From a virus (Duplodnaviria > Caudoviricetes), in IMG/VR virus record IMGVR_UViG_3300022719_000035, positions 2,776 through 66,775 of that record: a stretch of DNA of 64,000 bases; one strand, given 5' to 3'. Below the pieces are notes generated by a model. It was not told the DNA's origin. It did no database searches and saw only the letters and a program-made list of their open reading frames with translations. The first letter of the stretch is position 1. Every line of letters begins with the position of its first letter. Positions 1-64,000 of this stretch are shown piece by piece. A program made the translations under genes and the position numbers.

Positions 1-108
1 GGCCTCGTGCCCGCGTACCAAGGTCTCGTGATGGTGCGCTTGTGGTACGCGCACAATAGCGCGACGCCTACGCTGTTGTACGTGGATCCGAAATTGGAGA
101 TCACGTAA
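1..108 (+). CDS. 3' end of a probable virion protein (partial)
   Basis: Open frame from base 1 (GLVPAYQGLVMVRLWY...LYVDPKLEIT*); TAA 106-108 overlaps the next ATG (TAATG coupling). Confidence 0.6.
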   Translation, partial: GLVPAYQGLVMVRLWYAHNSATPTLLYVDPKLEIT

Positions 109-1307
109 TGACCGCCAGAGTAGTGGTCACGGCGGAAGGATCTTCGATCTACGTAGACGCTACACGCACGGTTGTCGGGGCAGGTGGCGCTACGGTTTCC
201 TGGTTCGTGGCGGCGGGTGGCGGTGGTGATGTATCAGTTGCGTTAACTGCGGCTACGTCTATTGGCGCAGTTAACGCAGCAACAGCAATACTTGGAGCAC
301 TTACGCTAAATCCTGTTGCAGTAGCCGCTATTGGCACTACTGTAGCGCCTATTGTTGATTTCACTACGCCACCAATTGAAGTATCTAGCGTTAGTGCGAT
401 AGGCAGTGCAGTAGCGCCTTCTTCGATACTTGGATCGCTAACGCTTGAAATTGTTGCTGCAGACACTGTAGCAGCACGAGTCAATCCAAGCGCAACGTTA
501 AGCAGCCTCGCGCTAAACGTTGGTAACGTTACTGCGCTCAGTGCTGTGGTTAATCCAAGCGTGCAAGAAGGCAATCTGTTGTTGAGCGTCGGCAGTGCTG
601 ATGCTCTGAGCAGCTTTGCAAGTTTGTCTGTCTTGCTTGGTTCAATCAGTTTCGACATTGGTAATGTCGCAAGTATTGGTAGCAGTGTTGCACCGTCTGT
701 TGTCGAGACAGGCGGCGGAGTCGCTATCGCAGCAGGCAACGTTGCAGCGATCGGCGCTGCAGTAGCGCCGATAATAATATTAGGCGAGTTAGCAATTGGC
801 GTTGGCAACGCTAATAGTATCGGCGCAGTTGTAGCGCCGTTAGTCGATACACCAGCAGGCATTGAGCTTGTGCTAGTGCCTGTTACTGCGGTAGCACTTA
901 CGCAGTTAGGCGCTGCAGTGCTCGGCTCAGTGAGCCAGACACCGGCAGCGAATACAGCAATAGCAGCGCATCAAGATCCGGCAGTGTCGGCAGATGCGCT
1001 AGCGCTATCAGTACCAGAAGCAGCAGCGATCGGCACTGTAGTAGCGCCTATAGCGCTTGCTAACAGTCTTTTGCTGCAGCCTGATGCTGTGTATGCGGTT
1101 AGCGCGCAGAGCGTGCCAAACGTCATACAAGACAGCATGATCGTTACGCTGCAGACTGCGCAGGCAGTCGCTGGTGATGTGCTTCCTGGTGTTTTGATTA
1201 CGAATGCTGTTGAGTTTGTGTCCGGATCAGATGCTTGGTTGCAATCGGCGCGAGGGTTTGATTGGGAGCTTGACCCACGATCATTCGATTGGAGATTGCG
1301 CAAGTGA
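108..1307 (+). CDS. Virion fibre/decoration protein with ~23-aa tandem repeats
   Basis: 399 aa, A/V/S/G/I/L-rich, period-23 repeat with consensus like AIGxxVAP; lies in the structural block. Confidence 0.7.
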   Translation: MTARVVVTAEGSSIYVDATRTVVGAGGATVSWFVAAGGGGDVSVALTAATSIGAVNAATAILGALTLNPVAVAAIGTTVAPIVDFTTPPIEVSSVSAIGSAVAPSSILGSLTLEIVAADTVAARVNPSATLSSLALNVGNVTALSAVVNPSVQEGNLLLSVGSADALSSFASLSVLLGSISFDIGNVASIGSSVAPSVVETGGGVAIAAGNVAAIGAAVAPIIILGELAIGVGNANSIGAVVAPLVDTPAGIELVLVPVTAVALTQLGAAVLGSVSQTPAANTAIAAHQDPAVSADALALSVPEAAAIGTVVAPIALANSLLLQPDAVYAVSAQSVPNVIQDSMIVTLQTAQAVAGDVLPGVLITNAVEFVSGSDAWLQSARGFDWELDPRSFDWRLRK

Positions 1308-1651
1308 TATCCTCTGTAAATCTACGCGATGCGACAACTGGATTGCGCATGCTGCAAAAGCATCCGGACGAAGATGTATTGCTGGACATTGACTGCACTG
1401 ATGTGCTGCCAGTTGGCGCAACAGTAGTCAGTGTGCAGACAATCGAAGCAGAAGCGTTTGGACTAGTCACTGAAGTTGCAGCATTAGTAATTACTAGTCC
1501 GACAATCGGCGGTGGCGTGCGCGTGCAAGCAACGTATACAGCCGGCACGAATGGCGAGCGCTACTTGATTGAAGCAGCCTTCACTACATCGCGCGGCGAT
1601 ACGTTGATTGAGCAAGTTGTGCTCGAAGTTACGAAAAAGGCGGTAAGCTAA
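1304..1651 (+). CDS. Phage fibre-adaptor protein (gp77-like)
   Basis: Pattern KHPDEDVLLDID...AGTNGERYLIEAAFTTSRGDT...LEV resembles the KDPDxxLDY...GxxGxxY...TSxGR adaptor family; GGAG at 1291 favours GTG 1304. Confidence 0.55.
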   Translation: MISSVNLRDATTGLRMLQKHPDEDVLLDIDCTDVLPVGATVVSVQTIEAEAFGLVTEVAALVITSPTIGGGVRVQATYTAGTNGERYLIEAAFTTSRGDTLIEQVVLEVTKKAVS

Positions 1652-2157
1652 TGGCACTCACGATCGATGCAACAGTAGGCGGCATAGCTACGAATTCGTA
1701 TGTGACAGTAGCTGAAACCGATGCGTATCACGAAGAGCATTTATACGGCACAGCATGGACTAGCGCTGATGCAGAGAAGAAGAAAGCAGCGATTATCTGG
1801 GCCAGCAAGTTGCTTGACGATCAAGTTACGTGGCGCGGCTTCAAGTACAACTTGGATCAAGCGTTAGGCTGGCCACGATCGAATGCGTTTGATCGCGATA
1901 ATCAGTTTATCGACGTGGATGAGATCCCGAAAGGAGTTAAACGTGCAGCAATGGAAATGGCACGTTTGTTGCTCGAAAGCGATCGCACTGCAGCCGCTGG
2001 CACTGAAGGCTTTAGTAAGATCAAAGTAGGCAGTATTGAGCTAGCGATTGACTCGAATGATCGCATTGATGTACTGCCAGATCATGTGCTCGCAATGTTG
2101 CAAGAGTTTGTTTTGCGCACGGCGCAGGATTCGACTGCGCGCTTGCTTAGAGTCTAA
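1651..2157 (+). CDS. Head-tail adaptor (DnaT-like phage family)
   Basis: NSYVTVAETDAYH and QALGWPR motifs; position before head-closure gene. Confidence 0.75.
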   Translation: MALTIDATVGGIATNSYVTVAETDAYHEEHLYGTAWTSADAEKKKAAIIWASKLLDDQVTWRGFKYNLDQALGWPRSNAFDRDNQFIDVDEIPKGVKRAAMEMARLLLESDRTAAAGTEGFSKIKVGSIELAIDSNDRIDVLPDHVLAMLQEFVLRTAQDSTARLLRV

Positions 2158-2162
2158 GCCTG

Positions 2163-2543
2163 ATGGCGCTGAAAGACACACTGCAGACACTTGCGCAAAC
2201 GGCACTGCGTGCAGCAGCGCTATCAGTGCCAATTACGTATGTTGAAGTAACCGAGCGCTCTAGTTACAACGCAACAACAGACGTATCAACAGCAGAAGAA
2301 ATACATCATCCGAACGTGCCGGCAACGTTCGTTGAGTACACGCGGCAAGAGATTAATGCGAATGATGATATTGAGAGTTTTGATCGGCGCGTGCTGATTG
2401 CAGTGTTGGATATGCCAGTGAGTGCGCCAAAGAAAGGTCATCGCTTGATCATGCAGGATTTCAGCGCATGGCGCGTTATTGACGCGCGTACAGATCCTGC
2501 AAACGCAACATGGGACCTACAAGTGCGTCCAGGGGCAGGCTAA
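2163..2543 (+). CDS. Head-closure / head-tail joining protein
   Basis: 126 aa beta-rich; synteny between adaptor and gp10-like gene. Confidence 0.6.
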   Translation: MALKDTLQTLAQTALRAAALSVPITYVEVTERSSYNATTDVSTAEEIHHPNVPATFVEYTRQEINANDDIESFDRRVLIAVLDMPVSAPKKGHRLIMQDFSAWRVIDARTDPANATWDLQVRPGAG

Positions 2544-2956
2544 TGAGTGTGCAAACATTTCAACGTGATCTGCAGCGCTTTGCGCAGAAATTGGATGTTG
2601 AGCATAAGGCTGCAACGAAAAAGTTTACATTCGATTTGCTGCGGCGGATCGTCATGAAGACGCCTGTAGACTTTGGACGCGCTCGCGCTTCGTGGAATGT
2701 TGGCGTGAATCGCGTTGATACTTCAGTGATGCCAGAAGGCACAGAGCTATCGCCAGCACAGGCAGCGCAAACAGCGTTTGATCGTGCAACTGCTGCGCTA
2801 GCAACGTCAGAGTCGCTAGATACAGTGTTCATCACGAATAACTTGGATTACATCGTGCGGTTAGAAGAAGGGCACTCAAAAATACAAGCGCCGCAAGGCA
2901 TGCTGCGCGTTTCGATTGCCGAAGTACAAGCTCTGTCTGATCAAGTGCTGCGCTAA
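2543..2956 (+). CDS. HK97 gp10-like tail completion protein
   Basis: TPVDFGRARASW and NNLDYIVRLEEGHS motifs; ATG 2543 overlaps upstream stop. Confidence 0.8.
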   Translation: MSVQTFQRDLQRFAQKLDVEHKAATKKFTFDLLRRIVMKTPVDFGRARASWNVGVNRVDTSVMPEGTELSPAQAAQTAFDRATAALATSESLDTVFITNNLDYIVRLEEGHSKIQAPQGMLRVSIAEVQALSDQVLR

Positions 2957-3381
2957 TGGATCATGCTGAAGTAAGAAGTACACTCGCCGCGCGTTTAGCG
3001 AGCAATTGGACAGCTACGCCGATTGCTTGGCCTAACTATGATTTCGATCCATCGCGATTGAGCGCAGACGAACAGACAACAGGCTTTATACGTTTCTCGA
3101 TTCAATTCGGCGCAAGTGAACAGATTGGCCTCGGCGGCGAGTTAGACAAACGGCAATGGCGAAACCTTGGCGTATTGTTCATACAAGTTTTCGTAGCAGA
3201 GAATTCTGGAACGAAACTCTGCATGCAACATGTAGATGCATTGAAGGAGCTTTGGCGCGGACAGCAACTTGCCGGCGGCATTCTTATCCGATCGCCAGAT
3301 ATTAACGTCATTGGGCGCGATAATGAGGGCTTCTTTCAAGTAAACGTTTCTGTAGCGTTCCAATGGGACGAATTCACTTAA
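2956..3381 (+). CDS. Tail terminator protein
   Basis: IAWPNxDF motif, VQVF strand and FQVNVSVAF C-terminus; precedes tail tube. Confidence 0.7.
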   Translation: MDHAEVRSTLAARLASNWTATPIAWPNYDFDPSRLSADEQTTGFIRFSIQFGASEQIGLGGELDKRQWRNLGVLFIQVFVAENSGTKLCMQHVDALKELWRGQQLAGGILIRSPDINVIGRDNEGFFQVNVSVAFQWDEFT

Positions 3382-3396
3382 TCGGAGGATCTCGTA

Positions 3397-4560
3397 ATGT
3401 CTGATTCCAGCCGCGTGCAATTACGGGCAATGCCCGAAACTGTTTGGGGCACTATCCCTGCTACTGCGCTTACAAACCTGCGCTTCACTAGCGAAAATTT
3501 GAAGCATGCAATCGCTACTACGCAGTCAGAAGAGATACGCAGTGATCGACAGATCACAGATCTCATTCAGACGAGTCAGGAAGGCTCAGGCGGTTTCAAT
3601 TTTGAAATGTCCTATGACAATTTAGATGCTCTCTTTGAAGGCATCTTTATGGAGAGTTGGTCCAGCTTGCTCACTGTGACGGATACCGATATTAGCGCTG
3701 CTAATTCGGACAACTCATTCAATTCTGCAGGCGCAGGTTTTCCGGCGTTTGTTGTTGGGCAATGGGTGCGTGTTGCAGGTTTCACGGATGCTGCGAACAA
3801 TGGCTTTTTCAAAGTTGTTTCGCGCACTTCGAGCAAGCTTGTCGTTACTGGCGCTATATTGGCTGATGAATCTGCAGGCGATAGTGTCACGATTGATAGC
3901 ACGCAGCTTCGTAATGGGGTTACTGAAAAGTCATTCGTAATTGAAAAAGAATTTGCGGATGTAGGGAGTAATAATTTTCATGCATACACCGGGATGGAAG
4001 TGCAGAACTTCAATCTGTCAGTTGCAGCAAGCGAAATTGCAACTGGTTCATTAGAGTTTCTTGGTAAAACGTCGCAAGTTGCTAGTGCTACTACTGGTAC
4101 TGGCGCTGCAAACACAGCGCCAACAAATAGCGTCATGAATGCGATGAACAACATCGCGCAAGTGCGAGAGAATGACGCAGCGTTGCCTGCTGGTGTCTTT
4201 ATTCAGGAGCTTTCGATTGCGCTTGCAAATAACTTGCGCGGCCGGCCGGCAATTGGCGTTGTTGGGCATTCGTCTATTGGGCGTGGCCGTGTTGCAGTGA
4301 CAGGATCGCTTACTGCGTATTTTAGCGATGGTGCTATGTACAGTCGCTATATAGCGAACACTGCATCGTCGATTTCTTTCCGCATGACGGACGCAGAAGG
4401 TAATTCGTACATCTTCACTATGCCGAAAGTGAAATTCACTGATGGTGAGATTCTCGCTGGCGGCGTTGATCAAGATGTAATGGTGTCGATTCCGTATCAG
4501 GCACTGATGGATCCGACTGAACAGTACACGTTACAACTCAACAAGTTTAGCGCTGCGTAA
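3397..4560 (+). CDS. Tail tube (major tail) protein with inserted beta domain
   Basis: LRFTSENL...SEEIRSDRQ...GGFNFEMSY motifs; insert around VGQWVRVAGFTDAANNG. Confidence 0.85.
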   Translation: MSDSSRVQLRAMPETVWGTIPATALTNLRFTSENLKHAIATTQSEEIRSDRQITDLIQTSQEGSGGFNFEMSYDNLDALFEGIFMESWSSLLTVTDTDISAANSDNSFNSAGAGFPAFVVGQWVRVAGFTDAANNGFFKVVSRTSSKLVVTGAILADESAGDSVTIDSTQLRNGVTEKSFVIEKEFADVGSNNFHAYTGMEVQNFNLSVAASEIATGSLEFLGKTSQVASATTGTGAANTAPTNSVMNAMNNIAQVRENDAALPAGVFIQELSIALANNLRGRPAIGVVGHSSIGRGRVAVTGSLTAYFSDGAMYSRYIANTASSISFRMTDAEGNSYIFTMPKVKFTDGEILAGGVDQDVMVSIPYQALMDPTEQYTLQLNKFSAA

Positions 4561-4614
4561 TAGCGCAGTTAGCACGATTGCTCCGGGAAGAGCCGCCTAT
4601 TTAGGAGGCTAAGT

Positions 4615-5019
4615 ATGGATTTGTTGCAGGATTTTGGCACGTCGCCAGAGAAAGAAAACGAAGGCATCTGGATTGATGTAGGCGCTGATACGCGCATTCG
4701 TGTTGCGCGTTGGAACAATGCGAAGTACCGCCGACTGTTCGCTGAACGGATGCAGCCGTTCAACACGGGGCGCAAGCCAACTGATGAGCAGTCAGAAGAG
4801 ATACTCGTGTATTGCATTGCACGAGCAATCCTTCTTGACTGGGAAAACGTTAGCCTTGACGGCGAAGAGTTGCCGTATACGCACGAAAACGCTGAGCGCG
4901 TATTGCGCGATGAGCGCTTGCGCGACTTTCGTGATTTCGTCGTGCGGCAGGCAACAAGCATGGAAGGCTTTCGCTATGAGAATTTGGAAGCCGATGTGGG
5001 AAAGTCACAAACTACCTGA
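4615..5019 (+). CDS. Tail assembly chaperone (gpG equivalent)
   Basis: Between tube and tape measure; IRVARWNN and LLDWENV motifs; ends just after GGGAAAG. Confidence 0.85.
   Translation: MDLLQDFGTSPEKENEGIWIDVGADTRIRVARWNNAKYRRLFAERMQPFNTGRKPTDEQSEEILVYCIARAILLDWENVSLDGEELPYTHENAERVLRDERLRDFRDFVVRQATSMEGFRYENLEADVGKSQTT
4998..5004 (+). promoter_or_regulatory. -1 ribosomal frameshift heptamer G GGA AAG
   Basis: Same sequence as the lambda G/GT site, in the correct phase (codons GGA AAG at 4999-5004). Confidence 0.85.
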
Positions 5020-5306
5020 AATGGAAAGCCGAATGGGGCGCGCGTGAAGATTGGTTCAGGGATCTAGCCGCCACCGGAATACGTATACCAGCACTTGAGC
5101 GCGAGCCAGTGCTAGATGATTGGCAGGTTTGGCTATGCAACGCGCATTTGTTCATGCTGCCTGCTGGCAACGATAACGGCATTGTGTCATTGCGCGAAGT
5201 GATCGACTATTGCGAGGTATTTGGTTTCAGCGATATTGAATACTTAGCTAAATTCACGCGCCAAGTATCCCTAGCGCTGCTAAACAAGGATCAAAACGAT
5301 GGCTGA
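4998..5306 (+). CDS. gpT-equivalent extension reached by -1 frameshift (gpGT = 4615..5306)
   Basis: -1 frame open from 4998: GKVTNYLKWKAEWGAREDW...PVLDDWQVW...NDG*; contains track ORF 5109..5306. Confidence 0.8.
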   Translation, partial: GKVTNYLKWKAEWGAREDWFRDLAATGIRIPALEREPVLDDWQVWLCNAHLFMLPAGNDNGIVSLREVIDYCEVFGFSDIEYLAKFTRQVSLALLNKDQNDG

Positions 5307-7767
5307 TTTAGCCAAGCTTGGAATTGAGATCAAAAACCGCGCAGCTAATGCAGCCATCAAGGATAGTAAGCGCGAGTTAACTAACTTAGGTACTAGCGCT
5401 GGGCTTATGCAGCGCACAGTAACGCGATCGTTTGCGTTTATGCGCAAAGAAGCGATCGCGTTTGCTGGTGTCGCCGCAGGGCTTGGTACTGCATTTGCTT
5501 TTCTACTTCCAGCTACGAGACAGTTTGCAGAGTTTGAAGAGAAGATATCTGAACTGTCCGCAATCACTGGCGCAGTCGGTGCAGATCTAGAGTTTCTCAG
5601 TAATACTGCGCGCGAGTTTGGCGCTACTACTACGCTATCAGCAACGCAAGCGGCGGAAGCAATGAAGTTGATCGCTTCCGCTAAGCCTGAATTGCTTGAG
5701 AACAATGCAGCGCTTGCGCAGACAACGCAAGAGATGCTGCTCTTAGCTGAAGCAGCAAAAATTACACTGCCTCAAGCCGCACGCACACTTGGCGTAGCAC
5801 TGAACCAATTTCAGGAAGATGCAAGCGAAGCAAATCGCTTCGTTAATGTGCTTGCTGCGGGCGCAAGATTCGGCTCTTCCGAAATTGTAGACACTGCGGA
5901 TGCTATTCGTAGATCAGGCACTGCGGCTGCAGGCGCAGGCGTGTCGTTTGAAGAGTTGAACGCTAGCATTCAAACGCTTGCACGATTTGAAGTTAAAGGC
6001 AGTGAAGCTGGAACTGCACTGCGCAATGTCATTTTGCGACTTAGTGTTGCGAATGATCAAATCAATCCGAAGATAGTAGGCTTTAACCAAGCGCTAGAGA
6101 ATCTCGGAGAGTTAGCGCTTTCAGACAAAGAAAAGTTAAAGCTATTCGGATTGGAAAATATACAGTTTGCAGATATATTGATCAATAACATCGATGTTGC
6201 TGAAGAGTTCAGAGAAAAACTTACCGGTACACAGACTGCGACAGAACAGGCAAGCACGAATACGGATAACTTAAAAGGCGATCTCAAATCGCTAAACTCT
6301 GTTTGGGAAGAGTTGAAGATCACTGTCGGCGAAGATGTTAATCCTACTGTGCGCTCCTTTATTCAAGTGTTAACGGATGGCATTGCGTTTGTAACGGACA
6401 TGCATGCAGTTTTGCGCGGCTTTGCTGATTTCATGGTAGGCACTGTCGCTGCCGGTTTTATTCGTTTGCGCGCAACAGTGCAGACAACTTTCTTGGATAT
6501 GCTGTCAACGATTCGTGAAAGCATGGGCGCTGCTGTTGACTTCATAGCAGATGCGCTTGATACAGCACGCAGTAATAAAGCGATCGGTTTCGGCGCTGAT
6601 CTATTAGGGTTAGACCCAGAAACGTTGCGACGCACTAGCGAAGGTTTGCGTGAATATGCTGATAGTTTGAGTAACGAAGCAGCACCAGCGCAGCAAGCAA
6701 TCGCAGATACGAAGCGCGATATTATCGAAACATCAGAGGCTGAAATTCTAGCGCTTGAACAACTTATACAAGATGCTGCAGATTGGAATGCCCGTAACCG
6801 CGAAGTAGCAGCTTCAAATGAAGCAGTAGCAGCTAGCCAAGAAAATGTTAATGATGCAGTAAATGCTGCCGCAGCAGGCACTGAGCGACTTGTCGCTGAG
6901 TTGTCAGAAGGTCTGCGGCAAAAGAAGATGGATCATCTCAAGGAACTTGCTGAAGACGGCGAGCGCTTGCGGCAGTCTGTGTTAACGCCGCTAGAAGAGT
7001 TCAACCAGAAGATGCGTGAAGTTGAAGAATTACGCGCAGCCGGCGCAATTTCTGCAGAGACTGCAGCGCGAGCAGAAGAGAAATTCCGTGAAGAGTTAGA
7101 GCGCGGAACAGCAAGCCTTGAAGAGTTGAAGACAACCGGCACAAGCGCATTCGATGAACTGAAAACTGCAGTAGAAGGTTGGAGCCGCAGCTTTGCTGAT
7201 GCAATGCTAAGCGGCGAGCGCGGCTTCAAAGGCTTTGTCGATTCAGTAGTGCGCGAAATTTCGCGCATCGCATTAGCAAAAGCTACTGAGCCGCTATTCA
7301 ATGCGCTGTCTAGTGGGCTTGAAACTTTCTTTAGTACGGGATCGTTTAACTTTGGCGGCGGTAGTAGTGGTGGCGGCGGCGCTGGTGGTGGATTCACAAG
7401 CTCATCAGGCTTAGGGCTAAGCAGCGCAAATTTATTCGCTAGCGGCGGTATCGCGCGCGGGCCTTCAGTTAATGTAATCGGCGAAGGCTCATCGCCTGAA
7501 GCGTTCGTGCCGTTGCCTGATGGCAAGACGATTCCAGTAACAATCAAAGGCGGTACTGCGAGCGGCGGCACAAATGTAAACGTTGATATCAATGTTGTGA
7601 ATGAATCGAATGCTGAGGTTACTGCGCAAAATAACGGCATGCAGAATGGGCGCGTACAAATACAAATGTTAGTAAAAGACACGATCGATGCACTAGTAAC
7701 CAATGGGCAGTTAGATAAAACGCTTAAACAAGGCTATGGCGTCGATCGTGCTGGGAGAACACGCTAA
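5299..7767 (+). CDS. Tail tape measure protein
   Basis: 822 aa, Ala-rich helical; TP901-type core (AREFGATTTLSATQAAEAM, GSEAGTALRN); C-terminal FASGGI...GEGSSPEAFVP. Confidence 0.95.
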   Translation: MADLAKLGIEIKNRAANAAIKDSKRELTNLGTSAGLMQRTVTRSFAFMRKEAIAFAGVAAGLGTAFAFLLPATRQFAEFEEKISELSAITGAVGADLEFLSNTAREFGATTTLSATQAAEAMKLIASAKPELLENNAALAQTTQEMLLLAEAAKITLPQAARTLGVALNQFQEDASEANRFVNVLAAGARFGSSEIVDTADAIRRSGTAAAGAGVSFEELNASIQTLARFEVKGSEAGTALRNVILRLSVANDQINPKIVGFNQALENLGELALSDKEKLKLFGLENIQFADILINNIDVAEEFREKLTGTQTATEQASTNTDNLKGDLKSLNSVWEELKITVGEDVNPTVRSFIQVLTDGIAFVTDMHAVLRGFADFMVGTVAAGFIRLRATVQTTFLDMLSTIRESMGAAVDFIADALDTARSNKAIGFGADLLGLDPETLRRTSEGLREYADSLSNEAAPAQQAIADTKRDIIETSEAEILALEQLIQDAADWNARNREVAASNEAVAASQENVNDAVNAAAAGTERLVAELSEGLRQKKMDHLKELAEDGERLRQSVLTPLEEFNQKMREVEELRAAGAISAETAARAEEKFREELERGTASLEELKTTGTSAFDELKTAVEGWSRSFADAMLSGERGFKGFVDSVVREISRIALAKATEPLFNALSSGLETFFSTGSFNFGGGSSGGGGAGGGFTSSSGLGLSSANLFASGGIARGPSVNVIGEGSSPEAFVPLPDGKTIPVTIKGGTASGGTNVNVDINVVNESNAEVTAQNNGMQNGRVQIQMLVKDTIDALVTNGQLDKTLKQGYGVDRAGRTR

Positions 7768-8123
7768 TGTCTAATCCAGTTTGGCCAGCATCGCTACCGC
7801 AACAGTTTGAAGCAGAGGGTTACTCAGAAAACTTTGCAGACAATCAACTGCGCACGCGCATGGATTCCGGGCCGGAAAAAGTGCGGCGTAAATACACAGC
7901 AGAAGCGCGACAGATAACAGGGCAAATGTTCATGACGCTAGCGCAAGTTGCAACGTTAGATACGTTCTACACTATTACGCTAGTTGCCGGCACGCTGCCG
8001 TTTGATTGGGTGCACCCGCGCACGGCTGCTGCAACTGCATTTCGTTACGTAGGGCCGCCGACAGTGAACGCAGTAGGCGGCGGCGAGTTTCGCATTCGCA
8101 TGACTATCGAGATCCTGCCATGA
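7767..8123 (+). CDS. Distal tail protein (lambda gpM-like)
   Basis: WPASLP, RTRMDSGPEKVRR and PFDWVHP motifs; follows tape measure. Confidence 0.75.
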   Translation: MSNPVWPASLPQQFEAEGYSENFADNQLRTRMDSGPEKVRRKYTAEARQITGQMFMTLAQVATLDTFYTITLVAGTLPFDWVHPRTAAATAFRYVGPPTVNAVGGGEFRIRMTIEILP

Positions 8124-8632
8124 CACTTTCTGCGACAGCCAAAGCAGCACTTTTTGCACAGCAGACAAGCGAAGTTCTGCTAGTGTGCTGCGTGATTGAA
8201 CATCCAGATATTCCAGAGTCAGAACTCTTTTCTGCAGGCATTATCCGCGTAGTGCGAAACACAGAAGAAATAACAGTAGCTGGTTTAGCAGACGCTACAT
8301 TGAATGGCACGTATAAGCCGTTTCCATTCGATATTGTTATTCCTTCGCAGGATCAAGATGCACCGGCTGAATCAAGGCTAGTGATCGACAACATCGATAG
8401 ACAGATTGTAGTAGCAGTGCGCAGTATCGATACTGCGCCGGATGTGACTATGTTTGTTGTGCTCGCTGATTCGCCGAATGTTGTCGAGTTTGGCCCGTTC
8501 ACTATGCAATTGCGCGATGTGCAATATGATCGTTTCACGATCGAAGGGCGCTTAACCTTCGATGATTTTTTGAACGAGAGTTATCCAACTGGAACATTCA
8601 ATGAACAAACCCATCCAGGCATGTTCCCGTAA
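8120..8632 (+). CDS. Tail tip protein (gpL/DUF1833-like)
   Basis: ATG 8120 overlaps upstream TGA; YKPFPFDIVIP...IDNIDR pattern. Confidence 0.75.
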   Translation: MTLSATAKAALFAQQTSEVLLVCCVIEHPDIPESELFSAGIIRVVRNTEEITVAGLADATLNGTYKPFPFDIVIPSQDQDAPAESRLVIDNIDRQIVVAVRSIDTAPDVTMFVVLADSPNVVEFGPFTMQLRDVQYDRFTIEGRLTFDDFLNESYPTGTFNEQTHPGMFP

Positions 8633-9041
8633 AGCAAATTGGCTTGATCGCTATATGGCGATTCCTTTTGAGCCGAAAGGCCGCACGTTTGACGGTTGCG
8701 ATTGCTGGGGCTTAATGTGCTTATTGCAGCGGCATGAGTGCGGCGTAGAACTGCCGCACTTACTGGATGACTACGATGCGCCTGAAGTTGGCGATGCGCG
8801 CTTAGCCGACTTAGTACGGCGCACATCACTGCAGGAATGGCGCGAAGTGACAATAGTCAACGTACAGTTTGGTGATGGGCTAGTGTTTCGCATGATGAAT
8901 GAACCGATTCATATTGCGTTTGCGATCAACGCAACGCAGATGGTGCATACACGCAAAAACGTTGGCGTGCTCGTTGAGTCATTCACAGCACCGCAATGGG
9001 CTTCGCGATTGGTTGGGGCATACCGCTATGCAACAGGGTAA
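8601..9041 (+). CDS. NlpC/P60 tail-tip peptidase (gpK C-terminal-like)
   Basis: IPFEPKGRTFDGCDCWGL catalytic Cys motif plus HIA and MVH His residues. Confidence 0.9.
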   Translation: MNKPIQACSRKANWLDRYMAIPFEPKGRTFDGCDCWGLMCLLQRHECGVELPHLLDDYDAPEVGDARLADLVRRTSLQEWREVTIVNVQFGDGLVFRMMNEPIHIAFAINATQMVHTRKNVGVLVESFTAPQWASRLVGAYRYATG

Positions 9042-12000
9042 TTTCACAACGGTAGTTAAGCCACATCCATTCGCTACTGAGCACGCTATTAAAGAGCATG
9101 CAGTAGGCGCAACGCTAAGCGATGTGTTGCAGCACGCAAAAGTCAAAGTAAACGGCGCTGCTCGTATCTTAGTAACGCTGAATGGTGCCCCAGTGCCGCC
9201 GCACTATTGGCGGCTAGTGCGTCCGAAAGCAGATGCGATTGTAAACGTAGTAGCTGTGCCTGCAGGTAGTGGCGCAAAAGGGCCGCTAGGTTTTCTATTT
9301 ACGATTGCATCGTTTTTTGTGCCGGTAATTGGCCCAGCTATCGGCATCTCTAGCGCAATCGGACTCACGGCACTGCGCATTGGCTTTACGCTCGCTGGCG
9401 CGCTCATCTCAGGCGCATTTAGTAAGCCGAGCACGCCGCGCTTAGGTACAACATCTGAGCAGAAATCCGAGCCAGTCTTTAGTATTACTGGGATTCGCAA
9501 TCAGCTAAACCCCTTTGGCGCAATTCCGCGCCCGTTCGGGCGCATTAAGATATTTCCGCCATTCGCTGCGAAACCTTTTACGCGCATTGTAGGCGGCCAG
9601 CAAATGCTGTTCCTGTTGTTCGATTGCGGTTACGGACCGCAAGCGCTAAGCAATCTGCGCATCGGCCAGACACCGATAACACAGTTCAAGGATTTGAAGT
9701 ATCGGATCCTGCCTGGATGGAGCACGAATGAGAGGCTCGCAATTTACACGCGCGATTTCTTTGAAGAGCAGCTAAGCGTTAAGTTGACTGCAGAATCTGG
9801 CTTTAATACGCGCCGCACGCAACCGGAATCTGTCGGCTGCGTATTAGATTTCATCTACCCGCAAGGCTTAGTTACGTTCGACGAAAAAACAGGCAACAAG
9901 TTAAATACTTCAGTATCGCTTGAAGTTGCGTATAAGAAAGTTGGCACGAGTACATGGCAGTCTGATGGCATCTCAGGCGCGCGCGTAACGACAACTGCGC
10001 AAGTCGATAAGATTACGCAGACAGCTAGCGGTAGTGACTTCAAGGAATGGCGCACAGATCTAGCGCCGCACGGCGGCACGATCAAGATCAACTTGCGGCC
10101 AATCTTTACGCAAACTGGGCGCTTCTATCGTGTGTTTCAACGCGCAGAAGGCGATGCAAACTGGACGCACATCGCAACAACAGGCGCAACGGAAGGGCAG
10201 ACGAATAAGGCAGTAGTAGATGAAAGTGCGCCGTTCTTTGGCGGCGTTCCATTCGGCGGCTTCGGTTCCTTGTTTGGCGGTTTCGGCATTGGCTTCATCG
10301 GATCAGACGGGCGCACAGTAACGTTCAACGCACTGCCAGGAGTGCGCAATGAAATTCGCGTTGAATCTGCAGGCGCAACATGGCAGCCAACATTAGTATC
10401 GAGCTTGTACTTTACTAGTTCAGGCATCTTGACTGTTTCAGCCGCGAGCACTGCATCACTGTTTCGATCCTGGACGATCCAATTTCCTGAAGTTGGCGAG
10501 TATGACGTGCGCGTAAAACGAAACACTGCAGACGCAACGGATGTACGCACGCGCGATGAAGTAAATTGGATCTCGTTCAAAAGCTTTAACAATTCGCCGC
10601 CAATCGACACTGCTTTGCTCGGCAATCATGTGTTTGTCGAGATGTCGATCAAAGCTAGTGAGCAGCTATCAGGGCTTGTAGATACGTTTAGCTGCGTTAC
10701 AGAGTCTTACCATCCAGTGTTCAACGGCAGCACTTGGACAAAGCAGCTAACACGCAACCCAGCATGGGCTTTCGTCGAAGTGCTAACCGGCACCGCAAAT
10801 GGCAATTCATTGCCACTAGATCGCGTGCATACAGAAAGCTTGTTGGAATTTGCTGAATGGTGCGACTCGCGCGGTTACGAATGTAACGGCGTTTTCGATA
10901 CAGCGATAACAGTGCATGAAGCATTGCGCGATATTGCTGCAGTTGGGCGCGGCAACTTACGTCATTTCGACGCAACAACATACGGCGTAAGCATCGATAA
11001 GCCGAACAAGACTGCGCTGCAGATATTTACGCCGCGCAATATATGGAATTTCCAAGGTCAACAACTTTTCATTCAAAAGCCGGATGCCATCAAAGTTCGA
11101 TACGTCGATCAATCGATGGATTATACGCTGCAAGAAGTAGTTGTCTTTGCAGAAGGGCAAAACGCAAAAACTGCAAAGCTATTTGAAACGATGGAGTTAA
11201 TGTTCATGACGCGCCGCGCAGACGCAGTAAAGCGCGCGCGTTTGCTCATGGCTGAGGTTACGCTGCGGCCAGAGTTGTTTTCGTTTGAATGCGATGCAGA
11301 GATCCTGATCGTTGGCGCTGGTGATCGCGCGCTGCTGCAGCACGATTCGATTTCAGTCGGTAGCGGTACCGGGCGCGTAGTAAGCCGAACACTAAACGGC
11401 GCATCAGAAGCGACAGCAGTAGAAGTTGATGAGCCGGTAGTAATGGAAGTTGATAAGCAATATGCAATACGCTTTCGACTGGCAACAGGTACGCATACTT
11501 ACGCGGGTGTTGTAACAGTAGCCGGTGAGCAGACTGAGCTTACTTTCATTACGCCAATTAGCGCGGGTGTTGTTCCACAAGTTGGCGACTTATGGGTATT
11601 CGGCGAAGCGCAGCGCGAAACGCTAGATGTGTTGATCACGAATATTCGTGGCAATGCGGATCTTTCTGCGCAAGTGCGCTGCGTAAATTACTCGCCAAAT
11701 ATCTATAACGCTGAGAATGGCGTAGAGATCCCTGATTACGATCCGCGCATAACGTTGCCGGTTGATGTGCAGACTATACCGCTACCGAAGCCGCGCATTG
11801 CCGGATGGTCTGCAGGCGAAGATGCGCTAATTCTGAACAACAATATTGTAATCGTGCGTTTGCTGGTTAGTTTTCTTGCGCTAGTGAGTTTAGATGCTTC
11901 TGGTAACATTGCGCTGCAAGTGCAGTCTAAACAAGTAGACGAAGACGAAGACGCTTGGATTGATGCGCCAAATTCTACAGTGAGTTTAACTGCCGCTGAT

Positions 12001-13176
12001 GTGCGAACGGTAGAAGAAGGGATTACGTATGACTTTCGCTTCCGCTATGCATCAGCAACAGGGCGCACAAGCGATTGGGCAGTGCTTAGCGGTATACGAA
12101 TCGAAGGCGCTACTGCGCCGCCGCCAGATGTTCCAGCGCTATTCGTCGAAGGTAATAATCTTGTTTGGACGTATCCGGATAGTCCGATCGACTTTGCAGG
12201 TTTTGAGATCCGCACGAACGCAGGCAACAATTCAAATTGGGCTGGCGCAACGAAAGCGCATGCTGGTGTAGTGTCTGCGCCGCCATTCGATATACGCCGC
12301 ACTGGAACCGGACAACGAACAATACTGATTAAGGCGCTTGATCGTGGTGGCCGCTTCTCTGAGCGCGCGGCTTTTGTTGTACGTAATCTTGGCGATGTTG
12401 AAGTTCAAAACATCGAACGCACGATAGACTTTCAAGTCGAATCTTTCTCAGGCGCTACGCTCACTGGCGGTGTCTGGGACTCAGGATCATTCAAAGCAGA
12501 CACAACGGATCTCTTTTATCCGCGCGGCGCTGCGCTGCGCTACTCGGCAGCCGGAGCAAATCTATTCTATGACACGCGCTATGGCGCGATGCAGTACACA
12601 GTTACTTATTCGCCTGCAGCAAACGAGATCCCGACAGCAACATTGCATATTGATGCTACTGTTGTTGCAGAAGAGTTTGTTATCGAATATCTCGCAGTCG
12701 ATCCAATCCTGGTATACGGCGCTGTAGGAACAGATCTGTTCTACGATGGCGGCGGCGCTGCGTTGTTTTACGAGCAGCCTATAGATTTAGCAGGCGCAGC
12801 GTACAAGCAATGGCCAGGAACACTTACGCCAGTCAACGATAAAACGTATCACTTTCGCATAACAACGCGCGCCGGCCATGTGCAAGGTTCAATCGATGCT
12901 TTTCTATTGACTGTAGACTTGCCGGATATCATTGAGCGCTTTAGCGACGTTGCTATTGATGCAGCAGGCACGCGGCTAACGCTTACTAAAACGTACAATG
13001 CGATTGACAGCATTATTCTTACGTTGCAAGGCAGTTCAGGGCTCGGCGGCGTTACTGCGTTTTATGCAGACAAGCAAGCGAACGCAGGCGCGAATGGCGG
13101 GCCGCTGATCAAGGTCGAAGATGATACTGGCACTGGCATCGCAGGCACGCTAGACGTTTTACTCAAGGGGCATTAA
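9028..13176 (+). CDS. Tail tip/host-specificity protein (gpI-gpJ fusion, TipJ)
   Basis: N-terminal ubiquitin-like gpI segment, PRPFGRIKIFPP, NPAW motif, C-terminal FN3-like regions; ATG 9028 more plausible than the track start. Confidence 0.9.
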   Translation: MQQGNFTTVVKPHPFATEHAIKEHAVGATLSDVLQHAKVKVNGAARILVTLNGAPVPPHYWRLVRPKADAIVNVVAVPAGSGAKGPLGFLFTIASFFVPVIGPAIGISSAIGLTALRIGFTLAGALISGAFSKPSTPRLGTTSEQKSEPVFSITGIRNQLNPFGAIPRPFGRIKIFPPFAAKPFTRIVGGQQMLFLLFDCGYGPQALSNLRIGQTPITQFKDLKYRILPGWSTNERLAIYTRDFFEEQLSVKLTAESGFNTRRTQPESVGCVLDFIYPQGLVTFDEKTGNKLNTSVSLEVAYKKVGTSTWQSDGISGARVTTTAQVDKITQTASGSDFKEWRTDLAPHGGTIKINLRPIFTQTGRFYRVFQRAEGDANWTHIATTGATEGQTNKAVVDESAPFFGGVPFGGFGSLFGGFGIGFIGSDGRTVTFNALPGVRNEIRVESAGATWQPTLVSSLYFTSSGILTVSAASTASLFRSWTIQFPEVGEYDVRVKRNTADATDVRTRDEVNWISFKSFNNSPPIDTALLGNHVFVEMSIKASEQLSGLVDTFSCVTESYHPVFNGSTWTKQLTRNPAWAFVEVLTGTANGNSLPLDRVHTESLLEFAEWCDSRGYECNGVFDTAITVHEALRDIAAVGRGNLRHFDATTYGVSIDKPNKTALQIFTPRNIWNFQGQQLFIQKPDAIKVRYVDQSMDYTLQEVVVFAEGQNAKTAKLFETMELMFMTRRADAVKRARLLMAEVTLRPELFSFECDAEILIVGAGDRALLQHDSISVGSGTGRVVSRTLNGASEATAVEVDEPVVMEVDKQYAIRFRLATGTHTYAGVVTVAGEQTELTFITPISAGVVPQVGDLWVFGEAQRETLDVLITNIRGNADLSAQVRCVNYSPNIYNAENGVEIPDYDPRITLPVDVQTIPLPKPRIAGWSAGEDALILNNNIVIVRLLVSFLALVSLDASGNIALQVQSKQVDEDEDAWIDAPNSTVSLTAADVRTVEEGITYDFRFRYASATGRTSDWAVLSGIRIEGATAPPPDVPALFVEGNNLVWTYPDSPIDFAGFEIRTNAGNNSNWAGATKAHAGVVSAPPFDIRRTGTGQRTILIKALDRGGRFSERAAFVVRNLGDVEVQNIERTIDFQVESFSGATLTGGVWDSGSFKADTTDLFYPRGAALRYSAAGANLFYDTRYGAMQYTVTYSPAANEIPTATLHIDATVVAEEFVIEYLAVDPILVYGAVGTDLFYDGGGAALFYEQPIDLAGAAYKQWPGTLTPVNDKTYHFRITTRAGHVQGSIDAFLLTVDLPDIIERFSDVAIDAAGTRLTLTKTYNAIDSIILTLQGSSGLGGVTAFYADKQANAGANGGPLIKVEDDTGTGIAGTLDVLLKGH

Positions 13177-13188
13177 GGAGCAAATACT

Positions 13189-14178
13189 ATGGCTTTGCCG
13201 AATTCTAATGTACTCGGTAATCAGGCATCAGTTGATAACGATACGTTTGCAACTGAGATTGAAAATTTCTTGGATGCTGTTAAAGAGCTTACCGGCACCG
13301 GCGCAGGCACTGCGCTATCGTGTGTGTCGAATGACGTAACGCCGCCGACTGCGCATCGTGGTTTTCTTACTGTTGATTCAGAAGATGCAAACGACGACGA
13401 CTTGGACCATATCATTCCGACTAACGTAACTGCAGGCACAATATTCGTTATAAAAGCGGCAAACTCTGGCAGAACAATCACTGTTAAGCATGGAATTGGC
13501 GGTAGCGGTGAATTTCAGTTGGATAACGGTGCAGACTTTGCGCTAGACAACACAGATAAAATGATTTGCGTTCGTTTAGATGGATCGCAATTCGTTGAGC
13601 TTTGGCGTAAGTATGGCGTCGATCGCGCAGGCGCACTTGCGCATGTTGGTGGCGTTGGCGTTGCATCGTTGGATAGCGTTTGGATCCCAGTTGATGCTAT
13701 GTACCCTGCAGTCACTGCAGGAGCAGCAGCGCCTGCTTCGGCTGAAATTGCATCGAATCAGCCTGTTATTCGTCATATGGAATTTAGTAACGCTTCAGAT
13801 GAACACGCACAGTTTACGATTGAATTTCCGAAACGCTGGAATGCAGGCACAGTAACGTTTCAGCCAGTTTGGACAGGACTTGTATCAGGCACTGGGGAAG
13901 TTTCATGGGCAATGAAAGCCGTTGCACGTTCAGATGGTCAATCGATTGGCACTAGTTACGGCACTGCTGTATCAGTTGAAGATAACTTCATTAGTGTTAA
14001 TGATGTGCATAAGGCTCCAGTATCTGCTGCGCTTACTATTTCAGGCGCAGCGAAACAAAAGCCAGTGTTCTTTGATCTATTTCGCAACGTTGCCGGTGAA
14101 ACAAGCGGCCGCGCTGCGCCTGCTAACTTGCTCGGCGTGATGGTGTTCTTTAACACAGACGCTGGTACGGATGCATAA
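13189..14178 (+). CDS. Tail fibre/baseplate-associated protein
   Basis: AAGGAG RBS; follows TipJ; beta-sandwich-like C-terminal domain (AQFTIEFPKRWNAG). Confidence 0.6.
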   Translation: MALPNSNVLGNQASVDNDTFATEIENFLDAVKELTGTGAGTALSCVSNDVTPPTAHRGFLTVDSEDANDDDLDHIIPTNVTAGTIFVIKAANSGRTITVKHGIGGSGEFQLDNGADFALDNTDKMICVRLDGSQFVELWRKYGVDRAGALAHVGGVGVASLDSVWIPVDAMYPAVTAGAAAPASAEIASNQPVIRHMEFSNASDEHAQFTIEFPKRWNAGTVTFQPVWTGLVSGTGEVSWAMKAVARSDGQSIGTSYGTAVSVEDNFISVNDVHKAPVSAALTISGAAKQKPVFFDLFRNVAGETSGRAAPANLLGVMVFFNTDAGTDA

Positions 14179-14180
14179 CG

Positions 14181-15272
14181 ATGGGCACGGGCAAATTCGG
14201 ACATATACAACACGGCTTCGGCGCGCGGTTTCGTCCGCAATCGATTGTGCCTGCAGGCTTGATATTGCCTACGCTGAATTTCGATGGCGCTACGATGCCG
14301 GCCGGGTGGTCTGAGTATTCGCCATCTCCTGGTAGAGCGATTATGGGCGCAGGCGGCGCGCATAGCGCAGGCGTAAAAGGCGGCGCAAACGATCAAGATA
14401 TTACTGTAACGCTCGCTTCTGCTGGCGCGCATGGTGCTGCTGATGTTGAATTTCAACTTGGCACGCCAGCAGCAGGCAGTGCGTTTTATTTTGATGACGC
14501 AGTAAGCGGCGCTCACTCACATACAGCAATTGTTTCAGTGAACACAGTGCCACCATGGAAAGGCTACACACTGATTCAATTAGACAACACAGCAGCGCTA
14601 GTGCCAGAAAATGTTTTCATCATGTCTGTGACTGATTTAAGTGCTACGTTATCTGCTGTAGAAACAGGCTTAGATAAGCTTTTACGCCATTCTACACCGG
14701 GCATTACTGGCGGCTCTAACACTTCATCGGGCACAGCTACTTCATCTACAAACGGCTTACACTCGCATGGTTCAATGGAGTTTGCTTCTACTACAGATCG
14801 TGTTCTGGGACTACAGCAATTCAACAGCCATACGCATTCAATTACAATTTCAGGAACGCTTAATTTAAAGCGACGTTGGGTATCGCTATGGGCATCGTTA
14901 TCCGGAGGGTTTGAATTACCAATTGGTGCGATGGGTTTGTGGCCTACTTTAGCGCCACCATTAGGATGGGCATTATGTGATGGGACTAACGGTACTCCTG
15001 ACATGCGTGATTTTGTAATACAAGTAGGCGATAGCGGCAATCACGGCAATAGCGCTGGCGATAATTCAGTTACCTATACAGGCAGCACGCCCAGCGAAGG
15101 CGGCCATCAACATCCAGATGCAGGGCTCGGCGATCAAAATAAAATTTCTACTAGTGTTTATCACATTGATACTGTTGACGGCGCGCATGTACATTCAGTA
15201 AGCAAAGTAGAGCCTGATGTTATTCCACGGTACATTGCATTAGCTGTTATTCAATTTCAAGGGTTCGGTTAA
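14181..15272 (+). CDS. Tail fibre with collar-like domains and HxH motifs
   Basis: PIGAMGLW...PPLGWALCDGTNGTPDMRD collar signature; HSH/HQH/HVH motifs. Confidence 0.75.
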   Translation: MGTGKFGHIQHGFGARFRPQSIVPAGLILPTLNFDGATMPAGWSEYSPSPGRAIMGAGGAHSAGVKGGANDQDITVTLASAGAHGAADVEFQLGTPAAGSAFYFDDAVSGAHSHTAIVSVNTVPPWKGYTLIQLDNTAALVPENVFIMSVTDLSATLSAVETGLDKLLRHSTPGITGGSNTSSGTATSSTNGLHSHGSMEFASTTDRVLGLQQFNSHTHSITISGTLNLKRRWVSLWASLSGGFELPIGAMGLWPTLAPPLGWALCDGTNGTPDMRDFVIQVGDSGNHGNSAGDNSVTYTGSTPSEGGHQHPDAGLGDQNKISTSVYHIDTVDGAHVHSVSKVEPDVIPRYIALAVIQFQGFG

Positions 15273-15607
15273 TGGATAAATCAGATTACGATCGTTGTGC
15301 AGAAATGCGTGGAAAGTATTCGCGCTTTGCTGCAGGAACATCAGCAGCGCATGAAGTACCGGGCACAGAACAATGTTCTCTTTGTCATCGTTATTTGCCT
15401 GCTAATCCAATGCGCGGCCCTTGTGATGGGTGTCCAGTGCAAGTAATAACTGGTAAAAGCCTTTGTAGAAACACGCCATTATTAAAAGCAATATCAATAT
15501 ACGCAAAAAAAGGAAAAGCTTCGAATGAATTTAAAGCAGCATGCATTGACGTAGTAACTTTTATTGAGTCTGTGCAAGATGTAATAGCAGCCCTTCCAGA
15601 TGAATAG
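15272..15607 (+). CDS. Cys-rich hypothetical protein
   Basis: CSLC...CDGCP...C pattern; translationally coupled to the fibre gene. Confidence 0.55.
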   Translation: MDKSDYDRCAEMRGKYSRFAAGTSAAHEVPGTEQCSLCHRYLPANPMRGPCDGCPVQVITGKSLCRNTPLLKAISIYAKKGKASNEFKAACIDVVTFIESVQDVIAALPDE

Positions 15608-15616
15608 GAGGCCCCG

Positions 15617-15988
15617 ATGCCAAAACAAGTTCATGTAGAAAGTGCAATCGCAGACGCTGATGGTAAGCAAGTTGTTGATGCCGGTATTTTTCGATTGCAA
15701 GTTGATAGCGTGCAAATCATGCCCGGCCGGCGTGAGGTGCATATCGTTGTAAACCGGATCAACACAGCTAATTTTGAGGTGATCCCGATCGTCTTTCTTG
15801 TGCCTACTGCTGTGTATGATACGTTGCAGGCAGCCGATATGTCAGGCGCTGGAACATTGCATGATGCGTTACAAGCGTTGCTTTGGTCTTACTTAGAAAC
15901 AAATCATAAACGGCATCTTGTATTCGGGCGCCCGGACAATTGGCTAGGCGCAGACGAAGTAGTTACGCTTGAATGGATCGATGTGTAA
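15617..15988 (+). CDS. Hypothetical protein (possibly virion/fibre associated)
   Basis: AGGAGG RBS, 123 aa, no family recognised. Confidence 0.6.
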   Translation: MPKQVHVESAIADADGKQVVDAGIFRLQVDSVQIMPGRREVHIVVNRINTANFEVIPIVFLVPTAVYDTLQAADMSGAGTLHDALQALLWSYLETNHKRHLVFGRPDNWLGADEVVTLEWIDV

Positions 15989-15993
15989 CGATT

Positions 15994-16479
15994 ATGTCCG
16001 ATAGCTTATTCATGCGATTAGGCGGCGTTTTCTCTCATTATGTGCGCGGTTGTATTAAACCTAATGCGTTAGGCGTGCCAATGCGACAATATACCGATAC
16101 GGCTTTTACTGGCGCGCAGCACGAGTGCGCTTGTGTTGGCGCGTTAACGCTGATTGAAAACTTACCATTCATTGCTTTCGTATTCAGCGTTGACGGCGAG
16201 CTTGTAGTAGTAAGCAAAGGCTACTTAGAGCGTTGGCCAATTCCGAAAGGCAAAAGCTATACGCACTTATGGCCAAAAGAATGCGTTGAAGCTTGGACAC
16301 GTAACAATGAGTTAGTTATGCGCCGCAAGTGTCGGATGCACTTTCGCGAGCTAATGCCGCAGCGCTGCGGCGTTCCGATTAGCGACACGAATAAACTGCA
16401 TAATTTTTTCGTGGAGAAAGGTCCAGTGTTTGCAGCAGGAACCGAAAACGTGATCGGTATTTACGGCATAGCTACGTAA
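15994..16479 (+). CDS. Stand-alone PAS-fold (PAS_4-like) protein
   Basis: LIENLPFIAFVFSVDG...GKSYTHLWPKECVEAW...FFVEKGPV...NVIGIYGIAT follows the PAS_4 pattern; start 15973 or 15994. Confidence 0.65.
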   Translation: MSDSLFMRLGGVFSHYVRGCIKPNALGVPMRQYTDTAFTGAQHECACVGALTLIENLPFIAFVFSVDGELVVVSKGYLERWPIPKGKSYTHLWPKECVEAWTRNNELVMRRKCRMHFRELMPQRCGVPISDTNKLHNFFVEKGPVFAAGTENVIGIYGIAT

Positions 16480-16697
16480 TGCTTGATTTCATTTGCGCAC
16501 ATCCAACTGCAGCAGGGGTCTCTATAATAGCTTTGCTGATTGCCTTTCTTGCTGCATTCGGTGCAGTTGTCTCTTTAGTTATTATTGTTATACGAATAGA
16601 AGAGGAACTCCAATTAACTGTTACGGCGTTACTGCGACAACGCGCAACGGACATTGCCGTTAAATCTCATGAGTATGATTTGGAGCTTTACCCATGA
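16479..16697 (+). CDS. Single-TM membrane protein (holin/antiholin candidate)
   Basis: Hydrophobic AAGVSIIALLIAFLAAFGAVVSLVIIVI; coupled to the PAS gene; upstream of endolysin. Confidence 0.5.
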   Translation: MLDFICAHPTAAGVSIIALLIAFLAAFGAVVSLVIIVIRIEEELQLTVTALLRQRATDIAVKSHEYDLELYP

Positions 16698-17149
16698 CTA
16701 ACGGCTCGTATGACAAGACAACGTACCGTCGTGCTGCTGATAAGCGGCGCCCGTGGTGGATTGCAACAATAGGATCTCTGATCGCTGCTGCATGGGTGCC
16801 GCTACTAGCCGGTTTCTGGAATTATGCGCAAATGTCAGAATCACTAGAGAACACGAAAGAAGCGTTGATTAAGTTAGACTCCAATCATGCGCGTGATGTA
16901 AAGGAACTAAAGTCAATGACTACGCGCCAATGGGAAAGGATCTCACCATTGAACACGCGCGTAGTTGAAGTAGTGCACAAGCAAGCAGAGCTTGAGCGCA
17001 GAATGGATGACTCAGTGCGCCGTATTGAAAACAGCATCACTAGTTTAGATAACAAAGTAGATGCACTGCTATTGCGTAATGCGCGTGATACGCGCGGTTC
17101 GCGTGATGCAGCCGAGCATCGATCGAATGTTCCAGTACCTGAAAGGTAA
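16694..17149 (+). CDS. TM plus coiled-coil protein (holin-like)
   Basis: Basic N-terminus, TM WWIATIGSLIAAAWVPLLAGFW, heptad-rich C-terminus; directly before endolysin. Confidence 0.5.
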   Translation: MTNGSYDKTTYRRAADKRRPWWIATIGSLIAAAWVPLLAGFWNYAQMSESLENTKEALIKLDSNHARDVKELKSMTTRQWERISPLNTRVVEVVHKQAELERRMDDSVRRIENSITSLDNKVDALLLRNARDTRGSRDAAEHRSNVPVPER

Positions 17150-17647
17150 GTGTACATGCCAAACAAGTTCAGATGGTCACAGCAATCATTAGCTATTCGC
17201 GCACAGTTGCATCCGTTTCTTGTATTGTTCTGTGATGAGATTCTGACTGTTCATGATATTGCCTTGATCACTGGCTGGCGCTCAGAAGAAGAGCAGCGCG
17301 AGAAATTCGATGCTGGGTTAAGTCAAGTGCTCGAAAGCAAGCACAACACACGCAATCCGCGTACAAGAAAACCTGAAGCACTAGCAGTCGATTTCATTCC
17401 ATATGTTGCACATCTTGGGCGCATTACAGGCGCGCCGCCGAACGCAGCGCGTGATCTGAAATACTTTTATCGTCTTGCAGGTGTAGGCTTAGCCATTTCA
17501 GAAGCTTTAAACCTTATTGGTGTAACAATACGCTGGGGCGGCGACTGGGATAACGATTTTAATATGGATGATCAAACGTTCAACGATCTATATCACTGGG
17601 AGCTTGTCTTTCATGGCGCTTCTTTCGGATGGAGAACAGACGAATGA
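17150..17647 (+). CDS. Endolysin, peptidase M15 (L-Ala-D-Glu) type
   Basis: GWRSEEEQ, SKH...AVD and IRWGGDW...DLYHWEL motifs, as in T5-type endolysins. Confidence 0.85.
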   Translation: MYMPNKFRWSQQSLAIRAQLHPFLVLFCDEILTVHDIALITGWRSEEEQREKFDAGLSQVLESKHNTRNPRTRKPEALAVDFIPYVAHLGRITGAPPNAARDLKYFYRLAGVGLAISEALNLIGVTIRWGGDWDNDFNMDDQTFNDLYHWELVFHGASFGWRTDE

Positions 17648-17913
17648 GATTACTAATTGCAGTGTTAGTTATTGTGCTATCTGGCTGCGGTCAAACCGGC
17701 TACGGCAACATGATTCGCAGTGAAATTAGTACACGCGGAGCAGCAATTTCCGATGAAGGTATCACCAATGCAGTTTGGTTTTTCTGCAGTGCTGCTTCAG
17801 TCGGATCCGTGCGGCGTTACATAGGCGACGATGCAGAGAAAGCACGCGCTTATGATCTGTTGTGTGAAGAAGCCGAAATGGGCATTGGTGAAGTTCTACA
17901 AGGAGATGAGTGA
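17644..17913 (+). CDS. Lipoprotein (o-spanin candidate)
   Basis: MRLLIAVLVIVLSGC signal with LSG-C lipobox; immediately after endolysin. Confidence 0.6.
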   Translation: MRLLIAVLVIVLSGCGQTGYGNMIRSEISTRGAAISDEGITNAVWFFCSAASVGSVRRYIGDDAEKARAYDLLCEEAEMGIGEVLQGDE

Positions 17914-17915
17914 TC

Positions 17916-18194
17916 ATGAAACAATTCACTGTTACGTTTTTTTCAGTTGTGTTTGCAACGCTAGTTATTGTGCGTATGCCTTCAACTGCTGATGAAGTTG
18001 TACTTACCGGACAATACTCTGATGACGCAGTGCGCGCAGGCATGAAAGATGCGCAACGTTGGCTTTCTTCAGACGATCCGGATGCGCATTTCATTATCCC
18101 TATTTACGATAACCCTGCTGCGCAACTTGCGCGACAAGCCGAAGAGGTTGCAGCGAAAGCGCGCGCAGAAGAAACCGCACCAGTAAGCCCATGA
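17916..18194 (+). CDS. N-terminally anchored/secreted protein (spanin partner candidate)
   Basis: Hydrophobic FTVTFFSVVFATLVIV; GGAG at 17902. Confidence 0.4.
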   Translation: MKQFTVTFFSVVFATLVIVRMPSTADEVVLTGQYSDDAVRAGMKDAQRWLSSDDPDAHFIIPIYDNPAAQLARQAEEVAAKARAEETAPVSP

Positions 18195-18210
18195 TCTGGA
18201 GGCGCCTGCA

Positions 18211-18843
18211 ATGACACCAGAATACCGACAACAACGACAGTACATACAGACAGGCGACGTTGTGCTGTTTTCAGGTAAAGGCGCATTCAGCGAGATCATC
18301 AAGCGCTTTACGTTTAGCAATTGGTCGCATGTTGGCGTAGCCGTAAAGCTTGCAGAATTTGGCGATACGCTATGCTTGCTTGAGAGCACAACGCTATCAA
18401 CGCTTGAAGACATTCAATCTGGCGAGTTTCTGCGCGGCGTGCAAATCGTGCGGCTATCTGATCGCGTTGCTACGTACAAAGGCAGCATTGCGTACCGCGC
18501 AGTGTATTCTGCGAAGCAATCGCCGACTGAGATACACGAGAAAACTTCGCAGTTCTATCATCAATATCACGGTACGCCGTATGAAGAAGATCAGTTAGAG
18601 TTAATACAGTCGGCGCTTGATGGTCCATTCGGCTTAGCCGGTAACGAAAAAGATCTATCAACGATCTTCTGCAGCGAGCTTGTAGCGCAGTTATGGCAGG
18701 ATCTTGGCTGGCTAGCTACTGCAACGCCATCGAATGAGTTCACGCCGCACAACTTCGCTGGTGAAGGCTCAGATCGTGTTGAGAACTATCTGCTAGGCAG
18801 CATTGCTATTTCAGAGATCCGCTATTTGCGCGTATCGGAATAA
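18211..18843 (+). CDS. Permuted papain-like NlpC/P60 (YiiX/YebB-like) enzyme
   Basis: QTGDVVLFSG...WSHVG His motif precedes the FCSELVA Cys motif. Confidence 0.85.
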   Translation: MTPEYRQQRQYIQTGDVVLFSGKGAFSEIIKRFTFSNWSHVGVAVKLAEFGDTLCLLESTTLSTLEDIQSGEFLRGVQIVRLSDRVATYKGSIAYRAVYSAKQSPTEIHEKTSQFYHQYHGTPYEEDQLELIQSALDGPFGLAGNEKDLSTIFCSELVAQLWQDLGWLATATPSNEFTPHNFAGEGSDRVENYLLGSIAISEIRYLRVSE

Positions 18844-18868
18844 GCTTACGCACGCAGTATGTTTACAA

Positions 18869-18894
18869 AGCCGCAATCGTTGCGGCTCTTTTTT
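18869..18894 (+). terminator. Rho-independent terminator closing the late/lysis operon
   Basis: AGCCGCAA-TCG-TTGCGGCT followed by CTTTTTT. Confidence 0.8.
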
Positions 18895-18917
18895 GCACTG
18901 TATATTGAGGATATAAA

Positions 18918-19199
18918 ATGGATGAACGTCGCAGTATCAAAGCGGCTGATCATATGCCTGATGGCTACATGAGCCAGTCGCAAGTCGCTGAGTATTTCAA
19001 TGTCACTATGCAGACGATCTTGAATTGGCGCACAGAGCTAGGAATGCCGTTCGAGTTGCTGCATCCGACAATCGATGGAAAGTATTCAGGCAGATCATGG
19101 GTAATCTTCAACAAGGAGAAAGTAGATCAATGGGCAGAACAGCACGGCAAGCAACGCAAAGCAGCAGCGACGAAATACAAGAAACGTCGCCGCGCTTGA
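18918..19199 (+). CDS. HTH DNA-binding protein (MerR/excisionase-like)
   Basis: SQSQVAEYFNVTMQTILNWR helix-turn-helix. Confidence 0.75.
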   Translation: MDERRSIKAADHMPDGYMSQSQVAEYFNVTMQTILNWRTELGMPFELLHPTIDGKYSGRSWVIFNKEKVDQWAEQHGKQRKAAATKYKKRRRA

Positions 19200-20014
19200 T
19201 TCAACTGCACAACAGCCTTGCGCAGAAGCCGCTTAGCTTCACGCGCAAGCGTGCGAAAGTGCTAAACGCAACGAGCACGCAGCCACTTGGCAATCAGATT
19301 AGCGGCTGGCAAACCGATCGCTATCTCATTGGCTACAACTGGTCAACGATGCTGCGCACGCGCGAAGTATTGATCGATACGCTGCCTAGCGCGTTCGATC
19401 TAAAGGTACTATTCGGTTTGATTGGCTTGCTCGGCAATTCAACTGAGTTGTATTTTAAATCGATGTACGAGTGCTTAAAGCGGCTGAATTTACCGACTAG
19501 TGCGCACTACTATCAGCGTACAGACGCTGCGTTGTTTCGCTGGTTGTGTTGTGTGCTTGAATATCGCGATGCGTACTACGACACGAGATTAAAGCGCAGA
19601 AAGCGCGTTGAATTTTTCAACGTAATTTCTGGCTACTCACTAGAAGGTTCGCAACAGCAGCCGTTAGAAGCGCAAGCGCTCAGTGTGAATTTCACTCGCG
19701 AGTTTTATCGCAATATACGCGGCAACTACACTGCGTTTATCGATTTGAACGTAGTAGAGCATCTAGACGGCACTGCAGCTATTGAGTTGTACAAGTATCT
19801 GTGCAGTTTCGATCTGAAGCTAAGCACTGGTACTGCGTTAGTGCGCAACGTTGCAATGCTAGGTACTAACTTACTCGGCATGGAAAATTCGCGTACACAT
19901 AAGAAATGGCAAGCAATCGAAAACGCAGTTAAGCAGATTAATGACTGCTTAACTACGCCTGTATACGCAGTTGTACGTCGCGGCAAAAACGTAATATTTA
20001 GTAAACTATCGTAA
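19130..20014 (+). CDS. Plasmid-type replication initiator (RepA/RPA-like winged helix)
   Basis: LPSAFDLKVL, SMYECLKRL...YYQRTDAALFRW and IDL...AAIELYKYL match iteron-Rep patterns; iterons adjoin the stop; start uncertain (AAGGAG before ATG 19130). Confidence 0.7.
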   Translation: MGRTARQATQSSSDEIQETSPRLIQLHNSLAQKPLSFTRKRAKVLNATSTQPLGNQISGWQTDRYLIGYNWSTMLRTREVLIDTLPSAFDLKVLFGLIGLLGNSTELYFKSMYECLKRLNLPTSAHYYQRTDAALFRWLCCVLEYRDAYYDTRLKRRKRVEFFNVISGYSLEGSQQQPLEAQALSVNFTREFYRNIRGNYTAFIDLNVVEHLDGTAAIELYKYLCSFDLKLSTGTALVRNVAMLGTNLLGMENSRTHKKWQAIENAVKQINDCLTTPVYAVVRRGKNVIFSKLS

Positions 20015-20073
20015 ACCCGGGTGCATTTTTACTATCGTAAACCCGGGTGCAAACTATCGTAAACCCGGGTGCA
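20005..20073 (+). repeat. Three exact 21-bp iterons ACTATCGTAAACCCGGGTGCA
   Basis: Copies at 20005-20025, 20031-20051 and 20053-20073. Confidence 0.95.
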
Positions 20074-20083
20074 CAGGTGCCGC

Positions 20084-20110
20084 ATCTAAAAGGGATCTAA
20101 AAGGAAAAAA
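20084..20110 (+). repeat. ATCTAAAAGG x2 plus A-tract (possible unwinding element)
   Basis: Copies at 20084-20093 and 20095-20104, then an A run. Confidence 0.6.
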
Positions 20111-20116
20111 AGCGAA

Positions 20117-20629
20117 ATGACTTTGAAAAGCGTCAAAACAGAGTTATTAGGTTTTTCAAAAACAGAGTTGCGAGAATTACAGAAAGTAATCGCCTTGCTA
20201 CTCAACGAACGCGCAGCACCAGAGCAGCAGGGCTCAGATATAAGTCGCGCTGCATCTGTGCTTGTGCGTGTACAAGCTGCATTGCCGGATCATCGCGCAG
20301 TGCCGATTGAAGTGTTGCGCAAGCAAGATCCGAAAACGTACAAGCTTGCGCAGACAACAGCCGAGCATCTTGAGACACTGCTTACTGCGATCGCAAAGCA
20401 GGAACGTATGCACGTTACTTCGCTGCATAGAGAAAAGTTTACGTTGCTATTCGTCTGGCAAGCGATTGCGTATATAGAGCAGCGCTTGCCGACTGTGCCG
20501 CTTAGCATGCGTACAGTGTTGCAGCAGTATGTGCGTGCTTACGATCTTATCGCGGCTGCATTTCCAGGCTATCTTGCTGCAGGCTGTTTCTTTCGTCTCG
20601 TATTAGCGCCGCGCGAGTTGCGCGAGTGA
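20117..20629 (+). CDS. Hypothetical protein downstream of the putative origin
   Basis: 170 aa with AAGGA RBS; helical; unrecognised. Confidence 0.65.
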   Translation: MTLKSVKTELLGFSKTELRELQKVIALLLNERAAPEQQGSDISRAASVLVRVQAALPDHRAVPIEVLRKQDPKTYKLAQTTAEHLETLLTAIAKQERMHVTSLHREKFTLLFVWQAIAYIEQRLPTVPLSMRTVLQQYVRAYDLIAAAFPGYLAAGCFFRLVLAPRELRE

Positions 20630-20745
20630 TTTAGTACTAGCGCGTTTAGTACGCAGTGCTAGCACGCGATACGCGCTGCGGTAATGATAGTGGCTGTATG
20701 AGCGCAGAACGTAGTTAGTACGCGCGCAGCAGCGCTACTGCGTTA

Positions 20746-20915
20746 GTGCGCCCCGAGCGCAGTGAGCGCAGCAGCGCAGTAGCGCACTGAGCGCTATTTT
20801 CGCTGCGCAGTGCGAATTTCCAACTTTGAAAACAATCACTTACAAAGTGCTTGCATTCTCTATTTTAGACTGTAAAATGGCTCTCACACTTCAGTACTAA
20901 AACGGAGATACGGCA
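20746..20915 (+). repeat. Early promoter/VNTR element, copy 1
   Basis: AGCGCAG(C/T) units plus conserved core GCGCACTGAGCGCTATTTTCGCTGCGCAG...GTGCTTGCATTCTCTATTTTAGACTGTAAAATGGCTC. Confidence 0.9.
20851..20878 (+). promoter_or_regulatory. Sigma70-type promoter (TTGCAT-16-TAAAAT)
   Basis: -35 at 20851-20856, -10 at 20873-20878; identical in all three copies. Confidence 0.7.
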
Positions 20916-21104
20916 ATGAACAACGCACAGCACAATCTGACAGTTTTTGAGCGCTATGCAGCGCTCATGGTGGCCGACTCTGAGGGGGGCATCTGGTTTC
21001 CTTCGGTTGAGGCGGAGGATGATATTGCCGCCGCCGCGGATCCCGCGCAGCGTGCGTTGGAGATTGCACAACAGGAGCCGCAGCGCGGTACCTGGAAGCA
21101 GTAG
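20916..21104 (+). CDS. Small early protein
   Basis: GGAGATACGGCA-ATG start right after promoter 1. Confidence 0.65.
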   Translation: MNNAQHNLTVFERYAALMVADSEGGIWFPSVEAEDDIAAAADPAQRALEIAQQEPQRGTWKQ

Positions 21105-21153
21105 GACACATCACCGGCGCCAGGGAGGGCGCCCTCACTTAGGAGATACGGCA

Positions 21154-21384
21154 ATGAGAGAATCAATGTACGTCGATGAGTATCTGGAAGATAACAACCG
21201 GCTTGGCCTTGGGCGCGGCCGGACAGTCGGCACTTTCCTGAGCTACGTATTGCGCGGCACTGCGCGCGAGTACTCGGGAAAGTATCAGCGCGCATTGGAA
21301 AATGCGCTTGAGCGGCGCGTGCGTGATGGTCGTGCTTTTGTTGGTGCGAGCGCTATGGGGCGCACGGCTTACTATTCACTCTGA
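21154..21384 (+). CDS. Small early protein
   Basis: GGAGATACGGCA-ATG start at 21154 (MRESMYVDEY...). Confidence 0.7.
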   Translation: MRESMYVDEYLEDNNRLGLGRGRTVGTFLSYVLRGTAREYSGKYQRALENALERRVRDGRAFVGASAMGRTAYYSL

Positions 21385-21401
21385 TTGACGGAGATAAATC
21401 A

Positions 21402-21923
21402 ATGAACGAAGACTACTACACGCCGGGCACGCCAGCATACGAGATTGACGGCATCGCGGCATCTGTGCTGGATGCCGTAAATGAGTTGCGCAAGTATTTG
21501 CTTAGCTGCAATGCATGCAGTGATAGCGAGTATGCGCGCGCTGCAATGCAGGTGCTCAAGCAGGCTGATGCAGCGCTGCATGAGTGTCTTGATAATGCGT
21601 CATATGAGAAGCCATCAGAGCAGGATCGCGTCATCCGTGCAACGCGCTGGGAGCTGGTGCCGAGTAGCGTTGTTACGCGCTGGGTCCGGCTCGTGCTGCA
21701 TACAGCGCCGCACAATTTCGTAAATCAGCGCGCTTATGTTGTTGCGTATCAGGTCGCGCGCCGCCTTGAGGATGGATCGCATATTTATCTCTATGACGTC
21801 CCGAGTATTGCCGCTTGCGGTTTCACTGCGGATGATGCAGCCGCGCGCACTCGCGCATGGCAGTTAATGGATGCTGCGTTCGTTGTGGAGGCGCATCGCC
21901 AGAATTTGTACGTCGAAGAGTAA
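21402..21923 (+). CDS. Early hypothetical protein
   Basis: GGAGATAAATCA-ATG; 173 aa. Confidence 0.7.
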   Translation: MNEDYYTPGTPAYEIDGIAASVLDAVNELRKYLLSCNACSDSEYARAAMQVLKQADAALHECLDNASYEKPSEQDRVIRATRWELVPSSVVTRWVRLVLHTAPHNFVNQRAYVVAYQVARRLEDGSHIYLYDVPSIAACGFTADDAAARTRAWQLMDAAFVVEAHRQNLYVEE

Positions 21924-21990
21924 AGGGAGAGGCACAATGGCTACGATCCGGATCGTGATAATCCGCCAGAGTATCAACAGTAATAGAAGC

Positions 21991-22232
21991 CGCTACTGCG
22001 CAGTGCAATCCGCGCCGTGCGCGCCCCGAGCGCCGTGCGCGCCCCGAGCGCAGCAGCGCAGCAGCGCAGCAGCGCAGTAGCGCAGCAGCGCAGTAGCGCA
22101 CTGAGCGCTATTTTCGCTGCGCAGCGCGAATTTCCAGCTTTGAAAACAACAACTTATTAAGTGCTTGCATTCTCTATTTTAGACTGTAAAATGGCTCCTA
22201 TAGTTCACGTAATACATATAGGAGATACAGCA
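21991..22232 (+). repeat. Early promoter/VNTR element, copy 2
   Basis: 18-bp CGCCGTGCGCGCCCCGAG x2 (22013-22048), about seven 8-bp AGCGCAG(C/T) units, same core. Confidence 0.9.
22165..22192 (+). promoter_or_regulatory. Sigma70-type promoter (TTGCAT-16-TAAAAT)
   Basis: Identical to 20851-20878. Confidence 0.7.
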
Positions 22233-22412
22233 ATGAACGAAGGGCACAAAGCAAAGAAGGGTTACTACATGTCCGAAGCACGGGCGCTTCGGGTTGTTTG
22301 CGAGTCCGAGTGTCACAGCGCGGCGACGTTGCGCCGCGCTGCGGACAGTCTCCGCCTTTGGGGGCTTAAGGGCTGCGCCGAGACGGTGGAGTCTTGGCTT
22401 CGCGGCTACTAA
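22233..22412 (+). CDS. Small early protein
   Basis: GGAGATACAGCA-ATG at 22233. Confidence 0.6.
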   Translation: MNEGHKAKKGYYMSEARALRVVCESECHSAATLRRAADSLRLWGLKGCAETVESWLRGY

Positions 22413-22429
22413 GTAAGAGGGCTGGAAAG

Positions 22430-22654
22430 ATGAGCGAGTTTTTCCGAGTTACGTTCCTGCCGAAAGGCGCGCAGCGCAAAGTCTCGTTTTGGGCTGAGCG
22501 TGTGCGTAGCCATAAGAACGGTACGGTGCTTTTTAGAAAAGTCACCAAAGAAGGGGAGAGTACGGATGACTTTCTGTTGGTGAATCAGACAGCCAATATA
22601 CGGCCAGCAGCTATGAACCTGCATTATGGCGAATTGGAAGTAGTGGAGAATTAG
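22430..22654 (+). CDS. Small early protein
   Basis: In-frame ATG 22430 (MSEFFRVTF...). Confidence 0.6.
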   Translation: MSEFFRVTFLPKGAQRKVSFWAERVRSHKNGTVLFRKVTKEGESTDDFLLVNQTANIRPAAMNLHYGELEVVEN

Positions 22655-22656
22655 CA

Positions 22657-23490
22657 ATGAGCAAAGAATTAGTGAATTGGAATGGCCAAACAGTTGCGGA
22701 GTTTCTCGCGACGCTGCCGCCGCGCCGCGAGCGCGCCGTAATTGCAAAGACAAAGACGGTCAACGTGCGCTACCACAAGCTTTGTGTGCGTTGCGGTGGT
22801 ACAGGTGAGTATTCGCGCTGGCACGGTGAGTGCTGGCGCTGCGGCGGGCGCGGCATTGATCCGACCCCGGCGCATGAAGTGTTTCGCGCTCCTGAGCACT
22901 GGGAGAAATTGCGCGAGCGCCGCGAGAAGGCGCGTGCGAAGCGTGATGCAGAATCACGCACTGCGCGTTTTCGGGCACTGCTTTCATTCGCGCGTGAGCA
23001 TCGCGGCGTGCTCGCGCTGCTGCGCGAGCATCGTGAGCGCGTAGCGCGTGATACTCGCTACCGCATTACGTTTATTGGCGACATTGAGGCGAAGCTTCGT
23101 GCGCGCTGCACGCTCACTACTGCGCAGATTCAAGCTCTGTGCAGCGCGATGGAAGATGCACATGAGCGCTGGGAGCGCATAGACGCAGAGATTCAGGCAG
23201 AGGCAGTAGCGCCGCGCATGGTGGAAGGCCGCCGCACGCTGATCGGCAAGCTTGTGTCGATGCAGTTGTACGATAGTGAATATGGCGCGCAATGGAAGGG
23301 GTTGGTTGTGCTTGATGAAGGCAACAAAGTATTCGGCACGGTGCCGAGAGCGCTTGTGCGCGAGATCAATCAAGACAACTTGCCAGTGCATGTACAGTTC
23401 ACGGCGACAGTGAAGCCGAAAGATGCACACTTCGGGTTTTTCTCGCGGCCGAGCAAGGCTGCAATCATTCAGACAGCAGGAGAGCAGTGA
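22657..23490 (+). CDS. Zn-finger plus OB-fold-like early protein
   Basis: CVRCGGTG...CWRCGG; C-terminal beta domain (GRRTLIGKLVS...VQFTATVKP). Confidence 0.65.
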   Translation: MSKELVNWNGQTVAEFLATLPPRRERAVIAKTKTVNVRYHKLCVRCGGTGEYSRWHGECWRCGGRGIDPTPAHEVFRAPEHWEKLRERREKARAKRDAESRTARFRALLSFAREHRGVLALLREHRERVARDTRYRITFIGDIEAKLRARCTLTTAQIQALCSAMEDAHERWERIDAEIQAEAVAPRMVEGRRTLIGKLVSMQLYDSEYGAQWKGLVVLDEGNKVFGTVPRALVREINQDNLPVHVQFTATVKPKDAHFGFFSRPSKAAIIQTAGEQ

Positions 23491-23702
23491 TGGATTGGCG
23501 TGATCTCGCGGACAGTGCATTTGCGCTGCGTGATGTACAGCAAGACAGCATCGATGTTGCGGGTACGTTTCGCAACCGCGTTCACTTGCGAGCGTTTGAT
23601 GCTGCGTTGGAAGGGTTTGCTCGCGCTGAGGGCAGGCGCAGCGAAGCATTGCGTTACGCAATGCGTAATTGGATCGGGGAAACATACAATGGGGAAAGGT
23701 AA
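23490..23702 (+). CDS. Small early protein (possible ribbon-helix-helix)
   Basis: GGAG RBS; RVHLRAFDAALEGFARAEGRRSEALRYAM resembles a beta-helix-helix arrangement. Confidence 0.5.
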   Translation: MDWRDLADSAFALRDVQQDSIDVAGTFRNRVHLRAFDAALEGFARAEGRRSEALRYAMRNWIGETYNGER

Positions 23703-23916
23703 GCGCTTCTGTAATAAGTATGCGCAGTCAGTTGCTGCGTCTGATCAGCGACAACAATATGCGCTGTTTCCGATCAGTGTCGAAAACGTTTCGATCAACA
23801 GTAACGGCATGTACGGCAGTATCAAGATTTTTGGCACTGTTAAGCGCGTGCGCTACGTGCCGGGATCCTGCAATCAATGGGAGTTTGTGGGCGATGCGGA
23901 CGAACAAGAGAAGTGA
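23689..23916 (+). CDS. Small early protein
   Basis: ATG 23689 (MGKGKRFCNK...), stop just before repeat copy 3. Confidence 0.5.
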   Translation: MGKGKRFCNKYAQSVAASDQRQQYALFPISVENVSINSNGMYGSIKIFGTVKRVRYVPGSCNQWEFVGDADEQEK

Positions 23917-23918
23917 GT

Positions 23919-24121
23919 GCTACTGCGCAGTGCAATCCGCGCCGTGCGCGCCCCGAGCGCAGTAGCGCAGCAGCGCAGTAGCGCACTGAGCGCTATTTTC
24001 GCTGCGCAGTGCGAATTTCCAGCTTTGAAAACAACAACTTATAAGGTGCTTGCATTCTCTATTTTAGACTGTAAAATGGCTCCTACAGTTCATGATTCAG
24101 TACTAAAACGGAGATACGACG
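23919..24121 (+). repeat. Early promoter/VNTR element, copy 3
   Basis: One 18-bp unit, four 8-bp units, same core; shares TCAGTACTAAAACGGAGATACG leader with copy 1. Confidence 0.9.
24050..24077 (+). promoter_or_regulatory. Sigma70-type promoter (TTGCAT-16-TAAAAT)
   Basis: Identical to the other two copies. Confidence 0.7.
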
Positions 24122-24331
24122 ATGACGCGCACACAATTAGTAGAGAAAGCACGCGCCGCAGGCTTTGAGCTTCGCGGCCCGATTCTCGGCAAGTTCAGCA
24201 AGCGCGGCCGCGTGCTGCTCGGCGTGCGGATGTGGGAAGACGGTTCGTACACGCGAGCCGATGTTGAGAATCATCTTGCGACGAAGATCAGCGGCCATAG
24301 CGCGGCCGCTCGCGCGTTGGGTTTGAAGTAA
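24122..24331 (+). CDS. Small early protein
   Basis: GGAGATACGACG-ATG. Confidence 0.7.
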   Translation: MTRTQLVEKARAAGFELRGPILGKFSKRGRVLLGVRMWEDGSYTRADVENHLATKISGHSAAARALGLK

Positions 24332-24339
24332 CAAAGGAG

Positions 24340-24531
24340 ATGACAATGATGGCTATTCCACGATGCAAAGGATCTCGAAGCGCAGTTGATGAGACGCTGG
24401 CGATTCGTCGCTGCCCTTATTGTGGGCAGCGGGTAGAAGTAACGTGCGAGGGCCGCTTGGCTACGCACTCACCAGCGCCGGCGCGCGCCGGCACGCCCGA
24501 CAAGTCGCGCCTTGGCGGCAAATTCATCTAA
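24340..24531 (+). CDS. Small Zn-ribbon-like early protein
   Basis: C...CPYCG...H pattern; AAGGAG RBS. Confidence 0.6.
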   Translation: MTMMAIPRCKGSRSAVDETLAIRRCPYCGQRVEVTCEGRLATHSPAPARAGTPDKSRLGGKFI

Positions 24532-24544
24532 AGGAGACGCAGCA

Positions 24545-24988
24545 ATGAATGCAGAACAGATTGATGTGATCGCGCTGCAGCGCGCACTAAAGAAGCCTGC
24601 ACTGCGCCTGCTCGCAGCGAAAGCGCGAGCAGAAATAGTGCGCACGCACGTAGATCGCATTGCGCGCACTGTGTTACTTAGCGGCGATTTCAGCGTGGGC
24701 GATCTCGCATTAGTAGATGACTTGCCGGATCTCGAATGGTACCGCTATCAGTATGCGCTTGACCTTGCGCTGCGTGATGCCGGCTATGAAATCCCGGAAC
24801 CAGGGTATTGCCCCGCGCTCGTAGCAGAGCATGAAGTGCGACTTGCCAAACAGGCATTGATTGAAGCAGGCGCACCATATACGGGGCTCGCTTGGAAGCG
24901 TGTGAGCAAGCGAGTCGCATGGGTTAATGAAGCCGTAGAGTGCCTGCTCGGCCTCGCAGCGCTTCGTCGCAGGGGAACACAGCAATGA
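24545..24988 (+). CDS. Early hypothetical protein
   Basis: GGAGACGCAGCA-ATG at 24545; GYCPALVAEH motif. Confidence 0.65.
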   Translation: MNAEQIDVIALQRALKKPALRLLAAKARAEIVRTHVDRIARTVLLSGDFSVGDLALVDDLPDLEWYRYQYALDLALRDAGYEIPEPGYCPALVAEHEVRLAKQALIEAGAPYTGLAWKRVSKRVAWVNEAVECLLGLAALRRRGTQQ

Positions 24989-25191
24989 TTTCGCAATGGT
25001 ATGGCGCGCATAAGTGCGACTTATGCGCGAAAAAGAATCTCACTGAGTTGTACGATGCAAAAACGAGATTTGGCTTTTGGGCTACTCTTTGTCCTGAGTG
25101 TTTTACAGCTAACGGATTGGGTATTGGTCCGGGGCGCGGTCAGCACTACAAAAGAGGCGTAGATGGTCATCTGTACAAAGTCGCAGGCTAA
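24985..25191 (+). CDS. Small Zn-binding early protein
   Basis: CDLC...YDAKTRFGFWATLCPEC...GxGxGQxY. Confidence 0.7.
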   Translation: MISQWYGAHKCDLCAKKNLTELYDAKTRFGFWATLCPECFTANGLGIGPGRGQHYKRGVDGHLYKVAG

Positions 25192-25218
25192 CGCTTAACT
25201 ACAGAAGGAGATACGGCG

Positions 25219-25482
25219 ATGGATAATCCGAATACGATTGCAACCAAGCTCGATACCGATGCCGGTATCGTTGAGTACCGTGATGGGGTTACTGTTTTTC
25301 GCGGTCGCTACGCGCATTTGTCGCGCGGCAAGCACTGCGCAAAGCACATGGAATCGTGCGAATGGGCGCGCCGCCCGTTAGACAGTACAGAAGATGTGCT
25401 TGTCTTGGATCGGCCCGGCAAATGGATGTTACACAGTAGCGATGGTTTCAACCGCAAAAAAACTGTGTATGTGATCGTTTGA
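25219..25482 (+). CDS. Small early protein
   Basis: GGAGATACGGCG-ATG. Confidence 0.7.
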   Translation: MDNPNTIATKLDTDAGIVEYRDGVTVFRGRYAHLSRGKHCAKHMESCEWARRPLDSTEDVLVLDRPGKWMLHSSDGFNRKKTVYVIV

Positions 25483-25495
25483 AGGAGATACAGAA

Positions 25496-25720
25496 ATGAG
25501 CAAGCGATACACGTACCATCGCGCGGCTGCGCATATTGAGGATATTGGTGCTGGCCGCGCTGGGTTGTTTCTTACGCCGGGCACGCACGAAGGCCCGGAA
25601 GGCTGGTACAGAGTGCGATCGGATGGTGCTGTGCAGTTAGAGTGCCGATCCGGCGCTCCGTATGTGCAGCTTCCACAGTGCCCGACAACGGGCGCGCTGA
25701 TTTTGCCACAAGAGGATTAA
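25496..25720 (+). CDS. Small early protein
   Basis: GGAGATACAGAA-ATG. Confidence 0.65.
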   Translation: MSKRYTYHRAAAHIEDIGAGRAGLFLTPGTHEGPEGWYRVRSDGAVQLECRSGAPYVQLPQCPTTGALILPQED

Positions 25721-25723
25721 CTT

Positions 25724-26104
25724 ATGCGCAGCGCTAAGGGAGTGCGAGACAGTATTGCAAAAGCACTCGGGCAACGCTGGTATGAAGCTTTGTGCTCTGG
25801 GCACTATGCGCAGGGCAGGGGGTTTTTGCGGCGCGGCGATTGTTATTGTCCGTTTGGGGTGTTGTGCGATATTTATTATCCGCCGGGCACATGGGAGTCT
25901 GTAATGATTCGGCGGGGCATTGGGGAATGGATACAAGCATGGCGTATTGCTGAATGCAGCAGACTACCGCCGAATGAAGTTGTTACCGCAGTTGGCCTAG
26001 ATCCATTGTGTATCACAGAGATTACGCGGCTGAATGATTTGGAGTATGCAGCTTTTCCAGTTATTGCTTATCGAGTTGCGAAGTTGCTGAAGTTACCGCA
26101 ATAG
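25724..26104 (+). CDS. Conserved-looking phage hypothetical protein
   Basis: WYEALCSGHYAQGRGFL...YCPFGVLCD resembles a motif I associate with phage hypothetical proteins. Confidence 0.65.
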   Translation: MRSAKGVRDSIAKALGQRWYEALCSGHYAQGRGFLRRGDCYCPFGVLCDIYYPPGTWESVMIRRGIGEWIQAWRIAECSRLPPNEVVTAVGLDPLCITEITRLNDLEYAAFPVIAYRVAKLLKLPQ

Positions 26105-26115
26105 GAGACAAAGAA

Positions 26116-26409
26116 ATGAGCAAGCAACATGTACGCAGAGGCCGCGAGGCCAAACAGCGCCGGCGCACAGTAGCACTAGCGAATCTGCTTGAGCAGCAGC
26201 AGGAGCTTACGGTAGCGATTTATACAAAGCAGCAGAAGCTTAATGGCGGAAAGTACAAAGAAGATGTAGCGTACATTCGCAACGCGCGTAAGCGCACTGC
26301 TGCTGCGGAGGCACTGCGTGAAGATCTGGAATATCTTCTTGCCGTTGATCAGCGTCGCGCTTCGATAACGCACCGCGAGATTACGATTCTGCAGCAGCGT
26401 GTTCGTTAA
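26116..26409 (+). CDS. Basic coiled-coil early protein
   Basis: GGAGACAAAGAA-ATG. Confidence 0.65.
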   Translation: MSKQHVRRGREAKQRRRTVALANLLEQQQELTVAIYTKQQKLNGGKYKEDVAYIRNARKRTAAAEALREDLEYLLAVDQRRASITHREITILQQRVR

Positions 26410-26423
26410 CAGGAGAATACCCG

Positions 26424-26630
26424 ATGAGTAAACAGCAGCGCGGCATAACATTTATGTTAATGGGCGATGTTTATCGCACATCAAAGAGAAACTACCGGCG
26501 CATTTTGCGCGGTATTCGTGACGGCGAAGATATCGATCATGTTGGTTGTCGTTTGATAGCTGAGCATCCAGTAGAGCTAACCGATTTGGATTCTGATGAA
26601 GCGCAGGATCTGCTTGACGAATTGGATTGA
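26424..26630 (+). CDS. Small early protein with acidic C-terminus
   Basis: AGGAG RBS. Confidence 0.65.
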   Translation: MSKQQRGITFMLMGDVYRTSKRNYRRILRGIRDGEDIDHVGCRLIAEHPVELTDLDSDEAQDLLDELD

Positions 26631-26649
26631 GAACAAAGGAGACATTGTT

Positions 26650-27090
26650 ATGCATGTAGAAATTGAACTTGAAGGCCCTATTGTTAATCAGATTGCGATT
26701 CGCTGGGAGTCGGATCGCGAGTATTACGATCACAACCGCACTATGTTGCCTGTTGTTGATTGTGCGCGCGGTTTGCCGTATTGGATGGTGCGAGAGTCTA
26801 TCGCGCATAGCAGTTACGCGGCTGTCGCGCGCTGTGGTTATCACGAATTACTCGATAACGGCCATTCGTGGTACGCATGGCTTCGTTGCTCTGGTTCGTG
26901 GGCATGGCTGCGTCAGCGCAATAAGTATGATGCGTTGCTTGTTCTCTCAGGGCCGCGCCATTCTGTGCTTGAACTCGTAGATCGCGATGCACTTGCAGCG
27001 TATGCGGTTCGATGGACCTATCATGCAACACGTGAACCAGAATGGCGACCATGGCAGACGCTTGACTCGCGTATAGGGGTATTGTCATGA
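26650..27090 (+). CDS. Early hypothetical protein
   Basis: AAGGAGAC RBS before ATG 26650. Confidence 0.65.
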   Translation: MHVEIELEGPIVNQIAIRWESDREYYDHNRTMLPVVDCARGLPYWMVRESIAHSSYAAVARCGYHELLDNGHSWYAWLRCSGSWAWLRQRNKYDALLVLSGPRHSVLELVDRDALAAYAVRWTYHATREPEWRPWQTLDSRIGVLS

Positions 27091-27449
27091 GCGCGCACAC
27101 AGATGCAGCCGCATCCGCGCCGTTTCTGCTCGCTGTCAGTGAGTGGAATGACTTCTTGTCGTGTTTTGCGCGCCGGCTTGTTGTGCGACACAAACCAGCA
27201 TTGTTTGATCGTGGCGAGTTTCGTTTGGAATACGAAGTGGTTGAGCGTAAATCAAATGGGACGCATTACCGCACTTCTGAATATTGGCTGCTTTCGTATT
27301 ACCCATACGATGCGGATGAGTCAATATCTGCGTATGAAGATGCGCGCACAGAAGCTATGGTTGCGTTTATTGATTTGCAAGAGGCGCAACAATCGATTAT
27401 GCGCAGTAACGTTGTAATTGCAGAAGTGCGAGGGGGCAAAGATTCATGA
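27087..27449 (+). CDS. Hypothetical protein
   Basis: ATGA overlap with the upstream gene. Confidence 0.6.
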   Translation: MSAHTDAAASAPFLLAVSEWNDFLSCFARRLVVRHKPALFDRGEFRLEYEVVERKSNGTHYRTSEYWLLSYYPYDADESISAYEDARTEAMVAFIDLQEAQQSIMRSNVVIAEVRGGKDS

Positions 27450-27949
27450 TAATTAAGCTGCAACGTGATTTCGTTACGCCGCCGAAGTACCAGGGGCAAA
27501 TGATAGAGCACAGTTACGCACTCAGTGATGCGGCGGATCCGCTGATTATTGAGCGCGTCACTGATCTGTCGAATGGTAATGTTCTGTATTTAGCGTTCGA
27601 GCGTTCGCCAGCCGGCGTGTTCGAGCCATGGAATACAGCACCAGTGCTAGGTGATCGTGTCGGTACGTGCGAGTTACTTGATTACTCAACAGGGGCAGTT
27701 TTATTGCGGTTAATTGAAGCTGCGAGCGATGAGCCGTGCCGTATCGTTATGTTCGACTGTATGAGCGAACGCGAAGCTGCGCGTATGTATCAGGCAGGCA
27801 ATTCGTGTAAGGGTAGTACAGTCGGCCATACCTACTGTGTAACTGTAATGGGTCGACAGCGCAGCGATGAGCAATGGCTATATACAGTGCGCGTGTTTGA
27901 ATCGTGCGTTGAAGTATCGCGATATAACGAAGGAGAAGATAATGGATAG
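27446..27949 (+). CDS. Hypothetical protein
   Basis: ATGA overlap; 167 aa. Confidence 0.6.
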   Translation: MIIKLQRDFVTPPKYQGQMIEHSYALSDAADPLIIERVTDLSNGNVLYLAFERSPAGVFEPWNTAPVLGDRVGTCELLDYSTGAVLLRLIEAASDEPCRIVMFDCMSEREAARMYQAGNSCKGSTVGHTYCVTVMGRQRSDEQWLYTVRVFESCVEVSRYNEGEDNG

Positions 27950-28256
27950 TGACAATCAAGTTTTCGATGCACTCGAAAACATGAAACAATGTTTCCGGGA
28001 GTTTTCGATCAAAGAAATGCGGATGGCTACACTTACTTTCAGTGTCTATCGCATTCTGCGGGATGAAGCAATAGAAGCTGCGCACAATGAGCGCCCATCT
28101 TTGCGAATCAGCTATCGCATAGCGATGGCGCTTAAAATTGCTGAACAGCAGGGTTATGAGCGTTGTGATAAGGAATGGACGCAGTGCCTAGAGGGCGCTA
28201 TTAAAAGATCACGGCTGCTAAGTGAGCAGCCGAACGAAGAGGAAGAGAGATGGTGA
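27942..28256 (+). CDS. Hypothetical protein
   Basis: AGGAG RBS before ATG 27942. Confidence 0.6.
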   Translation: MDSDNQVFDALENMKQCFREFSIKEMRMATLTFSVYRILRDEAIEAAHNERPSLRISYRIAMALKIAEQQGYERCDKEWTQCLEGAIKRSRLLSEQPNEEEERW

Positions 28257-28334
28257 ATGTTTCTTTGATAATGTTTGTATGATTCATAGAGTATAGTGCG
28301 GTAATTGTTTAACCAAAGAAAAGGAGTAAAAGCT

Positions 28335-28610
28335 ATGCCTAGTAAATTGGTGCTTGCTGATCTGTTCGCGGTTTTCGATGTGAAGTTCAATAAGCAAGAA
28401 CAGAAATTCATCATTGACAGTTGTGGCCCGCCTAACAAGTTTTCAGTGCTTATCGAGCATCTGCCGGTTAGTGATGTTCGGCAAGCTATTCGTTATGCGC
28501 TGAAAACTGGGCGCTCAGTGCGGGTTGCTGAAGGCTTGCGCGCGAAGTTGCAGAGTATTCCGTATCGCGGGCACGCAGCAAACCAAATCATTGAAGCAGC
28601 GCGCGGCTAA
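28335..28610 (+). CDS. Hypothetical protein
   Basis: AAGGAG RBS before ATG 28335. Confidence 0.65.
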   Translation: MPSKLVLADLFAVFDVKFNKQEQKFIIDSCGPPNKFSVLIEHLPVSDVRQAIRYALKTGRSVRVAEGLRAKLQSIPYRGHAANQIIEAARG

Positions 28611-28614
28611 AACT

Positions 28615-28649
28615 AGTGCGCAGTAGGGCTGTAGACCTTACTGCGCACT
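28615..28649. other. Intergenic 14-bp hairpin
   Basis: AGTGCGCAGTAGGG / CCTTACTGCGCACT (one G-U); no U-tract. Confidence 0.6.
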
Positions 28650-28674
28650 GTGTGCTTACCACGGAGATACAGGA

Positions 28675-28974
28675 ATGCAAGAATCAAATGAACAGATGTG
28701 CGAGCGCATTATCAAAGGAGCGCGTGTTATTGAGTGCGCAGTAGAAAACGTTGTGCCGCTTAGTCTTATTAAGCCTGAATCTGTGCAGCAAATACTAGCT
28801 AATATGAGTTTGCGCGATGTTGAAATTGCAACGCGCACTAGAGCACGACAAAGTTACTGCGCAGCGTCTATCGCTGATGTTGATTTGCCGGTTAGAAGTG
28901 CTGCAACAACTGCTGCAATGATTCGTCGCGCGCATGATTGGCAAGTACAAGATGCATGGTGGGCGCCGTACTAA
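28675..28974 (+). CDS. Hypothetical protein
   Basis: GGAGATACAGGA-ATG. Confidence 0.6.
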   Translation: MQESNEQMCERIIKGARVIECAVENVVPLSLIKPESVQQILANMSLRDVEIATRTRARQSYCAASIADVDLPVRSAATTAAMIRRAHDWQVQDAWWAPY

Positions 28975-29219
28975 TGGCTAAGCAGCGTGTTGCAGTCGGC
29001 CCGGATCCTGCACAGTTTGGTTTGCGCAAAGGTACTGCTGTGCGGCTAGGCACAGCAGCGCGCAAGGGCGATCGTGTGTATTGGCAAAGCAAACAAAACA
29101 ACGCAAAGCATTGCGCAACGGTAGTTAGCGTGGATGATCCTGCATTGCTGCTCGTGAAAACGAAACAAGGCACTGAGTATAGGATCGGCCGCTATGCGTG
29201 CGTAGTGAAGAAACGTTAA
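28974..29219 (+). CDS. Small SH3/KOW-like beta protein
   Basis: RKGDRVYW...ATVVSVD...LLVKTKQG pattern. Confidence 0.5.
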   Translation: MAKQRVAVGPDPAQFGLRKGTAVRLGTAARKGDRVYWQSKQNNAKHCATVVSVDDPALLLVKTKQGTEYRIGRYACVVKKR

Positions 29220-29276
29220 GCCGGTTTGCTCAGTATAGTTGTTGAAATATTCCCAACGAATAAGGGAGAGCAGTGT

Positions 29277-29540
29277 ATGCGTAATATAGCGCTAAGCATG
29301 GAAGGCGGGCACTTAGTTATTAGGATTGACTTGTCTAAAAGCTTAGGAAATTCGCGCACGAATAAAACAGATTTAATTGCAACAACGCAAGGCAATATTC
29401 AATTGCCGTATGATCCGTATATGCGACTTGGAGTTACTCTGTTTCGCTACCGTGAGCGCCGATCCGCAACAGCGAAGGCAAAAGAAAAGAAGCGCGTTCG
29501 CCGAAAGAAAAGAACAAGGGTGCATCTTCGCGATGTATAG
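29277..29540 (+). CDS. Small beta protein with basic tail (putative DNA-binding)
   Basis: LVIRIDLSKSLGNSRTNKTDLIATTQGN motif; K/R-rich C-terminus. Confidence 0.6.
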   Translation: MRNIALSMEGGHLVIRIDLSKSLGNSRTNKTDLIATTQGNIQLPYDPYMRLGVTLFRYRERRSATAKAKEKKRVRRKKRTRVHLRDV

Positions 29541-29551
29541 GAGGCTTTCAA

Positions 29552-30157
29552 ATGGGCGCGCAACAACGAGTCAAAGTGCGAAGAAAGAAAAAGAAGCGTT
29601 ACTTCAAACCGGAAGGCGCTTCGGCAATTTATGTTATTTCGCACGGCTATGGTGAATTGCATGGACACATTCAAGTCGGCGAATACTTGCGCACTACAAC
29701 ACGCGGTCATGTAGTACAGTTTAAAGATGATTCAGGCTACTACAAAGAAACGTATAGCGTTGAGACAGGAAAGCGTTTAACGGATCTCGGCAATCGGCGC
29801 GGTGGTTGGAAAATTAATCTTTCTGATGTGCGGCCAGGAATTGAAGTTGGGCGCACAGTGCCGCAATCGACAGTTGAGCGTAACGATGTTGGACAACATC
29901 GTTTCGTTTTAGTAGGGCGCGATGAATTTCCGTATGGTGCTGCAGAGTCTGAAGCAGGCGATGTACTCATGATCGAAGTTTGGGAAGATCGACAGCGTGC
30001 TGAACGGTTCATTAAAGCGTATCGAACCGGCCCGCGCGATGAAGATGATCCTACAGCAGTGCGCAAAATTAGAGAGCGCGGCGTGCTAGTACCGTTTACG
30101 ATTCTCAAACAAGTGCTAGCGCAATATGAAATAACTGGTGAACTCGAAGGAGACTGA
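29552..30157 (+). CDS. Hypothetical protein
   Basis: AGGAGG RBS; basic N-terminus. Confidence 0.65.
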   Translation: MGAQQRVKVRRKKKKRYFKPEGASAIYVISHGYGELHGHIQVGEYLRTTTRGHVVQFKDDSGYYKETYSVETGKRLTDLGNRRGGWKINLSDVRPGIEVGRTVPQSTVERNDVGQHRFVLVGRDEFPYGAAESEAGDVLMIEVWEDRQRAERFIKAYRTGPRDEDDPTAVRKIRERGVLVPFTILKQVLAQYEITGELEGD

Positions 30158-30158
30158 A

Positions 30159-31157
30159 ATGAGCGAGAAAACGAAGGCGGGCACAAAGAAGAAAAAGGCT
30201 AAGCAGAAGCCGGAGCAAGTTGAGACAGTAGAGCAGCCCCAACTTGATCTGTTCAACACACTGGAAGCAGCACCGGATAGCAAAGCGCCAAGTGCGCTGA
30301 AGTCTGGCAGCATCAAAACAATAGCCGGCAAGCGTGTTGGCCAGTTTGACGCTACGCGCTTAGTGCTGCCTGAGCACTGGAACCCGCGCCGCGATTACGG
30401 AAACATGAGTGAGCTTAAAAGCTCGATACTGCAGCACGGGCTGCAGGAGATGATCCGTGTACGGCAAAACACTGCAGGCGTATGGATGGTTACTGCAGGT
30501 TTTCGCCGAGTGACTGCGTGCAAAGAGATTGCAAGCGAGAACAACGCACCGTTTTATATGCCTGCTGTAATTGAAGAGAAAGAAACCGATTTGTCGGCAG
30601 TGATGACGAACAACATACTGCAGAATGCAGGCAAAAAGTTTACGCCGCTTGAAGCAGCCGATGGCTTTGCGCGGCTGAAGCAGCTTGGAATGACCGAGAA
30701 AGAGATTGCAGCGCATTTTGGAATTGCGCAAGCAACTGTTACGCGGCGTATTCGGTTGTACAGAGATGCTGGTGATGCGCTGCGCAGCGCAGTACATGAA
30801 GAAGCGATTACGCTTGGGCAGGCAGACAGTATTCTTAAACAAGCGAAAGCAGATCACGCAAAGCAAGAAGAGTTGCTCAAAAAGCTGCAGATACGTATGC
30901 AAAAATTGTATGATTTGCAGCAGCAGACAGGTGGCGACAAAGATGATCCTGCTGCAGCAGATGAGAAGCCGGCAAAGAAGAAGACGAAAGTAGGTGCTGC
31001 ACAAGCGCGCAAGTTACTGGCTGAGATTGGCACGCTGTACGTTAGCTTGCTGCGCGGCCGCCGCGCATTAAACGCGAATAACCAGGATTGGATCAAGTTG
31101 GAAAAGAAATTAGCTGAAGTAAAACGGCTGAAGCGGCTAGGCTTGATCAAAGAGTAG
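30159..31157 (+). CDS. parB: ParB/Spo0J-like protein (orphan, no ParA seen)
   Basis: WNPR, ELKSSI...GL, AGFRR arginine patch, HTH (TEKEIAAHFGIAQATVTRR); N-terminal QLDLF at 30240-30254. Confidence 0.8.
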   Translation: MSEKTKAGTKKKKAKQKPEQVETVEQPQLDLFNTLEAAPDSKAPSALKSGSIKTIAGKRVGQFDATRLVLPEHWNPRRDYGNMSELKSSILQHGLQEMIRVRQNTAGVWMVTAGFRRVTACKEIASENNAPFYMPAVIEEKETDLSAVMTNNILQNAGKKFTPLEAADGFARLKQLGMTEKEIAAHFGIAQATVTRRIRLYRDAGDALRSAVHEEAITLGQADSILKQAKADHAKQEELLKKLQIRMQKLYDLQQQTGGDKDDPAAADEKPAKKKTKVGAAQARKLLAEIGTLYVSLLRGRRALNANNQDWIKLEKKLAEVKRLKRLGLIKE

Positions 31158-31247
31158 TCGAAGTGCATAGTATGCTGTTAGCATATTGCTGCTCGCTATA
31201 ATTGGTGGGTAGCAATGTGCTTTTTGTCTAACTAGGGAGTACACAGT

Positions 31248-31775
31248 ATGAAAAAGCGCGTTAATGTGCGTAAAAAGCAGTGTACAGAAGCAGCAGAAGA
31301 TCCGCCGCGTGTAGTAGAAGGAAAACCGAACCAGCAATCGCAGCAACTGCGATCAGTCATTGCTGGCCCTGCATTAACATCTACAACAGTGCGCCGTTTA
31401 GTCGATTCCAATATGGAGGGCTGCGAGTGTATTGGCACTGTACCGAGCATTGGGTTTAGCAACGGTGCGTTAATTGAAGTCTACGATATTGCGCATCCGA
31501 GCTATGTTGGCGTTATTCATCCGGATGGTGCTTGTATGATTAGTCCACGAGCACATTTCAGTAGTAAGAAGCTAGGCCCGCCGCCAGAAGGAGAAACCTA
31601 TTCAGAGAAACTGCGCAATATTAAGCGTGAGAAGTTGCGCAGTAAGTATGCCGCGTTGCCTGTTGCGCAAGCGGCGCAGCCTACGAAGCGTATTCGTGTA
31701 CGCACTGCTATTAACACTGCAGCCTCTACTGCATCTGCTAAGCGTAAGCGTGTACAATTGCGCGGGAGTAAGTAA
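31248..31775 (+). CDS. Hypothetical protein with basic termini
   Basis: GGGAG RBS; 175 aa. Confidence 0.65.
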   Translation: MKKRVNVRKKQCTEAAEDPPRVVEGKPNQQSQQLRSVIAGPALTSTTVRRLVDSNMEGCECIGTVPSIGFSNGALIEVYDIAHPSYVGVIHPDGACMISPRAHFSSKKLGPPPEGETYSEKLRNIKREKLRSKYAALPVAQAAQPTKRIRVRTAINTAASTASAKRKRVQLRGSK

Positions 31776-31777
31776 CC

Positions 31778-32350
31778 GTGGCATTGCGGCATCCGTATGC
31801 TCCGATGGAAGGGTACGTTGTCAATTTTCTGCATAGAAATTTCTGGAAAGTTGAGGGCTACGTGGAGCGAGAAGATGTGCTACAGCAAGCACGCGCGATC
31901 TACTATAAACTGCTGCGTAAATACGGCAAGGCAGTAGACGGAAACCAGCGTTGGTTTATGGCGTTGTTCATGCGTTCGTTTCAGAACTATTTTAATGGCT
32001 TGTGCTCGCAGCGATTGACTGCTGCGGATCACGAGTGCTCGTTAACTGAAATAGAAGATGACGCGAACGAAACATGGATGCCGCTGCGGTATGATCAAAA
32101 CAGCGGTTATTTACTCAAGTTGCTTGAAGAAGCAACCGGCGAAGTAGGCGCTATATTGCAAATTGTGTTGCATGCGCCGCCTGAAGTGTTGCATGCAATG
32201 GTAGCGACGTGGAAGCAGAGTAACCGCCGCAAACCGGAAAGTAGTAGGTTCTTTATCGAGTTGTTGAATCTGTCAGTCGATCCGCGTACAACGGATGTTG
32301 TGCGCGAAGTTGAGCAGTATTTGTTAGGCACGGATGATAGTTCGGTATAG
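31778..32350 (+). CDS. Sigma-factor region-2-like protein (putative phage transcription factor)
   Basis: EREDVLQQARAIYYKLLRKY...FMALFMRSFQNYF resembles the EDLxQE...FxxYxxxxIxN region-2 pattern. Confidence 0.45.
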   Translation: MALRHPYAPMEGYVVNFLHRNFWKVEGYVEREDVLQQARAIYYKLLRKYGKAVDGNQRWFMALFMRSFQNYFNGLCSQRLTAADHECSLTEIEDDANETWMPLRYDQNSGYLLKLLEEATGEVGAILQIVLHAPPEVLHAMVATWKQSNRRKPESSRFFIELLNLSVDPRTTDVVREVEQYLLGTDDSSV

Positions 32351-32411
32351 CTAGCATATCGAGGCCAGTATGGCCGAAACACTTAACCACAGTAACTAAG
32401 GAGAAAGCCAG

Positions 32412-33371
32412 ATGGCGAAACTACATACGATTGAGCAGGAGATCCTTGAAGCAACCGGCGAGCGCAAGAAAGGCCGCAAAGAGGATCAGCAGGCGTATCT
32501 TATCCGGTTGGTGAACGCAGTCGCGCAGTTGTCGGATGAAGAATGGGAAGATCTCTCAGAGCCTACGCAGGAATGGTTTAACGAAGCCGGCACTGCACTG
32601 AACGACAAAGACGAAGATCCGGATAAGGAGCTTCCGGATTTCGATTCTGTGGGCGCGGAAGATACAGCGGACGAAGACGATGACGATGACGATGACGAAG
32701 AGAAGGAGTCAAAGCAGATTACGGCCGACAAGTTGAAAGTAGGGCAGGAGATCCGCGTGTTGAGCAAGCGCGACAAAGTGCTTGCAGAAGGTGAAGTGGT
32801 CAAAGCGGCATCGCGTAAGGTTACGGTACTGGACGATGACGGCGATGAGATTGCGATTGCCCATGCAAAGATCGGCAGTATCGAATTGCTGTCTGCTGAT
32901 AGCGATAGCAGCGTTGCAGACGAAGACGAAGACGATGATGACGAAGACGATGACGAAGAAGAGGCGCCTGCAAAGCGCACTCGTGCAAAGCGCAGTAGCA
33001 AGTCGGGCACTGCGCGCGTCCGCACTCGCAACAAGAAGCCATCGCGCAGCAAGGCAAAGGCTGCAGACGAAGACGATGATGAAGACGATGATGAAGACGA
33101 AGACGAAGATGAAGCGCCGCCGAAGAGCCGTGCAAAGCGCACTCGTGCATCACGCGGCAGCAGCAGTGAGTCAGATAAGCCGAAGCGGCAGCAGGGTATT
33201 GGTGCAGCGATTCGCGAAGAGTGCTGCAAGTATCCGAAGATGAGTATCGAGAAGATCACGGCACGGCTGGAAAAGCAGGGATTCGACGTGAATCCGGCAA
33301 CGCTCAAGCTGGAATACAACAAGGTCCATAGCATTTTGGATCTGCTCAAGGAGCACGACAAGCTCGCTTGA
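32412..33371 (+). CDS. Modular acidic/basic protein (helical N-domain, KOW/SH3-like middle, helical C-domain)
   Basis: Three poly-D/E tracts, two followed by K/R/S-rich segments; LKVGQEIRV...EGEVVK KOW-like motif. Confidence 0.7.
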   Translation: MAKLHTIEQEILEATGERKKGRKEDQQAYLIRLVNAVAQLSDEEWEDLSEPTQEWFNEAGTALNDKDEDPDKELPDFDSVGAEDTADEDDDDDDDEEKESKQITADKLKVGQEIRVLSKRDKVLAEGEVVKAASRKVTVLDDDGDEIAIAHAKIGSIELLSADSDSSVADEDEDDDDEDDDEEEAPAKRTRAKRSSKSGTARVRTRNKKPSRSKAKAADEDDDEDDDEDEDEDEAPPKSRAKRTRASRGSSSESDKPKRQQGIGAAIREECCKYPKMSIEKITARLEKQGFDVNPATLKLEYNKVHSILDLLKEHDKLA

Positions 33372-33401
33372 TCATTCCAGTGTTGTAGTTTCTCGCGCCC
33401 C

Positions 33402-33442
33402 GCCCCTCTCTGTTCAGCGTATCGAGCAGAGAGGGGCTTTTT
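33402..33442 (+). terminator. Rho-independent terminator
   Basis: GCCCCTCTCTG / CAGAGAGGGGC followed by TTTTT. Confidence 0.85.
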
Positions 33443-33623
33443 CGTTTCAGACTTAGCGCTCGCAGCGCTGCTTAGCTGCGCAGTAGCGCTCGCTTGCGCG
33501 CCAGCGCTGCGCAGGCGCCGCTAGGCGTGATTTCAGCGCTTAAGCGCTGTACCTGCCGTGCTCGGGGCGCGGAATCGCGTGAGCGGCTTCTCAGTGCGCC
33601 CACAGCGCTATCCGGAGATAAGA

Positions 33624-34508
33624 ATGATTCTCAACCAGTCAGAGAAGCAGTGTCCGTCTGCGCGTTCGCTGCTGCTATTTGATTTGCTGAATCTCGCACA
33701 CCGCGCGTATTACATGAGACGCGATGCAACGTTTCGCGGTCGGCATACTGGCACGTTGCACGGCGTAGTAATGCAGTTAGCAAGCACAGTGCTAGAAATC
33801 GGATCGTGTGATGTGATCGTGTGTACGGATACGCGCCCGTACCTACGTCAGCATTACTTGCCAGAGTACAAGACAGGGCGCAGTAAGAACAAAAACGAAA
33901 CGATGCGCGCAGAATTCACACAAGGGTTACAACAGTGCTCAGAGTTTCTACGCATTGCAGGGATTTTGTACGTAGCGCGTGAAGGGTTAGAAGCCGATGA
34001 TCTCATTGCGCATTATGTGCGCCATCGAAGTGATCGCTATGCGCGTGTAGTTGCTGCATCGAACGATACAGATTTATTTCAGCTATTCGATGTGCCGCAT
34101 TTCGAATTGTACCGCGGCAAAAAGAAAGGTTTTATGACTGCTGCGGATTTTGCTGCACAATATTCACAGCTACCGCCTAGTGCTTGGGTCCAAGTAACTG
34201 CGTTGACTGGCGGCCATAATGGCTTAACGAAGATTCCAGGTTTCGGCGAGATTGAAGCCATCCGCTACATATGCGGCGAGAAAGTGCGCCGTAGCGCTGA
34301 GCGTAGCGCTGCAGAGATGCAGCAGACGATCGCGCTGAACAATAAGCTAGCGCGGCTTCCGATCTCTGTTTATCGGCATTATCACACGCTGCCGAAACCG
34401 TATAGCTGCGGCATCGATATGTCGCGCATGCGCGCGGTAACGAATTTCTTAGCGATGCACGGTATAAATACGACAACAACAATCAAGCGAGCATTGGAGA
34501 TCATTTGA
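33624..34508 (+). CDS. 5'-3' exonuclease / flap endonuclease
   Basis: FDxxNLAHR, YKTGR, EADDLIA, SNDTDLFQL and IPGFG motifs; GGAG before ATG 33624. Confidence 0.85.
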   Translation: MILNQSEKQCPSARSLLLFDLLNLAHRAYYMRRDATFRGRHTGTLHGVVMQLASTVLEIGSCDVIVCTDTRPYLRQHYLPEYKTGRSKNKNETMRAEFTQGLQQCSEFLRIAGILYVAREGLEADDLIAHYVRHRSDRYARVVAASNDTDLFQLFDVPHFELYRGKKKGFMTAADFAAQYSQLPPSAWVQVTALTGGHNGLTKIPGFGEIEAIRYICGEKVRRSAERSAAEMQQTIALNNKLARLPISVYRHYHTLPKPYSCGIDMSRMRAVTNFLAMHGINTTTTIKRALEII

Positions 34509-36031
34509 TGGCCGCGCGCGAACGAGCCACGAGCACCTTGCAAGAAAATGTGCTTACGCTGCTTTGTTTTGATTCTGATACAGCGCCGATTATCCGCAAC
34601 TTTGTAAGCACTGATCTATTTACTACTGAGATGTTCCGCACGGTTGCGGATGTTGCTGTCGATTTCTTAGATGAGTTTGGCGAGCCTCCTGGCGAGCACT
34701 TACCGGATCTGTTTGAACCGCTGCTAGCACAAGATGATCGAACAGCAAAACTCTATAAGCAGTTGCTGCGTAATCTGCACACGGCACATAGCGGCATCAA
34801 TAAAGAGTATGTGCTGTCATCACTGAATGACTTTGTTCGGCGGCAAACGCTGCAAGTAACGATCACTGAAGCAGCAAAAGCACTGCGTAGCGGCGATGCA
34901 GAAGAAGCAGAATCGATTATTGAGAAGAATCGCGGTTTACGCGCAGAAGCGTTTGAGCCGGGCACGGTAGTTTATCGGGACGTTTCAGCGGTACTCGATG
35001 AGCTATCGAAGCCGCGAGAGTTTATTAGCACTGGCATTCCAGAGTTAGATCATGTGTCGTTTGGTCCGACAAGAAAAGCATTGCTCACAGTGTTAGCGCC
35101 GACAAGTCGCGGCAAAACATGGGCACTCGTACATCTCGGCAAGCAAGCATTGATGCGCAAACAGCGCGTGTTGCACATAACGCTAGAGATGAGTGAAGGC
35201 CGCACGGTTGCGCGTTACTTTCAAAATATGTTTTCGATAACGCGCCGGCAAACAGAACTGCTATCGCGCAAATTCAAAACGCATGATGGCGAGTTTGACG
35301 GTTTCACTGATCGTGTTGTTGAGCGACCTACCTTGACTGATCCCAAAACCCGCAGCTACATCGCGCGGCGAGTAAAGCAGTTTCCGCAGTTACGCAATTT
35401 GATAGTCAAAGAGTTTCCGACTGGGGCACTTACTATGCCGCTGTTGAATGCTTACTTAGATAACCTTGAGCGTATTGAGAAGTTCATTCCGGATTTGATC
35501 CTTATCGACTATGCGGATCTCTTTCGCTTAGGCGCTGAAAATCTGCGCTTAGAAGTTGGGCAAGTGTTTAAGGATCTGCGCGGCATTGGTGTATCGCGCA
35601 ACATTGCTATCGTTACTGCGACACAAGCAAATCGCTTGGGCGAAGATGCGCCGCTAGTAACAGTAAAGCATCTCGCTGAAGATTACTCGAAGGCTGCAAC
35701 ATCAGATATGGTGTTATCGTACAACCAAACGGATTTAGAAAAAGCGCATAACCTTGCGCGCTTGTTCGTTGCAAAAAATCGCGATGAAGAAGATGGCGTA
35801 ACAGCACTAGTCACACAGCAATATGGAATGGGGCAATTTGTGCTTTCGTCTATGCGTATGAACGCAACATTTTGGGACGCACTAGAGCGCGAAGCGCCGC
35901 CGCGCATGGTTGAAGGCGGCCGCGCTAAACGGCGTAAATCGAAAGCACGCGAAAGTAACTCTGACATTGAGCAGTCACAGACAAAACAACGCAAACGCGC
36001 AACCGTGCGCAATCGTAGGCGTTCATCATGA
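34508..36031 (+). CDS. DnaB-like (SF4) replicative helicase
   Basis: APTSRGKT Walker A, HITLEMS, LIDYAD, TATQANR, KNR motifs. Confidence 0.85.
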   Translation: MAARERATSTLQENVLTLLCFDSDTAPIIRNFVSTDLFTTEMFRTVADVAVDFLDEFGEPPGEHLPDLFEPLLAQDDRTAKLYKQLLRNLHTAHSGINKEYVLSSLNDFVRRQTLQVTITEAAKALRSGDAEEAESIIEKNRGLRAEAFEPGTVVYRDVSAVLDELSKPREFISTGIPELDHVSFGPTRKALLTVLAPTSRGKTWALVHLGKQALMRKQRVLHITLEMSEGRTVARYFQNMFSITRRQTELLSRKFKTHDGEFDGFTDRVVERPTLTDPKTRSYIARRVKQFPQLRNLIVKEFPTGALTMPLLNAYLDNLERIEKFIPDLILIDYADLFRLGAENLRLEVGQVFKDLRGIGVSRNIAIVTATQANRLGEDAPLVTVKHLAEDYSKAATSDMVLSYNQTDLEKAHNLARLFVAKNRDEEDGVTALVTQQYGMGQFVLSSMRMNATFWDALEREAPPRMVEGGRAKRRKSKARESNSDIEQSQTKQRKRATVRNRRRSS

Positions 36032-37575
36032 TTAGTAAACACGCAGTGCGAGAGCTTTTGCGGCGGCCGCGCGAAGATTACTCTTTTCTAAAGCGTTTAT
36101 CGCGGCAAAAGATGGAAAATCATGTAGGCGCGTTGATTGAAGGCACTTCATTTCAATTCAAAACGGAACCGTTTCTGCATCAGCTAACTTCGTTTTACGC
36201 TGGCGCTTGCCTGGATAACTTTCTTTTCTTCTTAGATATGGGACTAGGTAAGTCAAAAATCTTGCTTGATCTCATGCAGTACAAAAAGCTTACTGCCGGA
36301 GTAAATAGAACACTGGTGCTCGTGCCCTCAGTGATTAACTTAGAAGGCTGGCAAGAAGAAGGCGCGTTACATTCGACGTTAGAAGTAGTGCCTATGTTCG
36401 GCGATAGCGCAACGCGCTGGCGTTTGCTTGAAGAGCGCGGCGATGTGTTTGTGCTCACGTATGCAGGTTTGCTCTATATGCTGTGCGGATCGAAGCGCAC
36501 GAAAGTAAGCAAGAAAATGAGTTTGAACACAAAGCTAGTGCGTAAGTTCTGCGGTTATTTCGATGCGTTTGCTGCTGATGAATTGCATAACGCAAAAAGC
36601 TCGCAGTCGCTTACACACAAAGCGTTAGAAAAATTGAGTAATGCGTTGCTGATTCGGTATGGCGCAACGGCTACACCGTTTGGGCTTGATCCGATTGATC
36701 TATGGGCACAGTTCTACGTGATTGATCGCGGCGAAACGCTTGGCGAAACGCTTGCACTATATCGGCAGGCTATGTTTGTGCAGCGCGCAGGGTATGGCGG
36801 ATTTCCTAAATGGGAGTTTGATGACCGCAACATAAAACGGCTGCATCGTTGGCTGCAGAATCGATCGATACGTTATGAAGATGAGGATTGCTCTGATTTG
36901 CCAGCGCGCACTGATCAAGTAGTGAAAGTAGGATTGTCACCAGACGCAGTAGCGCACTATGAAACTGTATTGCGCGGGTTCGTTGTTGCAAAAGGAGATC
37001 GACAGCAGTTACAGGCTACGTATGCGAAGGCTAGACAGATCTGCTCTGGCTTTTTGCAGCTAAATGGTGAAGACAGCATGAAAGAAGTTATCCCATTCAA
37101 AGATCCGCCAAAGCAAGAAGCGTTGTTAGAGTTAGTGCGCAACATGCCGCGCGGTAGAAAGATGATCGTATGGCATGAGTTTCAACAATCAGGAAGACTG
37201 ATCGAAGCAGCGTTAAAGAAAGACAATGTTCGGTTTGTTGCAGCACGCGGCGAGACAGACACGTTAGCTGCGATTCGCGAATTCAAAAAGAATCCTAAGT
37301 GCCGCGTGTTGGTGATGAACTATGCATCTGGTGCTGAAGGCGGCAACTTTCAGGCTGCGAATTATGTTGTTTGCTGGGATCTCACAGACAAGTACATTAA
37401 ATTCCGCCAAGCGATGAAACGTTGTTGGCGCACCGGGCAAACGCAGCGCGTGCACTTCTATTACTTGCTCGTACATTGGAGCAACTCTGTTGATTTGAAA
37501 ATCAAGCAAGCACTAGACAACGGCAAGGATATGTTTACTGAAGTTGTCGAAGGTAGAGAAAACTTCAATGATTGA
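36028..37575 (+). CDS. SNF2-like SF2 helicase/translocase
   Basis: DMGLGKS, ADELH, ATATP, GAEGGNFQ and QAMKRCWRTGQ motifs. Confidence 0.85.
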   Translation: MISKHAVRELLRRPREDYSFLKRLSRQKMENHVGALIEGTSFQFKTEPFLHQLTSFYAGACLDNFLFFLDMGLGKSKILLDLMQYKKLTAGVNRTLVLVPSVINLEGWQEEGALHSTLEVVPMFGDSATRWRLLEERGDVFVLTYAGLLYMLCGSKRTKVSKKMSLNTKLVRKFCGYFDAFAADELHNAKSSQSLTHKALEKLSNALLIRYGATATPFGLDPIDLWAQFYVIDRGETLGETLALYRQAMFVQRAGYGGFPKWEFDDRNIKRLHRWLQNRSIRYEDEDCSDLPARTDQVVKVGLSPDAVAHYETVLRGFVVAKGDRQQLQATYAKARQICSGFLQLNGEDSMKEVIPFKDPPKQEALLELVRNMPRGRKMIVWHEFQQSGRLIEAALKKDNVRFVAARGETDTLAAIREFKKNPKCRVLVMNYASGAEGGNFQAANYVVCWDLTDKYIKFRQAMKRCWRTGQTQRVHFYYLLVHWSNSVDLKIKQALDNGKDMFTEVVEGRENFND

Positions 37576-38560
37576 TCTTCAAGATTTGCTATCACGCAAT
37601 GGCGTGCATTTTGCGCTAGCAGGCAAGAATGTAAAGCGTGGTAATCTTAATGTGAAGTGTCCGTTTTGCGGCAATGCGGATCCATCAGAGCATATGGGGA
37701 TCAGCCTAGAAACGGGCGTATGGGGTTGCTGGCGAAACAACCAGCATCGCGGGCGCAATCTAGCTTACTTAGTAAAGCACTTGCTGCGCGTTTCGATGCG
37801 CGAAGCAATGCGCTTGACGAAGACACGAAGCGTTGCCGAAGAGACTGTATTAGACGCGCTCGCAACCGATGAGTATTTCGCAACTAAGGCTGTAGTAACG
37901 CGCAGTAGCAGCCTAAGAACATTGCTGCGGCCTAAACAGTTTCGATCGTTTTTTACGTACAGAGCAGCCGCAGTGCCTTATTTGGGGTACTTGTCGCTGC
38001 GCGGCTTTGCTGTGCGCGATGTAACTAAGTTAGTGCGTATGTTTCGATTGCGCTATGCAATTAGCGGTAGGTATGCGCATCGTGTAGTGATTCCGGTATA
38101 CGTAGATGACTTGTTCGTTACTTGGACAAGCCGTGCGATATCGAACGATGCAGAGTTGCGTTATTTAGCTGCATCGGCGAGTGAGTCAACGCTCGATATT
38201 AAAGATACGGTTTACAACTTCGATGGTGCAGTGCGCGGCGGTAGTACGTTGTTTATCGTTGAAGGCCCGATCGATGTATGGAAGATGGCTTACTTCGGCG
38301 CAGCACATGATTGCTCGGCTGTTGCGCTCTACAACATGAATCTAGAGATGCCGCAATTGTACTGGCTTAGCTTGCTTTGGCCATACTTCGATCGTGTGCG
38401 TGTAGTGCTGGATGCAGGCGAGCTTGATTCTGCTTTTCGTGTCTGCGATTCGTTGAGTGTCTTAGGCGGTGACTTGGATTTTCTCATGCTTGAAAGCGTA
38501 GACGATCCTGGTGATCTTACGCGTGCACAAGTACAGGAACTTTGTACTGCGGTTATTTGA
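37568..38560 (+). CDS. DNA primase (Zn finger plus TOPRIM)
   Basis: CPFC...H...WGCWR Zn finger; IVEGPIDV and LDAGE TOPRIM motifs. Confidence 0.8.
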   Translation: MIDLQDLLSRNGVHFALAGKNVKRGNLNVKCPFCGNADPSEHMGISLETGVWGCWRNNQHRGRNLAYLVKHLLRVSMREAMRLTKTRSVAEETVLDALATDEYFATKAVVTRSSSLRTLLRPKQFRSFFTYRAAAVPYLGYLSLRGFAVRDVTKLVRMFRLRYAISGRYAHRVVIPVYVDDLFVTWTSRAISNDAELRYLAASASESTLDIKDTVYNFDGAVRGGSTLFIVEGPIDVWKMAYFGAAHDCSAVALYNMNLEMPQLYWLSLLWPYFDRVRVVLDAGELDSAFRVCDSLSVLGGDLDFLMLESVDDPGDLTRAQVQELCTAVI

Positions 38561-38570
38561 GGGAGTGATT

Positions 38571-39689
38571 ATGAAAGATCAGAAGATAGCAGTATCAAGT
38601 TTTCGGAATGCTCTTAACACTGTTAAGCCTGCCTTGGCTTCAGATGTTGTGCTTCCGATTGTGTCTCATTTTTGTTTTGACGGCGATACTGTGTACGCAT
38701 ATGACGGTGTTAACGGTATTCGTGTGCCAATGCCGGAAGATGCGCCGAAGATACGCGGCGCAGTGCCAGGCAGTGCGTTGCTGAAACTTGTTGCGTCATT
38801 AGGAGGCTCTAGTATGGCGATATCTTCAGAGCAGGGGTATTTCCGCATTAAGTCTGGTCGCAGTTCCATGAAGCTGCCAATGCTGGATGCAGAATCTTTT
38901 ATTTGGGAAGCTTCTACGTTTGGCGAAGTGCAGCAAGAGATCCCGATTACGGCTGAGTTTATCGAAGGTTTGAAATTGTGCCTTTTGACAGTAGAAGATA
39001 CAGCACTGATCAAACACTATCGCGGTATAACTGCTGATATTACGAATGGACATATCACGTTATACAGCACGAACAACAACACACTATCTGTTTTTGATGT
39101 AGCGGCTTCTGCTATTGAAGCAGCCGAGCCGTTGTTGTTGCCACGCCGATTCTGTCAGTTGCTAGTCGATTGCTGCGGCGGTAAAGAAGGCCCAAGCGAA
39201 GGTATGACGTTAAGTATTGGTGATGGCTTTGTAGCGGTTACTGATCCTACTCTGCTGGAAGAGCACTTTTTCCTAGTAACGTCAGTTATAGAAGGCGCGA
39301 AGCCTTCAGATTTTGAAGAAGTGTTAGAGCATTACTTACCGAAGAAGAAGAAAGCCCCAACGTTTCCAGTCAACGATTCGTTTACTCGTGCATTGAAGCG
39401 CGCAGTAGCTATCTTGAGTGATGAAGCAGTAAAGACTACTGCAGTTGAAATTAGCGGCACAGAGATAACGTTTCGTACAAGTTCAAGTATGGGCGATGTG
39501 CGTGATCGCGTTGTGTTTCGAGACGCAAAGCACGCAGCAAAAGAGACAGTGCATAAAGTAGTGCCTCCTGATTTGTTGCTGTCTGCTATGAGCGTATGCA
39601 ATCAAGTTCACTTTGCCGACAAAGTGATCGTTTGTAGTAGGGATGATATGTATAAGCAATTGGTTGTTTATTGCACCGATCAACAGTAG
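38571..39689 (+). CDS. dnaN: Bacterial-type sliding clamp (DNA Pol III beta homolog)
   Basis: About 372 aa; LNTVKPALA...LPIVSHFCF...YAYDG...VPGSALLKLV and YSTN motifs parallel DnaN three-domain pattern. Confidence 0.75.
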   Translation: MKDQKIAVSSFRNALNTVKPALASDVVLPIVSHFCFDGDTVYAYDGVNGIRVPMPEDAPKIRGAVPGSALLKLVASLGGSSMAISSEQGYFRIKSGRSSMKLPMLDAESFIWEASTFGEVQQEIPITAEFIEGLKLCLLTVEDTALIKHYRGITADITNGHITLYSTNNNTLSVFDVAASAIEAAEPLLLPRRFCQLLVDCCGGKEGPSEGMTLSIGDGFVAVTDPTLLEEHFFLVTSVIEGAKPSDFEEVLEHYLPKKKKAPTFPVNDSFTRALKRAVAILSDEAVKTTAVEISGTEITFRTSSSMGDVRDRVVFRDAKHAAKETVHKVVPPDLLLSAMSVCNQVHFADKVIVCSRDDMYKQLVVYCTDQQ

Positions 39690-39698
39690 GAGACAGCG

Positions 39699-42332
39699 AT
39701 GGGATTCTTTTACACAGACGCGAGTGATGCAAAGAAGCCTAAGCGGCAATCTGTGAAAGGCGTTGATCGACTGCCGCCGGAAGTGATACGTAAAAAGTCA
39801 TGCGCGATATGTCCGCGCAAACCAACATGGAACAAGCTAAAGCATCCTAAATTTGAAACGTCAGTAGACAGGCAAGCAAAACGTGCGACAACGTATTATT
39901 TGCTCGCGCTGCAACCAAGCCAAGAAGATGATCGTATAGGCAATCCTTTAGGGAGTGAGGCTGTCTTGGAATATCTCGGCAGAACTGTTGAGGATTTGCT
40001 TTTTGATGACGGCTTTTGGGCAGAAGATATTGCAATTGGCTATGCCGCGCGCTGTTACTCAGAAGAGCAGCCATCCGAGCTAGTGTTAGCTACCTGCAGA
40101 AAGTATTGGGAAGATGACATTGCGCAACTGCAACCGGATGTTGTTGTCGGTTTTGGCGAAGCAGTTTTGAACTTAGTAACAGGCAGGAACGATATTCGCG
40201 CATGGGCAGGGCGCCGCATACCACTAAAGATTGCTGATCATGAGTGCTGGTTTTTCCCAGTGCTAGACGTTACTGAGATGCTGAGTTTGCAGCGCTATGA
40301 TCGCAACGATGAGCCGTTTGAGTCAGATAACGATCGTTGGTTTATCCAGCAACTTACCCAAGCACTGGACGATCGTTTGCCAAATGAGATCCCTTACTTA
40401 GGCGATTACACGCTTGAGCAGCACTTAGAGGATTGCGATTGGGTTTTCGGCAATAGCGCTAGTGATTTTCGTAAGATTGAAAAATGGCTAGCGGATTTTG
40501 CTGATTGTGATGTGTTAACGATCGATTACGAAACACAGAATTTAAGGCCCTATCGTCGCAAGTCTGATGCGCTGCCTAGCTCGCTGTTGACTGTAGCGTT
40601 AGGTGCTGCAGATAAGACGGTAGCGTTTCCATTATTGCATCCGGAAAGCTGGCAAGGTTTAAGCAAGCTACAGAAGAAGCTAATGCAGTTGTTTGGCGAG
40701 TTTCTGCAACACTCAAAATTGAAAGTAGCGCATAACCTAGAGATGGAGCAGGAATGGTCACTGTACTATTGGCCAGATGATTTTGCTGCGAGCGGGTTAT
40801 GGGACGATACGATGGCGCTAGCTTATTTGCTAGATGAGCGGCGCGGTGGCGGTGTGTTGTCACTTGATGCGCTTGTATACCAACATTTCGCGGTTAACTT
40901 AAAGCAATACTTTCAGCACCTAGACAAAGCGCGAATGTCAGAGATGCTGCTTGCTGATGTGCTGCCGTATAACGCGCTGGATTCAAAGTACACGCTACTG
41001 CTTTATGACCAATTAGATGCAACGCACGCACTGCCAAAAAACCAATCACTAAGTTGGCTGCGGCAGCATCATTCGCGTTTAGCTTCAACAATTTCGTATA
41101 TGCACGCTGAGGGCGTGCTTGTAGATCAAGCGAAAGTTAAGAGCATCGCAAAAGATCTTGCGCAGCAAGTTGAAGGCTTGAAGACTGCCTTTTTCGATCT
41201 AGAAGAAGTACAGGCGTTTAAGAAACGTACATCGCGCACGTTTAACCCAGACTCAGATGATGATGTGTTCTATGTGCTTGGTGAGATTCTGCAAAGAGAT
41301 GAAATTTTCGTAGATCGCGGCAAGGGCAAGAGTGCAGATGCTGCAGTGCTGCGCAGCATTCCAGCGAACATATCGAAACTACCAGAATTGTTGCTCGAAT
41401 ACCGTGAAGTAACTAAGTTGCAGTCAACGTACATTACGCCAATCGATGGCTATATTGCGGAAGATGGTCGCATTCATGCTTCGTTCAACTCAAAGCTTAC
41501 AGGCACGGGGCGCTTGTCTTGTTCTGATCCGAACCTGCAGAATTTTCCGAGTAGAAAAAACAAGTTTGTGCGTTCAATGATTATTGCGCCGCCTGATCAT
41601 GTGATGATGTGCGCTGATTATGGACAGATTGAAGCGCGCGCGATTGCAATGTTGACTGAAGATCAGGCTTTCTGCGAGGCACTATGGAACGGCGACGATG
41701 TGCATATGGATTGGGCGTTGCGCATTCGCGAAGTTGCTGGCTACGCATTCGATCTACACGCTGAGCGCGCGGGTATAACTAACGAAGAAGAAGCAATACA
41801 GGCGTTTCGATCGAAGATTAAGAATAGCTGGGTTTTTCCATTGTTCTTTGGCTGCTCGCTGCAAACTGCTGCGCGGTATACAGGCGCTGATGCGGATGAT
41901 GTTATGGACGTTTTTAATGAGTTCTGGGATACGTTTGCCGGCGTCAAAAAATGGCAACGCCGCTTAGCGGATTACTACCGGGAGCATCTTTATGTAGAAA
42001 CACTTACTGGCCGGCGCCGCCGTTTTTCTAAGTCTGCGTTAGCACTTGGCTATAACGATCTCATCAATGCACCAGTGCAGGGCACGGCTTCTGATCTTGT
42101 CACTGACGCAATGAATCGCGTATCAGAAGAAGGGTATCGCGTTGTTAAGAATATCCATGATGATCTTGTGAGCTACGTTAAACAGGCGCGCTTGAAGCGC
42201 ACTGCGAAAAGCTTAGCTAAGTTGATGTGTGCTACTGAATTTGATTGGGTCAATGTGCCGTTGTCTGTTGAGATTACGGCCGGACCGAATTGGTATGAAC
42301 AACATGAAGTGCTTACTTATGAGAGTAAATAA
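39699..42332 (+). CDS. polA: Family A DNA polymerase with N-terminal UDG-4-like domain and 3'-5' exonuclease
   Basis: TGRLSCSDPNLQN, ADYGQIEAR (motif A), KNSWVFPLFFG (B), IHDD (C); Exo DYET/HN/YNALD; UDG-fold Cys pattern. Confidence 0.95.
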   Translation: MGFFYTDASDAKKPKRQSVKGVDRLPPEVIRKKSCAICPRKPTWNKLKHPKFETSVDRQAKRATTYYLLALQPSQEDDRIGNPLGSEAVLEYLGRTVEDLLFDDGFWAEDIAIGYAARCYSEEQPSELVLATCRKYWEDDIAQLQPDVVVGFGEAVLNLVTGRNDIRAWAGRRIPLKIADHECWFFPVLDVTEMLSLQRYDRNDEPFESDNDRWFIQQLTQALDDRLPNEIPYLGDYTLEQHLEDCDWVFGNSASDFRKIEKWLADFADCDVLTIDYETQNLRPYRRKSDALPSSLLTVALGAADKTVAFPLLHPESWQGLSKLQKKLMQLFGEFLQHSKLKVAHNLEMEQEWSLYYWPDDFAASGLWDDTMALAYLLDERRGGGVLSLDALVYQHFAVNLKQYFQHLDKARMSEMLLADVLPYNALDSKYTLLLYDQLDATHALPKNQSLSWLRQHHSRLASTISYMHAEGVLVDQAKVKSIAKDLAQQVEGLKTAFFDLEEVQAFKKRTSRTFNPDSDDDVFYVLGEILQRDEIFVDRGKGKSADAAVLRSIPANISKLPELLLEYREVTKLQSTYITPIDGYIAEDGRIHASFNSKLTGTGRLSCSDPNLQNFPSRKNKFVRSMIIAPPDHVMMCADYGQIEARAIAMLTEDQAFCEALWNGDDVHMDWALRIREVAGYAFDLHAERAGITNEEEAIQAFRSKIKNSWVFPLFFGCSLQTAARYTGADADDVMDVFNEFWDTFAGVKKWQRRLADYYREHLYVETLTGRRRRFSKSALALGYNDLINAPVQGTASDLVTDAMNRVSEEGYRVVKNIHDDLVSYVKQARLKRTAKSLAKLMCATEFDWVNVPLSVEITAGPNWYEQHEVLTYESK

Positions 42333-42405
42333 GAGTCTGCAGTGACAGCGAATCCTGCTGCGCGGATCACTGTTTTGGAATGTCGTTGCATAAGAGGATT
42401 AATCA

Positions 42406-43380
42406 ATGGATTTAGCCGCTTTAGTACGGCCGACTTCGTTACATGAAGTAGTAGGACAACAACATGTTTGTAAGTCACTTGAAGGCTTGAGCGCTAGCGA
42501 AGCGATGCCGCATGCAATGTTGTTTCATGGACCTTCAGGCACTGGCAAAACAACTGTAGCGCGTGTTGCTGCAAATATGCTCGGGATTACTGCCGGCAAC
42601 TTGATCGAAGTTGATGCGGCTAGCGCATCAGGCGCTGCTGATATGCGCGCTGTTGCTGATATGTGTGCGTATCGCGCGATGGGCGGTACCGGGCGCCGTA
42701 TGGTGATCGTTGATGAATGCCATAGTCTTTCTAAACAAGCATGGCAAGTGCTGTTAAAGCCGATCGAAGATGCTGCTGAATATCAGTATTTCGTGTTCTG
42801 TACGACTGAGCCGGATAAGGTTCCAAAGACGGCTAAAACGCGCTGCCACGAATACCCGTTTAAGCCAGTAGGCGACGATGACTTGTTGGGTTTGCTGGAT
42901 GAGATTTGCGCAGCGAATGATCTGCTTACAAACGCATCAGAAAAAGATGTAGGTGCTGTTTTCGATTTGATTGTAGAACGCAGCGAAGGTAGCCCAAGAC
43001 AAGCGTTAACGTATTTGTCGCAAGTTGCGCACGCTAAAGACTATGACGATGCAGCGCAGATGATCGAAAGCGCAGAAGCAGCGAGCGCAGAGGCAGTAGC
43101 ACTGTGCCGGCATCTGTTTAAGACAGCAGGCACTGATGCAACGCGCGGTTTCCGCGATGCGTTGCGTATTGTTAGTCGCCTTCAAGGTACTAGTGCTGAG
43201 TCGGTACGATTAGTGATGTGTAGTTATTTTTCTACTGTTGCGTTGAAAGACGCAAACGTAACTGCAGTCGATATCTTGTCTGTGTTTTCGGGCAAGGCAT
43301 ACAACCAGTCAGAAAAATGGGCACCGCTGATTGTCGATTTAGCAGAGTTCTACTTAGGAGGCGCGCGTGATAACAATTAA
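42406..43380 (+). CDS. Clamp-loader AAA+ subunit (DnaX gamma/tau-like)
   Basis: RPTSLHEVVGQQH, GPSGTGKTT, VDECH, LLKPIED, TTEPDKV, GSPRQA motifs. Confidence 0.85.
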   Translation: MDLAALVRPTSLHEVVGQQHVCKSLEGLSASEAMPHAMLFHGPSGTGKTTVARVAANMLGITAGNLIEVDAASASGAADMRAVADMCAYRAMGGTGRRMVIVDECHSLSKQAWQVLLKPIEDAAEYQYFVFCTTEPDKVPKTAKTRCHEYPFKPVGDDDLLGLLDEICAANDLLTNASEKDVGAVFDLIVERSEGSPRQALTYLSQVAHAKDYDDAAQMIESAEAASAEAVALCRHLFKTAGTDATRGFRDALRIVSRLQGTSAESVRLVMCSYFSTVALKDANVTAVDILSVFSGKAYNQSEKWAPLIVDLAEFYLGGARDNN

Positions 43381-43849
43381 AGAAGCACGAAAACTTTTAG
43401 CCATTGATCGCGACGATCTGGACACTGCGATTATGGATCAACCAGTAGTTTACGCTGAAGTTGCGTTAAAGCGCGTTGAAGCAGAGAGTCGCCGCGATCG
43501 CGCAAAGGATTCGATAAGTTTAGCTGAGTCGCGTGCGTATATTCGGTTGCGCACTAACGCAGAGAAAGGAACAAGCGAAACTGAGTTGAAATTCAGAGTG
43601 CAAAAGGAATCCAGTGTTGTCGAAGCACACGATGACTATCGCAAGCATAAAGAAGATGCAGCGCAATGGCTTGCGGTTGAAGAAGCTTTCAGACAGCGCG
43701 GCTTTATGCTTCGTGAACTCGCGCGGATGTGGGCCGCTGAGCACTACGAATCTGATTCAGTATCTGGACAGCTAAAGCAGCACAAAAAGGATCGCGTTCG
43801 TGTGCAAGAAGCTACTAAAGCAGCAAGACGAAGTAGGAGCAACGCATGA
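43367..43849 (+). CDS. UvsY-like recombination mediator
   Basis: Helical; LAIDRDDLD...AFRQRGFMLRELA; sits before SSB and RecA as in T4-type modules. Confidence 0.6.
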   Translation: MITIKEARKLLAIDRDDLDTAIMDQPVVYAEVALKRVEAESRRDRAKDSISLAESRAYIRLRTNAEKGTSETELKFRVQKESSVVEAHDDYRKHKEDAAQWLAVEEAFRQRGFMLRELARMWAAEHYESDSVSGQLKQHKKDRVRVQEATKAARRSRSNA

Positions 43850-44004
43850 TCGAAACAATAAAGGAGGCTATTTACTACGGAGTTCTGTATGTCGGATTTT
43901 TGTTGATCTTGTGTGTAACGGTGCGCGCACTTACTGATTGCGTGCTGCGCGCTTATGAAGAGTCACTCAGACGGAGGAAACGAAATGGCAAAGACTCGTA
44001 TTAA
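43846..44004 (+). CDS. Small single-TM protein (below ORF-track cutoff)
   Basis: ATGA overlap; MIETIKEAIYYGVLYVGFLLILCVTV...; GGAG RBS. Confidence 0.45.
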   Translation: MIETIKEAIYYGVLYVGFLLILCVTVRALTDCVLRAYEESLRRRKRNGKDSY

Positions 44005-45121
44005 GTCCAGGCGCGGCGGTAGTAGTAAGGCGCGTAGTAGCGGCGCAAAGAGCAGCCGTCGCTTTAAACAGCTAGACGCTGATTCAGCAAAGCAACGCGC
44101 AGCACAAGGCACAAGAGGGCAGCGGCAGCGTTTTTTGAACTCGGATTATCCGATCTACATACCGGGCGAGAAAAACAAGATCCGTATATTGCCGATGCCG
44201 GAATCGGCGGGTGATGAGTACACACATTACGCAGTTGATGTGCCGATTCATTACGATGTAGGTCCAGACGGGCTGCAGGTAATGTGCGTTGAACGCGCGT
44301 ATGGCGAAGAGTGCCCGATCTGTATTGAGATGCGTGAAGCAGAATCAGAAGGAGACGAAGAGCACGCACGTAACTTGCGCGCTAATGTGCGGCCAGTTTG
44401 TTTCATCGTTGATCGCAACGCAGACGATCCCGACACTGTGAAAATTTGGCCAATGCCTGCATCGCTTGACCAAGATATTATCTCGGCTGCTGTTGATGAT
44501 GAATCGGGCGAAGTGCTGCCGCTAACCGATCCGTATGACGGGTACGACATAACGTTCACGAAAACGGGCAAGGGAAAGCACACGAAATACGGCATTCCGA
44601 AGATTGCGCGTCGGCCAAGCCCGGCAATATCTGATAGCGGTTCGTTGGATGATGTGCTGGATGAAATCGAGCGCAAGCCAATACCAGAGTTGTTGCAGAA
44701 GCCGGACCCTGATTGGCTTGAGCGCGTATTTACCGGCAAAGCACAGAAGCCGGGTGCTAGTAGAGATCGATCACTGCAAAGCCGTAATCGCAGCAAAGAT
44801 ACGGAAGACGATTCTGAGTCCGAAACGTTGAGCTTTGCTGATCTCGAGGCTATGGATTTCGATGAGTTGTGCGAAGTGATCGAAGAAGAAGGGATTGCGG
44901 ATGAAGTTGATCCTGAAGATTTCGATGAAACAGATGAGCTTGCGGAAGCAGTCGCCGAAGCATTGGGGTTAGAGAAGAAGAAAGCAAAGCCGAAAGCGCG
45001 TAAGCGTCCAAAGACGCGCGACGATGACGAAGACGATGATGAAGACGATGACGAAGACGATGACGATAATGATCGCGCAGCGCGTATGCGCAAGCGCAAT
45101 AAGCGCACGCGCCGACGTTAA
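43985..45121 (+). CDS. ssDNA-binding protein (T4 gp32-like) with acidic/basic tail
   Basis: KIRILP...HY...C...CPIC, KIWPM, DPYDGYDITFTKTG; GGAGG before ATG 43985. Confidence 0.8.
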   Translation: MAKTRIKSRRGGSSKARSSGAKSSRRFKQLDADSAKQRAAQGTRGQRQRFLNSDYPIYIPGEKNKIRILPMPESAGDEYTHYAVDVPIHYDVGPDGLQVMCVERAYGEECPICIEMREAESEGDEEHARNLRANVRPVCFIVDRNADDPDTVKIWPMPASLDQDIISAAVDDESGEVLPLTDPYDGYDITFTKTGKGKHTKYGIPKIARRPSPAISDSGSLDDVLDEIERKPIPELLQKPDPDWLERVFTGKAQKPGASRDRSLQSRNRSKDTEDDSESETLSFADLEAMDFDELCEVIEEEGIADEVDPEDFDETDELAEAVAEALGLEKKKAKPKARKRPKTRDDDEDDDEDDDEDDDDNDRAARMRKRNKRTRRR

Positions 45122-45136
45122 GTAGTCTTCTGGTTT

Positions 45137-45206
45137 AACGGACAGCGCCATAACACATTTTTTCGATGTGGCTCTTCCCGGAGCATGGCGCTGTCCGTTT
45201 TTTTTT
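45137..45206 (+). terminator. Branched terminator-like RNA structure
   Basis: 15-bp stem AACGGACAGCGCCAT/ATGGCGCTGTCCGTT enclosing two hairpins; ends in a T9 run. Confidence 0.75.
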
Positions 45207-45221
45207 GGGGAGAGCTTTCTT

Positions 45222-46214
45222 GTGGTACGAAAAAAGCTAAAGCGTGTTCGTGTCGGCATACAACCGAATGCCAGCGCTTATTTTGATGCGTTGAAGGCAT
45301 CGCTAACGTTTATTCCAACTGGCTCGCAAGCATTGGATCTAGTGCTCGGCGGCGGTTGGGCAGAAGGCCGGATCGTTAATGTTGTAGGCGACAAATCAAC
45401 AGGCAAAACACTGCTAGCAATCGAAGCAGCCGCTAATTTCATTCGCACTTTTCCGGATGGGATCGTGTATTACGATGATGCAGAGGCTGCTTTTGATGAA
45501 CCTTACGCTGAGATTATGGGGCTGCCGGTAAGCAGCGTTACGATGCTCGCTAGCGATCTAGTAGAAGATTTCAATAAGCAGTTAGATGCTGCAGTAACGC
45601 ACGCAAACAAGACGGGTAAACGTGCACTGTATGTGTTGGATTCTATCGACTCATTGAGTGATCTTGCAGAGCAGGGCCGAGAGTTTGAGAAGGGTAGCTT
45701 CGGTACAAAAGCTAAGCAAGTATCGGAGTTGTTTCGCCGACAAAAACGAAAGCTACGCGATGCTGGTGTTACGTTGCTCATCATTTCGCAAGTGCGAGAT
45801 AACATCGGCGTCACGTTTGGCCGCAAGCACAAGCGCAGCGGCGGCAAAGCGCTAGACTTCTACGCTTCGCAAGTGCTCTGGTTAAGTGAGAAGAAAAAGC
45901 TAGAGCGCACGCGCAACGGCGTTAAGCGCCCATATGGTGTGCTCATCATTGGCAAGTGCGAGAAAAATAAAGTTGGCTTGCCGTTTCGCAGATGCGAATT
46001 TCCAGTAGTATTTTATTACGGTTTGGATGACGTTGAATCTATGCGCTTATGGCTGCTGGAAAATAACTATAAGCAAAAGGCAGCGCTTGAACGGCTTTGC
46101 CGATCAGCCGCGAGTAAAGATGCGGATGCTTACGCAGAATTAGTGCGCGTATTACATGAGCACTGGAATGCTGTAGAGCAAACCTTCATGCCGAAAAGCA
46201 GAAAGTACTCATGA
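45222..46214 (+). CDS. recA: RecA/UvsX recombinase
   Basis: PTGSQALDLVLGGG, GDKSTGKT, DSID, QVRDNIG, GGKALDFYAS; GGGAGAG before GTG 45222. Confidence 0.95.
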   Translation: MVRKKLKRVRVGIQPNASAYFDALKASLTFIPTGSQALDLVLGGGWAEGRIVNVVGDKSTGKTLLAIEAAANFIRTFPDGIVYYDDAEAAFDEPYAEIMGLPVSSVTMLASDLVEDFNKQLDAAVTHANKTGKRALYVLDSIDSLSDLAEQGREFEKGSFGTKAKQVSELFRRQKRKLRDAGVTLLIISQVRDNIGVTFGRKHKRSGGKALDFYASQVLWLSEKKKLERTRNGVKRPYGVLIIGKCEKNKVGLPFRRCEFPVVFYYGLDDVESMRLWLLENNYKQKAALERLCRSAASKDADAYAELVRVLHEHWNAVEQTFMPKSRKYS

Positions 46215-46759
46215 GAGTATTAGGCATTGATCCTGGTGTTACTGGTGCATTTGCAGTTGTTGAAGGCTCGGTTGTTGATAGCGCGAATCGAGTAATCATA
46301 GAGATCCTGGATGCACCATGGGAGTTTGAAAAGAAAGGCAGCGCAAAGAAGCGCGTAAATTTACCGCTATATGTAGACATGTTGCGCGGGTTGATTGAGC
46401 GCACTGATCCGGATCTTGCAGTAGTTGAGTTGATTACTGGACGCACTGTACGCGGTACTGTTGCTACATGTAAGTTGTGCGGCTCATTCGTTGCGGCGCA
46501 AGTACTAGCGATTGCTTGCGATATTCCGTACACAACACCGCCGGCCGCATATTGGAAGAAAAGCTTTAGCTTGCTTAGGTCAACTAAATTGGCTTCGCGC
46601 ATTCTTGTACGGCGGTTGTATCCAGATTACAGCCATAACCTGTATTCGTATATCGATAACAAAGCAGTCGATCGGGCTGAGGCTGTATTGTTAGCAACTT
46701 ATGGAGTTATTCATGCGGCTGCTATTAACAAGCGATCTGCACTTAACATCGGTAGTTGA
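46211..46759 (+). CDS. ruvC: RuvC-like Holliday junction resolvase
   Basis: VLGIDPG, AVVE, WKK and DRAEAVLLA motifs. Confidence 0.85.
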   Translation: MRVLGIDPGVTGAFAVVEGSVVDSANRVIIEILDAPWEFEKKGSAKKRVNLPLYVDMLRGLIERTDPDLAVVELITGRTVRGTVATCKLCGSFVAAQVLAIACDIPYTTPPAAYWKKSFSLLRSTKLASRILVRRLYPDYSHNLYSYIDNKAVDRAEAVLLATYGVIHAAAINKRSALNIGS

Positions 46760-47741
46760 AGATGAATACAGATGGGAATTTCTCGAATGGTTGCTTAGCG
46801 AAATAGTTCCAAGCGTTGATATGGTGTTTGTACTCGGCGATTTAACAGACGCAAAGGATAAGCACCCTGCAGCGTTAGTAGCGCGTGTGACGGATTATGT
46901 TGTGCGGTTTGCGAAACAATGTCCGTTATTCATCTTGAAAGGCAACCATGATTACATTGATCCGAGTACACCGTTTTTTGGTTTTCTTGATCATGTGCAT
47001 CGTCGTGCAACGTTTGTTGTTAAGCCGCATTATGTAGATTTAGGCTCTCGGCGCAATGGTATATGGTTGCTGCCGCACACGCGCGATAAAGCGAACGATT
47101 GGTGCGCTGAATATTTTCAATCGCGCTACACATTCATCCATGAGTGCGTAGTAGGTGCGCGCGCGAGTAACGGCGTGCGAATGCAAGCAGGAGTCGAACC
47201 GCAGTATTTTAAGAATGCACGCGCTAGGATTTTCTCTGGCGATATTCATGTGCCGCAGCGAGTTGGCAAAGTAACGTATGTCGGTGCGCCGTATCCGATT
47301 CGTTTTGGCGATACGTATGCACCGCGCGTTATTTTGCTCGACACAAAAGCAAAGACGATGCGCAGCGTTGCGATTCCAAATTCTGTACGCAAATGCTCTT
47401 TGCATATTCGATCAGTTAAGGATTTGAGTAGCGCAGATTTGCGCGCTGGCGATCATGTGAAAGTCAAGTATATCGGTCGCAAAGGTCAAACTGTCGATTG
47501 GGCTACAGTCTCAGAGCAAGTAGCAAGCGTTGTAGAGCACGCAGGGGCGCATTTGCGCGCACTTACATACGAGACTCGGCAGCGCGTGCGCTTATTGCAG
47601 CACAAGCGCACAGAGTCGCTTAGCGGCGATGATTTCTCTGCGCTTGAACGGCATATACAGACAGCCGGCGCAGATGAGATAACTGCAGAAGAAGGGCGCA
47701 AGTTAATGGAGAGCCGCACCGATGCGCCTGTTGAAGATTGA
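46713..47741 (+). CDS. Metallophosphoesterase nuclease (SbcD/Mre11/gp47-like)
   Basis: SDLH, LGDLTD, GNHD and GDIH motifs; GGAG before ATG 46713. Confidence 0.9.
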   Translation: MRLLLTSDLHLTSVVEDEYRWEFLEWLLSEIVPSVDMVFVLGDLTDAKDKHPAALVARVTDYVVRFAKQCPLFILKGNHDYIDPSTPFFGFLDHVHRRATFVVKPHYVDLGSRRNGIWLLPHTRDKANDWCAEYFQSRYTFIHECVVGARASNGVRMQAGVEPQYFKNARARIFSGDIHVPQRVGKVTYVGAPYPIRFGDTYAPRVILLDTKAKTMRSVAIPNSVRKCSLHIRSVKDLSSADLRAGDHVKVKYIGRKGQTVDWATVSEQVASVVEHAGAHLRALTYETRQRVRLLQHKRTESLSGDDFSALERHIQTAGADEITAEEGRKLMESRTDAPVED

Positions 47742-49608
47742 AGGCGCGAATTTTAAAAGTCTGCGTGATCCGTTTGCATTTGAGTTTCCGAAAGCGTCTG
47801 GGCTGTACTTCATGCATGGCGAGAACCGCCAATCGCCTGCAATGGGCGCAAACGCTGCAGGCAAATCAACGCTATGGGACGCTGTAACTTGGACTCTTTA
47901 CGGCAGGACACTGCGCGGCTTGAAAGCGAGCAATCTCGTTTCATGGGGCAGCAGCAAATCGCGGCGCAGTAGCAGTAAGTATTGGGTACGTGCACAGCTA
48001 GCATTGTCTGGGCAGATCGTTACTATCATGCGGCAGCAAACGCCAAATAAAATATTGCTGCAAGTTGGCGAAGGTCCAGAAATTGAAGTCAATCAAGACG
48101 GGCTTGAAGCCATCGGGCTACTGCCGTATCAGCAATACACTAACGCGCTTGTGTTTGCACAGTTTGGTTCGATGTTCTTAACGCTGCAAGCCAGTAATAA
48201 GATGGCGCTGTTTTCTGAATTGCTTGGCCTTGATGACTGGCTCGCGCGCAGTCGCAATGCAGGAAAAGTTGCGCAACAGTATTCAGATAGCTTGCGCGAC
48301 GCAGCCGCGTATGTGCGACAAGCAAAAGCGAAGCTAGTTGATTTACAAGATCGACTAGATGACTTGATCGCAAGCTCTAACGAATGGAAAGCCGCGCGCA
48401 AGAAAGAACAGGATCGACGTGATCGTGAGTTAGTACGCTTAGGTGAGCGTAAGCGCAAATTGCGTATCGAAGAAAAACATGTACTAGCACATCTGCAATC
48501 ACTCGGCGATCAACTGCGCGAAGCGCAAGCGCAAAAGCAGCATGCAGATCAAGATGTGAAGTATTGGGACGCACAGCTAAGCGAAAAGAAAAAGAAAGTA
48601 ATCGCAGAAGAATCAGAGATCATATCGCTTGAACGTAAACTGCCTTGGCTCGAAGAAGCAGCCATAGTGCGTAATGCAGTGTTGTGTCCAACATGTAATC
48701 GGATATTGACCCAAAAAGCTGCAAAGAAAGCTATTGAGCGCGTTAGAAAGTTTATTGCAGATACTACGATTTCTACTGCGCCGTTACGCGCAGCGCGTGA
48801 TGAGGCTGAAGATGGCTATATCGCTGCGAAAGATGCGCAGCAGAAAGCAGCGAATGAGTTGCAGCGCGTGCGAGAATTGATGCGCGATAAAGAATCGGAC
48901 AGAAAGTCACTGCAGCGCACACTAGAAAACGTAATAGAAGATATACGCACAGTGTCATCGTCTGCAGTAGAACGGAATCCTTTCATAAAGCGTATTAAGA
49001 CAGTGCGTGATCGAATTCAAACGGCTGAAAAATATGTAGCTGCAAAAGCGCGACAAGTGCAGTACATAGAACGCCGCGTACAAGGCGCTAAGTATTGGGT
49101 CCAAGGCTTCAAGGATATTCGGCTGCAATTGACTTCAGAGTTTCTCGTTCAGTTACAAGTTGAGATCAATCGATTGCTGCCAGATTTAGGCTTAGCTGAT
49201 TGGCGCGTTGTACTTGATATTGAAGCCGAGACAAAAGCGAAGACGATGCGCCGCGCATTGACGGTGCTAGTGAAAAAACCGGACTCACCAGAGCTAGTAC
49301 CGTTCGAGTCTTGGTCTGGCGGCGAATCACAGCGCTTGATTCTTGCAGGTTCGATGGGACTCTCGAATCTCGTACTAGCGCGGTATGGTTTATCTAAGCC
49401 GATTGAAGTTTGGGACGAACCGTCTTCCTATCTTTCTGAGCACGGTATTTTGGATTTGCTAGAAATGCTCAAACTGCGCGCGCGCACTGAGCGTAAGCAG
49501 ATTTGGATCGTTGATCATCGCACGCTTGAATTCGGTGGCTTTGCTGGCGTGCTAACAGCAGTCAAAGATACAACTGGCAATACTTTCTTGGAATACAGCG
49601 ATGAATGA
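47722..49608 (+). CDS. SMC-like ATPase (SbcC/Rad50/gp46-like)
   Basis: NAAGKS Walker A, coiled coil, CPTC hook, SGGE signature, DEP Walker B. Confidence 0.92.
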   Translation: MRLLKIEGANFKSLRDPFAFEFPKASGLYFMHGENRQSPAMGANAAGKSTLWDAVTWTLYGRTLRGLKASNLVSWGSSKSRRSSSKYWVRAQLALSGQIVTIMRQQTPNKILLQVGEGPEIEVNQDGLEAIGLLPYQQYTNALVFAQFGSMFLTLQASNKMALFSELLGLDDWLARSRNAGKVAQQYSDSLRDAAAYVRQAKAKLVDLQDRLDDLIASSNEWKAARKKEQDRRDRELVRLGERKRKLRIEEKHVLAHLQSLGDQLREAQAQKQHADQDVKYWDAQLSEKKKKVIAEESEIISLERKLPWLEEAAIVRNAVLCPTCNRILTQKAAKKAIERVRKFIADTTISTAPLRAARDEAEDGYIAAKDAQQKAANELQRVRELMRDKESDRKSLQRTLENVIEDIRTVSSSAVERNPFIKRIKTVRDRIQTAEKYVAAKARQVQYIERRVQGAKYWVQGFKDIRLQLTSEFLVQLQVEINRLLPDLGLADWRVVLDIEAETKAKTMRRALTVLVKKPDSPELVPFESWSGGESQRLILAGSMGLSNLVLARYGLSKPIEVWDEPSSYLSEHGILDLLEMLKLRARTERKQIWIVDHRTLEFGGFAGVLTAVKDTTGNTFLEYSDE

Positions 49609-49891
49609 TAAAGCTAAGCGCGTACAGATCCGTAGTGCCAAGCGCCGCGTATCGATTCGTAACTGGACGAAAGTCGATCAGCAGTATGAAGCAGCGCGCC
49701 GCTTGATTCGGCAGCGCGAGAAAAAGCTAGTACAGCTAGAGCTTGGCACTGCTGTGTATAGCGTGCCGTATGGTGTTGCTGCGTATGTTATCGAATTGCA
49801 TCAAGAGAATTACGCACTCAGTACACGCATAAGACAGGATCAGCGCATCGTTAGTCAGCATATTGAGCGGCCAATACCGAGGATCAAGTAA
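49601..49891 (+). CDS. Hypothetical basic protein
   Basis: Overlaps the upstream stop; 96 aa. Confidence 0.55.
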   Translation: MNDKAKRVQIRSAKRRVSIRNWTKVDQQYEAARRLIRQREKKLVQLELGTAVYSVPYGVAAYVIELHQENYALSTRIRQDQRIVSQHIERPIPRIK

Positions 49892-50127
49892 TGCGTTGTC
49901 CAGTATGTCAGAGCAAAACGCGCGTAATCTATTCGCGCTTTTCAAAGCGCGAGCACATGACGCGCAGAGGCCGAAGATGCGTCGATCCTGCGTGTAACTA
50001 TCGATTCAAAACTCGTGAAGGCTTAGCTGCGTACATTCGCGCGTTAGTTGCGTTGCATAAACTTGTAGATGATCTTGATACGCGCTTTGCGCAATGGAAG
50101 GAGAAACTACTTGATAAGAAAACGTAG
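49891..50127 (+). CDS. NrdR-N/Ogr-like Zn-ribbon protein
   Basis: MRCPVC...TRVIYSR...RRGRRC...C..RFKTRE; no ATP-cone. Confidence 0.7.
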   Translation: MRCPVCQSKTRVIYSRFSKREHMTRRGRRCVDPACNYRFKTREGLAAYIRALVALHKLVDDLDTRFAQWKEKLLDKKT

Positions 50128-50509
50128 TGTTGTATCAGAACTCAGTAGAGCAGAGTTAGAAGCTTTTGCTGAGTATGCACAGCACCGGATTATGGATCTA
50201 GAGCATGTAGCAACACTTATCTTAAAAGCTTATGGAGGCTTCTATCGACAACGCAAAGACAACTTAACTACTGTGTCGCATTATGTGCCGGCTTCTGCGA
50301 TGATCGAATCTAAGGATATGCAAGTTGTCGAAGATGTACTGAATCACAAAGCAGGCAGATCAATCGTTGATCCAAACTGGCAAAATACACGCAAGAAATT
50401 ACTCGGTCCGTTTCGGATCCGAATTAAACCAGCAGGCTTATTTAGCGGGAGAACAAAATGGCGCACTTCGAGCAAGATGCAACGAACGAAACAGAGCAGT
50501 TCATACTAA
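50111..50509 (+). CDS. Hypothetical protein
   Basis: AAGGAG before TTG 50111. Confidence 0.5.
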   Translation: MIRKRSVVSELSRAELEAFAEYAQHRIMDLEHVATLILKAYGGFYRQRKDNLTTVSHYVPASAMIESKDMQVVEDVLNHKAGRSIVDPNWQNTRKKLLGPFRIRIKPAGLFSGRTKWRTSSKMQRTKQSSSY

Positions 50510-50874
50510 CGTTCAATTCAGTTTCAGAAATCATCTATCAGAACAATGAAGATAAAGGTTTCTGGAAAGACGGCCGGCATCGCAATGTGCCAGAAGCGAT
50601 CGCGCTAATGCACTCAGAACTATCAGAAGCGCTAGAAGCGTATCGCAAGAAAAACGTCAGAGATGCTTACGGCATCATAGCGTTTGAGCCGGATCATCAT
50701 GTACCGCAGTATTCAAACTTTGCAGTAGAGTTAGCAGATACCATGATCCGAATTATGGATCTGTATATTGGCCTATCTGTGTATAACGGCGTCGATTTGA
50801 AACTGCCGGAAGCACTGCTCGCAAAAATCCAGTTCAACGCAACCCGAGAGCACTTACATGGCAAGCAATTCTGA
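50458..50874 (+). CDS. MazG-like all-alpha NTP pyrophosphohydrolase
   Basis: ALMHSELSEALE...VELADTMIRIMD EXXE/EXXD motifs. Confidence 0.8.
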   Translation: MAHFEQDATNETEQFILTFNSVSEIIYQNNEDKGFWKDGRHRNVPEAIALMHSELSEALEAYRKKNVRDAYGIIAFEPDHHVPQYSNFAVELADTMIRIMDLYIGLSVYNGVDLKLPEALLAKIQFNATREHLHGKQF

Positions 50875-51127
50875 TGAGTTTGATCGCACGAACATCAGCG
50901 AAACGCTGTATGAAGTTGAGCTAGAGCTAGTCACTTGGACACGCGACGCAATCGGCTTCAAGCATCCAGATGAACGCAGCACTGAGTTGCTTTGGATTCC
51001 ATTCAGCGTAGTAAGTGATTTTGATATTGACTGGCTTGGCGACGTATTTAGCGAAGGATCTGAAGTAACGTTAAAACTACCGGAATGGTTCATTATGTCG
51101 AAGAATCTAGATCGCTACATTAGTTGA
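50858..51127 (+). CDS. Small acidic hypothetical protein
   Basis: Overlapping operon gene; WIPFS...LPEW pattern. Confidence 0.6.
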   Translation: MASNSDEFDRTNISETLYEVELELVTWTRDAIGFKHPDERSTELLWIPFSVVSDFDIDWLGDVFSEGSEVTLKLPEWFIMSKNLDRYIS

Positions 51128-51387
51128 GTGCTGCACAGATGAAGAAAAACCAGATCAACAGCACAACGAAAGCGCAGCGCGTAAGCGATCTGATTGCTTG
51201 GGCGCTCGTGTTACTAGCGTTTGCTACGCTTGGTAGCGTGCTGCGCGAGTTGGATCAGCATACCGCAGAGCCGCAGAGCCGATCCGAGCTAGTACGCGAT
51301 TGTATTGCGTATGGCCGTAAGCGCACAGAGTGCGAAGCGTTGTTTAACCTGTCAAACCAGCGAGATCAGACTGATGCCAGCTACTGA
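51124..51387 (+). CDS. Small single-TM protein
   Basis: LIAWALVLLAFATLGSVL segment. Confidence 0.5.
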   Translation: MSAAQMKKNQINSTTKAQRVSDLIAWALVLLAFATLGSVLRELDQHTAEPQSRSELVRDCIAYGRKRTECEALFNLSNQRDQTDASY

Positions 51388-52150
51388 TAAAGAAAGCAAA
51401 GCGTATATAGAGCTAGAGCAAAAGCATAAGAAGTTAAAAAAGCAACTCAAAGCACTAGAAACAAAAAACAGTCATACATTACAGCGCCGAATAACAGAGT
51501 TAGAGAAGACAAAACAAGAATTACAACGCACAAAACAAACACTAGAAGCACTGCAACAGCGTTGTAAGTACATTCGTGATGCGTACACAATACAACTTGA
51601 AGAACAGAGAAGCTTTCCGCAAAACGAGTATGTGCGCGGAATGTCGAACGGAATAATTTTCGCAGTAGCGTGTATTGATGATTTTGATCCGACTGAGTTG
51701 TATATCGGCGATCCAAAGTCAGTGCCGTTTGTGCAATTCGGCGAGCAGCACACAACAGACGGCGTAGCGCCCATATGGCGTGCACAAGAGTTGTTAGACA
51801 GCACAGATCCAGAGCCGGAACCAGAAGAAGATTTAGAAGAAGATTTAGAGCCAGTAGCCGATCCGACAGAACAAGATCCGCACGAACACGAGCAGTCAGT
51901 ACACACACGAACAGAACAAGATAAATTAGTGTCGAACGTGTACAGCCTTGGTGGCGATTTGCCGGCAAATCAAGTGCTGTATGAAGCAATGCAAAACGAG
52001 TTAGGTAATGTTGTTGTAGTAGGCTTTAGATCAAAACAAGATGCACAAGGAAACAAGTTCTATTGCGCAGCAAGTTATGCAACGCACGAGTCAGTTGTGT
52101 ATGTGCTGCAGCAAGCGAATTTGTTCGTACTAGAGCACTGTAGAAGTTAA
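51374..52150 (+). CDS. Coiled-coil/acidic-linker multidomain hypothetical protein
   Basis: N-terminal heptads, PEPEPEEDLEEDLE linker, small C-terminal domain. Confidence 0.6.
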   Translation: MPATDKESKAYIELEQKHKKLKKQLKALETKNSHTLQRRITELEKTKQELQRTKQTLEALQQRCKYIRDAYTIQLEEQRSFPQNEYVRGMSNGIIFAVACIDDFDPTELYIGDPKSVPFVQFGEQHTTDGVAPIWRAQELLDSTDPEPEPEEDLEEDLEPVADPTEQDPHEHEQSVHTRTEQDKLVSNVYSLGGDLPANQVLYEAMQNELGNVVVVGFRSKQDAQGNKFYCAASYATHESVVYVLQQANLFVLEHCRS

Positions 52151-52168
52151 ACAGAAGAGGATTAAGTC

Positions 52169-52613
52169 ATGCTAAGAAAATACGACGAAATACTTTATCG
52201 GTTGAACTGGCTACTACGTGGCGTTGAATACGCAGCAAAGTTGCCGAAAGATATACCGAATATACGCAATAATTTTCATGTGCACCGGCAAAGTGAATGG
52301 GGGCAATATTGCAGGCAGTACAGATTGCGGTACTTATGCGTGTAGACTTGGATGGGCACTGTATTTAGAAGGCTTGTGGGATTCTGAGGAATGCGGTGTG
52401 CAGCGTGCAGCAGCGTTTATTGAGATATTCAATATTGGGCTGATTAATTACTTTGGATTTAGTAGAACAGAGCAGATTATTAGTATTTTCCATAGTGACG
52501 CGCACTGCGATGCAACTGCAATAGCTACAGTGCGCGCAGCGATTAAACGCCGTGAGCAAGAAATAGCACAAGCGCAGTATGAGCAACAAGAGGCTATAGC
52601 AGTATGTTCATAG
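52169..52613 (+). pseudogene. Frameshifted gene (CGTxAC..GWA motif protein)
   Basis: GAGG-ATG 52169 frame reads MLRKYDEIL...IRNNF, while CGTYACRLGWA lies in the +1 frame; junction at the AATTTTCATG T-run. Confidence 0.5.
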
Positions 52614-52619
52614 CGCAGC

Positions 52620-53010
52620 AACCAGCACGGGTGTATAGCGTATACAGCACAACTAGTGCGTATAGCACTAGCGTGTATGATAGCGGAGTGCTGTGCACGT
52701 ATACGTATTGGAATCCAGTAACCAAGCAATGTAGTGCGTATACGCGGTATGTGTATAACCCAGACGATATAGCGCTGGTAGTGCTTGAGTAGTGTGCAGC
52801 GCAGCGGGTTGTATGCGCAGTAGGTTGTTGTGTTGTGCAGTGTTGTATTGCGCAACGAGTTGTATTGCGCTGCGCAGTGCAGCGCAACGAGTTGTATTGC
52901 GCAGTGCAGCGCAGCGGGTTGTATGCGCAGTAGGTTGTTGTGTTGTGCAGCGTAGTGCCGCGAGCGCAGCGGTCGCGCAGTAGCGCAGTAGCGGGTAATG
53001 GTTGTATTGC
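52620..53010. repeat. Low-complexity repeat tract: 47-bp x2, 21-bp x2, multiple GTTGTAT and GTATA motifs
   Basis: 47-mer at 52794-52840 and 52904-52950; GCGCAACGAGTTGTATTGCGC at 52850-52870 and 52882-52902. Confidence 0.9.
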
Positions 53011-53092
53011 AGTGTGTTATCTGTCGTAAGCGAAATAATGCTATAACTAAGCTTTGAGTTACCACCGTACAACTGTATGGAGATAAAGCGAA

Positions 53093-53512
53093 ATGCTGAA
53101 TGATTTCAAACAAGATTCGGATATGATGCTCGCGTTTGAGCAGTTAGCGGACGCATACGCAAAGATGCTGGTTAACTACACGAGTGTAACGCAGAAGATG
53201 CACACATTTCTGCGCAGCCCGCAGTTTGTAGCGAATTTAGAGCCGGGTAGTTTGCTGTACAACTACATAGAAGAGCAGCGCGCTAAACAAGCGTATGCAG
53301 ATCCAGCTACAGGTTCGGATAGTGATCCGAGAATGTTGTTGAATCTAGGCATACGTCCGGATTTCAAAGAAACAGCAGATAATGACGTGCTGTTCTACGG
53401 TTTTGAAGTAGTGCTCCATGCAAATGACGGCACAATATTAGAAACTGCTTATGTGCCGTATGTACTAGAGCACACGAACCCAGAGGGCAATCAAGATGAC
53501 ACTACGCACTGA
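53093..53512 (+). CDS. Hypothetical protein
   Basis: GGAGATAAAGCGAA-ATG. Confidence 0.65.
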   Translation: MLNDFKQDSDMMLAFEQLADAYAKMLVNYTSVTQKMHTFLRSPQFVANLEPGSLLYNYIEEQRAKQAYADPATGSDSDPRMLLNLGIRPDFKETADNDVLFYGFEVVLHANDGTILETAYVPYVLEHTNPEGNQDDTTH

Positions 53513-54011
53513 GCATGCATCAGCTATGTTATGTGTGTTGTATGGCCAGCTTTTCGATATGCGCGTGTACTGCGATTTGAACCCTACAGGCGCGCTTGTG
53601 TTGTGCTACGAGAAAGTACAACCAGACAGCGCACCGAATTTAAATGAGCGTGTATGGGCTGATCCGTTCTACTTAGGCAGGCTTGAGCGCGATCGGTTTT
53701 TGCTTGCGTTGCAGATACAGACGGCGCAAACACAAATTGAAACCAGGATCGCTGAAGCAGTTGAGCAACTGATAGTGCCGATGTTGCGCTTTACGCAAGA
53801 AAGCGAAACAGCACGAGCGTATCCGCATAATTGCTATGGCTTACCGTCAGCGGTGTATAACGTGTACGCGCGCGCAGGTTACGCTGAGTCTGTGCTCGAT
53901 TATGAGCGTAACTGCCCGCCGAAAGGCGCACGCGATTATGCAGCGCATTGGTTCAAAGCAGCGCTTGCAGAAGAGTGTCCGGAATTAGTACCGAAAGTGT
54001 TTACCGACTAA
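53496..54011 (+). CDS. Hypothetical protein
   Basis: Overlapping operon gene, 171 aa. Confidence 0.55.
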   Translation: MTLRTEHASAMLCVLYGQLFDMRVYCDLNPTGALVLCYEKVQPDSAPNLNERVWADPFYLGRLERDRFLLALQIQTAQTQIETRIAEAVEQLIVPMLRFTQESETARAYPHNCYGLPSAVYNVYARAGYAESVLDYERNCPPKGARDYAAHWFKAALAEECPELVPKVFTD

Positions 54012-54108
54012 GTATAGATACTACAAAAGCAGTGCGGTTGACAGATCAGTGCGTATCAGTATTTTAAGAGCCTATCGTACATACATTGAATTGGAGTGTA
54101 CTTCTACG

Positions 54109-54630
54109 ATGGGTAAGCAAAAACGAGTGCGCATAGCATTGCGCAACAAGAACAAGAAGCAAGCGCGCACAGAGACAGATGGCGTTGCGCAGCAAGAGCC
54201 GGCGGCACTAGGTACGATCTGTTTTGAACCGATCACTGAGATGCCGCTAGACGAATACACGATCACGCAAATCTGTTTGCAAGTGCGTGATGGCGTGCCG
54301 GCACGCGATGCAGTCTGGCTGCTCGGCTATAGCGAGAATCGGCATCACGCCTGGATGCGGCGCGGCGTTCAAGCGCGCGAGGATCTCGAAGCCGGCATGA
54401 AGCTCACGAAAGAGCAAATGGCGTTCGCAGTCTATTATCGTGAAGTCAAGAAGGCGGAAGCGTATTTCCGCCGGCGCTGTATCAATCGCAGTCTGACTGT
54501 CGATTATTTCGCAGAGACTTGGATCCGCGATATGACTATCTTAGAGCGCCGTGATAAAGAGCACTGGGGCCGCAGCAACGATACGTTGAGCCGGCCAGAA
54601 GAGTTCAAGCCGGATGATAGTTTCTTGTAA
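54109..54630 (+). CDS. terS: Terminase small subunit
   Basis: GVPARDA...W...G...EVKKAEA...W...LERR...WGR pattern typical of TerS; upstream of TerL. Confidence 0.7.
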   Translation: MGKQKRVRIALRNKNKKQARTETDGVAQQEPAALGTICFEPITEMPLDEYTITQICLQVRDGVPARDAVWLLGYSENRHHAWMRRGVQAREDLEAGMKLTKEQMAFAVYYREVKKAEAYFRRRCINRSLTVDYFAETWIRDMTILERRDKEHWGRSNDTLSRPEEFKPDDSFL

Positions 54631-54650
54631 CCGATAGAGGGCGAGTCATC

Positions 54651-55157
54651 ATGTATAAGCGCACGCGCAAGAAAGCTAGGCCGATCCCGTGGCAAAATAG
54701 GTTACTGAACTTGTTTCTTGCTATCCTTGCAAGCTGCATGATCTTTGTAACTTGTATAATGCTAGCTTTGTTTACGTACAGCGCAAAAGCAGCGCGTTTA
54801 GAACATGAAGCAACGTATCAGCAGCGCTACTGCGCAGCGCAGAATGGCGCGACAGAGCACCGCATAGTAACTGCGCACGACGGCTTGATCGGGCGCGTCG
54901 ATTGTCTGACTGAGTTCTATGCAATCGAAATGGATTTTGCCGACAAATGGGCAGAAGCCATCGGACAGTCGTTGTTCTACGCGCACTACATGCAGCGGCA
55001 AGCTGGCATTGTGCTGATCCTCGAAGCAGCAGACGATTGCCGGCATGTGCGCAAGTTGCGACAGACAATTGCAGCGCATCGATTGTGGATAGCACACTGG
55101 ACAATTGGTCCAGGTGCCGAGTTCTGCGGCTCTACTGCGCTAAAACAAAGGAGGTGA
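54651..55157 (+). CDS. PD-(D/E)XK nuclease-like protein with N-terminal membrane anchor
   Basis: RVDCLT...AIEMDF..KWAEAIGQSLFY; hydrophobic LFLAILASCMIFVTCIMLALF. Confidence 0.65.
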   Translation: MYKRTRKKARPIPWQNRLLNLFLAILASCMIFVTCIMLALFTYSAKAARLEHEATYQQRYCAAQNGATEHRIVTAHDGLIGRVDCLTEFYAIEMDFADKWAEAIGQSLFYAHYMQRQAGIVLILEAADDCRHVRKLRQTIAAHRLWIAHWTIGPGAEFCGSTALKQRR

Positions 55158-55215
55158 TCGCTTATAGAGAAATTGAAATCGATATTGGATAGGTACTCCC
55201 TGTAGTTGAGCTTTC

Positions 55216-55250
55216 AGCCGGGCTATGCGCAATGTGTAGCCCGGCTTTTT
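55216..55250 (+). terminator. Rho-independent terminator
   Basis: AGCCGGGCTA / TAGCCCGGCT followed by TTTT. Confidence 0.75.
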
Positions 55251-55296
55251 AATGCACGAGCATAATCTCGGCGAACAACGCATAGGAGATCTGCAC

Positions 55297-55752
55297 ATGA
55301 CGGTTAAGCACTTTCGTGCGCATCGCGACGATGAAGGGATCGATCGAATCGAGTTGAGCCTTGAACCGCGCTACAAATCTAGTGAACTGAGCGGCGACGA
55401 ATGGCGTACATCGTGCGTAGTATCGTTTTATCGAAAAGGCGAGCCGCTGCAGCAGTTTTCGTTCAGTAACATGGAAACTGCGATCCTTGCGCTTGGACAG
55501 CTATGGAATAACCGCACTGACTGGAGCCCAATCCCGTTATGGCAGCTAGACGAAACGCAGTGCCATCAGCCATCTTGTGCGCGCAATGCCACGCACTTGT
55601 TCGAGGTGCGTAAGCTCTACAGTGCGCAGGGCGAAGGACCGCTACCTGCAGATAGCGTTACGTATCTTGTCGCTTACTGCGATAAACATGTAACGCGCGG
55701 CGATGGTGGTCGCGAGGATAGCGACAGCAATCTATCGAAACTCAACGCATAG
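55297..55752 (+). CDS. Hypothetical protein with Cys/His C-terminus
   Basis: AGGAG before ATG 55297; CHQPSC...YCDKH...RG..GREDSD. Confidence 0.6.
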   Translation: MTVKHFRAHRDDEGIDRIELSLEPRYKSSELSGDEWRTSCVVSFYRKGEPLQQFSFSNMETAILALGQLWNNRTDWSPIPLWQLDETQCHQPSCARNATHLFEVRKLYSAQGEGPLPADSVTYLVAYCDKHVTRGDGGREDSDSNLSKLNA

Positions 55753-55763
55753 GAGATAAACCA

Positions 55764-56051
55764 ATGTGCTGCAATTCTAGACAATCCAGGCTGCCAGATT
55801 GGCGCGTCGAATGCGTTTGTGGCGGTATGGCTGAGTTGATTGGTCATGATCGCTACGATGCGGTATATCAGCATGAGCACTACACGCACACAGTTGAGTA
55901 TTACTACGAAAACTACAGCGGCACTTGGAAGCGTATAGGGATGCGGCGTTTCCGACACGCAGAAACCGTATCTGTCGCATTGGGTGCAGACAATAAGGAA
56001 TACCTTGATGTTCCTGCAACGCAGCGAGTGCCTGCATTGCAAAAGGTATAA
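55764..56051 (+). CDS. Hypothetical protein
   Basis: AGGAGATAAACCA-ATG. Confidence 0.55.
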   Translation: MCCNSRQSRLPDWRVECVCGGMAELIGHDRYDAVYQHEHYTHTVEYYYENYSGTWKRIGMRRFRHAETVSVALGADNKEYLDVPATQRVPALQKV

Positions 56052-56055
56052 TCTC

Positions 56056-56382
56056 ATGCAAGACAAACCAACAATTGAGCAGTTACGGCACTGGGTAAAC
56101 ACAGATCTAAATTTCTGCCGCGTGTTTGAGTTGCCATCAACGTATCCGCGCGGTTTTTGTTTTGGCGGCGGATACCCAGTGACTATGTATATAGTGGATT
56201 GGTTTAATCCATTGCACGATGATTTATTTGGACCCAGCGGCGTAAAAAGTTATGCAGAGTATGAGAAACGCTTGTATAACTTCGTAGCGTTGAAAAACTA
56301 CGTACAACACGGACGAGAGTATCTTGTGTTGCTGAGCTTTGGACAAACGCTGTTAGTTACGAAAGAAGGTAACGCAGAATGA
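56056..56382 (+). CDS. Hypothetical protein
   Basis: In-frame ATG 56056; AT-richer. Confidence 0.55.
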   Translation: MQDKPTIEQLRHWVNTDLNFCRVFELPSTYPRGFCFGGGYPVTMYIVDWFNPLHDDLFGPSGVKSYAEYEKRLYNFVALKNYVQHGREYLVLLSFGQTLLVTKEGNAE

Positions 56383-56942
56383 TCGCGCGAGTACAGCTAA
56401 CGAATCCAACAAAGAAGTACAAGGTAATTCTTGCGGATCCACCATGGTTTTATAAACACGGCATAGGAAAACGAGGGGCCGCAGTAAATCATTATCCAAC
56501 AATGACAATTCAAGAGTTAATCGATTTGTGCCCGATGATTGATAATTTAGCGCACGAACACTGCGCATTGTTTTGTTGGGTTACTGCAATAAATTTACCT
56601 GAGTCTTTCAAAGTTATAAAAAGTTGGGGTTTTGAGTACAAAACGATTGCGTTTAACTGGGTAAAGTTGAATCAATCGAATGCATTGCCGTTTATGGGTA
56701 TGGGGAAATACACACGCTCGAATTGTGAGCTTTGTTTAGTTGCTACGCGCGGTAAACCAAAGCGCTTAAATGCAGATGTACATCAAACGTTATTTGCGTA
56801 TCGCAAAGAGCACTCACGTAAGCCGACAGAGCAGTATGAGCGCATCCAAGCGCTGTATCGCGGCCCGTACATTGAGTTGTTCTGTCGCGGCAGCCCGCAT
56901 CCTGGTTGGGATGGCTGGGGCAATCAGGCAGTGCAGTCATAA
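56379..56942 (+). CDS. MT-A70-family N6-adenine DNA methyltransferase
   Basis: YKVILADPPW, WGFEYKT...WVK, HSRKP and ELF motifs. Confidence 0.9.
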   Translation: MIARVQLTNPTKKYKVILADPPWFYKHGIGKRGAAVNHYPTMTIQELIDLCPMIDNLAHEHCALFCWVTAINLPESFKVIKSWGFEYKTIAFNWVKLNQSNALPFMGMGKYTRSNCELCLVATRGKPKRLNADVHQTLFAYRKEHSRKPTEQYERIQALYRGPYIELFCRGSPHPGWDGWGNQAVQS

Positions 56943-58261
56943 TGAGTTTCTGGCGCAAAGAGCCGCCGGTACTGGATAATGGCATCGTCGTGCAAGGCGG
57001 TATGTTGCCATCGCAGCGCTTATGGTGGGACTCGCAAGCGTTCATTAAAGCGTTTATCGGCGGCTACGGCAGCGGCAAGACATTCATCGCAGCAAAACGC
57101 GCTATAGCGCTTGCACTGCATAATGCGCCTTCGCCGCACTTGATGATTTCGCCATCGTACAAGATCGCAAAGAAGACAACGATACAAGCGCTGCGACAGT
57201 TACTCTCTGGTAAGCAATCGCTGCAAAATACACTGCGCTGGAAGCACAACAAAACATCGCATGAGTTTAAGATATGGTTTCGCGGCCGCGAAGCAACGAT
57301 CTGGGTCGCTTCCGGCGATGATCCCGATTCGCTTAAAGGCCCGAACGTAGGCAGCGGGCATATCGATGAGCCGTTCATACAAGATAAAGAAGTATTAGAC
57401 CAATCGATTGCGCGTATACGCGATCCGTTAGCGCGCGTGAAAGAGCTAGGGCTTAGCGGCACACCAGAACAACTCAACTGGGGCTACGATATTTGCGAAG
57501 GCGAAGAAGCTGCAAATTACAACGTGGATATAGTGCGCGTAGCAACGATGGAAAATATAACACTAGGCGATGCGTACCATAAGCGCTTACTCGCAGCGCT
57601 AACGCCTGAAGCAGCGCGCGCTTATATCTACGGTGAGTTTGTGAATCTCACTACCGGGCGCGTGTACTACGGCGTAACAGGCGATAACTTCAAGCACATT
57701 GACGATCCTGGCGGCGACTTGTGCGTTGGCATGGATTTCAACGTTAATCCTATGGCGGCTGTTGTGTTCTGGACGCACGGCAATCACATACACTTTATTG
57801 AAGAGATTGAGTTACCAAACGCAGATACCGAGTACATGTGCAATTACTTACAGACGCAGCCGCAGTTTCAAAACGCAGACGGAACATGCCGCATAAAGAC
57901 AGTGTACCCAGACGCATCCGGCGCAAACCGATCGACAAAAAGCCCTGGCGGCAAGTCAGATTTCTACTACTTGAAGCGCGCAGGTTTCACGGTTGATGCG
58001 CCGCCGGCGAATCCATCAGTGCGTGATCGCGAGAATGCAGTAAACGGTAAAGCAAATCCATCAACTGGCGAGCCAACACTTACGTTCGAGCCGTCAATGC
58101 GTAAAGCACGCGGCTATCTGCATAAGTACACGCACACAGAGAAGCACAAACCGGCGCACCGCGCGATGAGTCACTTATTAGACGCAATGAGCTATCCTGT
58201 ACATCGCTTGTTCCCAGTAGTGTTCGATCGCGTACAATTGCGCAAGGTCATAGGCCACTAG
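56942..58261 (+). CDS. terL: Terminase large subunit
   Basis: GGYGSGKT Walker A, IDEP Walker B, GMDFNVNP RNase H-like domain, HLLDAMSY. Confidence 0.92.
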   Translation: MSFWRKEPPVLDNGIVVQGGMLPSQRLWWDSQAFIKAFIGGYGSGKTFIAAKRAIALALHNAPSPHLMISPSYKIAKKTTIQALRQLLSGKQSLQNTLRWKHNKTSHEFKIWFRGREATIWVASGDDPDSLKGPNVGSGHIDEPFIQDKEVLDQSIARIRDPLARVKELGLSGTPEQLNWGYDICEGEEAANYNVDIVRVATMENITLGDAYHKRLLAALTPEAARAYIYGEFVNLTTGRVYYGVTGDNFKHIDDPGGDLCVGMDFNVNPMAAVVFWTHGNHIHFIEEIELPNADTEYMCNYLQTQPQFQNADGTCRIKTVYPDASGANRSTKSPGGKSDFYYLKRAGFTVDAPPANPSVRDRENAVNGKANPSTGEPTLTFEPSMRKARGYLHKYTHTEKHKPAHRAMSHLLDAMSYPVHRLFPVVFDRVQLRKVIGH

Positions 58262-58275
58262 AAGGAGGTACTACA

Positions 58276-59799
58276 ATGCCTGTTGATTCAAAGCATCCAG
58301 AGTACAAAGAGCACATTGATGGCTGGCATCGGTGCCGCATGCTTGTTGCTGGCTCAGATAAAGTCAAACAAGCTGCTGAGTTTTTCTTGCCGCGACTCGG
58401 CGGCCAAGACAGCATCATGTATGCAGCGTATAAGGATCGCGCTACGTTTTATGCTGCAGCAGCACGCACAGTCGAAGGGCTGAACGGTGTTGTGTTCCGT
58501 AAGCAGCCGTCGATAGCGTTTCCTGAAAGCAAGCTTGATCTACTAGAGCAAGTCACTTCAGATGGTGCGCCGCTACTGTCTTCGCTGCAGAGCACTTTTT
58601 CTAATCTGCTTACAGTCGGCCGGCACGGCTGTTTGCTGGATTTTGAAACGTTCAACGGCGCTATCGAGCCGTATATTGCAGCGTATACAGCCGAGTCAAT
58701 TCTAAATTGGCGCGCATCGCGCGAAGTTGACGGTAAGCACAAGCTAACGATGGTAGTGCTCAAAGAAGATACGTATGAAGTCGATCAAGACGATCCATTC
58801 AAGCTTAACGATGTAGAACTGATCCGCACGCTGCAACTGCTTACGCGTGATGAGCTTGAAGTGATAACGCAATCGGCTGTTGATGCGTTTGCTGTTGCAT
58901 CTACGCAGCGCGTGTATACCGTGATCGAATGGCGCAAGAGCAATAAGAGCAGTGCTAAAGAAGAATGGTTTATATCGAGTGTGCGACAGCCGATTATTCG
59001 CGGTAAAACGCTCGATTATATTCCGTTTGTGTTTTTCAGCCCGCGCGAATTAACGCCAGCGTGTGCGAAGTCGCCGATCGCTGATATATGCGATTTGAAC
59101 GTCTCGCACTACCGCACTAGCGCAGATCTCGAGCACGGCAGACACTTTACTGCGTTGCCTACACCGTGGGTTGCCGGCTTCGACTCAGGCTTAACGCTAC
59201 GCATTGGCAGTGAAACAGCATGGGTATCAGAGGATCCGAATGCGAAAGCAGGCTATCTCGAATTCACGGGGCAGGGCCTAGCATCGTTAGAGAAAGCGCT
59301 AGATCAGAAAGAAGCACAGATGAGCGTGATGGGTGCGCGACTGTTAGAAACGCCGAAGAAAGCAGCAGAAGCGGCTGATAGCCATAGACAGCGCCGAGTT
59401 GGCGAAGACAGCATTGTTGCGAGCATTGCTGCAACAGTGTCCGATGGCTATACGCGCTTGCTTACTTGGATGGCCGAATGGATGGCCGTTTCGCAAGAAG
59501 AGATTAGCGTAGAACTGAACACTGATTACAGTAATCTACCGATGGATCACAACACGCTAAACGCGCTAGTCGCTGCACTGCAAGCCGGGCGCATCTCTTA
59601 CGATACATTCATCTACAACCTTGCGCGCGGCGAGTTGCTGCCGGAAGGGCGCACTGCGGAAGAAGAGTTAAATCTTATCGAGCTAGAGAGTCCGCAGCCA
59701 GCGCGCGTGCCTGCAGATAACTTAGAAGAAGATGAAGAAGAAGATGATAGCGGCAGTGACGATGACGAAGATGATGACGAAGACGAAGACACTGCGTAA
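58276..59799 (+). CDS. Portal protein (DUF4055-type) with acidic tail
   Basis: HPEY, YKDRATFY, HYRTSADLEHGRHFTALPTP motifs; follows TerL. Confidence 0.9.
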   Translation: MPVDSKHPEYKEHIDGWHRCRMLVAGSDKVKQAAEFFLPRLGGQDSIMYAAYKDRATFYAAAARTVEGLNGVVFRKQPSIAFPESKLDLLEQVTSDGAPLLSSLQSTFSNLLTVGRHGCLLDFETFNGAIEPYIAAYTAESILNWRASREVDGKHKLTMVVLKEDTYEVDQDDPFKLNDVELIRTLQLLTRDELEVITQSAVDAFAVASTQRVYTVIEWRKSNKSSAKEEWFISSVRQPIIRGKTLDYIPFVFFSPRELTPACAKSPIADICDLNVSHYRTSADLEHGRHFTALPTPWVAGFDSGLTLRIGSETAWVSEDPNAKAGYLEFTGQGLASLEKALDQKEAQMSVMGARLLETPKKAAEAADSHRQRRVGEDSIVASIAATVSDGYTRLLTWMAEWMAVSQEEISVELNTDYSNLPMDHNTLNALVAALQAGRISYDTFIYNLARGELLPEGRTAEEELNLIELESPQPARVPADNLEEDEEEDDSGSDDDEDDDEDEDTA

Positions 59800-59815
59800 A
59801 TGAGGGCTTAGTATC

Positions 59816-60007
59816 ATGGCACAAGGCGACGTTATAGAGCAGTATGATGTATACAGACCAAACGGAGATTACTGCACAAGGCTAGAAGTAGAAGCGAGTG
59901 CCGTTAAGTCGCTACATCCTGATTGGGCATGGGTATCTGCCTGGACATGGAGCTATGTGCGCGATTACTTGCTATTGCATGGATACCGCGTTGACGAGGT
60001 TAGCTGA
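59816..60007 (+). CDS. Small hypothetical protein
   Basis: GAGG RBS; fills the gap between portal and gp7. Confidence 0.5.
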   Translation: MAQGDVIEQYDVYRPNGDYCTRLEVEASAVKSLHPDWAWVSAWTWSYVRDYLLLHGYRVDEVS

Positions 60008-60009
60008 TC

Positions 60010-61182
60010 ATGGAAAGCCTCTCTGATGTGCTTGCTAACGATCTTGTCGATCACTCAGTTGATCTACTGCGCTTAGGCACATCAACACGCAGAAAAGTGC
60101 GCGGCGTATTAAAGAAGCTAGAGCTTGATCTACGCGCGAAGATTAAAGAGATCGATCCAAGTGCAACGCCAAGCGCAACGCGCAGATTAGGCAGGCTTTC
60201 ACGGCTGCTCGAAGCAACAGATAAGACGATCCGTACTTCGTATCGCGAAAACCGCAAGATACTGCGCAGCGAAATGGTAGAGCTTGCTGATATCGAAGTA
60301 CAAAAAACAATCGGCGCAGTGAATACACAAGTTAAGTTTGATCTGATGAATGTTGTATTAACGCCAGAGCAGTTGAAGTCAGTTGCATCGAATGCGTTAG
60401 TAGAAGGCGCGCCATCGGCTGAATGGTGGGGCAGACAATCTGCAGCGCTGCGCAATCGCTTTGCAGATCAAATGCGCATCGGAGTATTGCAGGGAGAAAA
60501 CGTCAATCAACTTGTGCAACGTGTACGCGGTACTGCAACTGGTAAATTTACTACGTTCGAGATTGACGGTAAGCGGCGCAAGCTGCGCGAGTTTGCTGGC
60601 GGGCTGATGGACACATCAACGCGCGAAGCAACAGCGCTAGTGCGCACTTCAGTGCAGCAAGTAAGCAACGATGCGCGCTTTGCAGCGCTCAAAGCGAATG
60701 ACGATGTACTGAAGGGAGTGCAAGCGCTAGTAACGCTCGACAATCGCACTAGCGAGATTTGTATGGCGCGCAGCGGCGGCGCATGGGACTTCGATGGCAA
60801 GCCGCTGCCAGAGTCTGCAACGCAGGAAGCGTTTCCAGGCGCGCCGCCATGGCATTGGAATTGCAGAACAACGTTAGTGCCGCTCACGAAGTCATGGGAA
60901 GAGCTATCGAAGAACAAAAAAGTAGCACGGCGCGCAGATAAGTTGTCTGAGCGCGAATTGAAATCAACACAAGCATCAATGGATGGACAAGTTGCAGGCG
61001 ATCTAACGTATGAGCGCTGGCTAAAGAAGCAGCCGAAAGCAAGACAATTAGAAGTGCTCGGCAAAGGAAAATTTGAGCTTTGGAAGAAGGGCAAGATCAC
61101 ACTGCGCGATCTCATTGACGGCAGTGGCCGGCCGTTAACACTTGCGCAACTGCGCGCAAAAGTTGAAGCGAGTAACGCTTAA
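60010..61182 (+). CDS. Minor head protein (SPP1 gp7/Mu F-like)
   Basis: ALVRT, TLDNRTSEIC and PPWHWNCRT motifs. Confidence 0.9.
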   Translation: MESLSDVLANDLVDHSVDLLRLGTSTRRKVRGVLKKLELDLRAKIKEIDPSATPSATRRLGRLSRLLEATDKTIRTSYRENRKILRSEMVELADIEVQKTIGAVNTQVKFDLMNVVLTPEQLKSVASNALVEGAPSAEWWGRQSAALRNRFADQMRIGVLQGENVNQLVQRVRGTATGKFTTFEIDGKRRKLREFAGGLMDTSTREATALVRTSVQQVSNDARFAALKANDDVLKGVQALVTLDNRTSEICMARSGGAWDFDGKPLPESATQEAFPGAPPWHWNCRTTLVPLTKSWEELSKNKKVARRADKLSERELKSTQASMDGQVAGDLTYERWLKKQPKARQLEVLGKGKFELWKKGKITLRDLIDGSGRPLTLAQLRAKVEASNA

Positions 61183-61381
61183 AATAACTGCGCAATCACT
61201 TACTACAGTGCTATATGTAATGGTTTATAGTGCATAGCGCAGTAAAAAGCGCTATAGCTAAACCCTGCTATAGTCATTCAATGCGTTGCCGTTGCTGATC
61301 TGTACTAGATAACTACAATTGCGACTGTACTTGTTTTACTTAGTGCGGCGACGTTGTACAACTTTTTGATCGGAGATCACA

Positions 61382-62173
61382 ATGCTCAAGCGTAAAGTAA
61401 CTGCATCGGAATATGAGGAACTAGACGATGCAGTCAAAGCGTACTACAAGGAATCCGGCAAGGATTATGTGCTGGATGTTGAAGATGATGGCAGCGCAGC
61501 GAAGCTTAAAGAGTTTCGCGAGAACAACATCAAGCTAATGAAGCAGATGGAGGAGCTTCGTGAGCAGGCAGACGCGCTAAAGGATATTGATCCGGACAAG
61601 GCGCGCGAAGCACTCGCAAAGATGCGCGAGCTTGAAGAAAGCAAGCTGCTCGAAGCCGGCGAAGTTGATAAGCTCGTAGAAAAGCGCACAGAAGAGATGC
61701 GCAAAGAGTATGAGAACAAAATCAAGGCGCTGAATGATGGGCTGCAGGAAAAAGATTCAGAACTGCAGAGCACGAGCAATCGGTTGTCGGAGATTCTGAT
61801 TGACTCGGAAGTTTCGCGCGCAGTAGGCGAAGTAGGCACCGTGCGCAAAGGCGCATTGTCGGATGTTATGTCGCGCGCGCGCAGTATGTTCACGCTTAAA
61901 GATGGCGAACCAGTTGCGTTGCGCGATGGCAATATCGTGTACAGCGCAAAGGATCCGAACAAGCCGATGACAATCTCGGAATGGGCAGGCAAGCTACCGG
62001 AAGATGCGCCGCACTTGTTCGAGGATTCGAAAGGCGGCGGCGGGCGCGGCAACGAACGCACTGGACAGCCGCCCGGCTCGAAGTCGATTGACGCAGGCGA
62101 TCGCGCAGGATTTTCGAAAAATCTTGAAGGGATCGCAAAAGGCGAAGTTACTGTTCGTCAAAGTAGCGGTTGA
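61382..62173 (+). CDS. Capsid scaffolding protein
   Basis: YVLDVE...KLKEFRENN coiled coil; APHLFE..GGGG C-terminus; precedes the capsid gene. Confidence 0.75.
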   Translation: MLKRKVTASEYEELDDAVKAYYKESGKDYVLDVEDDGSAAKLKEFRENNIKLMKQMEELREQADALKDIDPDKAREALAKMRELEESKLLEAGEVDKLVEKRTEEMRKEYENKIKALNDGLQEKDSELQSTSNRLSEILIDSEVSRAVGEVGTVRKGALSDVMSRARSMFTLKDGEPVALRDGNIVYSAKDPNKPMTISEWAGKLPEDAPHLFEDSKGGGGRGNERTGQPPGSKSIDAGDRAGFSKNLEGIAKGEVTVRQSSG

Positions 62174-62183
62174 ATGTAGTGTA

Positions 62184-62227
62184 GGTAGCGCAGCGCGGCC
62201 GGCAGTTCTACGCCGCGCTGCGCTACC
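62184..62227. other. Perfect 16-bp hairpin
   Basis: GGTAGCGCAGCGCGGC / GCCGCGCTGCGCTACC, 12-nt loop. Confidence 0.75.
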
Positions 62228-62272
62228 GGCGCAGTAAGCAGTAAGCGCAGCAAGCAATTTGTTGCGTGCTTT

Positions 62273-62299
62273 CTCTCTGTCGGCGACAGAGGGCTTTTT
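62273..62299 (+). terminator. Terminator-like hairpin upstream of the capsid gene
   Basis: CTCTCTGTC-GGC-GACAGAGGG followed by CTTTTT. Confidence 0.6.
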
Positions 62300-62383
62300 G
62301 TCCCGGTGGGATCTTGATACTTAGATCACATATGGGGCAATGCAGCCCCATTGTTTAGACGCCATGAACAGGAGAAAGTGAAA

Positions 62384-63535
62384 ATGGCCAATACCCTCAC
62401 TGAAGTAATTCCGCGAATCCTTGCGCAGGGTCTGCTCGCGCTTCGCGGCGCGACGATCATGCCTTCGCTTGTCAACACTGATTTCGGCACTGAAGCAGCG
62501 CGCAAGGGCGCTACTATCGATGTGCCGATCCCGTCTGCGATCACGGTGCAAACGGTAGCGCCTGCGCCTACTGCGCCTGCTACTGCGGATATCTCGCCCA
62601 CCAGCGTGCCCATCCCCCTTACGCAATGGAAAGAGGCGCCGTTCTATCTCACGGACAAAGATGTGATGGAAGCAATGGACGGCACTATTCCGATGCAGGC
62701 ATCGGAAGCCATCAAGGCACTGTCGGAAGACGTGAACGCTTACTTGTTTCTGCAGTATCCAGGCGTTTTCGGCTATACCGGCACTGCAGGCACTACGCCG
62801 TTTGCGTCTGACACCAGTGATGCAACTGCGCTGCGTAAGATCCTTAACCGACAGTTGGCGCCGCCGCGCGATCGTCGCGTTGTGCTTGATCCGGACGCAG
62901 AAGCAAACGCGCTGAATCTGCGTGCGTTCCAGGATGTTTCGTATCGCGGTGATGAAGACGGGATCATCGAAGGCATGATCGGGCGCAAGTTTGGCTTTGA
63001 TTGGGCCATGGATCAGCAAGTGCCTACGCATGTTGCAGGCACGATCACTACCGGGCTGAGCGCGAAGGCTTCGACTGCGCAGGCAGTTGGCGACACTTCG
63101 GTTATCTGCACTACTGCAGCATCCACGGGTGCGGCTGATCTCAAGGTAGGCGATATCGTTTCGTTTGCCGGTCATGAGCAGACTTACGCGCTTACTGCGG
63201 CTGCTGTGCAGGCATCGGCTGCTTCGGATGTAACGCTCGAAATTTCGCCTGGATTGCAGACTGCACTGGCTGGCGGTGAAGCAGTGACGGTGCGCAGCAC
63301 GCATGTTGTCAATCTCGGCTTTCACCGTGATGCGTTTGCGTTCGCTTCGCGGCCGCTCGAAGATCAGAACGTCGCAGGCATGGGCAGCATTATTCAGTCT
63401 GCAACGGATCCGGTTTCCGGGCTGAGTTTGCGTCTCGAAGTTTCGCGCGAGCATAAGCGCATTCGCTGGAGTTTCGATATCCTGTATGGCGCTGCGCTGG
63501 TGCGTAAGGAACTCGCCGCGCGTCTCGCTGGGTAA
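62384..63535 (+). CDS. Major capsid protein (P22 coat-like, with insertion domain)
   Basis: MANTL..., GATIDVPIP, FHRDAFAFASRPL, FDILYG; CAGGAG RBS before ATG 62384. Confidence 0.92.
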   Translation: MANTLTEVIPRILAQGLLALRGATIMPSLVNTDFGTEAARKGATIDVPIPSAITVQTVAPAPTAPATADISPTSVPIPLTQWKEAPFYLTDKDVMEAMDGTIPMQASEAIKALSEDVNAYLFLQYPGVFGYTGTAGTTPFASDTSDATALRKILNRQLAPPRDRRVVLDPDAEANALNLRAFQDVSYRGDEDGIIEGMIGRKFGFDWAMDQQVPTHVAGTITTGLSAKASTAQAVGDTSVICTTAASTGAADLKVGDIVSFAGHEQTYALTAAAVQASAASDVTLEISPGLQTALAGGEAVTVRSTHVVNLGFHRDAFAFASRPLEDQNVAGMGSIIQSATDPVSGLSLRLEVSREHKRIRWSFDILYGAALVRKELAARLAG

Positions 63536-63553
63536 CTCCAGCGTTATCGTGTT

Positions 63554-63592
63554 GTAGTGAGGATTTCGGGCAGAGATCCTCACTACTTTTTT
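63554..63592 (+). terminator. Rho-independent terminator after the capsid gene
   Basis: GTAGTGAGGAT / ATCCTCACTAC followed by TTTTTT. Confidence 0.85.
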
Positions 63593-63617
63593 CGTGTTTA
63601 CTCAGGAGAAAGCCAAG

Positions 63618-63824
63618 ATGAAAGTGAATTATCTTCCGACTATGAAGGTTAAGTTTCGCAACCCGAAGACAGGTAAGGCTGCTGCGGACTCTGACATTGT
63701 TACGATCAATGTTGATGACTATGACAAGAGCGTGCATGTCGAAGTAAAAGAGCGCGTTGCAGTCGCAGCAGATGAAGACACAGAAGACACTGGCGATGCT
63801 GGCGCTGATTCAGCCGGTGCGTAA
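63618..63824 (+). CDS. Small virion-associated protein
   Basis: AGGAG RBS; INVDDYD motif; post-capsid position. Confidence 0.55.
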   Translation: MKVNYLPTMKVKFRNPKTGKAAADSDIVTINVDDYDKSVHVEVKERVAVAADEDTEDTGDAGADSAGA

Positions 63825-63870
63825 CTGCAGGCTTTGCAGTGCTCGCTAAACAAGCTTAGGAGATACGCAA

Positions 63871-64000
63871 ATGGCAGGCTGGACGAACCGCGGCAAGCAC
63901 CGCATGTTGAACGGATGGTTTCGCGGCGCAGCGATTCCAACTAACTTTTTTGCAGCGTTGATCACTTCGGCTGCTGCGCCGGTAGCCGATACAGATACGT
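63871..64000 (+). CDS. 5' part of a virion structural protein (partial)
   Basis: GGAGATACGCAA-ATG; MAGWTNRGKHRML...FFAALITS; runs off the window. Confidence 0.65.
   Translation, partial: MAGWTNRGKHRMLNGWFRGAAIPTNFFAALITSAAAPVADTDT

What the first reader, a model, noticed from the sequence alone, without database searches (positions are those of the whole stretch)
15994..17647. Stand-alone PAS-like sensor at the head of the lysis cassette
Seen: a ~160-aa protein whose C-terminal ~110 aa follow the PAS_4 pattern (LIENLP-F-F--DG...GKSYTHLWP-E...FFVEKGPV...VIGIYGI), with no kinase, HTH or GGDEF output domain and several Cys. It is coupled by a TAATG overlap to a single-TM gene, followed by a TM/coiled-coil gene and the M15 endolysin. 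Established: PAS domains bind small ligands, haem or flavin, and phage VP882 uses a PAS-containing receptor (VqmA-Phage) to trigger lysis transcriptionally. Inference: this PAS may gate holin timing post-translationally in response to a host metabolite or redox cue, giving ligand-controlled lysis without a transcription factor.
Basis: partly seen in the sequence, partly recalled or inferred. Interest (0 to 1): 0.72.

Follow-up and report, generated by a model that had tools for sequence, protein, structure and literature searches.

The report
PAS sensor paired with phage holin
A small phage protein with a genuine PAS sensor fold is encoded just ahead of a one-helix membrane protein and the cell-bursting genes, and its rare relatives in unrelated phages are fused to, or sit beside, such membrane proteins, so it is probably a new sensor-type regulator of when the phage bursts its host.

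Summary
ORF 15994-16479 (161 aa) has a PAS fold. AF2 with 11 relatives gives pLDDT ~90 for residues 47-161, and all top PDB matches are PAS domains, the best being the phage VqmA PAS (Z 13.3). It has no output domain. It overlaps (TAATG) a 72-aa single-helix membrane gene. An i-spanin-like gene, an M15 endolysin and a lipoprotein follow.

The family is rare and was found only on phage DNA. It comes in two forms:
- Stand-alone PAS (3 of 3) is followed by an overlapping small one-helix ORF.
- The other form is a single protein: hydrophobic helix, coiled coil, then PAS.

This split/fused pattern argues that the PAS protein works with the adjacent membrane protein.

In 6 of 11 informative, independent contexts the PAS gene lies within three genes of an endolysin. 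These belong to six unrelated types: M15, DUF5675, Amidase_3, Amidase_2, GH19 and GH108. Only the PAS gene is shared between these loci. The other contexts are head or tail modules, always beside small membrane proteins or lipoproteins.

Best reading (about 0.55): it is the cytoplasmic sensor subunit of a membrane lysis-timing module. It would be analogous, not homologous, to phiKZ gp143, T4 RIII and mycobacteriophage LysF1b. Ligand gating is untested, and ArcB-type redox cysteines are absent. I found no paper linking PAS domains to lysis cassettes.

The parts
15994..16479 (+). Stand-alone PAS-fold protein, 161 aa (alternative start 15973, 168 aa). The N-terminal ~46 aa are of low confidence; the PAS core is residues ~47-161.
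   Evidence: AF2 with alignment A3 gives pLDDT ~90 for residues 47-161. Foldseek top hits are all PAS. VIA-align best hit is 7dwm_B, Z 13.3. Relatives carry PAS_4. There is no TM helix or signal peptide.
16479..16697 (+). 72-aa single-helix membrane protein. The side before the helix carries D3 and no Lys/Arg; the C-terminal tail is charged and helical. It is the candidate holin or membrane partner of the PAS protein and is translationally coupled to it (TAATG).
   Evidence: Sequence and hydropathy and flank charges. It is an orphan in 5.8 billion proteins. Equivalent overlapping one-helix ORFs follow the other two stand-alone PAS genes.
16694..17149 (+). 151-aa protein with a basic N-terminus (6 K/R), one TM helix and a coiled-coil-like remainder. 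It looks like an i-spanin (type II).
   Evidence: (only weak coiled-coil-type Pfam hits).
17150..17647 (+). Endolysin of the M15 / L-Ala-D-Glu peptidase type.
   Evidence: phrog_465 endolysin at E 1.4e-23. tblastn hits 786 phage records annotated as endolysin or M15 peptidase. Pfam Peptidase_M15_4 is only weak.
17629..17913 (+). 94-aa lipoprotein (lipobox LSGC); o-spanin candidate. It overlaps the 3' end of the endolysin gene.
   Evidence: Lipobox and signal helix. Weak lipoprotein-signal hits in Pfam and NCBIfam. Weak Rz-like spanin PHROG hit.
18869..18887 (+). Intrinsic-terminator-like hairpin with a T-run that closes the late (tail plus lysis) operon.
   Evidence: 8-bp stem with 5 GC pairs, followed by CTTTTTTGCA.

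Best explanation
The 161-aa protein is a cytoplasmic PAS_4-type domain with no output domain of its own. It is the soluble half of a two-part membrane module.

In relatives the module is one polypeptide: a short acidic N-tail, a hydrophobic helix, a coiled coil and then PAS. In this phage and two others it is split into a PAS gene and an overlapping, translationally coupled one-helix gene.

The module belongs to the lysis machinery. I propose that the PAS protein docks on the cytoplasmic tail of the 72-aa membrane protein, which is the only holin candidate directly upstream of the soluble M15 endolysin. By docking there it would set when that protein permeabilises the membrane, acting as an antiholin-like or activator-like lysis-clock regulator.

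Shown here:
- the PAS fold;
- the absence of an output domain;
- the split/fused architecture;
- the recurrent position next to unrelated endolysins.

Inferred:
- cytoplasmic location in the fused forms (charge bias, and the canonical TM-zipper-PAS layout of sensor kinases);
- binding to the 72-aa protein;
- an effect on timing.

Open: whether the PAS binds a small molecule or cofactor, or serves only as a dimerisation/regulatory domain.
For: Fold. AF2 gives pLDDT ~90 for residues 47-161 with the PAS strand and helix order. There are 146 PDB chains at E <= 1e-3 and the listed matches are all PAS domains. By VIA-align the 50 listed hits are all PAS or PAS-containing, the best being 7dwm_B at Z 13.3, rmsd 2.6 over 112 residues. 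The ESM Atlas neighbours are all PAS.

Family. There are only about a dozen clusters in 1.8-5.8 billion proteins. All lie on phage-like contigs or isolate phages.

Split versus fused.
- P0004, P0014, P0008-13, phi14:2 g078 and MA9V-2 gp249 are helix + coiled coil + PAS.
- All three stand-alone forms are followed by an overlapping small one-helix ORF: the window (TAATG), L003 (11-nt overlap, 102 aa) and L002 (10-nt overlap, 48 aa, missed by the gene caller).

Topology.
- The fused forms have no K/R before the helix in 7 of 8 (phi14:2 g078 has one Lys, cancelled by a Glu) and 1-3 K/R after it.
- P0011 and P0004 weakly match the zipper-PAS part of ArcB, residues 111-262.

Lysis link. The PAS gene lies within three genes of:
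- M15 in the window;
- DUF5675 in L003 (proposed as a lysin in bioRxiv 10.64898/2026.04.11.717860);
- Amidase_3 in L005/L014;
- Amidase_2 behind a 2-helix holin-like ORF in L008-10;
- GH19 endolysin g077, overlapping, in the crAss-like isolate phi14:2;
- GH108 in MA9V-2, with flanking lipoproteins.

Only the PAS gene is homologous between the metagenomic loci L001-L016 and the window. The phi14:2 (L017) and MA9V-2 (L018) PAS genes gave no direct tblastn hit to the window protein and join the family through P0011 and the A3 profile.

My rough binomial estimate, assuming about 10% of genes lie that close to an endolysin, is P ~3e-4 for 6 of 11.

Precedent for this kind of regulator:
- phiKZ gp143 is a cytoplasmic protein that tunes the holin through the holin's cytoplasmic domain (PMC12894885).
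- LysF1b and LysA2b are one-TMD, N-out/C-in lysis regulators. LysA2b is encoded after the tape measure gene.
Against: - Five of 11 informative contexts are not recognisable lysis cassettes. They lie between portal and prohead protease (L007/L013, L011), inside tail modules (L004, L006), or in a locus of basic proteins of unknown function (L016).
- Lysis cassettes often follow tail-fibre genes, where accessory genes also accumulate, so position alone is confounded.
- The 72-aa protein is an orphan. Its role as holin is inferred only from position and its single helix.
- Topology rests on the positive-inside rule applied to short, weakly hydrophobic, Ala-rich helices.
- No conserved Cys, His or other cofactor signature was found. 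The residues conserved in the family (W93, E119, K142, P144, G68) are also seen in a cellular multi-PAS protein.
Confidence: 0.55

Rival explanations
1. Accessory ('moron') membrane-associated sensor unrelated to lysis. The PAS plus one-helix module could be a mobile two-gene cassette inserted at module boundaries. It might serve superinfection exclusion, or act as a decoy that heterodimerises with host PAS sensor proteins to distort host signalling late in infection.
For: - The module occurs in head and tail modules as well as in lysis cassettes.
- The L006 position, between the tail chaperones and the tape measure, is a classic moron site (from my own knowledge of HK97 gp15).
- The domain is close to cellular PAS_4. 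The family HMM scores a cellular multi-PAS protein at 38-50 bits per domain.
- Neighbours are often lipoproteins or small membrane proteins, as exclusion proteins typically are.
Against: - The association with six unrelated endolysin families is far above chance.
- In phi14:2 and L008-10 the gene overlaps or abuts the endolysin or holin genes inside the operon.
- There is no match to known defence families.
- The window phage shows no lysogeny genes within the region I annotated, and the gene sits in the late operon with no promoter or terminator of its own.
Confidence: 0.2
2. The PAS domain is a ligand-free structural part of the holin system. Together with the coiled coil it would be a cytoplasmic dimerisation or scaffold domain that sets the oligomeric state of the one-helix protein. 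Nothing would be sensed.
For: - Many PAS domains have no known ligand and act as dimerisation modules (established knowledge).
- No cofactor motif or conserved Cys/His is present.
- In the fused forms the PAS always follows a coiled coil.
Against: - The PAS core is conserved across very different phages, whereas the helix and coil are not.
- The best structural neighbour is a ligand-binding PAS, VqmA-Phage with DPO. This is fold-level evidence only.
Confidence: 0.25
3. The fused relatives are i-spanin variants (N-in, C-out) with a periplasmic PAS-like head that pairs with the neighbouring lipoproteins. In that case the window's stand-alone copy would be a divergent remnant with another role.
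For: - Helix + coiled coil + C-terminal domain is an i-spanin-like layout.
- An overlapping lipoprotein gene follows in L005 and L006, and lipoproteins flank the gene in MA9V-2 and L004.
- The N-terminal part of phi14:2 g078 weakly matches PHROGs of small helix + coil proteins. One of them (phrog_1863) is also weakly hit by the window's i-spanin-like protein.
Against: - Stand-alone members have no signal peptide or TM helix.
- N-tails of the fused forms are mostly acidic and, in 7 of 8, lack K/R. This is unlike the window's own i-spanin-like protein, which has 6 K/R.
- All the best structural matches are cytoplasmic-type PAS domains, not periplasmic PDC/Cache folds.
- The window already has a separate i-spanin-like and o-spanin-like pair.
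Confidence: 0.07
4. Tail-fibre assembly factor or virion-associated protein, because the gene follows tail-fibre genes.
For: It lies downstream of tail or tail-fibre-like genes in the window, L005/L014 and L009.
Against: - The membrane anchor in the fused forms does not fit such a role.
- phi14:2 g078 is not among the MS/MS-detected virion proteins, although g080, g081 and g083 are.
- The upstream genes share no homology between loci.
Confidence: 0.05

Closest known systems
phiKZ gp143, the cytoplasmic lysis regulator of the class IIIb holin gp142 (Sci Rep 2026, PMC12894885)
   Same: Both are small soluble proteins with no TMD or signal, encoded inside the lysis cassette next to a single-TMD membrane protein. 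gp143 is reported to shift holin timing through the holin's cytoplasmic domain.
   Different: There is no sequence similarity and no PAS domain in gp143. Its partner has the opposite topology (N-in, with a long N-terminal cytoplasmic domain). No fused form has been described for it. Its function was tested; the function proposed here was not.
Mycobacteriophage LysF1b / D29 LysA2b, one-TMD N-out/C-in lysis regulators (bioRxiv 10.64898/2025.12.04.692442 and 10.64898/2026.08.27.747656)
   Same: They have a single N-terminal TMD, basic residues after it and a charged helical cytoplasmic tail. They are coupled by overlap to another lysis gene, and the gene can lie in the tail module away from the endolysin. 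This matches the 72-aa partner, the N-terminal half of the fused forms, and the tail-module contexts L004/L006.
   Different: Those proteins are reported with only an extended helical cytoplasmic tail and no globular domain. Their hosts are mycobacteria. No sequence similarity was tested or is claimed.
VqmA-Phage of vibriophage VP882 (PDB 7dwm)
   Same: It is the best structural match of the PAS core (Z 13.3, rmsd 2.6, 112 residues, 12% identity). It is also a phage-encoded PAS that controls lysis.
   Different: VqmA-Phage is a PAS-HTH transcription factor that acts on a promoter. The window protein has no HTH or other output domain. Sequence similarity is only at the level of the PAS superfamily (VqmA entries at E ~0.9).
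N-terminal sensor module of ArcB (membrane anchor, leucine zipper, PAS)
   Same: The fused relatives P0011 and P0004 weakly match ArcB residues 111-262 (E 8e-7 and 2e-5, far below the model cut-off). They share the anchor, coiled coil, PAS order.
   Different: There are no kinase or receiver domains. The redox-active Cys180 and Cys241 of ArcB are replaced by hydrophobic or variable residues in every family member. The family HMM does not hit E. coli ArcB.
T4 RIII / RI antiholins and the soluble domain of holin T
   Same: The concept is the same: a small protein, or a soluble domain of a one-TMD holin, that sets lysis timing in response to a signal (from my own knowledge, and the abstracts).
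   Different: There is no homology. RI and the large T domain are periplasmic. The signal there is superinfection, and no PAS fold is reported.

Membership tests
PAS fold / PAS_4 (PF08448) | Five-stranded antiparallel beta-sheet flanked by helices (A-beta, B-beta, C/D/E/F-alpha, G/H/I-beta) | tested here: met
   AF2 with 11 sequences gives E60-65, E69-73, H75-80, H95-111, E115-122, E135-146 and E153-160 at pLDDT ~90. The Foldseek and VIA-align top hits are all PAS.
PAS fold / PAS_4 (PF08448) | Sequence homology to recognised PAS_4 domains | tested here: met
   The window protein alone gives no Pfam hit at E <= 1. However, phmmer links it to P0004 (E 3.6e-4) and P0003 (E 1.8e-4), whose matched parts are PAS_4 at E 7e-15 and 8e-78. 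The family profile hits the BvgS PAS at E 1.3e-4. Relatives reach the PAS_4 gathering score.
PAS fold / PAS_4 (PF08448) | Bound ligand or cofactor (not obligatory for the family) | not testable with these tools
   No conserved Cys/His pattern is present. This needs purified protein.
VqmA-type PAS-HTH receptor | C-terminal LuxR-type HTH DNA-binding domain | tested here: not met
   The 161-aa protein ends with the last PAS strand, and no HTH was found in Pfam, NCBIfam or PHROGs.
Soluble lysis regulator / antiholin (functional class: phiKZ gp143, T4 RIII) | Encoded in the lysis cassette; no TMD or signal peptide | tested here: met
   It lies directly upstream of the one-helix gene, the i-spanin-like gene and the endolysin, all in one operon. 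No hydrophobic helix outside the PAS core was found.
Soluble lysis regulator / antiholin (functional class: phiKZ gp143, T4 RIII) | Binds the holin and changes the time of triggering | not testable with these tools
   This needs genetics or biochemistry. The one complex prediction gave no verdict (see Tried and rejected).
Soluble lysis regulator / antiholin (functional class: phiKZ gp143, T4 RIII) | Sequence similarity to gp143 | tested here: not met
   There is no A3-HMM hit and no PAS in gp143. The relation is one of analogy only.
One-TMD N-out/C-in lysis regulators (LysF1b-like) - applies to the 72-aa partner and to the N-terminal half of fused relatives | Single N-terminal TMD, no basic residues before it, basic residues after it, charged helical cytoplasmic tail | tested here: met
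   The partner ORFs of all three stand-alone forms begin with acidic residues and have R/K after the helix. The topology itself is predicted, not measured.
ArcB-type quinone redox sensor | Redox-active Cys180 and Cys241 in the PAS domain, plus a transmitter kinase | tested here: not met
   The aligned columns hold V/I/L and variable residues in all 11 family members, and there is no kinase.
i-spanin (for fused relatives) | N-in/C-out type II topology with a periplasmic coiled coil that pairs with an o-spanin lipoprotein | tested here: inconclusive
   Lipoprotein genes are adjacent in L004, L005, L006 and MA9V-2. However, the N-tails of the fused forms lack the positive charge seen in the window's i-spanin-like protein.

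The most novel reading that the evidence does not exclude
This would be the first ligand- or redox-gated lysis clock that acts at the protein level. A phage-specific PAS domain, fused to or docked on a one-helix holin-type protein, would read a host metabolite, cofactor or energy state in the cytoplasm. It would then directly advance or delay membrane permeabilisation. The same plug-in module would be used by phages of Bacteroidota and Pseudomonadota with six different endolysin types.
Probability: 0.25. Interest if true: 0.85.

Novelty: new variant of a known kind. Interest (0 to 1): 0.68.

Why it matters
Lysis timing is the main life-history decision of a lytic phage. Known post-translational regulators (dual-start antiholins, T4 RI/RIII, P1 LydB, phiKZ gp143, LysF1b) carry no recognisable small-molecule sensor domain.

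A PAS domain wired directly to a holin-type membrane protein would give phages a way to couple burst time to host physiology without transcription. It would also define a small, portable sensor and membrane-effector pair for synthetic lysis switches.

In addition, the family gives a testable annotation for the unassigned 'PAS fold protein' next to the endolysin of a crAss-like isolate, Cellulophaga phage phi14:2, which can be grown in the laboratory.

Tried and rejected
- Single-sequence AF2 was useless (pLDDT 38) and was replaced by the alignment-based model.
- Blastn of the region against 50,697 phage records found nothing. tblastn of the window PAS found only a marginal HTH_XRE protein of Erwinia phage PEp14 (E 0.3), which I judged irrelevant.
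- Pattern scans of the metagenome and genome collections with the window + P0002 alignment found no further relatives. Broader alignments were too divergent for the tool. Viral scans with P0007 and P0002 alone found none.
- Complex prediction of the PAS protein (alignment A3) with the 72-aa protein returned 'no answer' (score 0.00). It is not used as evidence either way.
- The 72-aa protein has no relatives.
- ArcB-like redox cysteines are absent.
- phiKZ gp143 has no homology to the family.
- The PADLOC defence families gave nothing for the PAS proteins.
- The L004 268-aa neighbour could not be identified as an endolysin.
- The PAS-like proteins of Brevundimonas jumbo phages score only at the level of generic PAS (36 bits) and sit in a non-lysis context, so they were not counted as family members.
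- Sequencing-run search found one DNA holder, probably the source sample, and no RNA holder was listed.
- Earlier findings of this scan: none for this genome.
- Literature searches for PAS together with holin, endolysin, lysis cassette or crAss found no relevant paper.
Full report
**What is there**

The window is most of a 66.8-kb uncultivated siphovirus record from IMG/VR, with CheckV completeness 72%. All genes are on the + strand. The tape measure (5299-7767), a J-like central fibre (8899-13176) and tail-fibre-like genes are followed by two small ORFs of unknown function and then by the finding.

- ORF 15994-16479 encodes 161 aa. An upstream ATG at 15973 would give 168 aa.
- Its TAA stop overlaps the ATG of a 72-aa ORF (TAATG). 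That ORF's only feature is one strongly hydrophobic helix followed by a charged tail.
- The 72-aa ORF overlaps (ATGA) a 151-aa ORF with six K/R before a single helix and a coiled-coil-like remainder. This is the layout of an i-spanin.
- Next come an M15-type endolysin (phrog_465 at E 1.4e-23; 786 phage records by tblastn), an overlapping lipoprotein with lipobox LSGC (o-spanin candidate), a 94-aa signal-anchor protein and a YaeF/C92-like amidase.
- A strong terminator-like hairpin at 18869-18887 closes the operon.

**Is it a PAS domain?**

Pfam, PHROGs, NCBIfam and PADLOC give nothing significant for the window protein itself. An exhaustive phmmer search of 1.8 billion representatives found seven proteins:
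- the protein itself;
- three small relatives, P0002 (131 aa, E 1.8e-10), P0007 (147 aa) and P0004 (231 aa);
- a cellular multi-PAS protein, P0003;
- two long proteins, P0005 and P0006, with no PAS domain and only short repetitive matches, which I treat as spurious.

The matched parts of P0003 and P0004 are PAS_4. A profile of the family hits the BvgS PAS domain (E 1.3e-4).

With 11 family sequences, AlphaFold2 gives pLDDT ~90 for residues 47-161 with the canonical PAS order of strands and helices. Residues 1-46 stay below pLDDT 50. Foldseek finds 146 PDB chains at E <= 1e-3, and the listed matches are all PAS domains. An independent all-against-representatives search lists 50 PAS or PAS-containing entries. 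The best is the phage VP882 VqmA PAS domain (Z 13.3, rmsd 2.6, 112 residues, 12% identity). The ESM Atlas neighbours are also PAS.

The fold assignment is secure. There is no HTH, kinase, GGDEF or any other output domain. Of the six cysteines, only one is shared with the nearest relative, and none is conserved in the family.

**The family and its two architectures**

A profile search of 5.8 billion proteins added only P0008-P0014. Viral-contig scans and tblastn against isolate phages added:
- IMG/VR loci L005, L008-L011 and L022;
- Cellulophaga phage phi14:2 g078, which scores 91 bits with the family HMM against 38-50 bits for generic cellular PAS_4 domains;
- Chryseobacterium jumbo phages MA9V-1 and MA9V-2.

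Every locus is phage-like. Two architectures exist.

(a) Fused. The protein has a short N-tail that is mostly acidic and, in 7 of 8 forms, has no K/R (phi14:2 g078 has one Lys, cancelled by a Glu). A hydrophobic helix follows, then 1-3 K/R, a coiled coil and PAS, for a total of 180-231 aa.

(b) Stand-alone PAS. These are the window protein, P0007 and P0002. In all three cases the PAS gene is followed by an overlapping small ORF with an acidic start, one helix and basic residues after it. The sizes are 72 aa in the window, 102 aa in L003 and 48 aa in L002. The last was missed by the gene caller and was found by translating the + strand.

This is a Rosetta-stone pattern. What is one polypeptide in most phages is a translationally coupled gene pair here, with the order of the two halves reversed.

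The charge bias places the coiled coil and PAS in the cytoplasm. So do the absence of any export signal in the stand-alone forms and the weak match of P0011 and P0004 to the zipper-PAS segment of ArcB. This topology is an inference.

**Genomic company**

Only the PAS gene is homologous between the metagenomic loci L001-L016 and the window. The phi14:2 and MA9V-2 PAS genes gave no direct tblastn hit to the window protein and join the family through P0011 and the A3 profile. The functional class of the neighbours nevertheless recurs.

An endolysin lies within three genes in six independent lineages, and it is a different enzyme family each time:

| Lineage | Endolysin type | Detail |
|---|---|---|
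| Window | M15 | - |
| L003 | DUF5675 | Behind a helix + coil ORF. Proposed as a C82-like lysin in a 2026 preprint. |
| L005/L014 | Amidase_3 | Behind lipoproteins and a 2-helix ORF. |
| L008-L010 | Amidase_2 | Directly behind a 2-helix holin-like ORF that abuts the PAS gene. |
| phi14:2 | GH19 (g077) | Overlapped by the PAS gene g078. |
| MA9V-2 | GH108 | Two genes upstream, with lipoproteins and a helix + coil ORF around. |

With about 10% of genes expected that close to an endolysin, 6 of 11 gives a rough binomial P of about 3e-4. This is my own estimate, not a tool result.

The other five informative contexts are not recognisable lysis cassettes:
- L007/L013 lie between a Mu-type portal and the prohead protease, next to a membrane-anchored HTH-like protein.
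- L011 lies between the portal and a protease-capsid fusion, next to a 65-aa helix ORF.
- L004 and L006 lie in tail modules, flanked by a helix + coil ORF and lipoproteins.
- L016 lies among basic proteins of unknown function.

These weaken a simple 'lysis cassette' label. However, published work on mycobacteriophage D29 shows that a one-TMD lysis regulator can be encoded downstream of the tape measure, far from the endolysin.

In phi14:2, virion proteomics flagged g080, g081 and g083 as structural but not g078. This argues against a virion role.

**How it most likely works**

I read the protein as the cytoplasmic sensor/regulatory subunit of a membrane lysis-timing module. Its membrane half is the 72-aa protein, which is the only holin candidate in front of a soluble endolysin.

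The PAS protein would dock on the charged cytoplasmic tail, possibly through its own poorly modelled N-terminal 46 residues. That docking would bias the oligomerisation or triggering of the helix.

Whether the PAS binds a metabolite or cofactor is open. No cofactor signature is conserved, and the ArcB redox cysteines are replaced in every member.

Known analogues, none of them homologous:
- phiKZ gp143 is a soluble regulator that acts on the holin's cytoplasmic domain. It shows no similarity to this family.
- T4 RIII.
- The N-out/C-in one-TMD regulators LysF1b and LysA2b.

PAS domains that tune membrane channels from the cytoplasmic side also appear among the structural matches: the KCNH/hERG and ELK channels, at ranks 36-37. 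This is only an analogy.

**Rivals**

- A mobile accessory sensor unrelated to lysis, acting in exclusion or as a host-signalling decoy: about 0.2.
- A ligand-free dimerisation domain of the holin system: about 0.25. This overlaps the main model.
- An i-spanin variant with a periplasmic PAS: about 0.07.
- A tail-fibre or virion factor: about 0.05.

**Novelty**

Full-text searches found no paper that links PAS domains with holins, endolysins or lysis cassettes. In databases the isolates' genes are merely labelled 'PAS fold protein' or 'regulatory protein'.

Soluble and one-TMD lysis regulators are a known kind. A version that carries a PAS domain, with fused and split forms across phages of different phyla, is a new variant.

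The fold, the synteny and the coupling to a membrane partner hold. The effect on timing and the ligand control remain to be tested.

Noticed in passing
window 16694-17149 and 17629-17913: The i-spanin-like gene (type II helix + coiled coil) and the o-spanin-like lipoprotein gene (lipobox LSGC) are separated by the endolysin gene. They are not nested or adjacent as spanin pairs usually are. The lipoprotein ORF overlaps the endolysin 3' end by 19 nt.
   Followed up: partly
window 18211-18843: The last gene of the late operon, just before the terminator at 18869-18887, encodes a YaeF/YiiX-like permuted papain amidase (Peptidase_C92 at E 6.8e-6, just under the cut-off; phrog_1128). It may be a second cell-wall or lipid-directed hydrolase of the lysis module.
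   Followed up: no
window 15272-15607: A 111-aa protein with two CxxC-type pairs (zinc-ribbon-like) lies between the tail-fibre genes and the PAS gene. It and the next ORF (15617-15988) have no family and no relatives in the other PAS loci.
   Followed up: partly
L003 3-446 and 447-910: A NusG-like transcription antiterminator (PF02357, phrog_6386) is followed by about 460 nt of non-coding DNA directly upstream of the stand-alone PAS gene P0007. This may be a late-operon leader on which the antiterminator acts.
   Followed up: no
L007 7591-7992 (also L013 5565-5966): The gene after the fused PAS gene encodes a 133-aa protein with a coiled coil, one TM helix and a C-terminal excisionase-like HTH (phrog_10045). 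A membrane-anchored DNA-binding protein inside a head module is unusual.
   Followed up: no
L002 903-1049: A 48-aa one-helix ORF that overlaps the end of P0002 was missed by the public gene call, which placed a 68-aa reverse-strand ORF there instead.
   Followed up: yes
L018 (MA9V-2) 5762-6394 and L004 2689-3318: These proteins have an N-terminal lipobox and also a later TM helix (C-terminal in MA9V-2, central in L004), the layout of unimolecular spanins. They sit beside the fused PAS genes.
   Followed up: no
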